Below are positions 1 to 64,000 of a stretch of 64,000 nt of DNA, in pieces (position 1 is the stretch's first letter; each line of letters opens with the position of its first letter). A program made the position numbers and the translations under genes. The stretch comes from Octopus vulgaris (taxonomy: Eukaryota), in the NCBI GenBank assembly GCA_951406725.2, contig OX597823.1:40982001-41046000 (forward strand), given 5' to 3'. A model generated the notes under the pieces. That model had not been told where the DNA came from. It saw only the letters and a list, made by a program, of their open reading frames with translations, and did not search any database.

Positions 1-331
1 TATTCAACTGTAATTAGTATCTATGGCTCTACTCCTAAATATACTTAAATTTAATGCAATGACCTCCAGATTAGATTTATCATCATAAATATATTTATTT
101 TCCATAGAGTATTATCATTTTGTAGAAGCATGTACAAAAAAATACATACACATAGATACATATGAGCGTATACAAAGGCTATATGCTACCAACACACAAA
201 ATCTAGGTAGGCATACATAAATCACTCTCTCTCTCTCACTTTCTCTACCTATCTATCTATCTATCTGTCTATCTATCTATCTATCTATCTCTCTGTCTAA
301 CTATCTCTCTCTCTATATATATATATATCTA

Positions 332-374
<43 letters not shown>

Positions 375-959
375 ATATATATATATATATATATATCAAT
401 ATGTATCTACATACACTATATATGTATATGTAACCGAATACCGCTAGTGGCTAATGGTTAGTGTACAGAAATAAATATATTCACACACAAGATCAATATG
501 TTTAAAGTAAGATTTATAGGCTTACATTTATCACCATTATTTACAAACATTCGAACGGTTCTCTGTTAAAATATATTCGTAGGAAATATGTGTATATCTA
601 TGTGTCTGTAAATACATGCTCATGCACTTTAATATAAAGAATTATAAATGAGCATGTACGTCATAGATCTGAATATATATGTCTCCCTCTCTCTCTCTTT
701 CTCTCTCTCTCTCTATCTCTCTCTCTCTCTATCTATCTATCTCTGTATTTTTCTATCTCTCTCTATCTGTCTATCTATCTCTCCATCTCTTTCTGTCTAT
801 CTGTCTCACTCTCTAAAGCTTCCTTCCCAATCACATGGTTCCGGCTTCCGTTCCACCGCGTGACACTTTGAGTAAGTGTTTTCTATTATAACCTTGGGCC
901 GACCAAAGCCTTGTAAGTGGATTTGGTAGACGGAAACTAAAAGAAGCCCGTCGTACATA

Positions 960-2078
960 CAGGAGTTGGACAAAATAATGGAAACACCTTAAAATTTCAA
1001 ACAAATTTATTTTAATATGGGGTAGGACCGCCTTTGGCAGTAATTACAGCTTGAATTCTACGGGGTATGAACTCGTACAAAGTTTGAATGGTTTCCAAAG
1101 GAATTTTTGTCCATTCTTCAGCTCTTGTAGTGATGATGGTGGTGGATATCGACTCCTTAATTGTTTTTTTCTAAAATGCACCATAAATGTTCATTAACAT
1201 TGAGATCTGGGGACTGTGGTAGCCAGATAAGATGTTCAACTTTCCTAGAATGTTCCACATGCCTTTCAGTAACAACTTTTGCTGTGTGAATTGGTGCATT
1301 ATCATTATCATCCTGAAAGATTGCATTTCCCTCCGGAAACAGTTCCGCAAACATACGATGAATTTTATGGGATAAAATGCTTAAATAGTCTTAACTATTA
1401 ATTCTGCCATGAAGGGAAACCATTGGGCCGACGTATTTCCATGATGTAACCCCACAGATCATCACAGATCCTCCTCCATGTTTAACAGTTGAAAGAAGGC
1501 AGTCTGGGTCAAATATTTCTTCAGGCTGTTTCCACACGTATACTCGGCCGGTGGCCGGAAATACGGTAAAGGATGACTCGTCCGAGAAAATAACATTCTT
1601 CCACTGCTCTAGGAACCAATTCTGTAGGTTTTTACTCCACTCTAAACGCTTTGCAACGTTTGTTTTAGAAATTAGTGCTTTTCTGATTGCAGCCCTCCCG
1701 TGAAATCCGGCTTTGTGCAGCTCCTGGCGAACAGTTTTTATGGAAACTGAGTTCTCGAGGTGGTCATTAAGCTCTGCAGTAATTTTTGGAGCTGTACTTT
1801 TCTGATCCTCTTTAACAATTCGCGTAAGAGTCCAACGGTTCCTCTCCGAAAGTTTTGGTTTTCTTCTGGAGTTTTGTTTCGACGAGGAGGTTTTCCATCT
1901 TTCTCAAACGGTATCATTAGGATATCTGAAAAGAAACAGCAATTTTAGCAAAATATATCGAGCAACACTAATAATAAATAAAAAGACATAAAAATTAAAC
2001 AAGCTTTTGACGGTTTTATAGATAATTCAAAAGTATGATGTTATGATGCTAAGTATATCCATTATTTTGTCAAACCCT

Positions 2079-2080
<2 letters not shown>
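960..2080 (-). mobile_element. Decayed Tc1/mariner DNA transposon with TIRs and TA target duplication
   Basis: Left end TA|CAGGAGTTGGACAAAATAATGGAAAC; right end TATCCATTATTTTGTCAAACCCTTG|TA (imperfect TIR of about 25 bp). Internal transposase motifs lie on the minus strand. Confidence 0.9.
1100..1930 (-). pseudogene. Tc1-family DDE transposase remnant
   Basis: Minus-strand translation gives NVIFSDESS (about 1570-1597), FQDDN..APIH and WLPQSPDLNVNEHLW (ORF 1157-1354). The frame is broken by stops and frameshifts. Confidence 0.88.
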
Positions 2081-2112
<32 letters not shown>

Positions 2113-2412
2113 AGATATATAAATGTGTGTGTGTATATATATTTTTGTATGTGTCTGTGTTTGTCCCCCACCATCGCTTGACAACAAATGTTGGTGTGTT
2201 TACGTCCCCCTAAACTAGCGGTTCGGCAAAAGTGACCGGCAGAATAAGTACTGTGTTTACAAAGAATAAGTCCTGGGTTCGCTTTGTTCGACTAAAGGAG
2301 GTACTTCAGCATGGCTGCAGTCAAGTGACTCAAACAAGTAACTGAAATGAAATATATACATATATATGTGTACATATATCTTTAAGGATATATATGTATG
2401 TATATAAATACA

Positions 2413-2462
<50 letters not shown>

Positions 2463-2484
2463 CACACACATATACATATATATA

Positions 2485-2819
2485 TTGAGAGACCCCCTTC
2501 GGTCACAGACCATGGGATTACACCTAGGAAGTTACCCTTCCAGGCACAAGTCCGGGCAAGTCTTTATGAAAGACTAGCAGTCGCTCATGCATACCGGCCT
2601 CCCCTCTCCACACCACCAGTATTATCCAAGGGAAATGCAAAGGCCAATACAGCTTGGCACCTGTGACGTCGCATCTCATTTCTACAGCTGAGTGTACTGG
2701 AGCAACGTGAAATAAAGTTTCTTGCTCAAGAACACAACACGCAGCCCGCTCCGGGATTCGAGCTCACAATCTCACGGTCGTTAGCTCGACGCTCTAACCA
2801 CTGAGCCATGCGCCTTCAC
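2485..2819 (-). mobile_element. tRNA-derived SINE (family A)
   Basis: Minus strand has A-box TGGCTCAGTGG and B-box-like GCTCGAATCC, then TTGAGCAAGAAACTTTATTTCAC. A close copy lies at 14070-14408. Confidence 0.85.
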
Positions 2820-2836
2820 ACACATACACACACACC

Positions 2837-2872
<36 letters not shown>

Positions 2873-2875
<3 letters not shown>

Positions 2876-2984
2876 CCACCAAATCATGTTACAAACGAAC
2901 ATAATTTGGTGGCAAGCACTGTGCATTTGCTCATTGTTATTAGTGTATACTTAGTCACTGGCAGACATTCTCCTTAACTTCTAC

Positions 2985-3033
<49 letters not shown>

Positions 3034-3148
3034 ATGTATGTATGTATGTATATGCAGTAGAAGTTAGGGAGAATGTCTGCTAGTGACTAAGTATACACAA
3101 TAACAATGAGCAAATGCATAGTGCTTACCACAAAATCACGTTCGTTTG
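2873..3148. repeat. Inverted repeat with arms of about 100 bp around a microsatellite loop, plus a nested small hairpin
   Basis: 2892-2992 is the reverse complement of about 3050-3148. 2873-2915 forms TTGCCACCAAAT...ATTTGGTGGCAA. Confidence 0.85.
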
Positions 3149-4080
3149 CAAGTAAAATTTTAGAAAAAATATTTTGAAATGTAAGCATGTACACATTAGG
3201 ACGATGGATGGGCAGAAACCTTAGCGTTCTGGACAAAATTGCATTGGATTTCTTTCGGCGCTTTAAATTCTTAGTTCGTTTCCCAGGAGGTCCATTCTAC
3301 CTTTAATGCAACTATTGCACATAAAATATAGTATTTGGGACGATTTAATCGATTAAATCCTTTCTCACAAAATTTCATGCCTTATGTTTATAATTTTTTT
3401 ATATACACAAATGTATAAAGGCAAAGACTACTGGTGGAATAGTCTAGTAAAAACAGCAACCTGGAGTAAGAAGTGGCCATAAACAGTTGGTATACGACAG
3501 AGGGGGAATGTCATGCAGGTTTCTAGAAGTTGCGTGCCGAACACATGTGAATATCTCTTCAAATATCTGTGAAAGAGAAGAACTTCTTGAAAAAAACTTA
3601 AGAGAAAGCTACAGTTCTTATATCCAAGTTATAGATATTTATATATTTGTTTATTACTCAATTCCGTCTTTTTTATATGCGGAATTGACTAATTTTTTTT
3701 AATATCACCTATCACTTAACGCATGCGTATAAGTACAACTGCGGGAAATATTCACGCTTATTTACGTGGCAGATATATTGCATTTTAACTAAAGGTTGTA
3801 TCATATGTACAGGATATATATTGTTATTTATGGGGGAAATAGAAAAATAAGAGTGAATATTTATTTTATGAGTTCTGCGTATTAAGTCTATAAAATTGTG
3901 CATAAAGAATATAAAGTGTATATATAAAGTGCATTAAGTAATCATCATATTCGAATTACTTTCACTTTTCAATGAGTAGCAGATGAGCGACTATCTTTTG
4001 ATACAGACACAACATAGGCTACGCTTTTAAGTTTTTTGAATAAAGTTTTCAGAAATAACCTAATAGGTTTACCTTTAATT

Positions 4081-4108
4081 CCCTGGAATATTCACGGGTC
4101 TCGCTAGT
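4081..4108 (+). mobile_element. Possible Helitron 3' terminus
   Basis: Imperfect palindrome CCCTGGAATATTCACGGG followed 5 nt later by CTAG|T, which resembles the Helitron hairpin plus CTRR end. No 5' end was identified. Confidence 0.4.
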
Positions 4109-6345
4109 TTATATAATTATGGGGACGCGTTTAAATATACATGATATAATTACTAATACTTTTTGGGGGTAGGGGGTTGAAATGTTTACTATTATTTATC
4201 AAATAATTTTCACAGACATTTTTTAATAAATATTAGTAAAAACCGAAAATATCTTTGTTGCTTGTCTTGGTAAAGAATTTGTTACTGTTAATCGAGCTGA
4301 CATACGATAAAAGATGTTCCATTTGTGATCATCCTGATGTTTTGTATATCAGTAATATATTACCTAATGTTTTTCCCCTTTTATGTCCGGGATTTATTCT
4401 TTTCTTTTCCTCAGTCAGGACGAAGGACCAGCGATTATGATCTCCATAACCCTCCGCTATAATCACCAATTTCACGTTCATATTTCCATGCTCGCATGGG
4501 ATGGATGGTTCCTCTGCAACACAGCATTCTACACACAAGCACACACAGACACACGTATACATACACGCATCCTTTCGCACATACGTACATTCAGACATGA
4601 TCAGTCCTGAGAAAGACTTTATTTGAGAGATTTTAGCTGTGGTTTCTAACAAATTGGCTGTCAATGAATATAAGTTATTGAAACCTGTGATAAGTATCGT
4701 CTTCAGTGCTTTTTCAATGCTATCACATGTAATAATATATTTATATTTATAAAAATTTACGTAATTTTCTTAAGTCAGTCATAAAATTAAACAGTAAGTA
4801 TTAAATTTGAAGTTAAAATTTAATCATATTTTACCATATGCTATATGGCGATGTATTACATTATTAATATTCAGACAGAAATTATTATTCAAAAATATTT
4901 ATTTCAAGCCTAAGGTAATAAAATAGAATAGTTGATGTCTAAAGACAAAACATCTTCCAGTTAAAACTTTATATGTATTTCTTTATTCAAGAAAATGAAA
5001 TAAAAGACACCAAGAAGAAATACATCAAGAGTGATGCAATAAAAACAAAATGGTTTCTCTAATGTCACAAATAGATATTTATTTGTTTTATAGACAGGGA
5101 ATTTGTATAACTTTAAAAGTATTAAGTGCAATGTCTAGAATGTTACAGGAAGAATATACATACACGTGTGTATGCATGGGTGAACGTGGTTGTTTATGTG
5201 TATGTTTATATACATATATATATATATATACAATTAAATATGTATATTTATATACATATAAACACACGCACACAGATGTATTTGTCTGAATATACGCGTG
5301 TATGTGTATATGCACATGAATGTATGTCTATAGATGTATATGTGTATATATATGTGCATATATATATATATACTCACACACACATATGTAATATGTGTGT
5401 GTATTTATATACATATATACACATGTATATATATACATATATATGGATATATATATATATATATACATACATACATATATATATATATATGTTTATACGT
5501 ATTCAAACTTACATATATACATGCATATGATATGCAACTATGTGTGTACAAACGTTTATAGACGTATATTACATATGTACTTATTTATAGATGCATAGTC
5601 GCATATATATACGTAATCATTTATTTCTCTTTCTGTCACACATACACTCGCGCGGGCGCACTTAAAAGTATACAGACATACAACGAGATTAAAGGAAAGG
5701 TGTGAAGCGCATAACACTGAAGCAGATGATGACAGATCGAAGAGAAAGCGACTGATAGACAATAAGAGAGAGTGAGGGATACGTGAGGATGAGAGGCAGA
5801 GAGCGAAGAGGGAAAGATATTTCTATGTATTTGTGTGTAGGTGGAATGATGATGAAACTTTGACAGTAACGGCATGGACAACTTTAATATTTGCTTAACT
5901 GGAACTACTTCTACACGGTCTGTGAGTTACAATCTCCTGACTGTAAAATTATTCTCATTTTGTTAACATAGATTATTTTCGAAATTCCTTTACGACAACG
6001 AGATTATATTTTCACATTGTTTATTTTTGCTTATTATTTTATTTTCTATTTACTGGCATATCTAATATAGTTTTATTGCTCTTTTCGTATAATAAATAGA
6101 TTTTCCTACTAGCATATATTCTAAAGAATGAGGTATCAGAATAACAGTTTTTGTACGTATTAATTCTGTTTTACTGTGTGTATGGGTGTGTGTGTATTCG
6201 AGGATTTAAAGATATATTCAATATGAGAAAATGTGAGAATGAAGAAAAGTAACTATATATTTTATATATATATATATGTGTGTGCATGTATGTAGTTTAC
6301 ATATATATATATATATATATATACGCATATATTTATGCATATATA

Positions 6346-6469
<124 letters not shown>

Positions 6470-8364
6470 TATTTATATTTATATAATGTTATCTGCAAAA
6501 TGTTCTTTGATAGTTTGAAATTCCGTATTGAATTTATAAAGTAAATTGCTAAGATATTTTCTTCATTTCATTCTGCAATTTTAAATCCTTTCTCTTCATT
6601 TATAATTCTAGTAAAGAAGATTGCTTTTTACTGACTTTTCCTATGTATTTCCATTCATCAGCCGTAGTAATGTGCCATTACATGTGACATTGAAAATTAA
6701 ACTAGCTAAGGTTAGATAATGAATCAGTGTTGCTTGCGTCAGCATTTGAAGATATTTGTGGAATATGCCATGCGAAAAGCTTAAATATTCTTTCAGGGTG
6801 AAATTTACGTCAGCAAACCATACTTTAAGATATGTAATCTAAACAGCTTAAGTAAAATCTTAGTAGAAATGTTATCAGCAAATATTACTCTGTTGATGCT
6901 GCAGTTAAATCGAATTAGAAGTGAATGATATTACTTTCTGTTTTAGAACCGCTAAATATATTAAGCTCATATAATGACAGAGTTCAGTATATTTTATATA
7001 CGAAGCATTTCATATTTTAAATTGGTGTCATATTTCAATAGTACAGAACTGTTCATAATAGCAAAAATTGGAACAACTTTGTTTAGCTGGAACAATTCTG
7101 ACAAATTTGCAAACAACCACATTAATAATACACTTGAAAATGTCATTTAGAAGGTTACTGCAAAAATGCTGGCCTCTGTAACGGAAATAATGTCGCAATA
7201 GAGCATTTGCCATTACTTGTGTACATCACATGCCTTTTCCCCATAGAAACTTGTGGAAACACCATAATATCCTGCTTACTGCAAAGCTTTTGGCTAACTC
7301 TACCTTGTTTAATAGTTTGTCATTGGAGGAAAATAATAAGAGCTCTTGAGATTGAAAAATTTCCTGAATATGTTATCATTGATCTATCAGTTAGCTAACG
7401 AACACTTAGCATGGATGGCAGATACTATATCTATAAACCTCAATGGTCAATTTACAATACCATTTAACAATAAGGCGTGAATGAAGTTATTCACAAAATA
7501 AGCGGAATTCACCAACATAATGGCTGCCCATTCTGAAATAGAACTAGCCGTTTCTTTCTTAAATATTAACAAATTTAAGGTGAATTTAAAGTCATTATAT
7601 ATATTCCATCTATTAATCTATCGACTTAATGATAGCTTTGAGAAAATCTTCGAAAGCTGCCAATTAAAGGTGTTTGGGGGTAAACTATACATTCGAGTAG
7701 CCATTAAACTACACGCAGAAAAGTGAAAAACTTACGTTTGCAAGATAAAATAATTATTACAGTGTAGGACACTTAATTGTTAATTTAGCTACGAATGGAA
7801 TCTGTGAATTGTAACAGAGCCAATAGTAAAATAAAGGTCATGAACTGACAAAATAGAGGAAATAGGGAATTATTTCAAGGATGGAAATGATTGGGAAATA
7901 GATATTGAAATGGGAGAAAATACTAGCACATAGCATTCAGGCAACCTACACAACATACACTTGAGGTAATGTTGCACTTTTAAACTTATATTGTTACTAA
8001 ATTTTAAAATGCAATTACGAAAAGAACTCACAGATATATACAATTAAATACATATATTATGCATTTCTCTCTGCCTCTGTTTCTCTCTCTCTATCTCCTC
8101 CCGCTCATACGTTTATTGATTGCAAACAAAGATTGTGACAATGTTTGCTTGCTTATTTTAGCGTCATTTCTCGGCCTACGGAATCGATCCTGGTGACATA
8201 GCGACTTGGAGACAGTTGCTTATCATAGCATTTCTTGCCTTGAAGTGGGTTTACCTGGTATATCACCTAAAAATTCGAAAATCTGACTAGTGGTTCTTTG
8301 AATACATCCACACCTCGCTGCTTTCTAATATATATATATATATAAATATACATCTATATAGATG

Positions 8365-8472
<108 letters not shown>

Positions 8473-9655
8473 GAGAGAGAGCGTGAGTGAGTGAGAGAGA
8501 GAGAGGAGGGAGTATACGTATATGTATGCCTTATTATATTCAATATGTGATGTGAAATAAAGTGATTCAAAATTCATGTGATACAATTAATGTATATTTA
8601 ATATATATTTAAAATATACAGGTGGAAAATATATATTGATATCAATGATTTATTTCGTTTTCATGACAACCACATAGCGTAGCACAATCCTCAATAAGAG
8701 CAGCGTCATTTAGATGTTAATTCTGGATCATTTCAAATCTCAATCACTAGAACATAACTTGCTGACTTTTGAGTTTACTTCACTGGAAAGAAAACATTAT
8801 ACCTTTTATTTCTTTCATGTTCAGTACTACAGTAAATCTGTACTCAGACAGTACTTTACAGTAAATAACAGCTTGATACAACTATTTTAAAATGCATCTT
8901 TCAATATATCTTTTTATCATAGAAATCCATTGTGAAAAATATTCAATGTAAAGTGTATTATAAAGTAAGAGAATATATACTCAATACTCGCTGTTGATAT
9001 TATAAATATTAATGTTATAGCTAGTACACATGCGTTTCGTTATCATAATTACGATTGTGCTATGATATATGAAACCTATGGTATAAAAATCCATGTGCAG
9101 AAGGCTTGATGTTATTTATATGCAGTAGCACAATACCTACAAGTAAGTGATATGTTCGTATGAGAGTGAGTATCACAAGATTAAACACAGCCACAGCAAA
9201 TAGACGTAAGCTGCGATGCTCACATTAATACAAATTGTAAGGAAAATATATAATTGATTGAATCGATTCCAGTTCACATTTGAGTCGTATTTCATCGAGT
9301 GTGGTGGGAAGAACATTGGAGGTAAACCACAGCAGGATAAGATCTCATAATTTAGATAGATGTCTCTAAAAGCTAACGAATGCTCATCGGCTGAGAAATA
9401 GTGAAAGACATACACGCAGGTGCAAAAAACAAATGATAATAGCAAAGGAAATATTTGCGTATTTTGCAGCAGAATGCACACTAACGGTAAAATGAAACTC
9501 ATGCACAAATAATGCATAAATCGTAGAAATACAGTGATGTGTGTGTATATGTGTGCGTGCGTGCGCGCGCATATACATATATACTTATATATATATCTTA
9601 CTCCTTTATAATAAATATACATGTATATTGATACTCTAATTACTGTTTCTTTATC

Positions 9656-9741
<86 letters not shown>

Positions 9742-9982
9742 GTGGATGTATGTATGTATGTATATGGGTATGTGTGTATGTATATATTATACTTCAAATA
9801 AAACGATATCGAACACATACAAGTTTAATTCTCAAATATTAAGCACGTAACATTTTCACATATAGACAAACACATATGCACACACACACACGCATACACA
9901 TACTCACTCACACACATGCACACACACACACTCACTCACACACATGCATACACATACACACGCACGCACACACACACACACA

Positions 9983-10036
<54 letters not shown>

Positions 10037-10954
10037 GAAAGAAAACATCACCAAAACCAATTCCGTAATAAATCATCACAATAATTGAAATAAACTTAGG
10101 AAAGCATCTATTTCAATGACACATATCTGGGGGCGGGGGTTAGACAAGGTCAATTGCAGTTATTGATTGATGATTAACAAAATTTTACGAGACTGGGGGA
10201 AAAAGAAAAAAGAAAACTTCAACAGCTCACAAACGGATTTAGTTTACAATTTCACTTTTGTCCCATTTGTAATGTCAGCAATGTTTTGTGTATTGACGCA
10301 CAGTGAGAAATAATGTCTATTTAATATCTATGGGCAATTTTTGTGGAGAACTTCTTTTACTTGTATCCTTGGTGTCAATTTTCTTTCTATTTCAAAATAA
10401 TAACCTAATTTATGACTGTGTGCGTATTTTGTATGATTGTATGTGTATAAAACTGTCTGTATTTATGTATACGTGTATGGTTATGCGTGACTTGAAGAAC
10501 GTTGTAGTAAACACGACCTAATCATGAGCTCAGCAGAAACGTTAAAATTGTTTCAGTATACGCATAGAATGTATAAGCAAAAAATAAAAGCAGAAGTAAA
10601 AGCTATCCTATTGTACCTCCCCAGCAATGTGTTGTTTCAGGTACAAAATGGACGCAAATTTCATTAAGGAAATTCAGGAAAAACGTGAAGCCAAGATCTT
10701 CACCTTTACGCGCCAAATATCTAAATATCACGGAAGCATATTTGAATGATGTTTCTATTGAGGTGTGTTCCAATAAGAGAGGTTAAAACCAGAGGAACAC
10801 ATGTGTATTCATATATATATATACTCGCGCACACGCGCACATGTATATATATATATATATATACAAAATGTGACCTTTCAAAATGTGACCTCGTGTGTAC
10901 CGTTGGCGATTTTTTTCCTCTGTCTTCCCTTCTCTGGATCTTTCCTTCCCCTAT

Positions 10955-10990
10955 GTTTCCGACGAAGAGCTCCGCTCGAAACGTTAAAAC
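10955..10990 (+). ncRNA. Minimal type-I hammerhead-like motif in a short PLE terminal fragment (about 10866-11088)
   Basis: GTTT-CCGACGA-A-GAGC(TCC)GCTC-GAA-ACGT-T-AAAAC. It has a U4C deviation and a palindromic stem III, and is flanked by (TA)n. Confidence 0.55.
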
Positions 10991-11084
10991 CCTCCTTCTT
11001 CCCTTCTTTCCTGAGCGTCCAATAATACTATATTTGTTCCACGTCCTCGCGTTGTTGTGTTTTTTTGTGTTTTCTTGTTTGGAT

Positions 11085-11125
<41 letters not shown>

Positions 11126-11746
11126 ATACACATACACACACGCACGCATGCACACACAGCAGGAAGTTGATGGATGTACATCAAAAACTATATCCACGAT
11201 AATTACAACCTGAATTGATAACATTCGTTTAACTTTAGCTGGTGATTAACTTGAAACAAATCCAAGTAAACAACGTAACATTCCTGATTATGTGATCAAA
11301 GAAATTTTTGTATATAAATTTTACTTAATTTGATCAAATTTAATTATGTGTCATTGTGTTAATGAAACAGGTGTTTTGTCAATTATTGTATGAACTATAT
11401 GTGAAATTTACACGTTTCTCCTTTTATCATATATCATAAGAGATATTTATGTATGCGTGTGTGTGTAAGGAAGAAGTACTTAATGTATGGATTTCATAAT
11501 AATGACATGAAAACTGGGGGTTTACACCAAAATTACGCAAAGTTTTGCCATAGCGCTTTTTCTATATGCAACAAAGGCATTGTTATAACCTACAAATTTT
11601 TATAGCCATTATGTGTTTGGTTACGACTAGGTTTATAAATACTGAGTTTCTAAGATTTAAATGCTTATACAGTAAATGTTTTCGCGACGACATTTTGAAA
11701 TGTGCTCCCTCCAGAATTCACTAAGTGACAGCCATCCATCCAACCA

Positions 11747-11817
<71 letters not shown>

Positions 11818-13305
11818 ACATACATACATACATACATACATATGTACAAACATAGATACACAAAAACAATCACGCGCGCGCGCACACACGCACTATATAT
11901 GAAGAAATAATCCTTGGTATGGAACAACACAAACCAAATTCTTCAGAATATGTTTTAGCAAATTCTATCATCGAGGATATCCTTTATAGTTCCGTGGTGG
12001 CTTCAGCGTTCGGCCTCTATGTGTGTAGCAAAATCGTTGAGATTTTTTTCCTCGTGTAGTTGCTTAAAAGAAATGACTGTGTTGCATTTATACACAAAAT
12101 GTTACTTTAAGATCGTAAGCGGTGGTGCCCCAGCATGGTCGCGGCCTTCGGGCTAAAACATTTTTAAGGATTTAAGGAACAATCAAAATTCTGCTAGTAA
12201 CAACCTTCCCTTATATAGATGTTTTCGATCTAGCTTGAATTCTATGCCATCTAATTTGATAGCAAAGAATCCAAATTAGATCGAAAACATCTATATTATC
12301 TACCCGAATGCAGTTGTTCCAACATCAATAGATGACCACTTATCGACAAATAACAACCAGCAGAGCGTTGGTATATTGGGCTTAAATAATATTGCACGAC
12401 TTGGCAGATAGGACAACGCATTACATATATCGTCGTAGATACGTGGTAAACGGTAAAAACATTCATGCATATTATGATATAATACATAAAGAAGAAAAAG
12501 AAATCATTAAACAGCTTAAAGATATACAAATACAAAATTATTATATTTATTATTAAAAAGAAACATTAAAAAGAAATGATATACCATACATCAACTATAT
12601 GCCAAATTCCAAAAATGTATAAAATTCTTGTTGAAACTGTATTTATTAAAATCTACAAGAGCAGTCAAAGTCCTTAGCATTAATAATAAGTTATATAAAT
12701 ATTTATAATGAAAAATATAAAATAATTTCGTCTCGAAGCAAACACTATTCTCAAATGAAAAGATATTGGATTATCAAAAGTATTAATACAGATACAAATA
12801 TTTAAACATATTTTAGATTTATTATAGAATAAAATCATTATAAATTATTACGTATTTCGTGAAAGCTGCATTAAAATATTTCAACTGTAAATTCATTTAG
12901 AAAAACAGAGAGTAAAAACGAATAGCATTTAATTTTCAAGACATAAATGTAATCGTAATAAATTCAAGATTCATTTGTAAAGAATATTAGAAAAGAAATA
13001 ACTTCCAATTGATATAAGAAGAGTGCCACATAAAATTTGTAATATCAAATAATAACATATTCTATTGCATTGAAGTCACTGTAACTATTAAAACAATAAA
13101 CATACACACTGCTAGATTAACTATTATTTTGTTATTTCGTAATGATAATAAGCGTGCGTCAGTGTCCAAGTTCATGAATAGATCAACATACCTGCTTCCT
13201 ATATGCATGTATGTATATATAGCATATTTATATGCATTTATTTATATATGTATATATATATGCATGTATGTATCGATATACATTATATGTATATATATGT
13301 ATATA

Positions 13306-13370
<65 letters not shown>

Positions 13371-13551
13371 GTGTATCCTATTTGGGAAGATGTGGCTGAA
13401 TGGAGTTAAAGTAGTGAGTGATAGTATAAATACCAGATGAGATGAAATAAGAATGTTTGTATGGAATATAATTGCTTGATATCCAACGATCTAATACACA
13501 CATACATACATATATATATATATATATAACGCTCGGGAAGTGAGAAAGTAT

Positions 13552-13584
13552 TTTACGTTTCGAGCCTACGCTCTTCAACAGAAA
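13552..13584 (-). ncRNA. Minimal hammerhead-like motif in a 60-bp PLE fragment within (TA)n
   Basis: Minus strand reads TTT-CTGTTGA-A-GAGC(GTAG)GCTC-GAA-ACGT-A-AAA. It has an A6U deviation and is related to the motif at 10955. Confidence 0.55.
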
Positions 13585-13639
13585 GGAACATATATATATA
13601 TATGTGTGTGTGTGTGTATTTACATATATAAGTGTATCG

Positions 13640-13987
13640 TGGCACTCCATCGGTTACGACAACCAGGGTTCCAGTCGATCCAATCAACAGAACAACCTGC
13701 ACGTGTAATTAATATGCAAGTGGCTGAGCACTCCACAGAAACGTGTACCCTTAAGGTAGTTCTCGGGGTGATTCAGCGTGCAACAGAAACAGGAAGAAAG
13801 AGCGAGAGAAAGTTGCAGTGAAAGAGTACAGCAGGGTTCGCCCCACCTCCACCCCAACTGCCGGAGCCTCGTCGAGCTTTAGATGCTTTTGCTCAATAAA
13901 CACTCACATCACCCGGTCTGGGAATCGAAACCGTGGTCCTACGACTGCGAATCTGCTGCCCTAACCACTGGGCCATTGTGCCTCCAC
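13640..13987 (-). mobile_element. tRNA-derived SINE (family B)
   Basis: Minus strand has A-box TGGCCCAGTGG and B-box-like GTTTCGATTCC. A related copy lies at 56170-56458. Confidence 0.8.
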
Positions 13988-14069
13988 ATATGTGCATGCA
14001 CACACACACACACACACATATATATATGTGCGTGTGTGTGTGTGTTTTGGAACACGCACACCTTTTAGG

Positions 14070-14408
14070 TTGAGAAACCCTTCGGTCATGACTGACCATG
14101 GGATTGCACCTAGAAAGTTACCCTCCCAGGCACAAGTCTGCGCAAGGTTGTTTAAGGAGGACAAGCAGTCGCCCATGGATACCGGCCTTCCCCTCTTCCC
14201 ACCACCAGTGTTATCCAAGGGAAAGGCAAAGGCGGATACAGCTTGGCAGCTGGGACGTCGCAACTCATTTCTACAGCTGAGTGAACTGGAGAAATGTGAA
14301 ATAAAGTTTCTTGCTCAAGAACACAACACGCAGCCCGGTCCGGGATTCGAACTCACAACCTCACGATCGTAAGCTCGACGCTCTAACCACTGAGCCATGC
14401 GCCTCCAC
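14070..14408 (-). mobile_element. tRNA-derived SINE (family A)
   Basis: A-box TGGCTCAGTGG and B-box GTTCGAATCC; aligns along its length with 2485-2819. Confidence 0.85.
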
Positions 14409-15825
14409 AACACCCTCTATATACAGAGTATTTATGTATAGTGTTTTAAAGTGTTGGTTGATTTCATATCTGTTGTCTGCTTTTTAATGCTTTGTTCCGT
14501 CACACACATACCATTGCCTATTGTCAATTTTCATTTAAGCAGCCATCTCATACCTGCATTTAAAACTGGAGTTCAGGCAAAAATTCCATCTGAGCATTTT
14601 TATCTTGCATCATTTCACATCGTATTACCCTCGCTTGATTATATATAAATAAACTTTTTTAATGGAAAGGTTGATAGTGACGAAAACTTCGGTTTGCTTG
14701 ACTTCATCACAGGACGCACTTTACTTGGGTTCATTTTCGCTATGTCAGTCATAATTGTGATGTAAGTAGACAGTGAAGTAACTGTGTAGGAAGTGGGAAT
14801 TAGGAAATGTTCGTAGGATATGGGTTGATAGAAATGTTTGGTGAGGAGATTTAATTTGGTATGATGATAGAATGTTTTTATCATTTAGGATTCAATCAGG
14901 CGTGTAAATAAATATAAACAAATGTAACAAATTTAAGTTACGATATTCTTTGTGAAGAATACTGCGCTATTTGCTGTGCATTGTCAAATGAAGCTTGTAA
15001 GATCTGTTAAACTTCTAAATCAGGCGTGAATGTAGATCTTCGTTTGAAGGATTCTTTGGTCTGGTATATCATTTTAAGCTCATGTTCTGTTTTCTATCCC
15101 TATATTTGACCTCTACTTCAAAAACGATTGCCTCGGGGTTACATAGTCCATTTAGGAAACATGGCATATTGCAACGGTATGAATATCCACAATGTAGACA
15201 TATGTGATCTCAAAACGGACTGTTCGTCTTTGACGAGTAGAGATGAAGATGGAACCATCTCTAAACATGTTCATGGGCACACATTCAATTGGTCAAGAAA
15301 AGAAATTACAAACAAGTTCAAATCCCAGGCCTGAAAATTATATCAGACACTAACCTGAAAAAACCAAATTTACTGGAGTTTATTGTAGACCTTAGTACTG
15401 AATTCTCACATAAGCGCAATTATACTGCGGAGATGCAAGAATTCTGTGCTATGACGGTTGAATGGAATATGTAACACCAAGTCCATCGTTTATGGGGTAA
15501 TGAACAAATCTAAGACTAGGAACGAGAACACAAACCTAAAATTAACGCAATTTTTGCCACTCCAAATCCCATCGCCATTTCTCTCATTTTCAATATAATT
15601 CTCATTGCAAACGTCAGTCACATCGTGGCTGTTACTTGCGACGAGATGGTAGAAATCGTTGGCGAATCGGTAAACACACTTGGAGACATTTTTTTCCTGA
15701 TCTTTACGTACAATGATAACTTTTTCTTTCATCCTTTCGAGGTCGATAAAATAAAGTACCAGTCGATTACTAAAACTAACTCCAACCCCTAAAAATTGCT
15801 GCCTTTGTACCAAAATTTGAAACGG

Positions 15826-16049
<224 letters not shown>

Positions 16050-16050
<1 letters not shown>

Positions 16051-16960
16051 CTTTCTTTATTCGCCACAAGGGCCGAACACAAAAACATATAGTTTTTTTT
16101 AAAACAAGTAGGGTTTAAAACAGAAAGCGTGTAAACAATAAAAACAGAAAAAAATAGTTAAAAACAAAAATGAAACAACAAAATTATCCAATAGAAGGAG
16201 GTCCACCCAGGGCCAACCAGGCACCCCACACATCCCGGTCACCCCGACTGCCAAGGACACGTCAGGTAGGTACCCCTTTTCTCAACTACTCCGGCTTACA
16301 GACGAATATTCAGAGTAGGCTTATTCACGCGAGCCATTTTCGCAACATCCACCCACTTTTTGATAAACTTACCGGTTGGGGTGGGGGAAGAACTTTCGTC
16401 CCTATCATCACTTTCCTTTTCAAGTGGCACCCGAAGAGGAAAGTGTCTGTCTCCAGTCCTGTCAGTCTCGTCCACTACACTACCTTCTTCGCTATAGCGA
16501 CCAGGCAGTAGAAAACTGCCTTTCCCTCCCAGCCAAGAGCGATACTCACAATAGACTCGGTTTATAAGCGGATCCGTCCTACACGTGACAACAGCTGTTC
16601 GACAAAGCTCCGCAAGTCAGTAATGTACGGACACTGGACGAGTGCATGCAGGACGGTTTCATCGCCCTACGCACACCTCTTTTCTTTCACCAATCATGGT
16701 GGGGAGGACGGGGAAGTTCTCGTACGCAAATTACCGTACGACTTTCCTTTCTCACTCCCGCTTTTCGTCGCCATCTTAATGTTTACTTTCTTCGAAGCAA
16801 ATTTTCGAAGTAATTTGAAAATAAAAAGGTTTACATCGCCCACAAAATGGGGTTTGGTTAACAAACGTCAGTTCCCGCCCCAACCCGCAGAAGGGCAGCT
16901 GGCTTGCAAAACGATTTAAGCAACAAAATACAGTATAGAACCTTTTAAACAAGTGAATTA
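16050..16960 (-). mobile_element. L1/Tx1-like LINE remnant (ORF2 C-terminal zinc-knuckle region plus 3' UTR)
   Basis: Minus strand from about 16667 reads DETVLHALVQCP...VFYCLVAIAKKVV*WTR, the ExxxHxxxxC half of the CCHC knuckle. A T-rich 3' UTR runs into (ATT)n. Confidence 0.6.
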
Positions 16961-17274
16961 GTCATAAACTTACAGCACTCCAAAAACACACCTTCAGCTG
17001 TGGTGACAACAACAACAACAACAACAATAATAATAATAGTTATATTAATGATAATAATGATGATGATGATGATGTAATGATGATGATGATGACGATGATG
17101 ATTACGATGATGATGGTGAGGATGATGACGACGACGAGGACGATGATGATGATGATGATACTGATGATATTATTATTATGAGAGAGAGCAGTGCATGCCA
17201 TCAAAGTGACACTGGGGTAAAATATACGAAGCCCAGTATACCCATCATGACTATTATTATTATTATTATTATTA

Positions 17275-17688
17275 TTCTGTTTGACTTTTGCTTTATATTT
17301 GTACAAGTTGGCTCCAAGTCTCACCCAGAGACCTCAAGAGACAACAGGTTGGAAGTTCATGTTGTTGTTATGCCGAGTGTGCCATATATTTGGGGGTGGG
17401 AGTTGGTGTTGTACTAATGAATGTCTAATAAAAATTTTTTTTTTTTTTTAAAACCGAAAATTATGTTTGTTTTAAACCTTGAGATTACATAGAAAGTATT
17501 TTGCGTAGGATACGAGCAGTTCCCATGAGCACTATCTTTTGAATTTCTGCCATTTTGGGGTTTCCTGGTATCTGAGTTAGGTAGCTATCAGCCCCTTTTG
17601 CTATCATTCCCAGAGCACCTATGACAACAGGTATTGTTTTAGTCTTCAGGTTCCACATTTTGCTGATTTCTATTTCAAGATCTTTATT
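17275..17688 (-). mobile_element. 5'-truncated R4/Dong-like (RLE-type) non-LTR retrotransposon 3' end inserted in (ATT)n
   Basis: 17685-17485 encodes KDLEIEISKMWNLKTKTIPVVIGALGMIAKG...IQKIVLMGTARILRKILSM*, a typical RLE C-terminus. (TAA)n lies on both flanks. Confidence 0.8.
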
Positions 17689-17817
17689 ATTATTATTATT
17701 ATTATTCAGTAGTTTTATTTTTATAGCGTGCTTTCACTTCACTACCGAGCGCAGCTCTGTGTGCCTTGGGTATGTGTTGTGATTTGTTGTGATGCTCTGA
17801 TGGTTATTGTGCATCAT

Positions 17818-18007
<190 letters not shown>

Positions 18008-18794
18008 CACCGGTCAGTGACATCAAATTTTACCACCACCGTGAGCTGCTGGTAAAGGTGGCTTCTATCACCTTCTTCCTCATCATCATCTTCACTACCA
18101 TCGTTACTGCAAGCAACAACCCTAGCAATAAAAATTTTATCCGTCCCAGCTGCATCATCGTCGTCGTCGTCGTCATCATCATCATCATTATTATCAACTA
18201 TATTTCCATCATAATTATTATCATCACCGCTTCCTCTTCCTTCTCATCATTACTCCACTAATCCCCACCCTCAGCATTGCCATCGTCGTAGTAGCAATTC
18301 TCAAAGTCTTCTGTACGAAGAAGAAAAAAAACCTATAGGCGCCATTTTGACGCCATCAGTTAGAAGTCAGATCTAATATTTGTGAGTCATATTGTTGAAG
18401 AATGGGAGTTAGTGTGTCAAAAGTTCAAACTATCGACACGATATATAGCAACTGATTCAGCTTTTTACCATTTTATGCCAAGCGAGGACCAAACGGGATG
18501 TGCAATAATCAAGCAAGACTTCCATTTGTTTTTCTGTTTTTGTTTGTTTTTTTTTTGCTTTTAAATGTAAAAGTAATCCACGTATACACACGCACACAAG
18601 AATATTTAGAGCAATAATCAATGTATATGAGAAATGAGTGCGTTTATACATACATGCATACATACATACATACATACATACATACATACATTCAGACATA
18701 CATACATATATGTGTGTACGTACGTATATGTATATATATATATATATATATTGATATAGAAATATAGATAGATAGATAGATAGATAGATAGATG

Positions 18795-18838
<44 letters not shown>

Positions 18839-19102
18839 CATGTATATATAGAGAGAGAAAAAGAGAGAGAGAGAAAGAGAAAGGGAAAGAGACAGTGTGA
18901 GTATATATAGTATATATACACGTATTTATATACAATTATGCGTATATTTACATAAATAAATACTCTACACTTACGCGCACGTGTATAGACTCACACGCAC
19001 ACACACGCAAAAATACACATATGTACAAATCCCGTGTCTGAAATACGCACAGTCATCTCTCACATACACATCGATTATTTGTCTACAGTTTCCTGTATGC
19101 AT

Positions 19103-19150
<48 letters not shown>

Positions 19151-19328
19151 GCACACGCGCACACACACATATGTATACATAAAGTCAAATATGACAGAGA
19201 AATAGTTACATGAAATTTTATTGTACAATAAGAAAACTCAAATATCACGATAAATTGTTTCGTAGCTTAAATTCTACATTAGCATCAAAGATATTTTATA
19301 TTTTGCATGCAAATATATACATATACGT

Positions 19329-19382
<54 letters not shown>

Positions 19383-20514
19383 ATGTATGTATGTATGTAT
19401 GTATGTATGTATGTATGTTTGTTGCAGAAGGCGTCCAAGAGTCTTAGAAAAGTTTCAAAACCGTCAGTTCAGAACCAAATGAAAATTCATTAATGAATAA
19501 CGACAGGAACCATAATGTGTCGGTAATAAATAGAGCTGAAAAAGCAAGATGAACTGGTTTATTAAGAGCGTGGTTGCCTCTAAGCACATTTGTGAACGTA
19601 CATATATTCATATATATTGCTACATTGAAATATATTAAGACCTCCGTTTGAAAAGTATCACGAATGAATTGTACTAAGGCAACTTCGTCATATATGTTTG
19701 TTGACAAAAGTTTTTTTTCTGTCTTATAAGAGTAATAATACCTTCAGCTGTTTTCACGGCTATACAGCTTTCGAAATATTACATTCTTTTCTGTACAAAA
19801 CAATATTATTAGAATTATTTACTTCGTTTTAATAATTTAACTGCAGCTGAGTTGGGGTGCTGCCTTGAAGGAGTCAATTGGCAAAATTGATCTCAGTATT
19901 TGTCTTAAGTCCGATGCTTTTCTTATCGTGAACCGCTATATTACAGTGACGTAAACAAACCTACAACAGTTGTGAAGCTGTAGAGGGTCGAACACAGAGA
20001 TGCACATACACCCACTCTCTCTTTCTCTCTCTCTCCCTCTCACACACATACGCACAATCACACACACAGATATACATGTAGAATGAGCTTCAAAAGTGTT
20101 CCCTGCTACTAAATTCACCCACATATGCATACCTACATACATACTATATAAATACAACCATTCTTATATATAAACATGCACACGCTCGCGAGCGCACACG
20201 CATACGCATACACGCATACGCATACACGCATCTTGTAAATGCTATGAGTGGCAAGTACTAGTTCTATGCATTTAAATATCAGAACAATGAGTGGTTAAAT
20301 GTATTTTTATTACTCTTTCCACAATTCAAGAACACAACCTCTTTAACAGTATTATAGTTCACGTATATAATAATATATTCACGAGTCGATGCGGGCAGCA
20401 GTGACTGAGTAAAACTAAAGAAAATTTAGATCAGTTCAAATATATATATATATATATGTATATTGGTTTTAAGTTTATATGATTATATAACTAAATCTAT
20501 TTCCATTCGATGAC

Positions 20515-20900
<386 letters not shown>

Positions 20901-21657
20901 AGACTGACAGATTTATGGACGTGGAAATAAAGTTACATTCATATAAATATCAACATCACACGTCGTCGCATTGTCTCCTCCATTGGTTTGCACTTTCTTT
21001 ACTCTACAGTTAGCTGGAAATTAATTCACGCTCCCATGCATGTGTCTGTCTATTCACACACACACACACACACGGAGTTCGTTTCTCTTTTGGAAGAACA
21101 TGACACGAAATACTCTTTCCCAATATTGTTTGTTGCTGTTCTCGTTATAGTCATAGATGTCTTCGCCTAAAGTCAGACATGATCAAAGACATTCATAATG
21201 AAATTCATTCTACTCATAGTAACTTTCCTTTTCCTTTTCCTCTTCCTTATCTGTTCAATATAGTTTATCTAGGACTACATTATCTGATGTGTTCATTATC
21301 TTTTTAAAGACAATAAAAGAATTGCAGGTAAACTGGTTGCTGTTTCTAAAAACGGTTGATAACAGCATCGAAACCCACTTAGTTCAAATCTTTCTACCTC
21401 TGCTCTAATGTGTGCGTAAAGGAGATATTAAGCAGTTAATGAACATAAATATTCAATGCTAAAGCTCGAAGAAGGTACCACACAAACTCCATTGTTATCA
21501 ACATCAACATCAGCATCAACAACAGAAGCAATATAACAATTAAACAATATTTCTGATTGTTGCTGGACGGAAACACATTGCCCTTTTTTTCATACTACAG
21601 ATGAACATATAGACCTTCTTTGCAAAGTAATGACAAAAAGGGGTACATTTGATGTGT

Positions 21658-21770
<113 letters not shown>

Positions 21771-21796
21771 TAATAATAATGATAATAATAATAATA

Positions 21797-22318
21797 GGCT
21801 CTCGTGGCTTCTGATCTTAACTGATTGGATGTGTTATCATGTACATTCTTTTGTCTTGGTATAAAAGATGGACTTCAGCAAATATTCTGTTCAATACCAC
21901 GGATTTGCTTGTCAGTTGTTTGACCTTAACCAGTTGAACATGTCCCTTAGTGGCTCACGATATGTGCATCTCTGGTCACAAGCAGAAGTAGTGGGGGAGC
22001 ATCATAACCATGTGTTGAGAGGGATTCTTTGGAGTTTGAATATTTCACCTCTGGAAACATAGGTGTTTCGTTCAACATCCTTAAACAAGATGTTTGAGCG
22101 GGATTGGCTACTCGACCAGAAGAAAATTCTAACTAGGCCCCACCTGCAAGGTCATGTGCTGTTTATTTTGATATGAGATCATCATGACGCACACATATGG
22201 TTGTGATGCATGTGACTAGTGTACCCTTATCAGACGGGTAGTCATGATGGGTATACTGGGCTTTGTATATTTTTACCCCAATGTCACTTTGATGGCATGA
22301 TGCACTGCTCTCTTACTC

Positions 22319-22363
<45 letters not shown>

Positions 22364-22919
22364 TGCCCTGATGCAGTACCAGGCATTGGCTCTCATGGCT
22401 TCTGATCTTAACTGATTGGAAGTGTTATCATGTACATTGTTTTGTCTTGGTATAAAAGATGGGCTACAGCAAATATTCTGCTCAATACCACAGATTTGCT
22501 TGTCAGTTGTTTGACCTTAATCAGTTGAGCATGTCCCTTAGTGGCTGACAATATGTGCATCTCTGATCACGAGCAGAAGTAGTGGGGGAGCATCATAGCC
22601 ATGTGTTGAGAGGGATTCTTTGTGGTTTGAATAATTCACCTCTGGAAACATGGGTGGTTCTTTCAACATCTTTAAACAACCCTTATTCAGGGACCTTTTG
22701 AGCGGGATGGGCTACTCAACCTGAAGAAATTTCTTAACTGAGCCCCACCTGCAAGGTCATGTGCTGTTTATCTTGATATGAGATCACCATGTCGCGCACA
22801 TAAGGTTGTGATGCATGTGCCTGGTGTACCCTTATCAGACAGGTAGTCATGATGGGTATATTGGGCTTCGTATATTTTACCCCAGTGTCACTTTGATGGC
22901 ATGAACTGCTCTCTCACTC

Positions 22920-22920
<1 letters not shown>
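21797..22920. mobile_element. Two tandem copies (about 525 and 555 bp) of a (TAA)n-associated interspersed repeat
   Basis: 21797-22320 aligns with 22363-22920, and each is bounded by (AAT)n. The terminal 80 bp or so also occurs inverted at 17170-17252. Confidence 0.85.
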
Positions 22921-22974
<54 letters not shown>

Positions 22975-23021
22975 TTTTCTTAAGTAACCAGAAGATGGAT
23001 TTGGTATTAATCTTTATTTTC

Positions 23022-23121
23022 TACAACGGTCGTTTCGACCCATCCTGCTACTGTCCCTTATAGGTGGGACTCCGTTCGACATGTGTTGCATCCACTTTGC
23101 AGTCTGGGTTTCATCAGGTAC
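23022..23121 (-). ncRNA. Type-I hammerhead ribozyme motif with extended stem II
   Basis: Minus strand reads TAC-CTGATGA-AACCCA-GA-CTGC...GCAG-GA-TGGGTC-GAA-ACG(AC)CGT-T-GTA, with an internal GTCCC/GGGAC hairpin. Confidence 0.6.
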
Positions 23122-23253
23122 ATCCATACATAAGCGTGAGTCTCGCCAAAGATCCTAAACTTTGGTTGTCATGTTGTTATATTCCCGTCTGGTTAGGGAA
23201 TGAAACATATCTACAGTTTTCAATTACTGTTATCTGACAAAATTCCGAACTAA

Positions 23254-23308
23254 AATTTGCCAGTGAACAGGTCGCGGTTTCAAAGCGACGAAAATATTTT
23301 GGCAAATT
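23254..23308 (+). ncRNA. Minimal hammerhead ribozyme motif, G3:C8 core variant
   Basis: AATTTGCCA-GTGAACA-G-GTCGC(GGTTTCAAA)GCGAC-GAA-AATATT-T-TGGCAAATT: a perfect 9-bp stem I, a 5-bp stem II and a palindromic stem III. Confidence 0.7.
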
Positions 23309-23442
23309 AAATTTAAATGTTGAAGTGAATCTAACGGTTTTTGTATGTTTCCTAAATGGCTTATAAACACCTTCCACGTTGCAATTGTTTTCGTTCCAGC
23401 ACACACCGATATCAGGTCACTTGCTATGCAAGTACATCTCCG

Positions 23443-23506
<64 letters not shown>

Positions 23507-23510
<4 letters not shown>

Positions 23511-23846
23511 ATATTTCGGGGTAGTCATTTTTTAATATTCATTTTTTCTTAACAAATTAGCACGCGCTCTATTATATCCATTCTTTAGTCATTTAATATT
23601 GTTCTTTCGTCACACACCTGTAACTTCTTCAGCGACGGCACGCAGCATAGGGGCTGAAGAGGTCACTGGTGTGTGACGAAAGATTTCCGGACGATGGACA
23701 TAAGATAAAATAAGAACAATAATAAACGAATGAAAGGATGTATAGTGCGTGTGCTTTTGGGGGCAGAAAAAATTGCCGTCCCGAAATATAACAATCCCTG
23801 TTCCAACATACGTTTTCGTATCAGGAATTTTGCAATACAAATTCAT
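23507..23846. mobile_element. Head-to-head pair of short pLTR fragments related to the main PLE, each with a hammerhead-like motif
   Basis: Minus arm 23507-23633 has CTGAAGA-A-GTTACA(GGTG)TGTGAC-GAAAG and ends in MTTPKYNN. Plus arm 23650-23846 has CTGAAGA-G-GTCAC..GTGAC-GAAAG and reads VPKYNNPCSNIRFRIRNFAIQI, versus MTIPKYNNICFNTRLHIKNLAQQI in the main element. Confidence 0.8.
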
Positions 23847-24259
23847 ATACATACTTACATACATAAGTGTGTGTGTGTGGTGTGTATGTGTGTGTGTTAT
23901 GGGAATGTATATGTATATGCTTGTATATGTAGGTATGTATATGCATGTATATATTTTCTCAACATGCGTTTATGTATAAACCTCATGTTGTTTGACCTAC
24001 TTAGAAAACGACATGAAAAGACCTGATTGCTGAGAAGCCATAACAGGCAAACATAGCGTCAGAACACAAATATAGTTAAGTCCTTACATATGTAACAGAA
24101 TGAATCGAAGAAACTTCGCTAAACTGAAATTATTGATACAATTAGTAAACAAACTTTCCGAAGAGTTACTGATGCATGCGTGATCCTTGCTCCCTTTATA
24201 AACATAATAAAATGTGAAGGATGTAGTACAAGTTGGTAGGTCAAATCTGTACCAAGCAA

Positions 24260-24294
<35 letters not shown>

Positions 24295-24458
24295 AGTACA
24301 TACACATGTCATAACAGGAATATGATGGAGACAGAGAAGAGTGGGTTGTCGTCGAATCGATTTAGCTAACTGAACTATTTCAGCTCAACTTTCTTGCCAA
24401 TCTAGTAGCATTTAAGGCTTAGATATGATATATTAAATATATAGCAAAAGCAAAAGCA

Positions 24459-24507
<49 letters not shown>

Positions 24508-24924
24508 CAAACAACAACAACGACAACAATGAAATGCAATAAAAAAATGATAGTTCCATCAGAACTGACACAAAATCCCTCGTATATGTCTGTTTGGAAA
24601 TTTCCCTGAGACATAAACATGGTATTTTTTTCTTAGAGCTTGGAGGAGGCGGATGAGTAGCAGAAGAAGTGATGGTATTAAGGGTAGTGATATATTTGTG
24701 GTGATAGTGATGGTAGAGGGGTGATAGTACTAGAAGGAGGATTAGCAGTAGTAGTAATGGTTCTAGGGATAGTGGTGATAGTAGCATGGTAAGTACTAGC
24801 AGGTGTAATAGTGGAGGAGTGATGGCAGTAGTAGTAGTAGTAGTAGTAGTACTAGTAGTAGTAGGAGGAGGAGGAGGAGGAAGCAGCAGCAGGAGCAACA
24901 ACGACTGTCATAGTCGCTGTACGT

Positions 24925-25085
24925 ATCGTTGTAAGGTGCGGGGGACCTCGCTGTGCAATCACGCCCTTTCGTGTTCAGTCTCACAGCACCTTGGTCAAGT
25001 GTCTTCACATATAGCTCCGGGTCAACCAATGAACCAATTGCTGTGAGGGAATTTGGTAGACGGGACTCTGAGGAAGCCAGTCCTA
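24925..25085 (+). mobile_element. Degenerate SINE head (same family as 818-957)
   Basis: CACCTTGGTCAAGTGTCTTC...GAATTTGGTAGACGGGACTCTGAGGAAGCC followed by (TA)n. Confidence 0.55.
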
Positions 25086-25111
25086 TATATATTTATATAT
25101 ATATATATATA

Positions 25112-25155
<44 letters not shown>

Positions 25156-25699
25156 CATACATACATACATACATACAAAAATACATACATTCATACATAC
25201 ATACATACTCGCATGTATATATACAAACAGCACACACTTCACACTTACGCGTAGGTAAATGGATCGAATCCTTACGGTTCCAAAGCGAATATCTTAAACA
25301 GTCTGACATACATATAACGGAACATACACTTATATGCATGTACACAGCTATATACAGGTACACATTTTAATCACGTGATTAAGAAGTATGTATTCCTATC
25401 AGCTCATTCAGGGTTTTATCGCAATGGGCGACATCTTGGATACGTTTTATGCCATGACTGTGTGCCTGAAACTGAGCAGACAAAGTATGGAAGTCGATCA
25501 AATTAAGGAGTTGGTAAACCTAAATCTCTGTCTGGATTAAAATCAACCCTTGGTCATTTGGCGCTTTTAACAAGGTCTATTTAGATCTAGGGTTCTGGAC
25601 GGATGCTACTGGTGTGGGTGTCTGAGGTGCGTTACCTCTTATTTTGCTTTTCGCAAATATCATCATCATCATCCTCAATTACTGGACATTACTGACGCG

Positions 25700-25905
25700 A
25701 ATCCTAAGACTTATAGCGTCGGTTGACTGGGTTCCATGACGCACAAGTGATCGAGATCACAACATCCTTCGCTGAACGGGACGCCAGTCGGTGGCAGTGT
25801 TAACTGCTGAGTTGACTGGAGCAAAGTGAAATGAAGAGCTTTGCTCAGGAACACATCGCATTGTCGTGTCCGCGAATCGACGTTTCGATCGTGCGATCGC
25901 AAATA
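25700..25905 (-). mobile_element. Degenerate SINE (family A/B-like)
   Basis: ACTGGAGCAAAGTGAAATGAAGAGCTTTGCTCAGGAACAC matches the core at 2696-2735. Confidence 0.55.
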
Positions 25906-26723
25906 CAGTAGCTCTACAAAAGTCTTGGATCAACAAAAGTTACCAGATATACATTTATTTTAGCACATTTGCCCTGACTAGCATATCTCTTCTAACTCAC
26001 TAAAAGAATAGCTGCATAGAAACAGGACGCAACAAGGCAAAAAGAACTCGCATATTTTACATGGCCGTTGGTATGAAGCTAGTAAAATTAGGCAGAATGT
26101 AATGGTGTCTTCATGTAGCTAATGGTTTATATTTTTTCTTCAGTTACCATTTTAATTTAGATAGGAGCACGTTATGTGTTTGCTGCTAAATCATTTATCA
26201 AGAATGGTGTACCTAGGAGGATTTTGGCCGCATCATTTTTTATCTTTTATTTTGACACTGATTCGAATTGACAATTTCCATTTATGTAAATTCGAAGTCG
26301 AACGATATTTTCACATGAACATTCTGCACTTCTCATTAAGAAAAGGTAATAGTATCTACGAAAAGGTAGTAGTTTCTACGAAAAGGTAATAGTTTCTTCG
26401 AAAAGGTGGTCTTTCCTCTGGCACTGAGGCTTCACATGTTTGTTTACTTGCTGGTTTATTATGTTGAGTATCCATGGATCTTGGATTACAAAGTGACCCT
26501 GTAAATTTTGATGTGATGTACGAGACCAAGATTAGCTATATCTCCTGTGATTTCCAGCACCGTTCATGAATTTAGTTATACCCAGCCCGGGTATAACATT
26601 TCTGGGGGGTGTGCAAAGCATTTTCGTGTTATGGTATATCCATTTAGCATGGAAAATCACGAATTATCTGACATATATACACGGTTATACATAGATACAT
26701 ACAAACATACATACCTACATACA

Positions 26724-26769
<46 letters not shown>

Positions 26770-26996
26770 AATTTATAAAAATATGGTAAAGTAAAAGAAT
26801 TCACTTTACCACACACCGAACTTTTCAGAAATAGCAGCCAAAAATTTGGCTATTTCTTCAACTGCAAATAAAAGTCTCCAGACAATGCATACTTTTATTT
26901 GCAGTTGAAGAAATAGCCAAATTTTTAGCTGCTATTTCTGAAAAGTTCGGTGTGTGGTAAAGTGAATTCTTTTACTTTACCATATTTTTATAAATT
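26770..26996. repeat. Near-perfect fold-back hairpin (arms about 106 bp, 15-nt loop) next to (TA)n
   Basis: 26770-26875 is the reverse complement of 26891-26996, with one visible mismatch. Confidence 0.92.
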
Positions 26997-27089
26997 AATA
27001 ATTCAAATATACCGTAAATGGTCTTTACATACCGAATACTGCTTGGTCGAATTTATTAACAATTAATTAATTCGACCCCCTTTTTTGAT

Positions 27090-27220
<131 letters not shown>

Positions 27221-27829
27221 AGTTTGTATGTATGTATGAATGCATGTATGTATGTGTAAGTGTATTGGTGTATGTTTTAGCATGCTAGATTGCGTATAGG
27301 TAAATTTTTTGTCTGTGAATGCTTATGAGATTTTTGCATGTATATATGAATACGTATCATTATATTTCCTAGAAATGTTAGTTCTTCAATGCACAAATAT
27401 TGCAACTACACACACACACACACACACACACATATGCAAATGCACATACACTCTCACATGCACACACACACACACACACTAACACGCACATTTGTAACTA
27501 TATGTAATATTCTATTTGCGCTTTTGCTTACATTTAATCATTTTCGCGTCTGCCTAGAATGACTCAAGGCACTTTATGCGTATACATGAATGAATTAGTA
27601 TTATTTATAACACTGTTGTGTTTTTCTTGTGTGTGTGTGTATGTGTGTGTGTCGGTGTGAGTATGTGCATGTGTGTACTTACGATTGTACGTGGATGAGA
27701 GTATTTTCGAATGTGGGAAAAAAATTTCATTATCTGACAAGCTGTGACGTAAAATCGTGTTTAACAAACTTTAAAACATAGATAGAACGAAGAATGTAAA
27801 AAAGGACAGGTAAACAGAACGACAGACAA

Positions 27830-27830
<1 letters not shown>

Positions 27831-27928
<98 letters not shown>

Positions 27929-27945
27929 TAGATAGATAGATTGAT
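27831..27945. repeat. (GATA)n microsatellite
   Basis: Direct inspection of the sequence. Confidence 0.95.
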
Positions 27946-28356
27946 AGGAGTGACATAGATAGAAGTTATAAAAGAAACGAAAGAAAGTATAGAAAAGAAA
28001 TAACAAAGTACAGTAGACAAACAGAAAGACTGAATCCGCCCAACATTTGAGAAGAGAATATCGAATAATTAGACTCCCCCCTCCTACTTCAGACATAAAA
28101 TCTAGGTTTTGTCGACAAGGTGTGTATTGAGGAAGCTCTACCAAATGTTACCAGATATTTTTCTTTATTTCTTCTTCTTCTTATATTTAAATGATTTATT
28201 TTTCTTTCATTGATTCCCTTAATATTTCTTTTTCCTTCAATAATTTATCTCTTTTTCTTCACTTTCTTTTCCCAACTTTCAATTTATATCCTCCTTTCAT
28301 TCGCGCTCTTTCATTCAATTATATATATATTCACACGTGTATATATATATATATAA

Positions 28357-28387
<31 letters not shown>

Positions 28388-29318
28388 TATATATATATAC
28401 CCCACCTAGTTTATTTTCCTTCGTTAAGTTATTCTTTCCTGAACGTTTGTCCGTTCTAAAATGAAAAAGAAAAAGCGAAAAATAATGTTTAACCATTTTT
28501 TCTTTACCATTGTTCCTCTTCCATTTTCCCATCTTGTATCTCATATTTTCTTACATTATCTTTCCTCTCTTCTTCTACGTTCTTTTCTTTGCTTTGTAGC
28601 TATTTTTCTTTGCTTTCTATCTATATGTATGTATGTATCTATGTATCTTTCTATCTATCTATCTATATTTTTACACACTCTGTATATATCTCTCAATCAC
28701 TTTCAGTCTACCTCACACACACTCTTCTCTCTCTCTTTTGTTACTTTACTGTATATAACATCCGTTTATCAAGTGTTATTTTATGTTTTACTAGTAAAAG
28801 AACTTGAGGAAATAATAGCGGCCAATATACGACGATCGAGCGGTAATTTTGATCGTTGTGAATTAATAACAAACATGGCGGCACATTCTTGTTTCGCTGA
28901 TGGCTGCTTTATTACGTTAGTTTTTTTTTTTTTTCTCGTTTCAACAAACGTTTATGTTGTGCTGTGTAATTATGAAACCTGTTTTTATATACACACAAAT
29001 CGCCAGGACTCTGTATACATATATGCTTATGCGTGTGTGTATGTGTATGTGTATGTGTGCGTGTGTTTATACACATGTAGAAAGAAAAAAAACCAATATT
29101 TTCTATTAATAATCGTCTCCAATATCACTAAATTGAAATATGAGCTGCTGAGGTGCTTATGTTATCTAGCAAAGTAATATATATATATATATATATATAT
29201 GCATGTATGTGCATGTATGTATATGTATTTATGTGTATATATATAATATATATATGTATGTATGTATATATATATATATACATATCATATACACATACAT
29301 ACACACACACACACACAC

Positions 29319-29351
<33 letters not shown>

Positions 29352-31393
29352 TGTATAAAGGATGTCGAATGGGAATAGTAGATAAACGGTACGGGAAAAT
29401 GGAAAAAAAGGGTACAATTTTACGCAGAAAGACGTGATGCGTGAGCATACGTGCTCGTGTATCTTGTATGTGTTTATGTGGTGTGTATGTTTGCATTCCT
29501 GTATGTATGTGATTTGTGAATATCGTAACATGTGCCTTTGTGTGTTAGCAGAAATAAGGACAACGATGGAGATAACCAAAAACGCTGAAAGAAAAGGAAG
29601 ACAGGCAGAAAGCATTTGAGAGAAGGAAGTACCTACGTTTATAAAGATATTACAACACCAAAAATAACGACAGTAATATCATCAATAACAGCAGCGACTA
29701 TAAGAACAGTAAGACTACAACGAAAATCCAATAAAAACAGCATGGACAACAAAACATTAATCTTTCCTACAATAACAATCTTCAATAAGACCAAACAGAA
29801 AGCAACATCATTTAGTAGCAGTAAAAACATTAACAATTGTTGCAACCACGTCGATATTGTTCCATAAAATGTTTAATGTCCGGATTGATATTTATCAGCA
29901 ATACGTTTTAAACGTAAGTTATTCCAGTTCAAATATTGCCAAAGTAAATATCAATGGCGCTGACCATCCCTCGGTGTTGGTTAGGTGATTACAGTATTGT
30001 CGAAGCGGCACTGATTGATTAAACAGTGACTTCCTAACGTTTTAAGTCTCGTGACCTTCGACTACATCAACTCCCCATTAAAGATTCTTACCGTCTTAAT
30101 ATTACCGAAGCTAAAATGGAATCAAATTCAAACGAATGACAAGAACCGCTATTTATTCAATTACAAATGTTTAGTCTAATTAGGTTCAATTAAAACAACT
30201 GTTTAGTTTAATTAGCTTCACGAATCTGGTTTCTTATGAAACCAGATTTTCAATCTCTGAAATTTTTCAAAGTTATTTAGTTACAACAAATTTCTTGTTT
30301 CTTATTGGTTTGTGATTCCGGCTGCACTCATTTTGTTTTCTTGATTACATTTAGAAGTTTTCAGAACATCTTTTGATTTTCCATTTTGAAAACTGTAAAG
30401 GTAGTGCAGCCTCATCCAGACAGGATCGAAGTATGCTTTATGAGGTACCAGTAAATCATGAATACTTAGTCACCAGGTCCTCCCCCGTCGCATTCAGCGG
30501 TCCTCGCTGGACGAAGCAGTGAGGCATTATATATATATATATATAATAGACTCTTTGTATAGTATTCAGTCTTTAGATTAAATAGGAGTCAACGTGATAT
30601 TGCCTTACTTGGTCACTAGACCAGCTAGAAATGCCACAGAAATATTCCTTATATTTTAAGAAAGTAAACAATGCTCAGAGAAGATGGTAAGGGGGCCATA
30701 ACTAATAAGTCAGTTCGAATACTAATCATTGGTGCTTAATAACAACGGCAATATCTTCACAATTTAACGAATTCCTCTCGCATAAGATGATATCTGTGCT
30801 TCACTACTACCTCATTACTCAGAGATAGTGAAAAAATAAATGAAATTGTACGTCATTTATAAGTATGAGAAACAGTACATGAGATTGCCTAAAGTTTTGG
30901 CAGTTATTCTAAATATACGCCAAATCAGAGTCGTACCGTTGAATATTCTAAACAAATATACAATTAACCAGTCTCGCAAAAGACTTAATAGCAAAATCAA
31001 TGTCCTTTGTTTAACATCGTGTCCACTAGACCACTTCACCTCATCATACACAGATACACTAATACAGAGGAATACATGCACATAGACGCATACACACACA
31101 CACAGACACACACACACACTCGCACATATACATACGCATATGAGTGGGAGAGAGTGTGAGGGAGAGAGGGCGTGAGAGAGAGAGTATGTGTGTGAGATAA
31201 AGATAAGGGATGGTGAGAGAAAGAGAGAATGAAAAGAGAAAGTGAAAGTATCATGTTAACTTTTCTTCGTTGCTCTGTGCCCTTGAAAAAAGCGTTAAAG
31301 TCATTCTCCTATAAATCTCACCTATAAATCTTGTATCTATTTCATAAATCAATACATACGTACTTGCACATACACGTGGATGTTTGCGAGAGC

Positions 31394-31461
<68 letters not shown>

Positions 31462-31968
31462 TTATGTATATATATATGTATATATATAACACTTACGCAC
31501 ACATACATACACATTTACATGAATATACACTCAGTGAGAGAAACAGAGAGTTGTGGATGTTCGTGTAATGTGTGTATATTTGCATGAGCGTTAATATCTG
31601 TAAAAATTATCTCTCCATTTGAGTAAGTAACCTGAAGGAAAAATTCGAGAAAAGTTCAAAAAATAATAAAAATAAGATAAACAAAAACTCCTAATAATTC
31701 CTGGGTCAACAACAGTGTATTTCTAATGTTGTGCCGATCACAGGTTCAAGTGAAGCAAATGTTTGTTGGATGTTTTCTAAAGTAGCTTATTAATAGAACT
31801 AACATAAACATTAAGTCGAAAATAGTTTGGTCGATTTAAATGATAAAAAGCACTTCGTTTCGTGTCTGTTTATGGTGTTTTTTGTTGTTGTTGTTGTTGT
31901 TGGATGTGGCTATCGATTTATTTTTTGTTTCTTCAGCAGCAATAATATTTGTGTATATCTATGTGTTT

Positions 31969-32016
<48 letters not shown>

Positions 32017-32030
32017 ATGTATGTGTGTAA

Positions 32031-32077
<47 letters not shown>

Positions 32078-32201
32078 TATATATGAATATATATATGTAT
32101 ATATATATATATATATACTCACATATATGCACACACACATAAAAGTATATATATATATGTGTGTGTGTATGTATGTATATGTACGTATATGTAAATGTAA
32201 G

Positions 32202-32246
<45 letters not shown>

Positions 32247-32870
32247 GTTTATAGGCCTATACATATTTATATATATATATGTATGTTATATAAATATGAA
32301 TGTCAGAGAGGGTGTAATGAATGTGTATGTGTGCATGGGAGGGGAATAATGAGAGAAGATTTTCCTGGATGTACGCGTAGATATGAGCACAGCTTGTATT
32401 CACGATATAAATAAAACTACTTAAAAAAAAAGAACTGCAATCTCTGTATCTGGATATATAGATAACACACACGTGTGCGTGTGGTAATGAGTTGGCGTGT
32501 AGAGAATGGAAACAGATAATTGTTGAGTCCGAGTTCAATCCCTCTCCATGCTGATGTCTGTTACTATAGCTTCGGAGCATTGTGATTAAGATTATTTTGA
32601 CGGAAACTGTCAGGAAGACAGGAGATCAATTGTAACGGTAATAGAGAGAATCAGCGGGGCAATTAGCTGTGTGATTCTGATAGTTCTTGAAGGTAAACTA
32701 AAAAAAAAAACTGTATTTGGTAAATAGTCAGCCACTTTGACATTGATACACTCTCTAAGTAGGTAGAGTCATTAATTGAACAAATGCAATAACCATAGTT
32801 GAAACCGATGCTAAATTCATTTCTTTTTATTTACGTCTTTACATGTATGTCATTATTTACTTTCATTTAA

Positions 32871-33270
32871 GGCGGCGAGCTGGCAGAATCGTTAGCACGC
32901 CGGGTGAAATGCGTAGCCGTATTTCGTCTGCCGTTACGTTCTGAGTTCAAATTCTGCCGTGGTCGACTTTGCCGTTCATCCTTTCGGGGTCGATAAATTA
33001 AGTACCAGTTACGCACTTGGGTCGATGTAATCGACTTAATCCGTTTGTCTGTCCTTGTTTGTCCCCTCTGTGTTTAGCTCCTTGTGGGTAGTAAAGAAAT
33101 AGGTATTTCGCCTGTCGCTACCTTCCGAGTTCAAATTACGCCGCGGTCGACTTTGCCTTTCATCCTTTGGGTGTCGATAAATTTAGTACGAGTGAAATTC
33201 TGGGGTCGATGTGATCGACTAGTCCCCTCCCTCCAAAACTTCAGCACTTGTATCTATAATAAAAAGGATT
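32871..33270 (+). mobile_element. SINE (family C) with a partial tandem second unit
   Basis: GGCGGCGAGCTGGCAGAATCGTTAG...GAGTTCAAATTC (A/B-box-like)...GTCGACTTTGCC..TCATCCTTTCGGGGTCGATAAA. The core repeats at 33125-33220. Inverted copies lie at 50911-51140, 58970-59170 and about 15650-15810. Confidence 0.8.
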
Positions 33271-33914
33271 ATTCTGTTTCATTTTCAAGATTCTTGCCAA
33301 GAGGAAAAGGGCCGGTTTCTAACCTAGATTCAAGACTCCTTCATAGGAATTTCAGCAATATTAACAGGGTATTTTTGTTTTTATGTATGAATATCTATCT
33401 AATGTTTCACGTACACGTTATATATCAATTATGTATGTATATATATTCATCATCACAATATCATCGTCATCATATTCCTCTTCATTATTGGGTTGCGCCT
33501 CTTCGGTATTTACTATATCCTAAACCGGGTATAACAATTGATAGTTTCTCCTAGTTACATCAGTTTACTAGTCATTATATGCTTTCCTTCGGGTGGTGGA
33601 ATTATGTTCATCCTATATACTCTAGGTTTGTTGTTCAACTCCCATTGGTGCTTCTTGTTTTCTTTAAAAAAATTATCACATACAATTTGAAAGATGCCAT
33701 GATCTCATAGTCTGATAGTTCGTTAAAAGCCATTATATTCCTTCACCTATCACGGCTCCAAAATATATATCTACAATTACAAGTGTTTAACTTCGTTAAC
33801 AGCAAAACGTAAGTTGCATATGAACGTTGCCACATATATCGAAATCTCAGCACTGAGCAAATGTTAATAATGAAATTCTTCATTGCAGTGGTTGTATTTG
33901 TGAAACTTTTGAGT

Positions 33915-33949
33915 GAATTTGGTTGATGGAAACTAAAAGAAGCCCGTCG

Positions 33950-33984
<35 letters not shown>

Positions 33985-34260
33985 TTGCTATTATTCTAAA
34001 TTGTCGTATGTCCAAATGTGGTCTAATGCGGTTTTTTTTTTCAATATTTATTTTTGCTTGCAATAGCAGGTTCTTTTGGTCAAACTATGGTGTTGGTGTA
34101 TTTACGTCCCCGTAACCTGGCACTACAACAAAAGGGGCCAGATAGAATAAGTAACAGGCTTTACAAATAAATAAGTACAAGGGTCAATTCATTCGACAAA
34201 AATTCCTTAAAGTTTGTGCCCTAGCATGGCCGCAGTTTCATGACTGAAACAAGTAAAAGG
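33915..34260 (+). mobile_element. Degenerate bipartite SINE (same family as 818-2345)
   Basis: Shares both the head end and the tail motifs of that family. Confidence 0.65.
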
Positions 34261-34279
34261 CAACAGATATGTGTATATA

Positions 34280-34349
<70 letters not shown>

Positions 34350-34360
34350 TAGATAGATAG

Positions 34361-34391
<31 letters not shown>

Positions 34392-34449
34392 CGTACATGA
34401 TGATTGCCACTTCTTAACAGAAGAAGGCCATCTCTTCAATTAAAAAATA

Positions 34450-34730
34450 CTGTCATGAGATCTTATATGACTAGCAAGTCCTACTCCTGACAAACAAACT
34501 CCCCCAAAATCTGATATCCAGTGACAAACCAAGGAAAGATGACTGGGTGATTATGGAGCTCGCATGTTTTATTATCCCGGAGTTTAACTTCTCCAGTGGT
34601 TTTATACCTGAATGTCCTTCTCCCAGTTTTGACCAGCCAAATGCTAACTGCAAGACAGCATTGAAGGATTTGAATTCGGGGTTACCTTCTCCTAGACAAA
34701 TTGTCTTCCCCGTGGCTTTCTTAAACCTAG
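34450..34730 (-). mobile_element. Possible RTE-type LINE 5' UTR fragment
   Basis: Minus strand GTCTAGGAGAAGGTAACCCCGAATTCAAA resembles a motif I recall from RTE-clade 5' UTRs. There is no coding support. Confidence 0.35.
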
Positions 34731-34820
34731 AAGTTCCAGCAATCCCTTTAACTACATCCACAAATACACACAAATCAAATAAAATAAAAAGTAAAAATAC
34801 AAATATATATATATAAATAA

Positions 34821-34859
<39 letters not shown>

Positions 34860-35321
34860 TTCTCCTTCTCCTCCTTCTTCTTCTTCTTCTTCTTCTTCTT
34901 CTTCATCATCATCGTTATCATCATCACCACCATCACCATCATCTTCTCCTTCTCCTTCTCCTTCTTCTTCTTCTTCTTCTTCTTCTCCACCCCCTACCCC
35001 TTAAGTTTGTCACTAATGTTTTTTAGTATAACACCTACGCTAATTCTATAAACAAGCCTGTCAATATAAATATTCTCCTGAATTGAACTGAGACTGCCAG
35101 CCGCCACTGACCATTCAAAATACGACCATCAGGGCACTCCCAGATTCTCCCACCCCCTTTCCTCACCAGCCTTCCCTCTACTACCCTACCAAGAACTCAC
35201 AACTACCTCGAACAAGGGAGTCAGAGAAAGGCAGAATGCCACTTAAATCTGAACACTACTATAGAAATATTCTTTTAAAAAAACTTTTCTTCTAATTTTT
35301 CTAAATTTAATTATTTAATCG

Positions 35322-35365
35322 TTACAGTTGAAAAGGTCTCAAAATGACCGAAACCGGTACTGAAA
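35322..35365 (+). ncRNA. Minimal hammerhead ribozyme motif, U3:A8 core variant
   Basis: CAG-TTGAAAA-GGTC(TCAAAAT)GACC-GAA-ACCGGT-A-CTG, with a palindromic stem III and a GUA triplet. It lies about 55 nt before (TA)n, as expected for a PLE end. Confidence 0.7.
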
Positions 35366-35411
35366 TGTTCACTATAAAATTATTTTAGCATTTTCTATTT
35401 TTTACTTGTTT

Positions 35412-35446
<35 letters not shown>

Positions 35447-35449
<3 letters not shown>

Positions 35450-35712
35450 TAAGTAATTAAGGTTTTAGCAACGATTTGCCTCACCACACACCGAATTTAG
35501 AAATAGCAGTCAAAAGAGTTTTGGCTATTCTTTTCTACTTAAAAGGGAGATCCCAGTAAAACCAAGCACTTAACGCGTTGTTTGCCTTTTAAGTGCTATG
35601 GTTTTACTGGGATCTCCCTTTTAAGTAGAAAGAATAGCCAAAACTCTTTTGACTGCTATTTCTAAATTCGGTGTGTGGTGAGGCAAATCGTTGCTAAACC
35701 CTTAATTACTTA

Positions 35713-35715
<3 letters not shown>
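35447..35715. repeat. Near-perfect fold-back hairpin (arms about 125 bp) flanked by (TA)n on both sides
   Basis: 35447-35573 is the reverse complement of 35589-35715. It shares ACCACACACCGAA..AGAAATAGCAG.CAAAA..TTGGCTATT with the hairpin at 26770. Confidence 0.92.
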
Positions 35716-35764
<49 letters not shown>

Positions 35765-36333
35765 TTATTTATATATATATATATATTTGTATTTTTACTT
35801 TTTATTTTATTTGATTTGTGTGTATTTGTGGATGTAGTTAAAGGGATTGCTGGAACTTCTACAATACAATACAATACAATACAATACAATACAATACAAC
35901 ATATATATATATAAAACATCAGTTCCCTGAAAGATGAAGGAAAAAACGTACACGCAATATACATACGTATAATCAAGAATTAAAAATGTAAATAATATAT
36001 ATAAATACACACACACATACACACGCCCAACCACAGTTCACCACACCAAACATGTAACTGGCACTCACATCCACAACTAGATGGCTGTAGACTCTTAAGA
36101 GTTCTTTCGCCCTCTTTCAAGTCTTGCTGTTAGTCCTGCAGGGTGTCCGATACGCACACTCCTCACCAAGTGGAATTGGTGGGAGAGCCGTCTTAGTTGC
36201 CGACGACCCGACCATGCGACAGGTAGTACTGGGTTACGTGGTACTAGTAGTGTAAACGATCCGACATACATACATACATATGTATATACATATTCATATT
36301 TATATTTATATATCTACACGCTTATACACACAC

Positions 36334-36364
<31 letters not shown>

Positions 36365-36371
<7 letters not shown>

Positions 36372-36708
36372 ATATTTCGGAATGGTCATATTGCCAGTTT
36401 AGCCAATAAAAACACACGCACTATATATTTGGTGTTATTTTGCTTCAGTGATATTTATTTTTTACATTAATCTTAATCTTATTTCGGCCAAAGTTCTTTC
36501 GTCACACTCCTGTGACCGCATCAGTGGTCCTTTGTTTTCTTCTCACTTACTTGTGTCTCTCCTTACTAACCGTCAGCCATTTTGTATTTCTATTGTATGT
36601 CTTCATTTGCGCATGCTTATATCTCTATGTGCGTCTATGTTTATTTAGTGTGTGTGGGGGGGATGCCTGTAATATTTGTATCTTCTGGTTATATACATTC
36701 TTGTAATT
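36365..36708 (-). repeat. 3' pseudo-LTR of the full-length copy
   Basis: Direct repeat of 40923-41268 that runs into the first codons of the ORF (ATGACCATTCCGAAATATAACAATAT). Confidence 0.92.
36486..36530 (-). ncRNA. pLTR hammerhead-like motif (A9C variant)
   Basis: GGACCA-CTGATGC-G-GTCACA(GGAG)TGTGAC-GAA-AG(AA)CT-T-TGGCC. Confidence 0.6.
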
Positions 36709-37023
36709 TGTATTTTGTTTTTGTTGTTGTTGCTTTTGTTCTAATTTTGTTCATGTGTTTACATCCACCCATTATTATCATTACATATGCTTGTATGTAT
36801 GTATAACAACAATATTAGTAATAATAATAATAAATCTAATCTAAAAAAAAAAAAAAAAAAAAAAAAGAATATACATATACATATATATACATACACATAC
36901 ATATATACACACATATATACACATATACATATACATATATATACACATACACATATATATAGATATTCATTTCTATTTCTTTAATTACCTGTGTATTTAT
37001 TATGTTTGCAGGATCCACTATTA

Positions 37024-40000
37024 TCATATGTTGTGGTGTGCGCTATTGCTCCATTCTAGTTTTCTATTCAGGCTAGGTTTATTTTCTATTATATGTGTAG
37101 CTTCTGTAATTTGTCTAATTGTTGCATCTGTTCTATGTGTGGACAATATCTTAATCTCTATGTTATTGGTTGATCCCCCGTGTTCTTGTTCGGCGTGTTG
37201 GTACAGAATCGATGAGCTTTTACCTTCCTTGAGTTGTCTCCAATGTTCATTCACCCGCTCACCAATGCTTCTTGCAGTTTCCCCTACGTATGTTACTGTC
37301 TTGTTACTGCATCGTCCCTCTATGCATCTTATACTATAGACCACATTTCTGGCTTTACAGTTCGTTTGTGGGCTAAATCTACATACAGTGCAATAGTTAT
37401 CCGTACAGAGAGTTCTACTAAAAGGATAGCTTCTACCAATTATAGATCTGATAGGGTTGCCTGGCTTTTCAACAACCTTAATTCTTAGTTTAAGTTTATC
37501 TAGGGTCCTTCTAAAGCGGTACGCTAGTTCACCTCCAGGGGTGGTGTCAACGAACATGACACTCTGGTATTTATGGCTATCATACCAAGAGTTGGCCTTC
37601 CCTATTTTCTTTTTTGTCCTTTCTATAGTGTTCCATGACTTGTTCCTATAGAGTGGGCAAATCCCATTCCTATCATTACATAATATATTATCAAATTTCT
37701 TCATAGCTCCTTTGTATACTCTGATCCTTTCTTTATGGCTGTAACCTGAGAACTGCATGCGGTGAATGAAATACTGTATGTGTCTCTTTAATTCTGTAGG
37801 CTCGCACATGCGTGACACATTTCTCATTATTCTGATGAGGTCTGCCATCAAAATATTGAATTTGGCATTGCCCGCAATGGCTGAGTTCCAGTGGATCAGG
37901 TATTTTGAGGCCATAGGTTTTGCATAGTATGAATGAAGGATTTGGGTTTTATTTTTCACAATTTCTAGCCAGAGTTCAGTGTCTAGTACTGGTAGTCTAT
38001 GGTTGGGGTGTTTAGTGGGGTAGTCTATTGTGACCTTAATACTCTGGTGGATGGAGTTAGCTATTTGCTGGATGCTCTCCATAGTATTAGTTTCTATTAC
38101 TATATCAACAGTACTCTCTTGTGGGGGTGCCTTTACTACTATATTGATATCATCAACATAGCGAGAGTACATGTTTACGAGTATGGATTTCTGCAGTAGG
38201 CATTCTTTAAGCCTTCTGTCCCACCATACCATGAAGAGGTTGGCCACATCACCAGCGATACTAATACCGATGGCTGCCCCCTCGTCCTGGGCATATATTT
38301 TATTATTAAATTTAAATGTGTGGCCTTTTAGGGTAACTCTTATACTAGCTCCTAGTGCATGTGCGATCATTTTCTTTACCTGATGGACATTTGCGGGGCT
38401 CCGTATGGCTCTGGTCCATCCGCGCCATCTTTCTATATGTGTCTTCCTAGCCATAGAAGTAATTGTAGGCGGTCTACCTCTTAAACATCTACTGGGGCAG
38501 AAACTACTAAGATTATGTTTATCTAAGTATTCACTATTATATGTCAGTCTAAGTAGGAGGCCCAGTTCTTCTGTGTCGACATTACAGAACTCCACCTGGC
38601 TCTCGTTGATCATCTCCACGCACTTCTCCACTGCAAAATCTACGTCAATCGATGGGTATAGGGATACCACATCCATGCTACCTACTATACATCCTGTCAA
38701 GTCACAAGTTTTGTTACAGTCACTGATCCTGCTTAGGAGATCTTCTGTGCTGTCACACACATCAGGTGACATCCTGATTATAGGGTGTATGATCATTGAG
38801 AGGAAGTAGGAGATTCTGTAATTGCTAGCGATATTCGCTCCACAGACTGGTCTTGTTGGTGGTCCTGCTATAGGGTCAGTAAAACCTTTATGGTCCTTGC
38901 GAAGTTCATACAGTGCCGGGATATCATTGTTCCAGGCTTGGAAATTCTTTGCAGTACGTTTCTGAAGTCCCAGAACAATTGTCCACATCATCATGTGGGC
39001 ATTGAGGACCTTTTCTCTCTCCTCATGTGCCTGTACAGTTGTTACTTTTGTATTGGCGATATGAGGTTGCATTGCCTGGATGTAGTTCGGTAAGCTGTCT
39101 ATTGACATCCTGCCGGACTTATCCGTGGGAAGGTATATCACCTCTCCGTTCTTCGTGCGCTGAATGAGCTTCTGTAGGCCACATGCAGGTTTAATCCCTA
39201 GTTGTTGGGCATCTGTCTTATTCTGTCTCTGTCTCTTAATGTATAATCCTAAAATCTGTCTAAGTTTGGTCCTAGCTATAGTGAACTGTGCTTCCATGTG
39301 GTCATTAGTACGTCTTGGGATGTATACTCTTTTGTTGAAGGGTAATGTTGTTGGATAAATTCGGTTCATGCAGTAAGTTTTGTCGCATACGTTGAAGAAT
39401 TGAGTGTCAAAGGGATGGGTATACATGTCAATGGTCTCTCTAGGGTTATCTTCATTATCGTTACTGTTTCCAACATCAGCCTTCCTATTATTATTATCAC
39501 CATTACCACTACTACTACTACTAGTATTCCTATTACCACCACAACTATCACTACTATCCTCATTACTACTTCTACTGTTACCATCACCACTACTACTACC
39601 ACTATTATTGTTATTACCTTTATTCCTACCATTGCCATTATTACTATCATCGCTAGTGATATATTCATTGTTCCTGTTTCTGGTATATGTGTTGTTTATA
39701 TTAGTGTTGGGTTTTATGTCTGTCTGTTGGTCCCTGTCAATCCCCCTGTTGCGGTCGTTATTTTTGTTCCTATGAGTATTGTTATCTGTTTCAAGTCCGC
39801 TGACTCCCTGTCCAAGGATCCTGTTGCATTCAACTTTATTCTCCATCGTGACCCCTATGACACAACTTTTATTCGTGTCTTTGTGACTATGGCTATCTGT
39901 GTGTGTGTTTGTGTGTCGGTTCTCCCTATAATTGTTGTTGTTGTTGCTGTTGTATTCGATTTTTCTCTCTCTGTTTGTGTTTTTGTTTTTGTATCTATTG

Positions 40001-40287
40001 TTTGTGTCTATGCATACATTTTTTCTATTGTTATTGTTGTTGTCGCTGTTAGGGTTCGTGTTGTTGTTATTGTTGCCGCTGTTAGGGTTCGTGTTGCTTT
40101 TGTTGCTATGGTTGTTATTGTTGCGGTCATTATTGTTTGTGTTGTTGTTGCTGCGGTTAGTGTTTTTCGCGTTGTTGTTGTTGTCGCAAGTGTTGTTGTC
40201 ATAGTATCTATTTAAATTCCAACGTATTTTTGTGAATGACTTTTCAATCTCGGACAGGCATTTGATGGTATTCACTTTACTATACAC
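37024..40287 (-). CDS. PLE reverse transcriptase plus C-terminal GIY-YIG endonuclease (main part of a frameshifted ORF of about 1307 aa)
   Basis: RT motifs: PTDKSG, LRKDHK..RPVC, GSMDVVSLYPSI, EGAAIGISIAGDVANLFMVWWD, YSRYVDDI, LPVLD and YYAKPMAS. Cys-rich linker CTDNYCTVC..C. Endonuclease motifs: NVVYSIRC..C..YVGETARSIGERVNEH..HAEQEH..RQITEA..LN. Confidence 0.95.
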   Translation of the reverse strand: MYSKVNTIKCLSEIEKSFTKIRWNLNRYYDNNTCDNNNNAKNTNRSNNNTNNNDRNNNNHSNKSNTNPNSGNNNNNTNPNSDNNNNNRKNVCIDTNNRYKNKNTNRERKIEYNSNNNNNYRENRHTNTHTDSHSHKDTNKSCVIGVTMENKVECNRILGQGVSGLETDNNTHRNKNNDRNRGIDRDQQTDIKPNTNINNTYTRNRNNEYITSDDSNNGNGRNKGNNNNSGSSSGDGNSRSSNEDSSDSCGGNRNTSSSSSGNGDNNNRKADVGNSNDNEDNPRETIDMYTHPFDTQFFNVCDKTYCMNRIYPTTLPFNKRVYIPRRTNDHMEAQFTIARTKLRQILGLYIKRQRQNKTDAQQLGIKPACGLQKLIQRTKNGEVIYLPTDKSGRMSIDSLPNYIQAMQPHIANTKVTTVQAHEEREKVLNAHMMMWTIVLGLQKRTAKNFQAWNNDIPALYELRKDHKGFTDPIAGPPTRPVCGANIASNYRISYFLSMIIHPIIRMSPDVCDSTEDLLSRISDCNKTCDLTGCIVGSMDVVSLYPSIDVDFAVEKCVEMINESQVEFCNVDTEELGLLLRLTYNSEYLDKHNLSSFCPSRCLRGRPPTITSMARKTHIERWRGWTRAIRSPANVHQVKKMIAHALGASIRVTLKGHTFKFNNKIYAQDEGAAIGISIAGDVANLFMVWWDRRLKECLLQKSILVNMYSRYVDDINIVVKAPPQESTVDIVIETNTMESIQQIANSIHQSIKVTIDYPTKHPNHRLPVLDTELWLEIVKNKTQILHSYYAKPMASKYLIHWNSAIAGNAKFNILMADLIRIMRNVSRMCEPTELKRHIQYFIHRMQFSGYSHKERIRVYKGAMKKFDNILCNDRNGICPLYRNKSWNTIERTKKKIGKANSWYDSHKYQSVMFVDTTPGGELAYRFRRTLDKLKLRIKVVEKPGNPIRSIIGRSYPFSRTLCTDNYCTVCRFSPQTNCKARNVVYSIRCIEGRCSNKTVTYVGETARSIGERVNEHWRQLKEGKSSSILYQHAEQEHGGSTNNIEIKILSTHRTDATIRQITEATHIIENKPSLNRKLEWSNSAHHNI

Positions 40288-40337
40288 TGCATACTTTGGT
40301 GGTAGTTGAAGTATCGATGTTTCATCTGGGTCCGTTG

Positions 40338-40946
40338 TTACTCCCCATAGATGTTCGCTTCATTGTCTTTATTGAACTCTTCTGGTAGTAGCACATCTTC
40401 CATAATAATTCCATTTATTGTATCTGGATACTTCTGCTTTTCTTCCTTTGCGAGCTCATATTGACGTTTCTGTTTCAACCACGATAACTTCCTCTTAAAA
40501 TGGATATTGCATTGGTGTATTACATGTCTGTTTTCTTCATATATTATATCTATTATTAAGGTTTTCTCCTTTCGTGTGGTGATACTTTTAATTTCTTTTA
40601 AAAATATACGTTTACGCTTCTCTTGTTCGCTCAGCTCTCTGTATATTCTATTTCTAATATTTACCATTAGCGTCCTTTTTAGTCTTTCCGCTTGTCCGTT
40701 AGTGAGGTCAAGCCGTTTAACGTTGGCTGTGACCTTGTTGATACATATCCTGGACGAGACACATTGTTTTATAAAACGAAGCTGTTGCGTTGTCACAGTT
40801 TTCTTTAGGCAACAAAATATAGTGTTCTTCAGCATCTTGCAAGCCTGGCTGTGGCTCACGTTAGTACGTTTAAATATTTGTTGTGCAAGATTTTTTATGT
40901 GAAGTCGTGTGTTGAAACAGATATTGTTATATTTCGGAATGGTCAT
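40338..40946 (-). CDS. N-terminal part of the same PLE ORF, separated by a 1-nt frameshift
   Basis: Starts inside the pLTR (MTIPKYNN) and is basic. Adding one G to the G4 run at 40343-40346 joins IYG to GVTTDPDETSILQLPPKYAVYSKV, in frame with the RT ORF. Confidence 0.85.
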   Translation of the reverse strand: MTIPKYNNICFNTRLHIKNLAQQIFKRTNVSHSQACKMLKNTIFCCLKKTVTTQQLRFIKQCVSSRICINKVTANVKRLDLTNGQAERLKRTLMVNIRNRIYRELSEQEKRKRIFLKEIKSITTRKEKTLIIDIIYEENRHVIHQCNIHFKRKLSWLKQKRQYELAKEEKQKYPDTINGIIMEDVLLPEEFNKDNEANIYGE

Positions 40947-41268
40947 ATTGCCAGTTTAGCCAATAAAAACACACGCACTATATATTTGGTGTTATTTTGC
41001 TTCAGTGATATTTATTTTTTTACATTAATCTTAATCTTATTTTGGCCAAAGTTCTTTCGTCACACTCCTGTGACCGCATCAGTGGTCCTTTGTTTTCTTC
41101 TCACTTACTTGTGTCTCTCCTTACTAACCGCCAGCCATTTTGTATTTCTATTGTATGTCTTCAAAAGCGCATGTTTATATCTCTATGTGCGTCTATGTCT
41201 ATTTAGTGTGTGTGTGGGGGGGATGCCTGTAATATTTGTATCTTCTGGTTATATACATTCTTGTAATT
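40923..41268 (-). repeat. 5' pseudo-LTR (5'-truncated) of the full-length copy
   Basis: Direct repeat of 36365-36708 with a few diagnostic differences. Confidence 0.92.
41044..41088 (-). ncRNA. pLTR hammerhead-like motif (A9C variant)
   Basis: Identical to 36486-36530. Confidence 0.6.
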
Positions 41269-42711
41269 ACAATTACTTCTATGGCTAGGAAGACACATAT
41301 AGAAAGATGGTGCGGATGGACCAGAGCCATACGGAGCCCCGCAAATGTCCATCAGGTAAAGAAAATGATCGCACATGCACTAGGAGCTAGTATAAGAGTT
41401 ACCCTAAAAGGCCACACATTTAAATTTAATAATAAAATATATGCCCAGGACGAGGGGGCAGCCATCGGTATTAGTATCGCTGGTGATGTGGCCAACCTCT
41501 TCATGGTATGGTGGGACAGAAGGCTTAAAGAATGCCTACTGCAGAAATCCATACTCGTAAACATGTACTCTCGCTATGTTGATGATATCAATATAGTAGT
41601 AAAGGCACCCCCACAAGAGAGTACTGTTGATATAGTAATAGAAACTAATACTATGGAGAGCATCCAGCAAATAGCTAACTCCATCCACCAGAGTATTAAG
41701 GTCACAATAGACTACCCCACTAAACACCCCAACCATAGACTACCAGTACTAGACACTGAACTCTGGCTAGAAATTGTGAAAAATAAAACCCAAATCCTTC
41801 ATTCATACTATGCAAAACCTATGGCCTCAAAATACCTGATCCACCGGAGCTCAGCCATTGCGGGCAATGCCAAATTCAATATTTTGATGGCAGACCTCAT
41901 CAGAATAATGAGAAATGTGTCACGCATGTGCGAGCCTACAGAATTAAAGAGACACATACAGTATTTCATTCACCGCATGCAGTTCTCAGGTTACAGCCAT
42001 AAAGAAAGGATCAGAGTATACAAAGGAGCCATGAAGAAATTTGATAATATATTATGTAATGATAGGAATGGGATTTGCCCACTCTATAGGAACAAGTCAT
42101 GGAACACTATAGAAAGGACAAAAAAGAAAATAGGGAAGGCCAACTCTTGGTATGATAGCCATAAATACCAGAGTGTCATGTTCGTTGACACCACCCCTGG
42201 AGGTGAACTAGCGTACCGCTTTAGAAGGACCCTAGATAAACTTAAACTAAGAATTAAGGTTGTTGAAAAGCCAGGCAACCCTATCAGATCTATAATTGGT
42301 AGAAGCTATCCTTTTAGTAGAACTCTCTGTACGGATAACTATTGCACTGTATGTAGATTTAGCCCACAAACGAACTGTAAAGCCAGAAATGTGGTCTATA
42401 GTATAAGATGCATAGAGGGACGATGCAGTAACAAGACAGTAACATACGTAGGGGAAACTGCAAGAAGCATTGGTGAGCGGGTGAATGAACATTGGAGACA
42501 ACTCAAGGAAGGTAAAAGCTCATCGATTCTGTACCAACACGCCGAACAAGAACACGGGGGATCAATCAATAACATAGAGATTAAGATATTGTCCACACAT
42601 AGAACAGATGCAACAATTAGACAAATTACAGAAGCTACACATATAATAGAAAATAAACCTAGCCTGAATAGAAAACTAGAATGGAGCAATAGCGCACACC
42701 ACAACATATGA
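41268..42711 (+). pseudogene. 5'-truncated inverted copy of the PLE ORF (RT C-terminal half plus GIY-YIG)
   Basis: The 491-aa track ORF matches the minus ORF from TITSMARKTH onward, except R/C, WN/RS and T/I changes. It lacks RT motif A, and its first 12 or so residues come from antisense pLTR. Confidence 0.92.
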
Positions 42712-43200
42712 CAATAGTGGATCCTGCAAACATAATAAATACACAGGTAATTAAAGAAATAGAAATGAATATCTATATATATGTGTATGTGTATATATAT
42801 GTATATGTATATGTGTATATATGTGTGTATATATGTATGTGTATGTATATATATGTATATGTATATTCTTTTTTTTTATTTTTTTTTTTCGATTAGATTT
42901 ATTATTATTATTACTAATATTGTTGTTATACATACATACAAGCATATGTAATGATAATAATGGGTGGATGTAAACACATGAACAAAATTAGAACAAAAGC
43001 AACAACAACAAAAACAAAATACAAATTACAAGAATGTATATAACCAGAAGATACAAATATTACAGGCATCCCCCCACACACACTAAATAAACATAGACGC
43101 ACATAGAGATATAAGCATGCGCAAATGAAGACATACAATAGAAATACAAAATGGCTGACGGTTAGTAAGGAGAGACACAAGTAAGTGAGAAGAAAACAAA

Positions 43201-43245
43201 GGACCACTGATGCGGTCACAGGAGTGTGACGAAAGAACTTTGGCC
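43201..43245 (+). ncRNA. pLTR hammerhead-like motif (A9C variant)
   Basis: Same motif as 36486-36530, on the plus strand. Confidence 0.6.
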
Positions 43246-43403
43246 GAAATAAGATTAAGATTAATGTAAAAAATAAATATCACTGAAGCAAAATAACACC
43301 AAATATATAGTGCGTGTGTTTTTATTGGCTAAACTGGCAATATGACTATTCCGAAATATAACAATATCTGTTTCAACACACGACTTCACATAAAAAATCT
43401 TGC

Positions 43404-43463
<60 letters not shown>

Positions 43464-43941
43464 ATACATATATATATATATTGTGTGTGTGCGTATAAGT
43501 ACCTGTATATTTGTAAATATATACGTTTTATATAATGTGTAGGCATCTGTATACGTTATATTATATCAGTGTGATGTGCGTGTGTGTGTGTGTGAGTGTG
43601 TGCCTGTCTGTATGTGTGTTTAGGGAATGTGTGTACGTGACACGTGCACTTTAAGCATGAGGTAAGCTCAAAGGAAATTTAATCCATGATTCAATTATGA
43701 TCCACGCTTGTTGCGTATCTCGTCCTGTCGTCTTAGGTTACTAATGCGTTTACGAAATGGATAAACATTTCAACTCATATTCCTTCTCCCATAAAAATCA
43801 ATGAAGTTAAACAATGTTGAGGAAATACCAAACAAGTTACCGTATTTGTCTGTATAAATATTAGTGACTCGAATAATTATCTCGTTCTCCTTATCTCTAC
43901 CTACGTACACGTAACTACCCATATATCTACCTGTTTGTTTG

Positions 43942-44029
<88 letters not shown>

Positions 44030-44051
44030 GCTATCTCTCTATCTCTCTCTC

Positions 44052-44108
<57 letters not shown>

Positions 44109-44334
44109 CTGTCTGTCTATCTGTCTGTCTATCTGTCTATCTGTCTGTCTATCTGTCTGTCTGTCTGTCTATCATACACACGCACACATACATACCTACT
44201 CACATGTATTCACACATAATGAGCAAGATTTGTATGTGGGGTCAAACTTACTCAACTCCTCTCCTATGCGTATGCAAATGTATGCATCTATGCACACACA
44301 CTAGCACACGCACAGACACACACGCACACACATA

Positions 44335-44642
44335 TAGATATATGTGCATATATATATATATATATGTATGTGCACATCACATTCTTGCACATATACTTAC
44401 ACTCACATAGAATATATATACATACGTGTGTATATGCATCTGTGTGCACATCACATCCTTTCTCATATATACTCTCTCTCTCTCTCACACACATACACAC
44501 AGATATATATATAGATAGATATATGTGCATATACATTTGTGTGCACATCACATTCTTGCACATATACTCACACACACATAGAATATATATACATACGTGT
44601 GTATATGCATCTGTGTGCACATCACATCCTTGCTCATATATA

Positions 44643-44673
<31 letters not shown>

Positions 44674-44700
44674 ACATATACACACATACACACACACACT
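44335..44700. repeat. Tandem duplication of about 180 bp with an internal GTGCACATCACAT subrepeat
   Basis: 44335-44515 aligns with 44515-44700, and GTGCACATCACAT occurs four times. Confidence 0.8.
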
Positions 44701-45875
44701 CTCTCTCTCTCTCTCAAACAAATGAAGCATTAAAGTTTTCACCGAGACGAAACTTTTATCAAACTCTTTGGGAAAATGCGATTCGCTCCGAAGCTTAAAA
44801 TTCACAGCAAATTCTTTTACAAGTCCATGACAGTTTTAGTAACTTCTCTTCTTTGTAACAGTTTCATTTGTCTCGTCTCGATTCACATATAACCAACTCA
44901 TGTGAATTACTGGGCCGAATCCCACGCATTTCGTACTTAAAACACTAGACAACACAATTTCCCTCTAATGCACGCACTCACTAACACGTAACAGGCAGGC
45001 AGGCAGGCAGAAATGCAGGCAGGCAGGCATTTAGGCAGGCTGATGTCAATACCTCCTACAAAAGGTTGGTAGTGTGTGGGTTGGCGATAATTGACATAAC
45101 TAACGGTATTGATATTCGATGTACAGAACGGTCTGGTTTCTAAGCTGAGCTGTTTCATATGTACCTTTTACAATTCAATAAATATCAATCAATAAAACAA
45201 GAAATACATTAATAAAACACACACAAAAAAAAGACAAGAAAAGTTTGGGTTATAGCGCTAGGTACAGGCTGACGGCTCTCATCATTTCAAAGACTGTTCC
45301 TCTTTCTCTATGAGTGCTTTGGTTAACTTCAGCGTATTTATGTTTCACATTCAGATATATATATTTATATATATATATATGTATGTATGTACAAGCATTC
45401 AAAGGCACACACACGTATATATATATAGAGAGATTTATATCTGTATACGTTCGCACACAAAAGACAATATAGATATACAAGAGTGGAGGCATAAACGAAA
45501 AACAGATATACATACACGTGTGCTATAATGCACTTAAAAGTTCAGTATAAGCTCGTATATGTACCAAGCACCCACACAAGCACTTACTCAGACAAACGCA
45601 CAAACGCCCTTGCGTGTATGCGCATATATTTGTATACAAGCACATAGGTATGCACTTCTGTATATTTGTGTGTGTGTGTGTGTGTACATATGCATTAATG
45701 TAATTATGTTAATGTTTGTTTCTATGTCAAGTTTTATAAAAAAAAAACGACTTAACATGAAGCTGAAGACTCGCTCAGTATATTTTAGTGCAGTATATGT
45801 TTATTAAACTTTTAGAAGACGGGTTGAGAGAGACTTCGATGGATGTTTCAGCCCGATACCTTTCGTCCTACTTGT

Positions 45876-45928
<53 letters not shown>

Positions 45929-46002
45929 GGGGGTAGATAGGTGCGTGTGTGTATGTGTGCGTGTGATGCACATCCTTCTACCGTTCATCATACTTGTGTG
46001 CG

Positions 46003-46035
<33 letters not shown>

Positions 46036-46084
46036 GTTGCACACCCTGCTACCGTTCGTCATACTTGTTTTTGTGTGTTTGTAT

Positions 46085-46290
46085 TGCACATTAGCTCACT
46101 CCCTTCACCAGATTGACGTTACCTGTACAGGTGCATGACATACTACATGTCGGGTGACGAGATGATCACAGAGCAATGTGAAATAAAGTGTTTTACACAA
46201 CAACGCAATGCAACGCGCCTGGTCTGTGAATCGAAACCACGATCTCGCAATCGTGTGTGGAACACCCTAACCACAAAACCATGCACCTTG
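46085..46290 (-). mobile_element. Degenerate SINE (family A/B-like)
   Basis: GAGCAATGTGAAATAAAGTG...GAATCGAAACCACGATC...CCCTAACCAC. Confidence 0.55.
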
Positions 46291-47113
46291 ACACACACAC
46301 ACACAAAAAAAAAACACACACTAATCTACCTTAATCTTTCAATCATGGTCTCTTCATCTTTTTCTCTCTCCACACTCACAGACACATACATGCGCGCGAG
46401 TGTGTGCAATCAATATTTTGAATGTAAGTTCAGTTATTTTTCTGTCTTCTTGTAATAGTGCCGATTCTCTGACAATATTCTATGACATGGTAACTCCTTT
46501 CTTTACAATTGTTCCTGTTATTCTTCTACACGCTGCTAAATTTCTTTTCCTTATAAACGGAATAGGTCAACTTGAATATATTCACCAACAAAATTTAATG
46601 ACATTTAAGAAATATTTTACTTTGTTCCATTCTCTATCATCTGCCTAAGTAACATTTTCGCTTTCATCGAATCTACTTTGTTCTTCAAACTTTTTTTCTG
46701 ATACAACATAATTGGGGTGGTCTGTGGAGTGAGGAGGTAACTACGTTACTTTACAACATGTTTTACTGTTAAATATAGTCAGCAAACACACAAGTGTATG
46801 ATCGCATGAAACAGATGTTTTCCGTTTCACTTCCTATTATTTTTCTTATAATATGTTTAGCTTTAGTTTCTTTCTCAGCAATATTGACTTCTTTCGTTAC
46901 AGAAACTACGTCGTGTCAAAAACATAGGCAGTAGCAATGTACTCTTGCAAATGCATTTCAGCATTGCTGATCAGAGAAGTTCTGTAGTGCACATCTACAA
47001 TATATATAATGCATTATCAATTTTTAAGGCTATTGCTTATGTTTCATTTATATATTTTATCTATAAGGGTGAAACATTTACGAAAAATCAATGAAGCACA
47101 TAATATTTACCCC

Positions 47114-47149
<36 letters not shown>

Positions 47150-48099
47150 TCACACTAGGTATCAGCCAGATTTTTGTTTTTTATAAATTTATTACATATG
47201 CAGCGCTTGTTTTGCAGTGCGAACTCCTTTCTAGTATTGCAGTCCTCCTTTCGTCTTCCCTTATGCTTAAAAATGTTTGATTTCTAACTGGACTTTATAA
47301 TCTCTACTTTTAATCCAATGCCACATCACAAGTAATTCCTGAGCCAAATTGAACTAATGTTTGTATGGAGATAAGGCGGCCCCCTGGCAGATTCTTTAAG
47401 GTGCCGGACAAAATGCTTAACGGCATTTCGTTCTAAGTTCAAATATTTAAAGCTGCTGTAAATGACTTTATATTTGACAAAAATGATACAAAATCCAGGG
47501 AATTTTTTACTATTTCTACAGGAAATACTTTCTTAAATATAAACATAATTTACGCAGTCCTTCCGAGCTCACTATTCAAGAGACCTTCGCTAATTATAAC
47601 AATATTTATTAGTTCCGTCTGCATTTGAAACCAAAAGCCTTAAACCTGTACCTTGCTTCATTAAAAATGTTTCACCGCTAGACAAATTGAGAAAAAGCCG
47701 TCTCTCTTTTTTCGAAGACTTGTTGTTCCGTTGTGCTGCTAAAATTTATATAATGAGATGCTGCCTGGCAAACAGGGAGCAAACTTGCCTAAAGCTCACA
47801 ATATTATCTTATAGTTCAAACCTAATTAAACAACCTCGAAGAAGAGTTCTTTAAAAGCGTAAATTTGGAATTTACCGCCATCTAAAATTCATTATACAAA
47901 CCGACATACATACAAGCATAGGTTTAACATCGATCCAAAATACATTTGAATGTCATATCATATACCTTCGGTAACATCTTTTAACCATAAAGTGTTGAAG
48001 TGTATCCCGTGACCAACTTTGCATACATGAGGCTGATAACATCAAAGGATTTGAAAGGCAGCTCCTTAAGCAGCATTCCTTGTCTCATAACCTTAAAAA

Positions 48100-49015
48100 C
48101 ATGCTCCAAGAAGTCGCACTACTCTACTGCAATGTATCATCAGAAGAAAGGATGAGAATATATGAACAGAAGGCTATGCATGGATATGTGATATGTTAGT
48201 AGAAAGCTCAGAGATTATAGTAACATTGATCACCAAAGAAGCCTATCGTGGTCCAAGAACTGGATTACAACCTACCACTTTCAATGGTATGCGTTTGCAA
48301 TCCAGAATCAGGAAATATCAACCAAATATCTGATGCACAAAATGGGCAGAGATGTAGGAAAAGTAGTAAAATGTTACGACCGATGCAGACTTTTAGAATT
48401 AACAGCGAAGATATCACCTACACCATAAGCAGTTGTCCGAAAATGTCATCACAGTATTATCTATCGGTGAGGCATGTTGTATTTAAGACACAATATAACG
48501 AGATCCGTCAAGAGGATAACTCCGAGGACGAAGAAATAAGGACCTACAGTATGGTGGAATTCATAACCACTCATTAAAAAAGGAGTACTGGTGGAGTCCC
48601 AGTGAAATTGAGAAATCGGCAGTTATTCTATCCAGATTACAAGTTCAGGTTTATACCTGTAAATATTGGGGTACTGAGATATGTAACAAACTGCTTAAGT
48701 GCCATTCTTGAGAAATTAGGCTTCTCAAAATCAGAAAGGAGAGAGCTAATTTCAAGACTAAAGATCCAGTCAATTACTGAAACTGTAAATCTTTCCAAAA
48801 GTTTATCATAAAGTATATATGAGCATGTCTAGATATGCAAGTATATGCATAAGACGACATACATAAAACAAATCATACAAATATGGACATGTAATAAATA
48901 CATACAAAAATACCCTGATGTTGTTATTGAAATTCCAATGAAGGAACCTTGGGGCTAGGTTAGAAACCGATTCTTTTTCGCTTGGCTAAAAATTTTGAAA
49001 TATAACTGAATAATA
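48100..49015 (+). mobile_element. Decayed RLE-type (R4/Dong-like) non-LTR retrotransposon 3' region
   Basis: EDITYTISSCPKMSSQYYLSVRH (degenerate knuckle plus RH) and YPDYKFRFIPVNIGVL...LEKLGF. Its 3' motif GAAATTCCAATGAAGGA.CCT...GGTTAGAAACCG recurs at 49150-49250 and inverted at 33270-33370. Confidence 0.7.
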
Positions 49016-49017
49016 AT

Positions 49018-49057
<40 letters not shown>

Positions 49058-49262
49058 ACACACACACACACTCACTCACACACATATATACATGCATAGA
49101 TAATATATACATATGTACATATATACCTACATACATACATACAAACAAACTTGATGTTGATGTTGAAATTCCAATGAAGGAACCTTGGATCTTGGTTAGA
49201 AACCGGTTCTTTCTCTATTGGCAAGAAATCTTGAAATAAACTGAATAATGAAATACACATCT

Positions 49263-49316
<54 letters not shown>

Positions 49317-49984
49317 CCACGTACATATTGACGTATGTATGATTTATGTTGAAGAAAGTAGCGTTAATCAATGTAAATTTGTGATTTTTTTTTCATTAAA
49401 CTGCGAATATTTAAACACAAGTACGTATATATATATATATCCAGTTATACACACGCGTATGTATAAAACTGTATATGTGTATGTGTGTATGTTTATTATG
49501 TGCTACTTTACGCAACCAAGTCAATAAACAAATTAGTCGAACCAATAACGCTATATCATTATCCAATAAATTCGTTTCGAACCCCATGAACAAAACTATC
49601 GATAAACTTTCAATTAAAGAAATCAAATTCTACCAAGCTACACCAATAACCAATCAAATTAACCAAGAATGATAAGACACTAGTCCTATTATACAAGTCA
49701 GCTTAGACCTATAAATGATTAATAGAATTAATATATATATATGTGTGTATGCGTATTAATATACATATATGTGTATGCGTATGCGTACATATATATATAT
49801 ATGTATATGTCTATTCATATATGTATATTTATATATTTTGTGGTGTTATTTATATTTATAAGCATATATGTATGCTTATATATGTGTGTATTTATATATG
49901 TATGTATTTGTATATGTTCATTTATAATTTCTATGTTTATGTGTGTTTATATATACATATATACATGTATATGTGTATGTAAGC

Positions 49985-50030
<46 letters not shown>

Positions 50031-50167
50031 GTTTGTATATGTGCATGTGTATATATATATGTATACGTATGCATGTATATATATGTATATGTATATTTAT
50101 ATATTTTATAGTGTTATTTATATTTATAAGTATATATGTATGCTTATATATGTGTGTGTATGTATGC

Positions 50168-50198
<31 letters not shown>

Positions 50199-50481
50199 TA
50201 TGCGTATATATACATATATGTATGTATATATATATATACGTGTGTATATATTTATATATGCATATTTATGTATTTAAGTATATATTAATGAAATTCGGTG
50301 ATATAAACTTTGTTTAATCTTTTCTCGTTAATGTTCTCAAATTATTGTCGCTCTGTTGTTTGAATTGTTGCACAAACCTAAGATAGTGCTAGTTCTTATT
50401 ATTTGTGATTATGAGTTTAAAAGTTAGAAAGTATTCACTCTGGTTGTGCTGTTTTAATCAGTGTGGTAGCATAGTTATACA

Positions 50482-50551
<70 letters not shown>

Positions 50552-50910
50552 CGTATAAATGAGAAACAAAGATGTACAGATGTCAATTCCTGAATTGACA
50601 CCTGTTCATGTTTGTTACTCATATTTTATTCACCTACTCTGGAATCTGAACTTCTGAAATTTTATAGAAAGTACTTTTGTATTTTCATATAATGTACATG
50701 TCTGAACAACCAAGAGCGGATCTCTCCAGTAAGTTGGGTCGTATTATCTGCATACTCTGCAACAATACCAAGCGCAAACACTTCTGCACAGAGTTTGATA
50801 TTCATGTGATATTGCTTGAGTGTGCAAATTAGATCGATCTAATAAGGTGCGTCAATTTAACTACCTAATTCAGCCTAATCTTAATTATATTATTTTATAT
50901 ATGTATATAT

Positions 50911-51140
50911 ATTTCTTTATTGCCTACAAGGGGCTAAACATAGAGGGGACAAACAAGGACAGACAAAGGGATTAAGTCGTTTACATCGACTCCAGTGCGT
51001 AACTGGTACTTAATTTATCGACCCCGTTAGGATGAAAGGCAAAGTCGACCTCGGCGGAATTTGAACTCACAACGTAACGACAGACGAAATACGGCTACGC
51101 ATTTCGCCCGGCGTGCTAACGTTTCTGCCAGCTCGCCGCC
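50911..51140 (-). mobile_element. SINE (family C)
   Basis: Reverse complement of 32871-33100. Confidence 0.85.
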
Positions 51141-51149
51141 ATATCCACG

Positions 51150-51480
51150 AGACTGTCGGTGATTACAATGTGTTTCTATTTTTTCCATTGACAGTGCTGT
51201 TCTCTTCTGTTTCTTGATGGCGTCCTCCCATCGCTTTGGGGATCTTCTGAGTGGCCTCTTGAGCTCTTTTGAATTCCACTCGTCAACCACACATGTTCGC
51301 CTCGTGTCTGTGACCCGTGCAACATATCCAGCTCAGTGGAACTTCAAAATTCTCTATTCTCACGTGTCACTTCATTCTATTCTCGATTTGCTTCGTCTCG
51401 GATATGTTCGCACAATGATATCTCTAAACGTGGATCTTTCCAATTCAGTTCTTTATATTTCGAAGTATACCGTCTTTAAC
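51150..51480 (-). mobile_element. RTE-clade LINE C-terminal remnant
   Basis: Reads (W>*)AGYVARVTDTRRTCVVDEW...KRPLRRSPKRWEDAIKK, resembling the RTE WAGHV.R...R..GRP..RW.D motif. Confidence 0.7.
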
Positions 51481-52065
51481 TTTCGTTTTATTACGCAGGT
51501 CCGATGACGCTATTGAAGAGATTAGCACGTAAAATCTTCTCTGGCTCTGCTTTGACCACATTCTTTTTTACCGAAGTAAACGACTAAAGAATTAACATCA
51601 TACAGTACTATACAATAATATGAAACTGAATTTACCATTTGGATTTCTAAAAAATATAATTTTCCCTTATTAATACCACAGTTCCCACTGCCTAATCAAA
51701 CACACTCTCGATGGGTCGAAAATCACTTCACCTAAGAGGTTCAACCATTGAGTGCATAATCCAAAACTTTGAACGTGCTTGTCTTTATTTATTACGCTCG
51801 TAAATTTCAGAATATTTCACTTAAGTTATAAAACAACATAAGAGCTGAAATGTGGTCAGATATAAAACAACCCTGCTATCATTGTTCTGTGTTAATATCA
51901 TTGTCTCAGTATACCTAAGATATACTGGACAAAGCAATAGTTTTGTCAATGCTTCTATCGCCAGCAATAAAGTTAACTTTAAACATCTAAACTTTAAACA
52001 TCTATATCTATATAGAAATAGGTAGATAGATAGACAGACAGACAAGCAGACTAACGGATAGATAG

Positions 52066-52130
<65 letters not shown>

Positions 52131-52512
52131 CAGACAGACAAACACAGATATTTCCAACGTTCGACAAACGCCCTGGGTGACCTCAACATCAACAATGTTG
52201 ATTGGAAAGCATCGATATTTCAACCACTTCTGACGGTACCACTTCTTTTAGCGGGTCTATAGCAGTATCATATTACCTGAGAGCGTCTGGGGAGTATGAC
52301 TACTTTCAAAAGCGCAGCGTAAAGATCAATATTCATTAAACTCACAAAACCAAATAAAGTATTTAAAAATTTTTAAAGAAAACTTTGAAATACGTAATGC
52401 TTGGTTTCACTTGGCATGGCGACTTTTGCAATAAAATAGCTTCACCTTTCTGTGATGTTTTCATCGTTATTCTCTTGTTACAACTTTATGCTTATATGTA
52501 TATGTATGCATG

Positions 52513-52603
<91 letters not shown>

Positions 52604-54021
52604 GTATGTATGTATTTATGTATGTATATATATATAAAGCTAAATGCGTGTGCTTATGTATGTGTATAGTTACATTGACTTTTATATTCATTTATTCAAA
52701 TACTTAAATATATGTGTTTGAATACGGAGGAAGCACTTCCCTTTCGCTTATAATTCTTCTCTTCTACTTTTACGATACCTCTCTAATGTTGCACTTAGAG
52801 ATCTCCCAAGGTTTTCATCAGAATTTCTAAGTATACATGTGTAGCGTATATGAGAATATATATGTGTGTGTGTATGTGCGTGTCTTTATGCATATATATA
52901 TATGTTGTATATACGTATATGTATGTGTGTATGAACACATACGTATAAACGCAGGAGGAAACAAAGCTGCATCACAGACAAGAAACTGAAGCTAAAATGC
53001 ACAAATAATGATTTTCGCATTGGCTCAAAGCCACAAAATTTGTATAGTATAGTCGATTGTATCGACCCCTATACATATCTTGCATTTATTTTATATCGAC
53101 CTCTTCTGAATTTGAACTCAGAACAAAGAGCTATGGAACAAAATATTCAAAGACATATAGTTCACTGTACTGGAATTTCTGCCGTTTTACCATATTATCT
53201 AGCTGCTCTCGTGTTCTGTTCTCCGCTCCATCACCATATTTCTTTGCCAATAATTGCAAAATACTTCCAAAACTTCTATTTTCTTGCAATCAATACACGT
53301 TTAAATATCCGTCAATATTGAACCATTGATTGCTGCTTAGTCTCCTCCTTGATAACTTAGCCAACGAGCTACACACTTTGTAGAAAATTTATTTATCCAA
53401 CATATAACGCTGCCTTGCGCTCATATATGAAGTGTACAGTAGCTCACAAAATTTCTTCACACAACATTCGTTACACCTACTTAACATTCGTTACTCGATC
53501 ATATATTTAAACTGAAACCAAATAGGAAAGCTTTTGAACTCTGTCTTCTATAAGAGACCCGTTGCAGCACTAAAATAATGACCTCTATCATTTGGTTAGA
53601 TTCTTTATGATATATCATTTGGCAGATACCACAAATTTATTAGCCTTTGATAAACCTCTTAAATCTATTAAGGATAAGAATTAAAACGATTATGTCCATA
53701 GTAAAATGGAGAACTATTAAAACGACTAAGCCGATAGTAAAATGCAAATAACATTTCTCTCGGTGTGTGTAGAGTATATATACATAGGCATATATGCATA
53801 TATAAATGTGTGTGTGTGTGTGTGTTCCGTTTCATCGCAGGGTCTCAAGCTATAAATTATAACGTCCAGTAAAATATAACCCCTTTAATCAAATCAATAA
53901 ATAATCTGCAAGAATCTACTAACATTTATATCTTGAAGTGGAGATACATAACATTGCCTGAGCAGGCTGATGGGAACTAACACTCTGTGTCTCTGTATCT
54001 CTATATCACTAGTCCTCTCAC

Positions 54022-54063
<42 letters not shown>

Positions 54064-54671
54064 TCTCTCTATCTTTCTCTTCATTTCCTTCTTTTCTATA
54101 TTTTACATACATTCTCTACTGCCCCTCCCTAGTTCTCTTTCGCTCAAAAACTATTCACACACGCTCACACACAAAAAAAAACAACACACACAAATGCATA
54201 AACACCTAAGCACTCACACACAGAGACAGACAGACACACACACAAACATCAAACACAACACACGTACTCAAACACCTAAACCCGTAGGCACACACACACA
54301 TACAAATACCTACAGGCGCAAATATATATCCCTTGTTTTTAAGCTCCCGATTCCTTGGATGCATAGTTGCGCTGTCTGGACATACAGCGTTCTCCGGATA
54401 TTTTTAGCCGTAGCAAAACACATCCTACATTGCAGATAAGACTGCGTTTGTTCTAGCAGAATGAGAGGGAAGAGAGAGAGACAAAGAGACAGTGAGTGAG
54501 AGAGAGAGAAATGGAAGAGAAATGGAAGAGAAGCAAACGAAAAATGGACACTTGCAGGATTTGTGTTATATTTGTCAATTCTAAAAGGAGAAAAGCTCAG
54601 CTGACCTCGGCGGGATTTGAGTGTTGTGCGCATATATTACACTCACAACTCATAAAAACAAAATCCCATCG

Positions 54672-54714
<43 letters not shown>

Positions 54715-54719
54715 GCGTG

Positions 54720-54932
54720 TGTCTTTGTGCCTATGCTTCGTCCTCATCATCGCTTAACAACCGGTGGTGGTTTGTTTACGTCCCCGTAAATTAACAGTTC
54801 TGCAAAAGAGACCGATGACATAAGTACCTGGCTTAAAAAAAAAACAACTGAAGGTCAATTCGTTCAAATAAAAATTCTTCAAAGGCGTTGCCCCAGCATA
54901 GACGCAGTCTAATAACTGAAACAAGTAAAAGA
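54720..54932 (+). mobile_element. SINE tail (same family as 2150-2345)
   Basis: CATCGCTTAACAACC..GTTTACGTCCCCGTAA...CCCCAGCAT...ACTGAAACAAGTAAAAGA. Confidence 0.7.
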
Positions 54933-55010
54933 TAAAAGATATACATATTCACACCCATCCCATCCCCTCTACACAGACACGCACGTGTATACACACACAC
55001 ACGTACACGT

Positions 55011-55043
<33 letters not shown>

Positions 55044-56084
55044 CACACACAGACACACACATCAGGATCAAATCCTTTCAGAAGAATTCAAGTAGAGATG
55101 ATCAAGAGAAAAGTTATTTTCGTTAGTCAATTTAGTCACTTTCTTTAATTCATAAGGATAATTAGATTAATGAACGTAAACAATATACTGTTTACACGTG
55201 TTTCACAAGCCAGTACGAAATACAAAGGCATTGTTGCCTCTTACGACATCAGTCGCTTCATTAAATTTCAATTTACTTTCAATTGTTCATACAAAATATT
55301 TAAGAGATTCCTAGCGATCACTCTTTTAATTTAATCGAAAATACACCACGTCTAAAACAGCATATTCTGAAATGAAGCAACATACTTCACAACATGCAGC
55401 ATCCTTCATAAACGCGCAAGGAAGTTACCTTATCGGTATATCGCAGTGTTTTCATAAAGTGTGATCAGCCATATCGAAGCTAATGTCTTGTTATAAAGAT
55501 AGACAATTCACGTTGAACGTAGATTATTCATATGAAGATACGAGTCACGTTGGTTGGTAACATTGTCATAGAATGAGATCAAACACATATCAAACAGAAT
55601 AGTTTCCTCAAGATAAATTACTTCTATTGAATGCAGATCAGTCTTATCGGCACATGGTTATCTTGTAATTAGATCAGCTATGTATCAAACAAATATTTAT
55701 TGCCATTAAGATATGCTAATTATAGTAGTTATTGCATAGTTTCATAAAATATTAGTCCCTATATGTGCATGTATATGTATGCATATAAAAGTACATATAT
55801 CCTCATATACATACATAAATACAGACATACATACATAAATACACACACGTGTGGTGTGTGTGTGTGAGAGAGAGAGCGTGAGAGAGAGAGACATTGTCAT
55901 GAAATGAGATAAGCTATATTACGGGTATTCTATGCTATTGTGATTAATGATGTCTTATGTAAACACATAATAAATCTATCTATCAGTGTATCTGTTTGTG
56001 CATGTATGTGTACTTATATGTATGTGCTTATGTGAGCATGTGTGTCTTTGGTTGTACAAACAGAATCAGTAGAACTCAAAACAT

Positions 56085-56149
<65 letters not shown>

Positions 56150-56169
56150 CATGTATCCCTTTAGATTTA

Positions 56170-56458
56170 TTTATGCGCCCTTTTCAAGACTAGCCAGTTT
56201 CCCGGTTTCTATGGCGTATGTGTTCCCTCCAGCTGGACGGGACACCAGTTTATCACAGCGTTACTCAAGAAACAGAAAGAAAGAGTGAAAGTTGGGGCGA
56301 AAGAGTATAACAGGGGTCGCTACCATCCCCTGTTATACTTTATATAGCTTTAGGTGTTTTCGCTTAATAAACACACACAAAGCCCGGTCTGGGAATCGAA
56401 ACCGCGATCCTCCGACCACGAGTCCGCTGCCCTAACCACTGGGCTATTGCGCCTCCAC
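56170..56458 (-). mobile_element. tRNA-derived SINE (family B)
   Basis: Aligns with 13780-13987 and has A/B boxes. Confidence 0.8.
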
Positions 56459-57690
56459 ATGTATCCATATACATATATATGTACATATATACATACATGT
56501 ATTTGTATATATATCTATGTATATGTATGTTTACATATATGTACATATACATTTATGTAAGTGTGTGCATGCGTGTTTGTGTGTGTTTGTGTGTGCTGTA
56601 TGTAGGATAGCTTGACCCCATAGCTTGTAGCACGCTTCCTTCTAATTGTTTTACTACCAAAGTGATCGCGAGCAAACACACACAAACCACACACGCACAC
56701 TCACACACACACACACAATAACATGATACAACAGACGATATGGAAATTTATTAATCATCTATAAAACAAAATTTCTTTTTTCTTTAAAATAATTCTAGAG
56801 GATCACTTTCAGTCCTGTGTCTTAGTCAGCCTGTTTATTAATCATTCAGTCACTAATGATTATCTTCTGCAGTCATATATTTTGCAATCCGTTTTCGCCA
56901 AAAGGGACACACTGCTAAAACCGTTTAACTTTTAAAATATTGTCTGCTATACGGTGTAGAAAGTATAATATGAATGTAATGTTATTCGCGATTATTCTGT
57001 GAGGCAGGAGAAAGCAAATGTCGTATTCGTTTGTGGGAGAAGCATCACATTAGAACATTGAATTTCATTTCGAATATATTTTTAGTGTTTCTCTTGACGT
57101 ATGAAAGGTTTTTAGCTTACAAGTACTACTTCAGCATTTATTTAAATGCTACTACGTATAAACCATAAAAATGTTTAATTCGAAATGCAGTTGGCTTGGT
57201 TTATACATATATGTGTATGTGTGTATACACACAGATATATATGTGTATATTGATACATAGATATACATGCATATATGCATATATGCGTGTGTGTATGTGT
57301 GTTAGTACGTATATCTTTATATATATATTTATATACACACAAACAGACAGACAAACAGACAGATAGATAGTGTGAATGTGTGATGGGAGTGTGTGCTTTT
57401 AGTTGTGCAAATAGAAAAATAAACCCTACTTCATAGATTTTTTTATATTCTATTAAATTTAGTCTGAATGTAAGCATGTATGTATGTATGCATGTATGTA
57501 GGTAGGTAGGTATGTGTAAAGCGGCATGAATGAGTGAACGTCAGAATGTAATTAAAATGCAATTCGTTCGCCTCTGTACATTTTATATTTTCTTTAGGAA
57601 CTTTTAATGTATTTGTTTTTGTCAAAGCTTTTGTTGCATTTAAGGTCATGTGGTTCCTGCTGCAAGATTCAATATCATGTCAAAATACGC

Positions 57691-57729
<39 letters not shown>

Positions 57730-58068
57730 TTATGAAGTTCTGCAAGAATGTCAGCCGATACGAAGTGTTAATCTGATATTTCTCGAACTCTTTACCACCT
57801 GGATTTTCTTTGCTTACTTCGCTCGGTCTCTGTTTTTGTCTTCTTTTTTTTCCCCCTTTTTTCGGCCGAGGTACGGAGGCCTATCAATTTCCGATAACAG
57901 AGACTGGGTTTTGAACTCATGATACGCTGAGCTGAAATGTGAGGTATTCCATACAACGCGCTTGCGACTTTGCAAATTCATCGCCATATACGTACATCCA
58001 TTTATACACAATCATGTATGTGTGTTTGCATGCATATATGTATGTATTTATGTATGTATGTATGTATG

Positions 58069-58178
<110 letters not shown>

Positions 58179-58232
58179 GAGAGTGATGCATTTATGTATA
58201 TATATAAATATATATATATATGAAGAGAGAGA

Positions 58233-58271
<39 letters not shown>

Positions 58272-58351
58272 AAATATATATACATATATAATTATATATA
58301 TGTATATACATATACACTGAACTATATATATATATACAGGCACACAGTTAA

Positions 58352-58392
<41 letters not shown>

Positions 58393-58895
58393 AACACGTG
58401 TGTGAAAGTGGTAGAGAATAGCCTGACTACTTCGCTGAGCGATTTATTTGTCGAACAAATTAATGATTTTTCTGCATTTCAATGTGTTCTAGCATTTTGT
58501 AACATTGATTATTTCAGACTTTAACGCAATAACAGTTTCAGTCGTAACATTGATGAGTTTTCGAAACAATCGCACATATATACATAGTCACACTACGTGT
58601 ATATAAAGTTGACTATACTAGCTACGAAGATGGGTAAGATATTTAATAATACAGCGTAAGACAGAAAAGCGAACATTCCACCACGACCGTAGAACCATTC
58701 AATGACAAAGTTACTATTCACACACGCACTCACACACACTCACATCAATATATATATATCAAGATTAATCAGCCGAAATTGCGAAGATGATCCGGTTCTT
58801 GACTGAAGATCGAAGTCTTCGAGTGTCCCGTCCGTGCTTTTTGTATCGTCTTCTAATGTTTCACGTTCTTGTCCCAGTTAGTATTGTTTTATTTT

Positions 58896-58962
<67 letters not shown>

Positions 58963-58969
58963 TATATTA

Positions 58970-59170
58970 AATTTTGCCACCAGGTCAGCAATTTCGGGGA
59001 CGGGTGTAAGTCGATTAGATAAATTCCAATGTTCAACTTGTAAGTATTTTATCAACCCCAAAATGATGTATGTCGACCTCGGCGTAATTCGAACGCAGAA
59101 CATAAAGACGAACGAAATGCCGCTGGGTATTTATTGCCCGAGCAGGCTAACGATTCTGCCAGCTCACCGC
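58970..59170 (-). mobile_element. Degenerate SINE (family C)
   Basis: GTCGACCTCGGCG..ATTCGAAC...GCTAACGATTCTGCCAGCTCACCGC. Confidence 0.65.
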
Positions 59171-59397
59171 TTTTGTGTTGGCAGTTGGCATATATATATA
59201 ATTTTTAATTATATATATAATAAACAGACAATTCCTCGGCCATATTTTCGTTTTAAGTTCTTAAGATTTCGGCGCTAGAAAACACGAAATCATTTCTGTG
59301 AATAGTGTCAAGGCCGAAAAAAGGAACAAAACGAAGTCTTACGATTGTTTATTTAAGACGAACATATAAAAAGAAACAAGGACGAAATTCAAGAACA

Positions 59398-59466
<69 letters not shown>

Positions 59467-59702
59467 TGTGCGCGTGCGCGCATGGGCATTGGAGTGAAGA
59501 ATTGAAAAACTTGAAGGTAATTCTTAAGCTGACCAATATGAAGCTATACATAATAGCTGACTCTGCAGCGGATTGAAAGTGTCCGTTAGACGGAACAGGA
59601 CCTCTTACAGCATTCGAACCTGTTGTCGCCCGATCAACGGAACACTGTGCCAACCACTACATGTATACGTTCATACATACATACATACATACATACATAC
59701 AT

Positions 59703-59737
<35 letters not shown>

Positions 59738-60419
59738 TACAGACAGACAGACACATATACATAATACATACTTGCATACATACATTTCTGGTGGTAGCGA
59801 GAAGTAGTGTTAATCAACGTGAGGTGATGGACCATTCGGGGTAAAGAGAGCGTTTATTCTCTCCAGGATATATCGTTGTGAGACACATGCAAACGCACTC
59901 ACACACACACACACACACACACATAAACACGCGCACACGCACACGCGCACACACGGACACACGGGACACACACACGGACACACTGACACACAGACACACG
60001 GACACACTGACACACACATTTCCCTGGATATAGAGTGTTTGCCAGTGAAGTTCTCTTACGTAAGTAGACTTTCTAGCTGTTCTTCTGCTAATTAAGTTGA
60101 AGGAAATGGAATTAAATCTTTAATCGAATTAATTTATTTTAGTTGAGTAATAATCAACGAATCTTTACTCATTAGAACATAATTTTTCATCCGTTTCACA
60201 GTTCGTCCTTCTCCCCTCCCCCTCCTTCTTCTTTTTCTTTTTCTTCTTCTTCTTCCACTTCTTCATCTCCTTCCACTTCGTTTATTATTTCCCCTCTCAC
60301 TATCGCACCTTTTCTCTCTGCTCTTATTCATACCTGTAGCTGTACCTCTCTTTCTCTGTCTGAGTGGGTGGTGTGTGTAAATATATTTCAGTCAATTTAT
60401 TACTCTCTGATATACACGC

Positions 60420-60457
<38 letters not shown>

Positions 60458-61686
60458 ATAGTATTTAATGAACTCAGTATATATTTTTATGGGCTACTTA
60501 TAGCTTCATGCAATGAAAATGACACAGACAACATTTTGTAACATGTCTGCTGCTTTCATGCAATCGTCAGACTGAGCTCAGATTGCATATACAAGCTAAT
60601 GTAGGACTATAGAAACAGAGAAATTAGAAGAAAACGTGTAAGGGCGAAGCACCGGAAGACGAAAGGATAAAAGGGAAAAAGGAAAAAGAAAAGAAAAAAG
60701 AAAAATGGGGGAGAAAAGTGTCATGTCCCCTGTAAAATATATACTGTATTCAATATTTATCTCACACCAGATGGAGTTGTAGTTGATCTTTTTAGCGTTA
60801 AAAATCTTTCCGCCATATTTATCGTTAAAACCGTTTCCCCTTTAGCCAGTCTTTTCAATTTTAGCCTCTTGTTTTTTGTTTTGCTTTTTTTGGTGATAGA
60901 ATGTGATATAAAGGTCATTTGGCTTTTATTTCTTGCAAATTGAGAGGCCACGTAACGGTGTCAACTCCTACGTGATATTTTGCTTGTAGGAAAAGATATT
61001 CACATTTAACAGTTTTCTATACACTGTTGGTGAGTATGTTTCAAGTTTATTTTCCTTAAAGACTCTTACAAGAAAATCGTGTGAATGGGAATTGTGACGA
61101 CAATTCTTGACCGGAATAACATGAGTCAGTAATACATAAATAAATATTCCAAAACTTATATGGGAAGATAAATAAATAATAGAATCTGCAGCAGATAATA
61201 ATATAAGGCAAGTTAGTACAAATATGGCGGGGTTGCCGTGATAATTTCCCGTTTTTATTAAATTCGTAGCGAAATTAGGAATAATATATATATATTGCTG
61301 CTATCACTGCCGTTGTTTCTGCAATTGTTTCTAATTTTATAGCTTCATGTTATTTTGATAAGTTGTACAAGATTTTTCGCAACTTAATTTTTTTGAGAAT
61401 AGAGTTTCGCTTGTGCTAATGGCATTTTGTCATTTATTTTCATTTAAAAAAACATCGACGATGATGGTGAGTACGATAGATTCAAAGGCAAATGCGTTCG
61501 TAAAATCTCGGGTAGCTACTTTGGAATTTAAGTACGGGTACGCATTAACAGTGTACACACACACACGTGTATGTGTATATGTATGCGTGTGTGAGTGTGT
61601 GTACTTGTGCGTATGTCTTTGTGTATAGCTATATGTATATGAATATATATGCGTGTGTATGTATATATTTGTATATATGTATGAAT

Positions 61687-61756
<70 letters not shown>

Positions 61757-61955
61757 GTGAATGAATTATCCTATGTTTATCGTCAGCATGGAAAATTTGT
61801 TGAACCGAAACCAGGGTAGCAAATTCACGTCAGAAACACGGTTGAATCGACCTGTCCAGGGGTAGAAACTCCGGGTTCATGTGCAGAAATTTGTGTGTTG
61901 TATATGAATAAATGAAAGAATGGAGTCGAACGAAGATGTTAACAAAATTCCTTTA

Positions 61956-62037
61956 CTCTCGACATATGTTTCGAAGACAACATGGTTTCATTCCAAAGGA
62001 ATAAAGGCTGCATTATGCAATCTTCTCATCAGGAAAG
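61956..62037 (-). ncRNA. Canonical-core hammerhead ribozyme with extended stem II
   Basis: CTTTC-CTGATGA-GAAGA...TCTTC-GAA-ACATATGT-C-GAGAG. Confidence 0.8.
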
Positions 62038-62314
62038 AAAGGGAGCCTCTCTCGACAACAAGACAAACAAAAATTTCGATGACTGCCTACATGGTAAACA
62101 AAACGATAATGAGTGTTTTTAAAAAAACTGTTAGAAGAATTGACGTCAAAGATAGATAGTAGGAAGAGAAGGGTTAAAGGAATAATAGGTAGGGAACAAG
62201 TGGAGAGGGAAGGGTACGTTGATTGAAAGAACGTTCGAAGGCTTAGGAAAGAATTTCGCTATTGAAGTGGAGTGCACGTTAAGCTAATTGTTCAAACCAC
62301 AGTGACTATCGTTA

Positions 62315-62548
62315 TCATTTATATGAGTAGAAAGTATGTTTCTGCCAGTGTTTACATTTGTATGATTTTTCTATGAGTGTGTTTACAAGGGGAACCTTAG
62401 AGTAGAGAATATGGAAAAGTTCAGAGTTGCAAATGTTACAAAATCTTCTGCCCTTATCAAAAGGAAAGGATACAGACAGTATGAACCAATCTAACTTGAA
62501 ATTTATATTCTTATCTTTAAGACGCCAAACTAATTTACTTAGCCCTGT
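62315..62548 (-). pseudogene. C-terminal end of a PLE GIY-YIG endonuclease domain (5'-truncated, no start codon)
   Basis: Open frame TGLSKLVWRLKDKNINFKLDWFIL...FCNICNSELFHIL...LVNTLIEKSYKCKHWQKHTFYSYK*. It resembles the T.LS..IW.LK..W.I..CxxC..E..LN..C.H tail of some PLE endonucleases. Confidence 0.7.
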
Positions 62549-62921
62549 AAATTAGTAACATTTTGTAACATTTGCAACTCTGAACTCTTCCATATTCTCT
62601 TCTCTAGAAAAATCATACAAATGTAAACACTAGCAGAAACATACTTTCTACTCATATAAATGATAACGATAGTCACTGTGGTTTGAACAATTAGTTTAAC
62701 GTGCACTCCACGTCAATAGCGAAATTCTTTCCTAAGCCTTCGAACGTTCTTTCAATCAACTTGTTGCCTACCTATTATTCCTTTAATCCTTCTGTTCGTA
62801 CTATCTATCTTTGACGTCAATTCTTCTAACGGTTTTTTAAAAAACACTCATTATCGTTTTGTTTACCAAGTAGGCAGTCATCGAAATTTTTGTTTGTCTT
62901 GTTGTCGAGAGAGGCTCCTTT

Positions 62922-63003
62922 CTTTCCTGATGAGAAGATTGCATAATGCACCCTTTATTCCTTTGGAATGAAACCATGTTCTCTTCGAAACATATGTCGA
63001 GAG
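62922..63003 (+). ncRNA. Canonical-core hammerhead ribozyme with extended stem II
   Basis: Stem I CTTTC/GAGAG, CTGATGA at 62927-62933, stem II GAAGA/TCTTC, GAAA, palindromic ACATATGT, and a GUC triplet ending at 62998. Confidence 0.8.
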
Positions 63004-63044
63004 TAAAGGAATTTGTTAACATCTTCGTTCGACTCCATTCTTTC

Positions 63045-63081
<37 letters not shown>

Positions 63082-63261
63082 AAAGTTTGTTTGGTAAAGC
63101 ACGTGGGTGAATATATAAGAAAATAGTAAAGTGTGAAAAAACGACAGAAGGCTTAAATGTTAAAAAATATATATATTTGTGTCAAAATGTCTGGAGAATA
63201 TTGGAAAAAATTTTTTTCCCTTTCCTTAAAATGACATAATTTAAAAATTTTTAAAGAAATA

Positions 63262-63323
<62 letters not shown>

Positions 63324-63329
63324 TATGTA

Positions 63330-63432
63330 TAGGCGGGGCTGTGTGGTAAAAAAGCATGTTTCCCTACCACATGGTTCCGGTTTCAGTGCGTGGCACTTTG
63401 GGCAAGTGTGTTCTATTATATCTTCGGGCCGA
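63330..63432 (+). mobile_element. Truncated SINE head (same family as 818-957)
   Basis: GGCTGTGTGGTAA...CCACATGGTTCCGG...GTGGCACTTTGGGCAAGTGT..TCTATTATA..TCGGGCCGA. Confidence 0.65.
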
Positions 63433-63479
63433 GCTATATAGCGACGAAACCTGCACTCTATATCGTCGTGACGTCTAAA

Positions 63480-63960
63480 AATTAGAACGCTTTATTCAGT
63501 CTTGAACATCAAATGGGAATGCTATGTGTCCAACAACAAAGTCCCGGAAAGAGACAACAATGAAAGCATCAAACTGCTGGTCATGAAACACCGTCTTCAA
63601 TGGTCAGGACATGTAGCATTAATGGAAGATCCAAGGCTTTCACGTCAAGTCTTATTCAACGAGCTCACTTAATGGAAGAGACCACGTTGTTGGCCTCTTC
63701 GAAGATACAAGGACCAACTGAAAAACAATATTGAAAATCAAAGGACTTGATCCTAAATCGTTTAAACACGATCTTGAAACCATACTAGGTGGTGGTGTCC
63801 CATCATCATCGGAACCAAACCGTCGAAGCCACCAGAAGATAAAAGGAAGAAATTATAACGACAAGAGAGACAGGCTTGACAAAATCAACCTCGTCCTCCA
63901 CCAACATTCCCATGCAATCAATGACATCGCTTCTATGCAAGAACAGGTCTAGTTTGTCAA
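63480..63960 (+). mobile_element. RTE-clade LINE C-terminal remnant
   Basis: ESIKLLVMKHRLQWSGHVALMEDPRLSRQVLFNELT*WKRPRCWPLRRYKDQLK at about 63557-63722. Confidence 0.8.
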
Positions 63961-64000
63961 CAACGCCATCACTATAAAAGAAGCGATGAGGAAAGAAGAA

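Follow-up and report, generated by a model that had tools for sequence, protein, structure and literature searches.

To which lineage does the two-armed Penelope-like element (PLE) of this octopus locus belong, and how were its arms formed? The locus was analysed within a window, the whole stretch of 64,000 nucleotides taken from the Octopus vulgaris contig OX597823.1. In the reading favoured here, which we hold to be probable, it is one recent insertion of a PLE with a C-terminal endonuclease (EN), whose lineage is likely a deep one that falls in none of the named clades. In this reading the two arms were likely produced together, in one event that started from the two cut strands of a (TA)n target.

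Structure of the locus

A full-length PLE on the minus strand is joined 5'-to-5' to an inverted 3' copy of 2.1 kb. The features, in window positions, are as follows.

36337..36363, no strand: (TA)n target, left flank
36364..36708, minus: 3' terminal repeat (pLTR) of the main copy, without tail
36486..36530, minus: minimal type I hammerhead motif, predicted by motif search; core position 9 is C, not A
36709..37023, minus: remaining 3' UTR, with a T-rich tract and a TA/CA microsatellite block
37024..40359, minus: downstream ORF frame, 1111 aa stop to stop, with PPKY motif, Asn-rich tract, RT, thumb, Cys linker and GIY-YIG
37074..37410, minus: short Cx4CxxC...C linker and C-terminal GIY-YIG endonuclease with CCHH residues
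38289..38679, minus: RT motif A to motif B, 128 aa, including the conserved ~70-aa insert (ELGL, CP.R..GR.P.IT, R...W)
39438..40224, minus: Asn-rich low-complexity in-frame insert, ~260 aa, upstream of the DKS motif
40338..40955, minus: upstream ORF frame, 205 aa, the N-terminus of the family's single ORF
40344..40347, minus: 1-nt frameshift, found in no other copy examined
40921..41268, minus: 5' repeat, the 3' end of a truncated upstream tandem copy; hammerhead motif at 41044-41088
41268..43367, plus: inverted 5'-truncated copy, beginning inside the RT insert; hammerhead motif at 43201-43245
43368..43417, plus: 50-nt tail, the start of the next unit, at this end only
43418..43481, no strand: (TA)n target, right flank

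The inverted arms (36364-38467 and 41268-43367) are 99.38% identical over 2104 columns, with 9 mismatches and 2 gaps. The head-to-head configuration and the little-diverged 2.1-kb inverted copy, both noticed in a sequence-only reading of this DNA, thus stand, and both ends of the element indeed lie in (TA)n; within such a target a TSD is indistinguishable. The same reading described a complete pLTR-ORF-pLTR unit. The direct repeats are there (36364-36708 and 40921-41268, 97.1% identical), but the ORF is split, and the 348-bp 5' "pLTR" is only the 3' end of an upstream tandem copy, the length of which varies among loci. This 5' repeat departs from both 3' repeats by 4 single-site differences and one 3-nt change, being slightly more divergent than the arms, a pattern not expected from one circular template. 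Minimal motifs for the hammerheads expected of a PLE, predicted by motif search, occur in each of the three terminal repeats and have C in place of A9; an Rfam search at E 5 returned no hammerhead family, only microsatellite-like miRNA matches.

The element had also been regarded as nearly intact. A 1-nt deletion in the G run at 40344-40347 breaks the ORF into frames of 205 and 1111 aa, the upstream one having its first ATG at 40946, within the 5' repeat. Unlike the window copy, the sister loci keep the frame open here, in 19 of 19 cases, and the extra base is present in the listed contigs of three of four DNA runs. Either a mutation or an error of the assembly may account for the frameshift; if it is real, the window copy would make no full protein. 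A programmed frameshift between the two frames was discarded, because sister copies read straight through. The inverted copy carries an open frame of 492 aa reaching the endonuclease.

Sister copies and formation of the arms

That the family is young is borne out by copy divergence. The RT-EN region differs by 0.43% on average among 16 copies, an uninterrupted ORF of 1310-1312 aa is found in 7 of 18 loci, and the insert region has 150 scored matches, at 94-99% identity. Family sequence, not assignable to this copy, is also contained in sequencing runs presumed to be RNA.

The two-armed layout is ordinary for the family. In 14 of 18 sister loci the inverted copy is found at most 8 nt from the upstream one, with junctions that differ. 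Exactly one end is tailed in 6 of the 6 sister loci with both termini complete, as in the window, where the tail extends the right arm by 50 nt, to 43417; 22 of the 26 ends listed run into (TA)n. Such a layout is already in print and is not news, partial-tandem pLTRs, inverted 5'-truncated copies and a tail at one end being given as PLE traits in PMC8557442. Five variants relative to the sister majority are common to both arms, and three of them occur in no sister. The recurring layout, the shared variants and the single tailed end support an inversion formed in a single event. It is very hard to believe that the inversion is instead an assembly artefact or a later rearrangement. No contig crosses the junction among the matches listed in four runs, the contigs being short, but the arms differ at 7 substitutions and one indel outside the microsatellite block, only one end is tailed, and the same arrangement recurs in the sister loci with other junctions.

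For insertion in a single event, an anole PLE provides the model (PMC11167929), and a course of events may be proposed by analogy. The protein of an intact sister copy would bind tandem read-through RNA, and its GIY-YIG domain would nick both strands of (TA)n. Reverse transcription would begin at two RNA sites 50-60 nt apart, which would leave one end with a tail and the other without. One cDNA would break off after 4.9 kb and the other after 2.15 kb, both prematurely, and the two would be joined 5'-to-5' at 41268.

It was also suggested that read-through of the arms makes dsRNA, a substrate for ADAR editing or RNAi. This is geometrically possible, both arms lying inside any read-through transcript, but it is improbable that supplying long dsRNA is the chief importance of the locus: A-to-G changes show no excess in the window and 18 sister loci (A>G 55, below G>A 92 and C>T 65), and no host exon was found among the 92 window ORFs, only Tc1-type fragments; small exons could escape such a survey. 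The role of driver assigned to the family in the formation of the fold-back at 23507 is not supported either. The fold-back is only 56-64% alike to the window pLTR in gapped local alignments, and its nearest genomic copies are 74-85% identical, against a 0.43% difference within the family of the window element. It belongs to an older related family.

The encoded protein

RT motifs, Cys linker and GIY-YIG motifs are all present in the translated frames, as had been claimed. The protein features DKS, RKDHK, a GAIG/GPIG motif B and WWD. The DK pair is invariant in 68 of 68 aligned rows, the S is found in 65 of 68, and the four linker cysteines are kept in 97-100 of 98-100 aligned rows. About 70 extra, well-conserved residues are located between RT motifs A and B, at the position of the telomerase IFD.

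The RTs of PLEs are the closest relatives of telomerase, and telomerase RTs are the best structural matches of the RT model (Foldseek and VIA, Z 12-16). The AlphaFold model of the protein has a pLDDT of 92.6, and its residues 661-758 align to I-TevI (Z 10.2, rmsd 2.1, 88 aligned). Motif A-B spacing is 110-149 in telomerase RT (hand count) and 128 in the window; telomerase has an RNA-binding domain which the window protein lacks, and the latter has an endonuclease. The conserved insert is predicted from the model to be a folded subdomain of the RT fingers, and by analogy with the telomerase IFD, which acts from the same position, it would most likely grip template RNA or the primer duplex. Folded alone (149-aa model), the insert had no counterpart among solved chains at E 0.001 or at Z 5 or more, an absence which is no evidence of a new fold; PDB sequence searches returned only weak RT matches. 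Insert length alone does not imply kinship with the IFD, because inserts at this RT position have arisen repeatedly in PLEs, as reported for Coprina in PMC8557442, and for rotifer Pen3/Pen5a in PMC3846280.

The spacer hosting the Asn-rich insert is 364 aa long in the window versus 100-139 aa in 17 measurable relatives. According to PMC3846280, Penelope ORFs of Adineta vaga also have a long in-frame insert, 25-30% Asn, which resides between RT and EN or between core and thumb, rather than upstream of the DK motif as here. A Pfam scan of the window ORF gave no match at E 1, and 13 relatives fall below the RVT_1 and GIY-YIG cut-offs. Annotation based on domains would therefore tend to overlook or mislabel the group.

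Relatives and phylogenetic placement

Relatives sharing these traits come from octopus, sea cucumber (Holothuria, by cluster look-up) and further contigs; matches in the ESM Atlas are RT clusters without a family name. Motif A-B spacing is 132-138 in the 96 measurable of 120 relatives, and 123-154 in the 44 measurable of 144. It is 64-67 in 110 of 120 Neptune-like sequences, and 60-63 in 47 of 120 Hydra-like ones. The endonuclease follows the RT in 177 of the 178 relatives having both domains. In the exception (P0272) it precedes the RT, most likely through in-frame tandem read-through and not permutation.

In a maximum likelihood tree a long branch (1.58; SH-aLRT 99.4, UFBoot 97) divides 23 members of the group from the 23 references. 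The references were Neptune-, Poseidon-, Hydra- and Naiad-like sequences labelled by motif, Nematis, Athena, Coprina, Chlamys and TERT being left out; viral and metagenome contigs held no usable Nematis, Naiad, Hydra or Poseidon reference. The window element scores 560 bits on the profile of its own group, 73 on the Neptune-like and 2 on the Hydra-like profile. Placement inside the Neptune-like sequences was rejected (AU p 1e-5). Sisterhood was rejected in no case by a quick test that had too few replicates: p was 0.245 for the single Naiad-like fragment, 0.67 for the Hydra-like and 0.126 for the Neptune-like sequences.

Comparison with named clades

A telomerase-related RT, a GIY-YIG domain with CCHH, a tandem/inverted pLTR layout and a hammerhead motif place the element among EN+ PLEs. 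Assignment to Naiad, proposed earlier, was not upheld. Naiads are defined, in PMC8557442, by an N-terminal endonuclease, DKA and CxC motifs and no canonical hammerhead. The window element is not a Naiad, because its GIY-YIG endonuclease is C-terminal, as it is throughout the relatives but for the one exception above; moreover, it has DKS, and the hammerhead motif is present. The AIG..IAG..WWD and RGRPPTIT motifs, taken to point to Naiad, are diagnostic, but of a different group. Naiad and Chlamys elements share with it an insert at the IFD position, microsatellite targets, inverted 5'-truncated copies and the tail, but their insert is shorter (a hand count gives a motif A-B spacing of ~81 and ~102, where the window element has 128). 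A Naiad, or a Naiad-derived RT that switched to a C-terminal endonuclease, is a highly unlikely source, even though Naiads, too, target (TA)n and have an insert where the IFD lies. The RT phylogeny that had been advised as a check sets apart the single, degenerate Naiad-like fragment (86.8/94), which scores 8 bits on the group profile, but does not reject sisterhood with it, as reported above. A scan of the genome with the first Naiad motif pattern gave no match; a Nematis-type pattern found one decayed copy.

Neptune, the best-scoring reference group, shares the C-terminal endonuclease with a Cys linker, and Pfam DUF8422 is common to Neptune and some relatives of the window element. Neptunes, however, have a long CX2-5CxxC linker, DKG, no IFD and the short spacing given above, and the window element differs in all; membership was rejected on linker, DK motif and spacing, and on the failure to nest among references labelled by motif. 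Hydra shares the C-terminal endonuclease, the (TA)n target, the hammerhead, and KDHK and RW motifs, but it lacks CCHH, has a CxCX5C linker, DKT, MGSYDGAE as motif B and the shortest spacing, and its elements are <3 kb. The window element differs on these points, and it was not assigned to Hydra. Penelope and Poseidon, lacking a Cys linker upstream of the endonuclease, were set aside, since the linker is conserved here; so were Athena and Coprina, which have no endonuclease in the RT ORF, while the window ORF has one.

Nematis, as shown in Craig et al. 2021 (PMC8557442, Figs S1, S2 and S7), shares the C-terminal GIY-YIG with CCHH, a short Cys linker, a similar post-thumb stretch, pLTRs and the tandem/inverted layout. 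The short linker and the C-terminal endonuclease agree by eye with Figs S2 and S7 of that paper, and the Cx4CxxC-x7-C linker, CCHH and post-thumb VVEKPG resemble Nematis_Pp and Nematis_Cr. That the element stems from a diverged Nematis branch, or from a group sister to Nematis, which gained an RT insert, is rather unlikely yet the most serious alternative; the transposition mechanism would then stay unchanged. In the same figures Nematis has no A-B insert, DKG or DKR, a GLAMG[SN]RLAP motif B and a D-to-Q spacing of ~60 (hand count), versus ~70 extra A-B residues, DKS and RKDHK, G[AP]IG..A/TG, WWD, a spacing of 128 and a 1310-aa ORF here; endonuclease modules, moreover, have possibly been exchanged between clades, as that source has it.

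Implications for PLE evolution

Searches of the open-access literature found such a group nowhere described; supplements of PMC13282606, bioRxiv supplements or Repbase may list the family as "Penelope". The ~70-residue RT insert likely marks an undescribed PLE branch. Whether this is an undescribed ninth deep clade, widespread in marine animals and combining a C-terminal endonuclease with a conserved RT-fingers subdomain of telomerase length, is in our view evenly balanced. The current scheme, according to bioRxiv 10.64898/2026.07.22.740005, has eight clades, and ties the IFD to elements with N-terminal endonuclease and to some Coprina. A ninth clade, if true, would break the published rule that canonical PLEs with C-terminal EN have no IFD, and a large group of this kind with a conserved insert would alter the reading of gains and losses of the IFD subdomain. 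The family being very young and endowed with intact ORFs, the role of the subdomain is directly testable, and young intact copies may serve as a source of enzyme for studying both the two-start-site mechanism and the function of the insert.

Architecture and coding capacity of the locus

The locus consists of a full-length Penelope-like element (PLE) on the minus strand and an inverted, 5'-truncated copy, and adjoins (TA)n at both ends. The inverted layout with a near-identical 2.1-kb copy, proposed in the sequence-only reading, is confirmed by self-comparison: the arms are 99.38% identical over 2104 aligned columns, with 7 substitutions per ~1940 unmasked bases.

Features of the element (window positions)
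36364-38467, left inverted arm, paired with 41268-43367
41268-43367, right inverted arm, paired with 36364-38467
36364-36708 and 40921-41268, direct repeat (terminal repeats, pLTRs), 97.1% identity
50 nt reaching 43417, right-arm extension (tail)
36486-36530, 41044-41088 and 43201-43245, hammerheads by motif match, one per repeat

The coding region of the main copy is broken into frames of 205 and 1111 aa; a 492-aa frame in the right arm starts within the reverse transcriptase (RT) and continues through to the endonuclease. Among named proteins, the closest is one predicted for Octopus vulgaris (97%). The break falls at 40344-40347, where the window has four G and 18 of 19 sister loci, other genomic copies of the family, have five at the same anchor; the nineteenth carries a substitution nearby, and its frame likewise reads through. 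The family therefore possesses one single ORF, uninterrupted (1310-1312 aa) in 7 of the 18 fetched loci, and this copy, earlier read as nearly intact, is not intact. The extra G is listed in contigs of three of four DNA runs, and of two of four runs guessed to be RNA; the deletion in the window may be a mutation or a homopolymer error.

A young family with a recurrent insertion layout

The family is young, as had been supposed, and its layout routine. Across RT-EN, sixteen copies show a mean divergence of 0.43% (range 0-1.23%), and matches to the RT insert described below are 94-99% identical (150 scored of 2009 candidates). At a rate of 0.0036 per Myr (PMC13282606), the divergence of the arms corresponds roughly to 0.5 Myr, less if some differences are errors; for O. 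vulgaris, Bonar et al. put the number of recently active Penelope-like families at 31 (PMC13282606). An inverted 5'-truncated copy lies within 8 nt of an upstream partial copy in 14 of 18 sister loci, the join point differing each time, and 22 of 26 listed ends reach (TA)n. Such an arrangement is typical according to Craig et al. 2021 (PMC8557442), and the insertion geometry is ordinary. In four DNA runs, the 40921-41268 repeat has roughly a thousand times the contig depth of the 5' ORF; the ratio is not a copy number, but it suggests a great many short 3' stubs belonging to this family and to close ones.

A tail of 50-60 nt is found at one end only in the window and in all six sister loci with both termini complete (18 examined; the remainder had an end lost or beyond the fetched stretch). 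Five variants are common to both arms of the window element, against the sisters. Given the single tails and the shared variants, we infer, by analogy, a single event in which two primed cDNAs would have been joined at their truncated 5' ends. For an anole PLE, nicking and extension are reported on both strands of AT-rich DNA, with reverse transcription beginning at two RNA sites that lie next to each other and bound the tail (PMC11167929). A linear tandem template suits better than one circle, since the 5' repeat diverges slightly more than the arms do.

Hammerheads and neighbouring elements

Hammerheads, which the sequence-only reading named as a PLE feature, are present, as a motif, in all three repeats. 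They are minimal, with an extra base ahead of stem II, a feature that Cervera and de la Pena reported for minimal hammerheads (PMC4209133), and their fold is unremarkable (z -1.67). Core position 9 is C in all 25 listed occurrences from 20 loci, whereas the related fold-back at 23507 has the canonical A; the C9 form is possibly a weakened or protein-dependent ribozyme.

Other elements in the window
23507-23825, two short 3' ends from a related PLE family, arranged as a fold-back that meets (TA)n on its left
61901-63057, long-armed fold-back of ~1.15 kb that meets (TA)n on its right; not similar to the pLTR of the element
35416-35746, 26766-27000 and 2889-3151, short palindromic elements adjoining (TA)n, by score unrelated to the pLTR
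1160-1903, minus strand, decayed Tc1/mariner-type transposase fragments (HTH_Tnp_Tc3_2, DDE_3)

The 23507 fold-back, with a canonical hammerhead at 23654, has the same end structure as the element, which had been regarded as its likely driver. Yet it is only 56-64% alike to the pLTR, its own arms are 57% alike, and its many genomic copies (~80%) include nearest ones at 74-85% identity; these values mark it as an older relative that did not arise from this family's burst. Nor did the suggested role of the arms as a dsRNA substrate for ADAR gain support: no host exon was found among 92 window ORFs (of 131 listed candidates, the others being 32 flank and 7 window ORFs), and neither the window nor the 18 sister loci show an A-to-G excess.

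Domain order and the RT insert

The element had been assigned to Naiad, whose described traits are an endonuclease at the N-terminus, the motifs DKA and CxC, and the lack of a canonical hammerhead (PMC8557442). In contrast, the order here is RT, thumb, Cys linker, GIY-YIG, and the repeats carry a minimal hammerhead; the C-terminal endonuclease and the hammerhead rule Naiad out. In a structure model (pLDDT 92.6), residues 25-560 match telomerase RTs and 661-758 match I-TevI. Among 264 relatives, the endonuclease is last in 177 of the 178 bearing both domains. In one relative (P0272) the group's endonuclease precedes the RT (residues 50-173), likely through tandem read-through, though a true permutation may be involved.

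The window protein has 128 residues from the motif A Asp to the motif B Gln. By a fixed measure the distance is 132-138 (96 measurable of 120) and 123-154 (44 of 144) in relatives, against 64-67 in Neptune-like (110 of 120) and 60-63 in Hydra-like proteins (47 of 120). By hand count on Fig. S1 of PMC8557442, Penelope, Neptune and Nematis have 57-60, one Naiad ~81, one Chlamys 102 and three TERTs 110-149. The ~70-residue insert is predicted to be folded, and E255, C278, R281, G285, P288, R301 and W305 are near-invariant; DKS, RKDHK, G[AP]IG and WWD are further traits of the group. The insert shares position and length with the telomerase IFD; folded alone, it gave no structural match at E 0.001 or Z 5. 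An independent gain, possibly doing a similar job, is favoured, since some Coprina (PMC8557442) and rotifer Penelope families (PMC3846280) too carry inserts there. An in-frame Asn-rich tract resembles the rotifer inserts (PMC3846280) but lies at a different site, the N-terminal spacer, which it extends to 364 aa in the window family, against 100-139 in 17 measurable relatives.

A probably distinct lineage

When 1.84 billion representatives were searched with a 110-member profile, 2637 clusters matched at E 1e-30, possibly including other PLEs; the best 144 new matches were checked. Named hosts of the group are octopus and Holothuria leucospilota, most records having no host name. Tree references, gathered both in this genome and through searches, were labelled by motif, without curated names, as Neptune-like, Poseidon-like, Hydra-like and one decayed Naiad-like fragment. 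The alignment held 82 sequences and 294 columns, with the insert largely trimmed. IQ-TREE, run on 46, places a branch of 1.58 (support 99.4/97) between the 23 group members and the 23 references. In topology tests limited to 21 sequences, fast trees and too few replicates, nesting of the window protein within the Neptune-like set was rejected (p 1e-5), and a sister position to the Naiad-like, Hydra-like or Neptune-like set was not. Within the same genome, a young Neptune-like family (L070:906-4587) has a 781-aa RT-EN frame, common to many copies, after a separate upstream 359-aa frame.

The window protein fits no named clade well. The main rival is a divergent branch of Nematis, as linker and endonuclease are alike by eye in the figures of PMC8557442 and the tree holds no Nematis sequence; by the same inspection, however, the RT motifs differ. 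No account of such a group was found in the open-access literature, a scope that takes in neither Repbase nor closed-access work nor the 2006 classification paper. The group is probably a PLE lineage not previously described, and its RT subdomain is open to experimental test.
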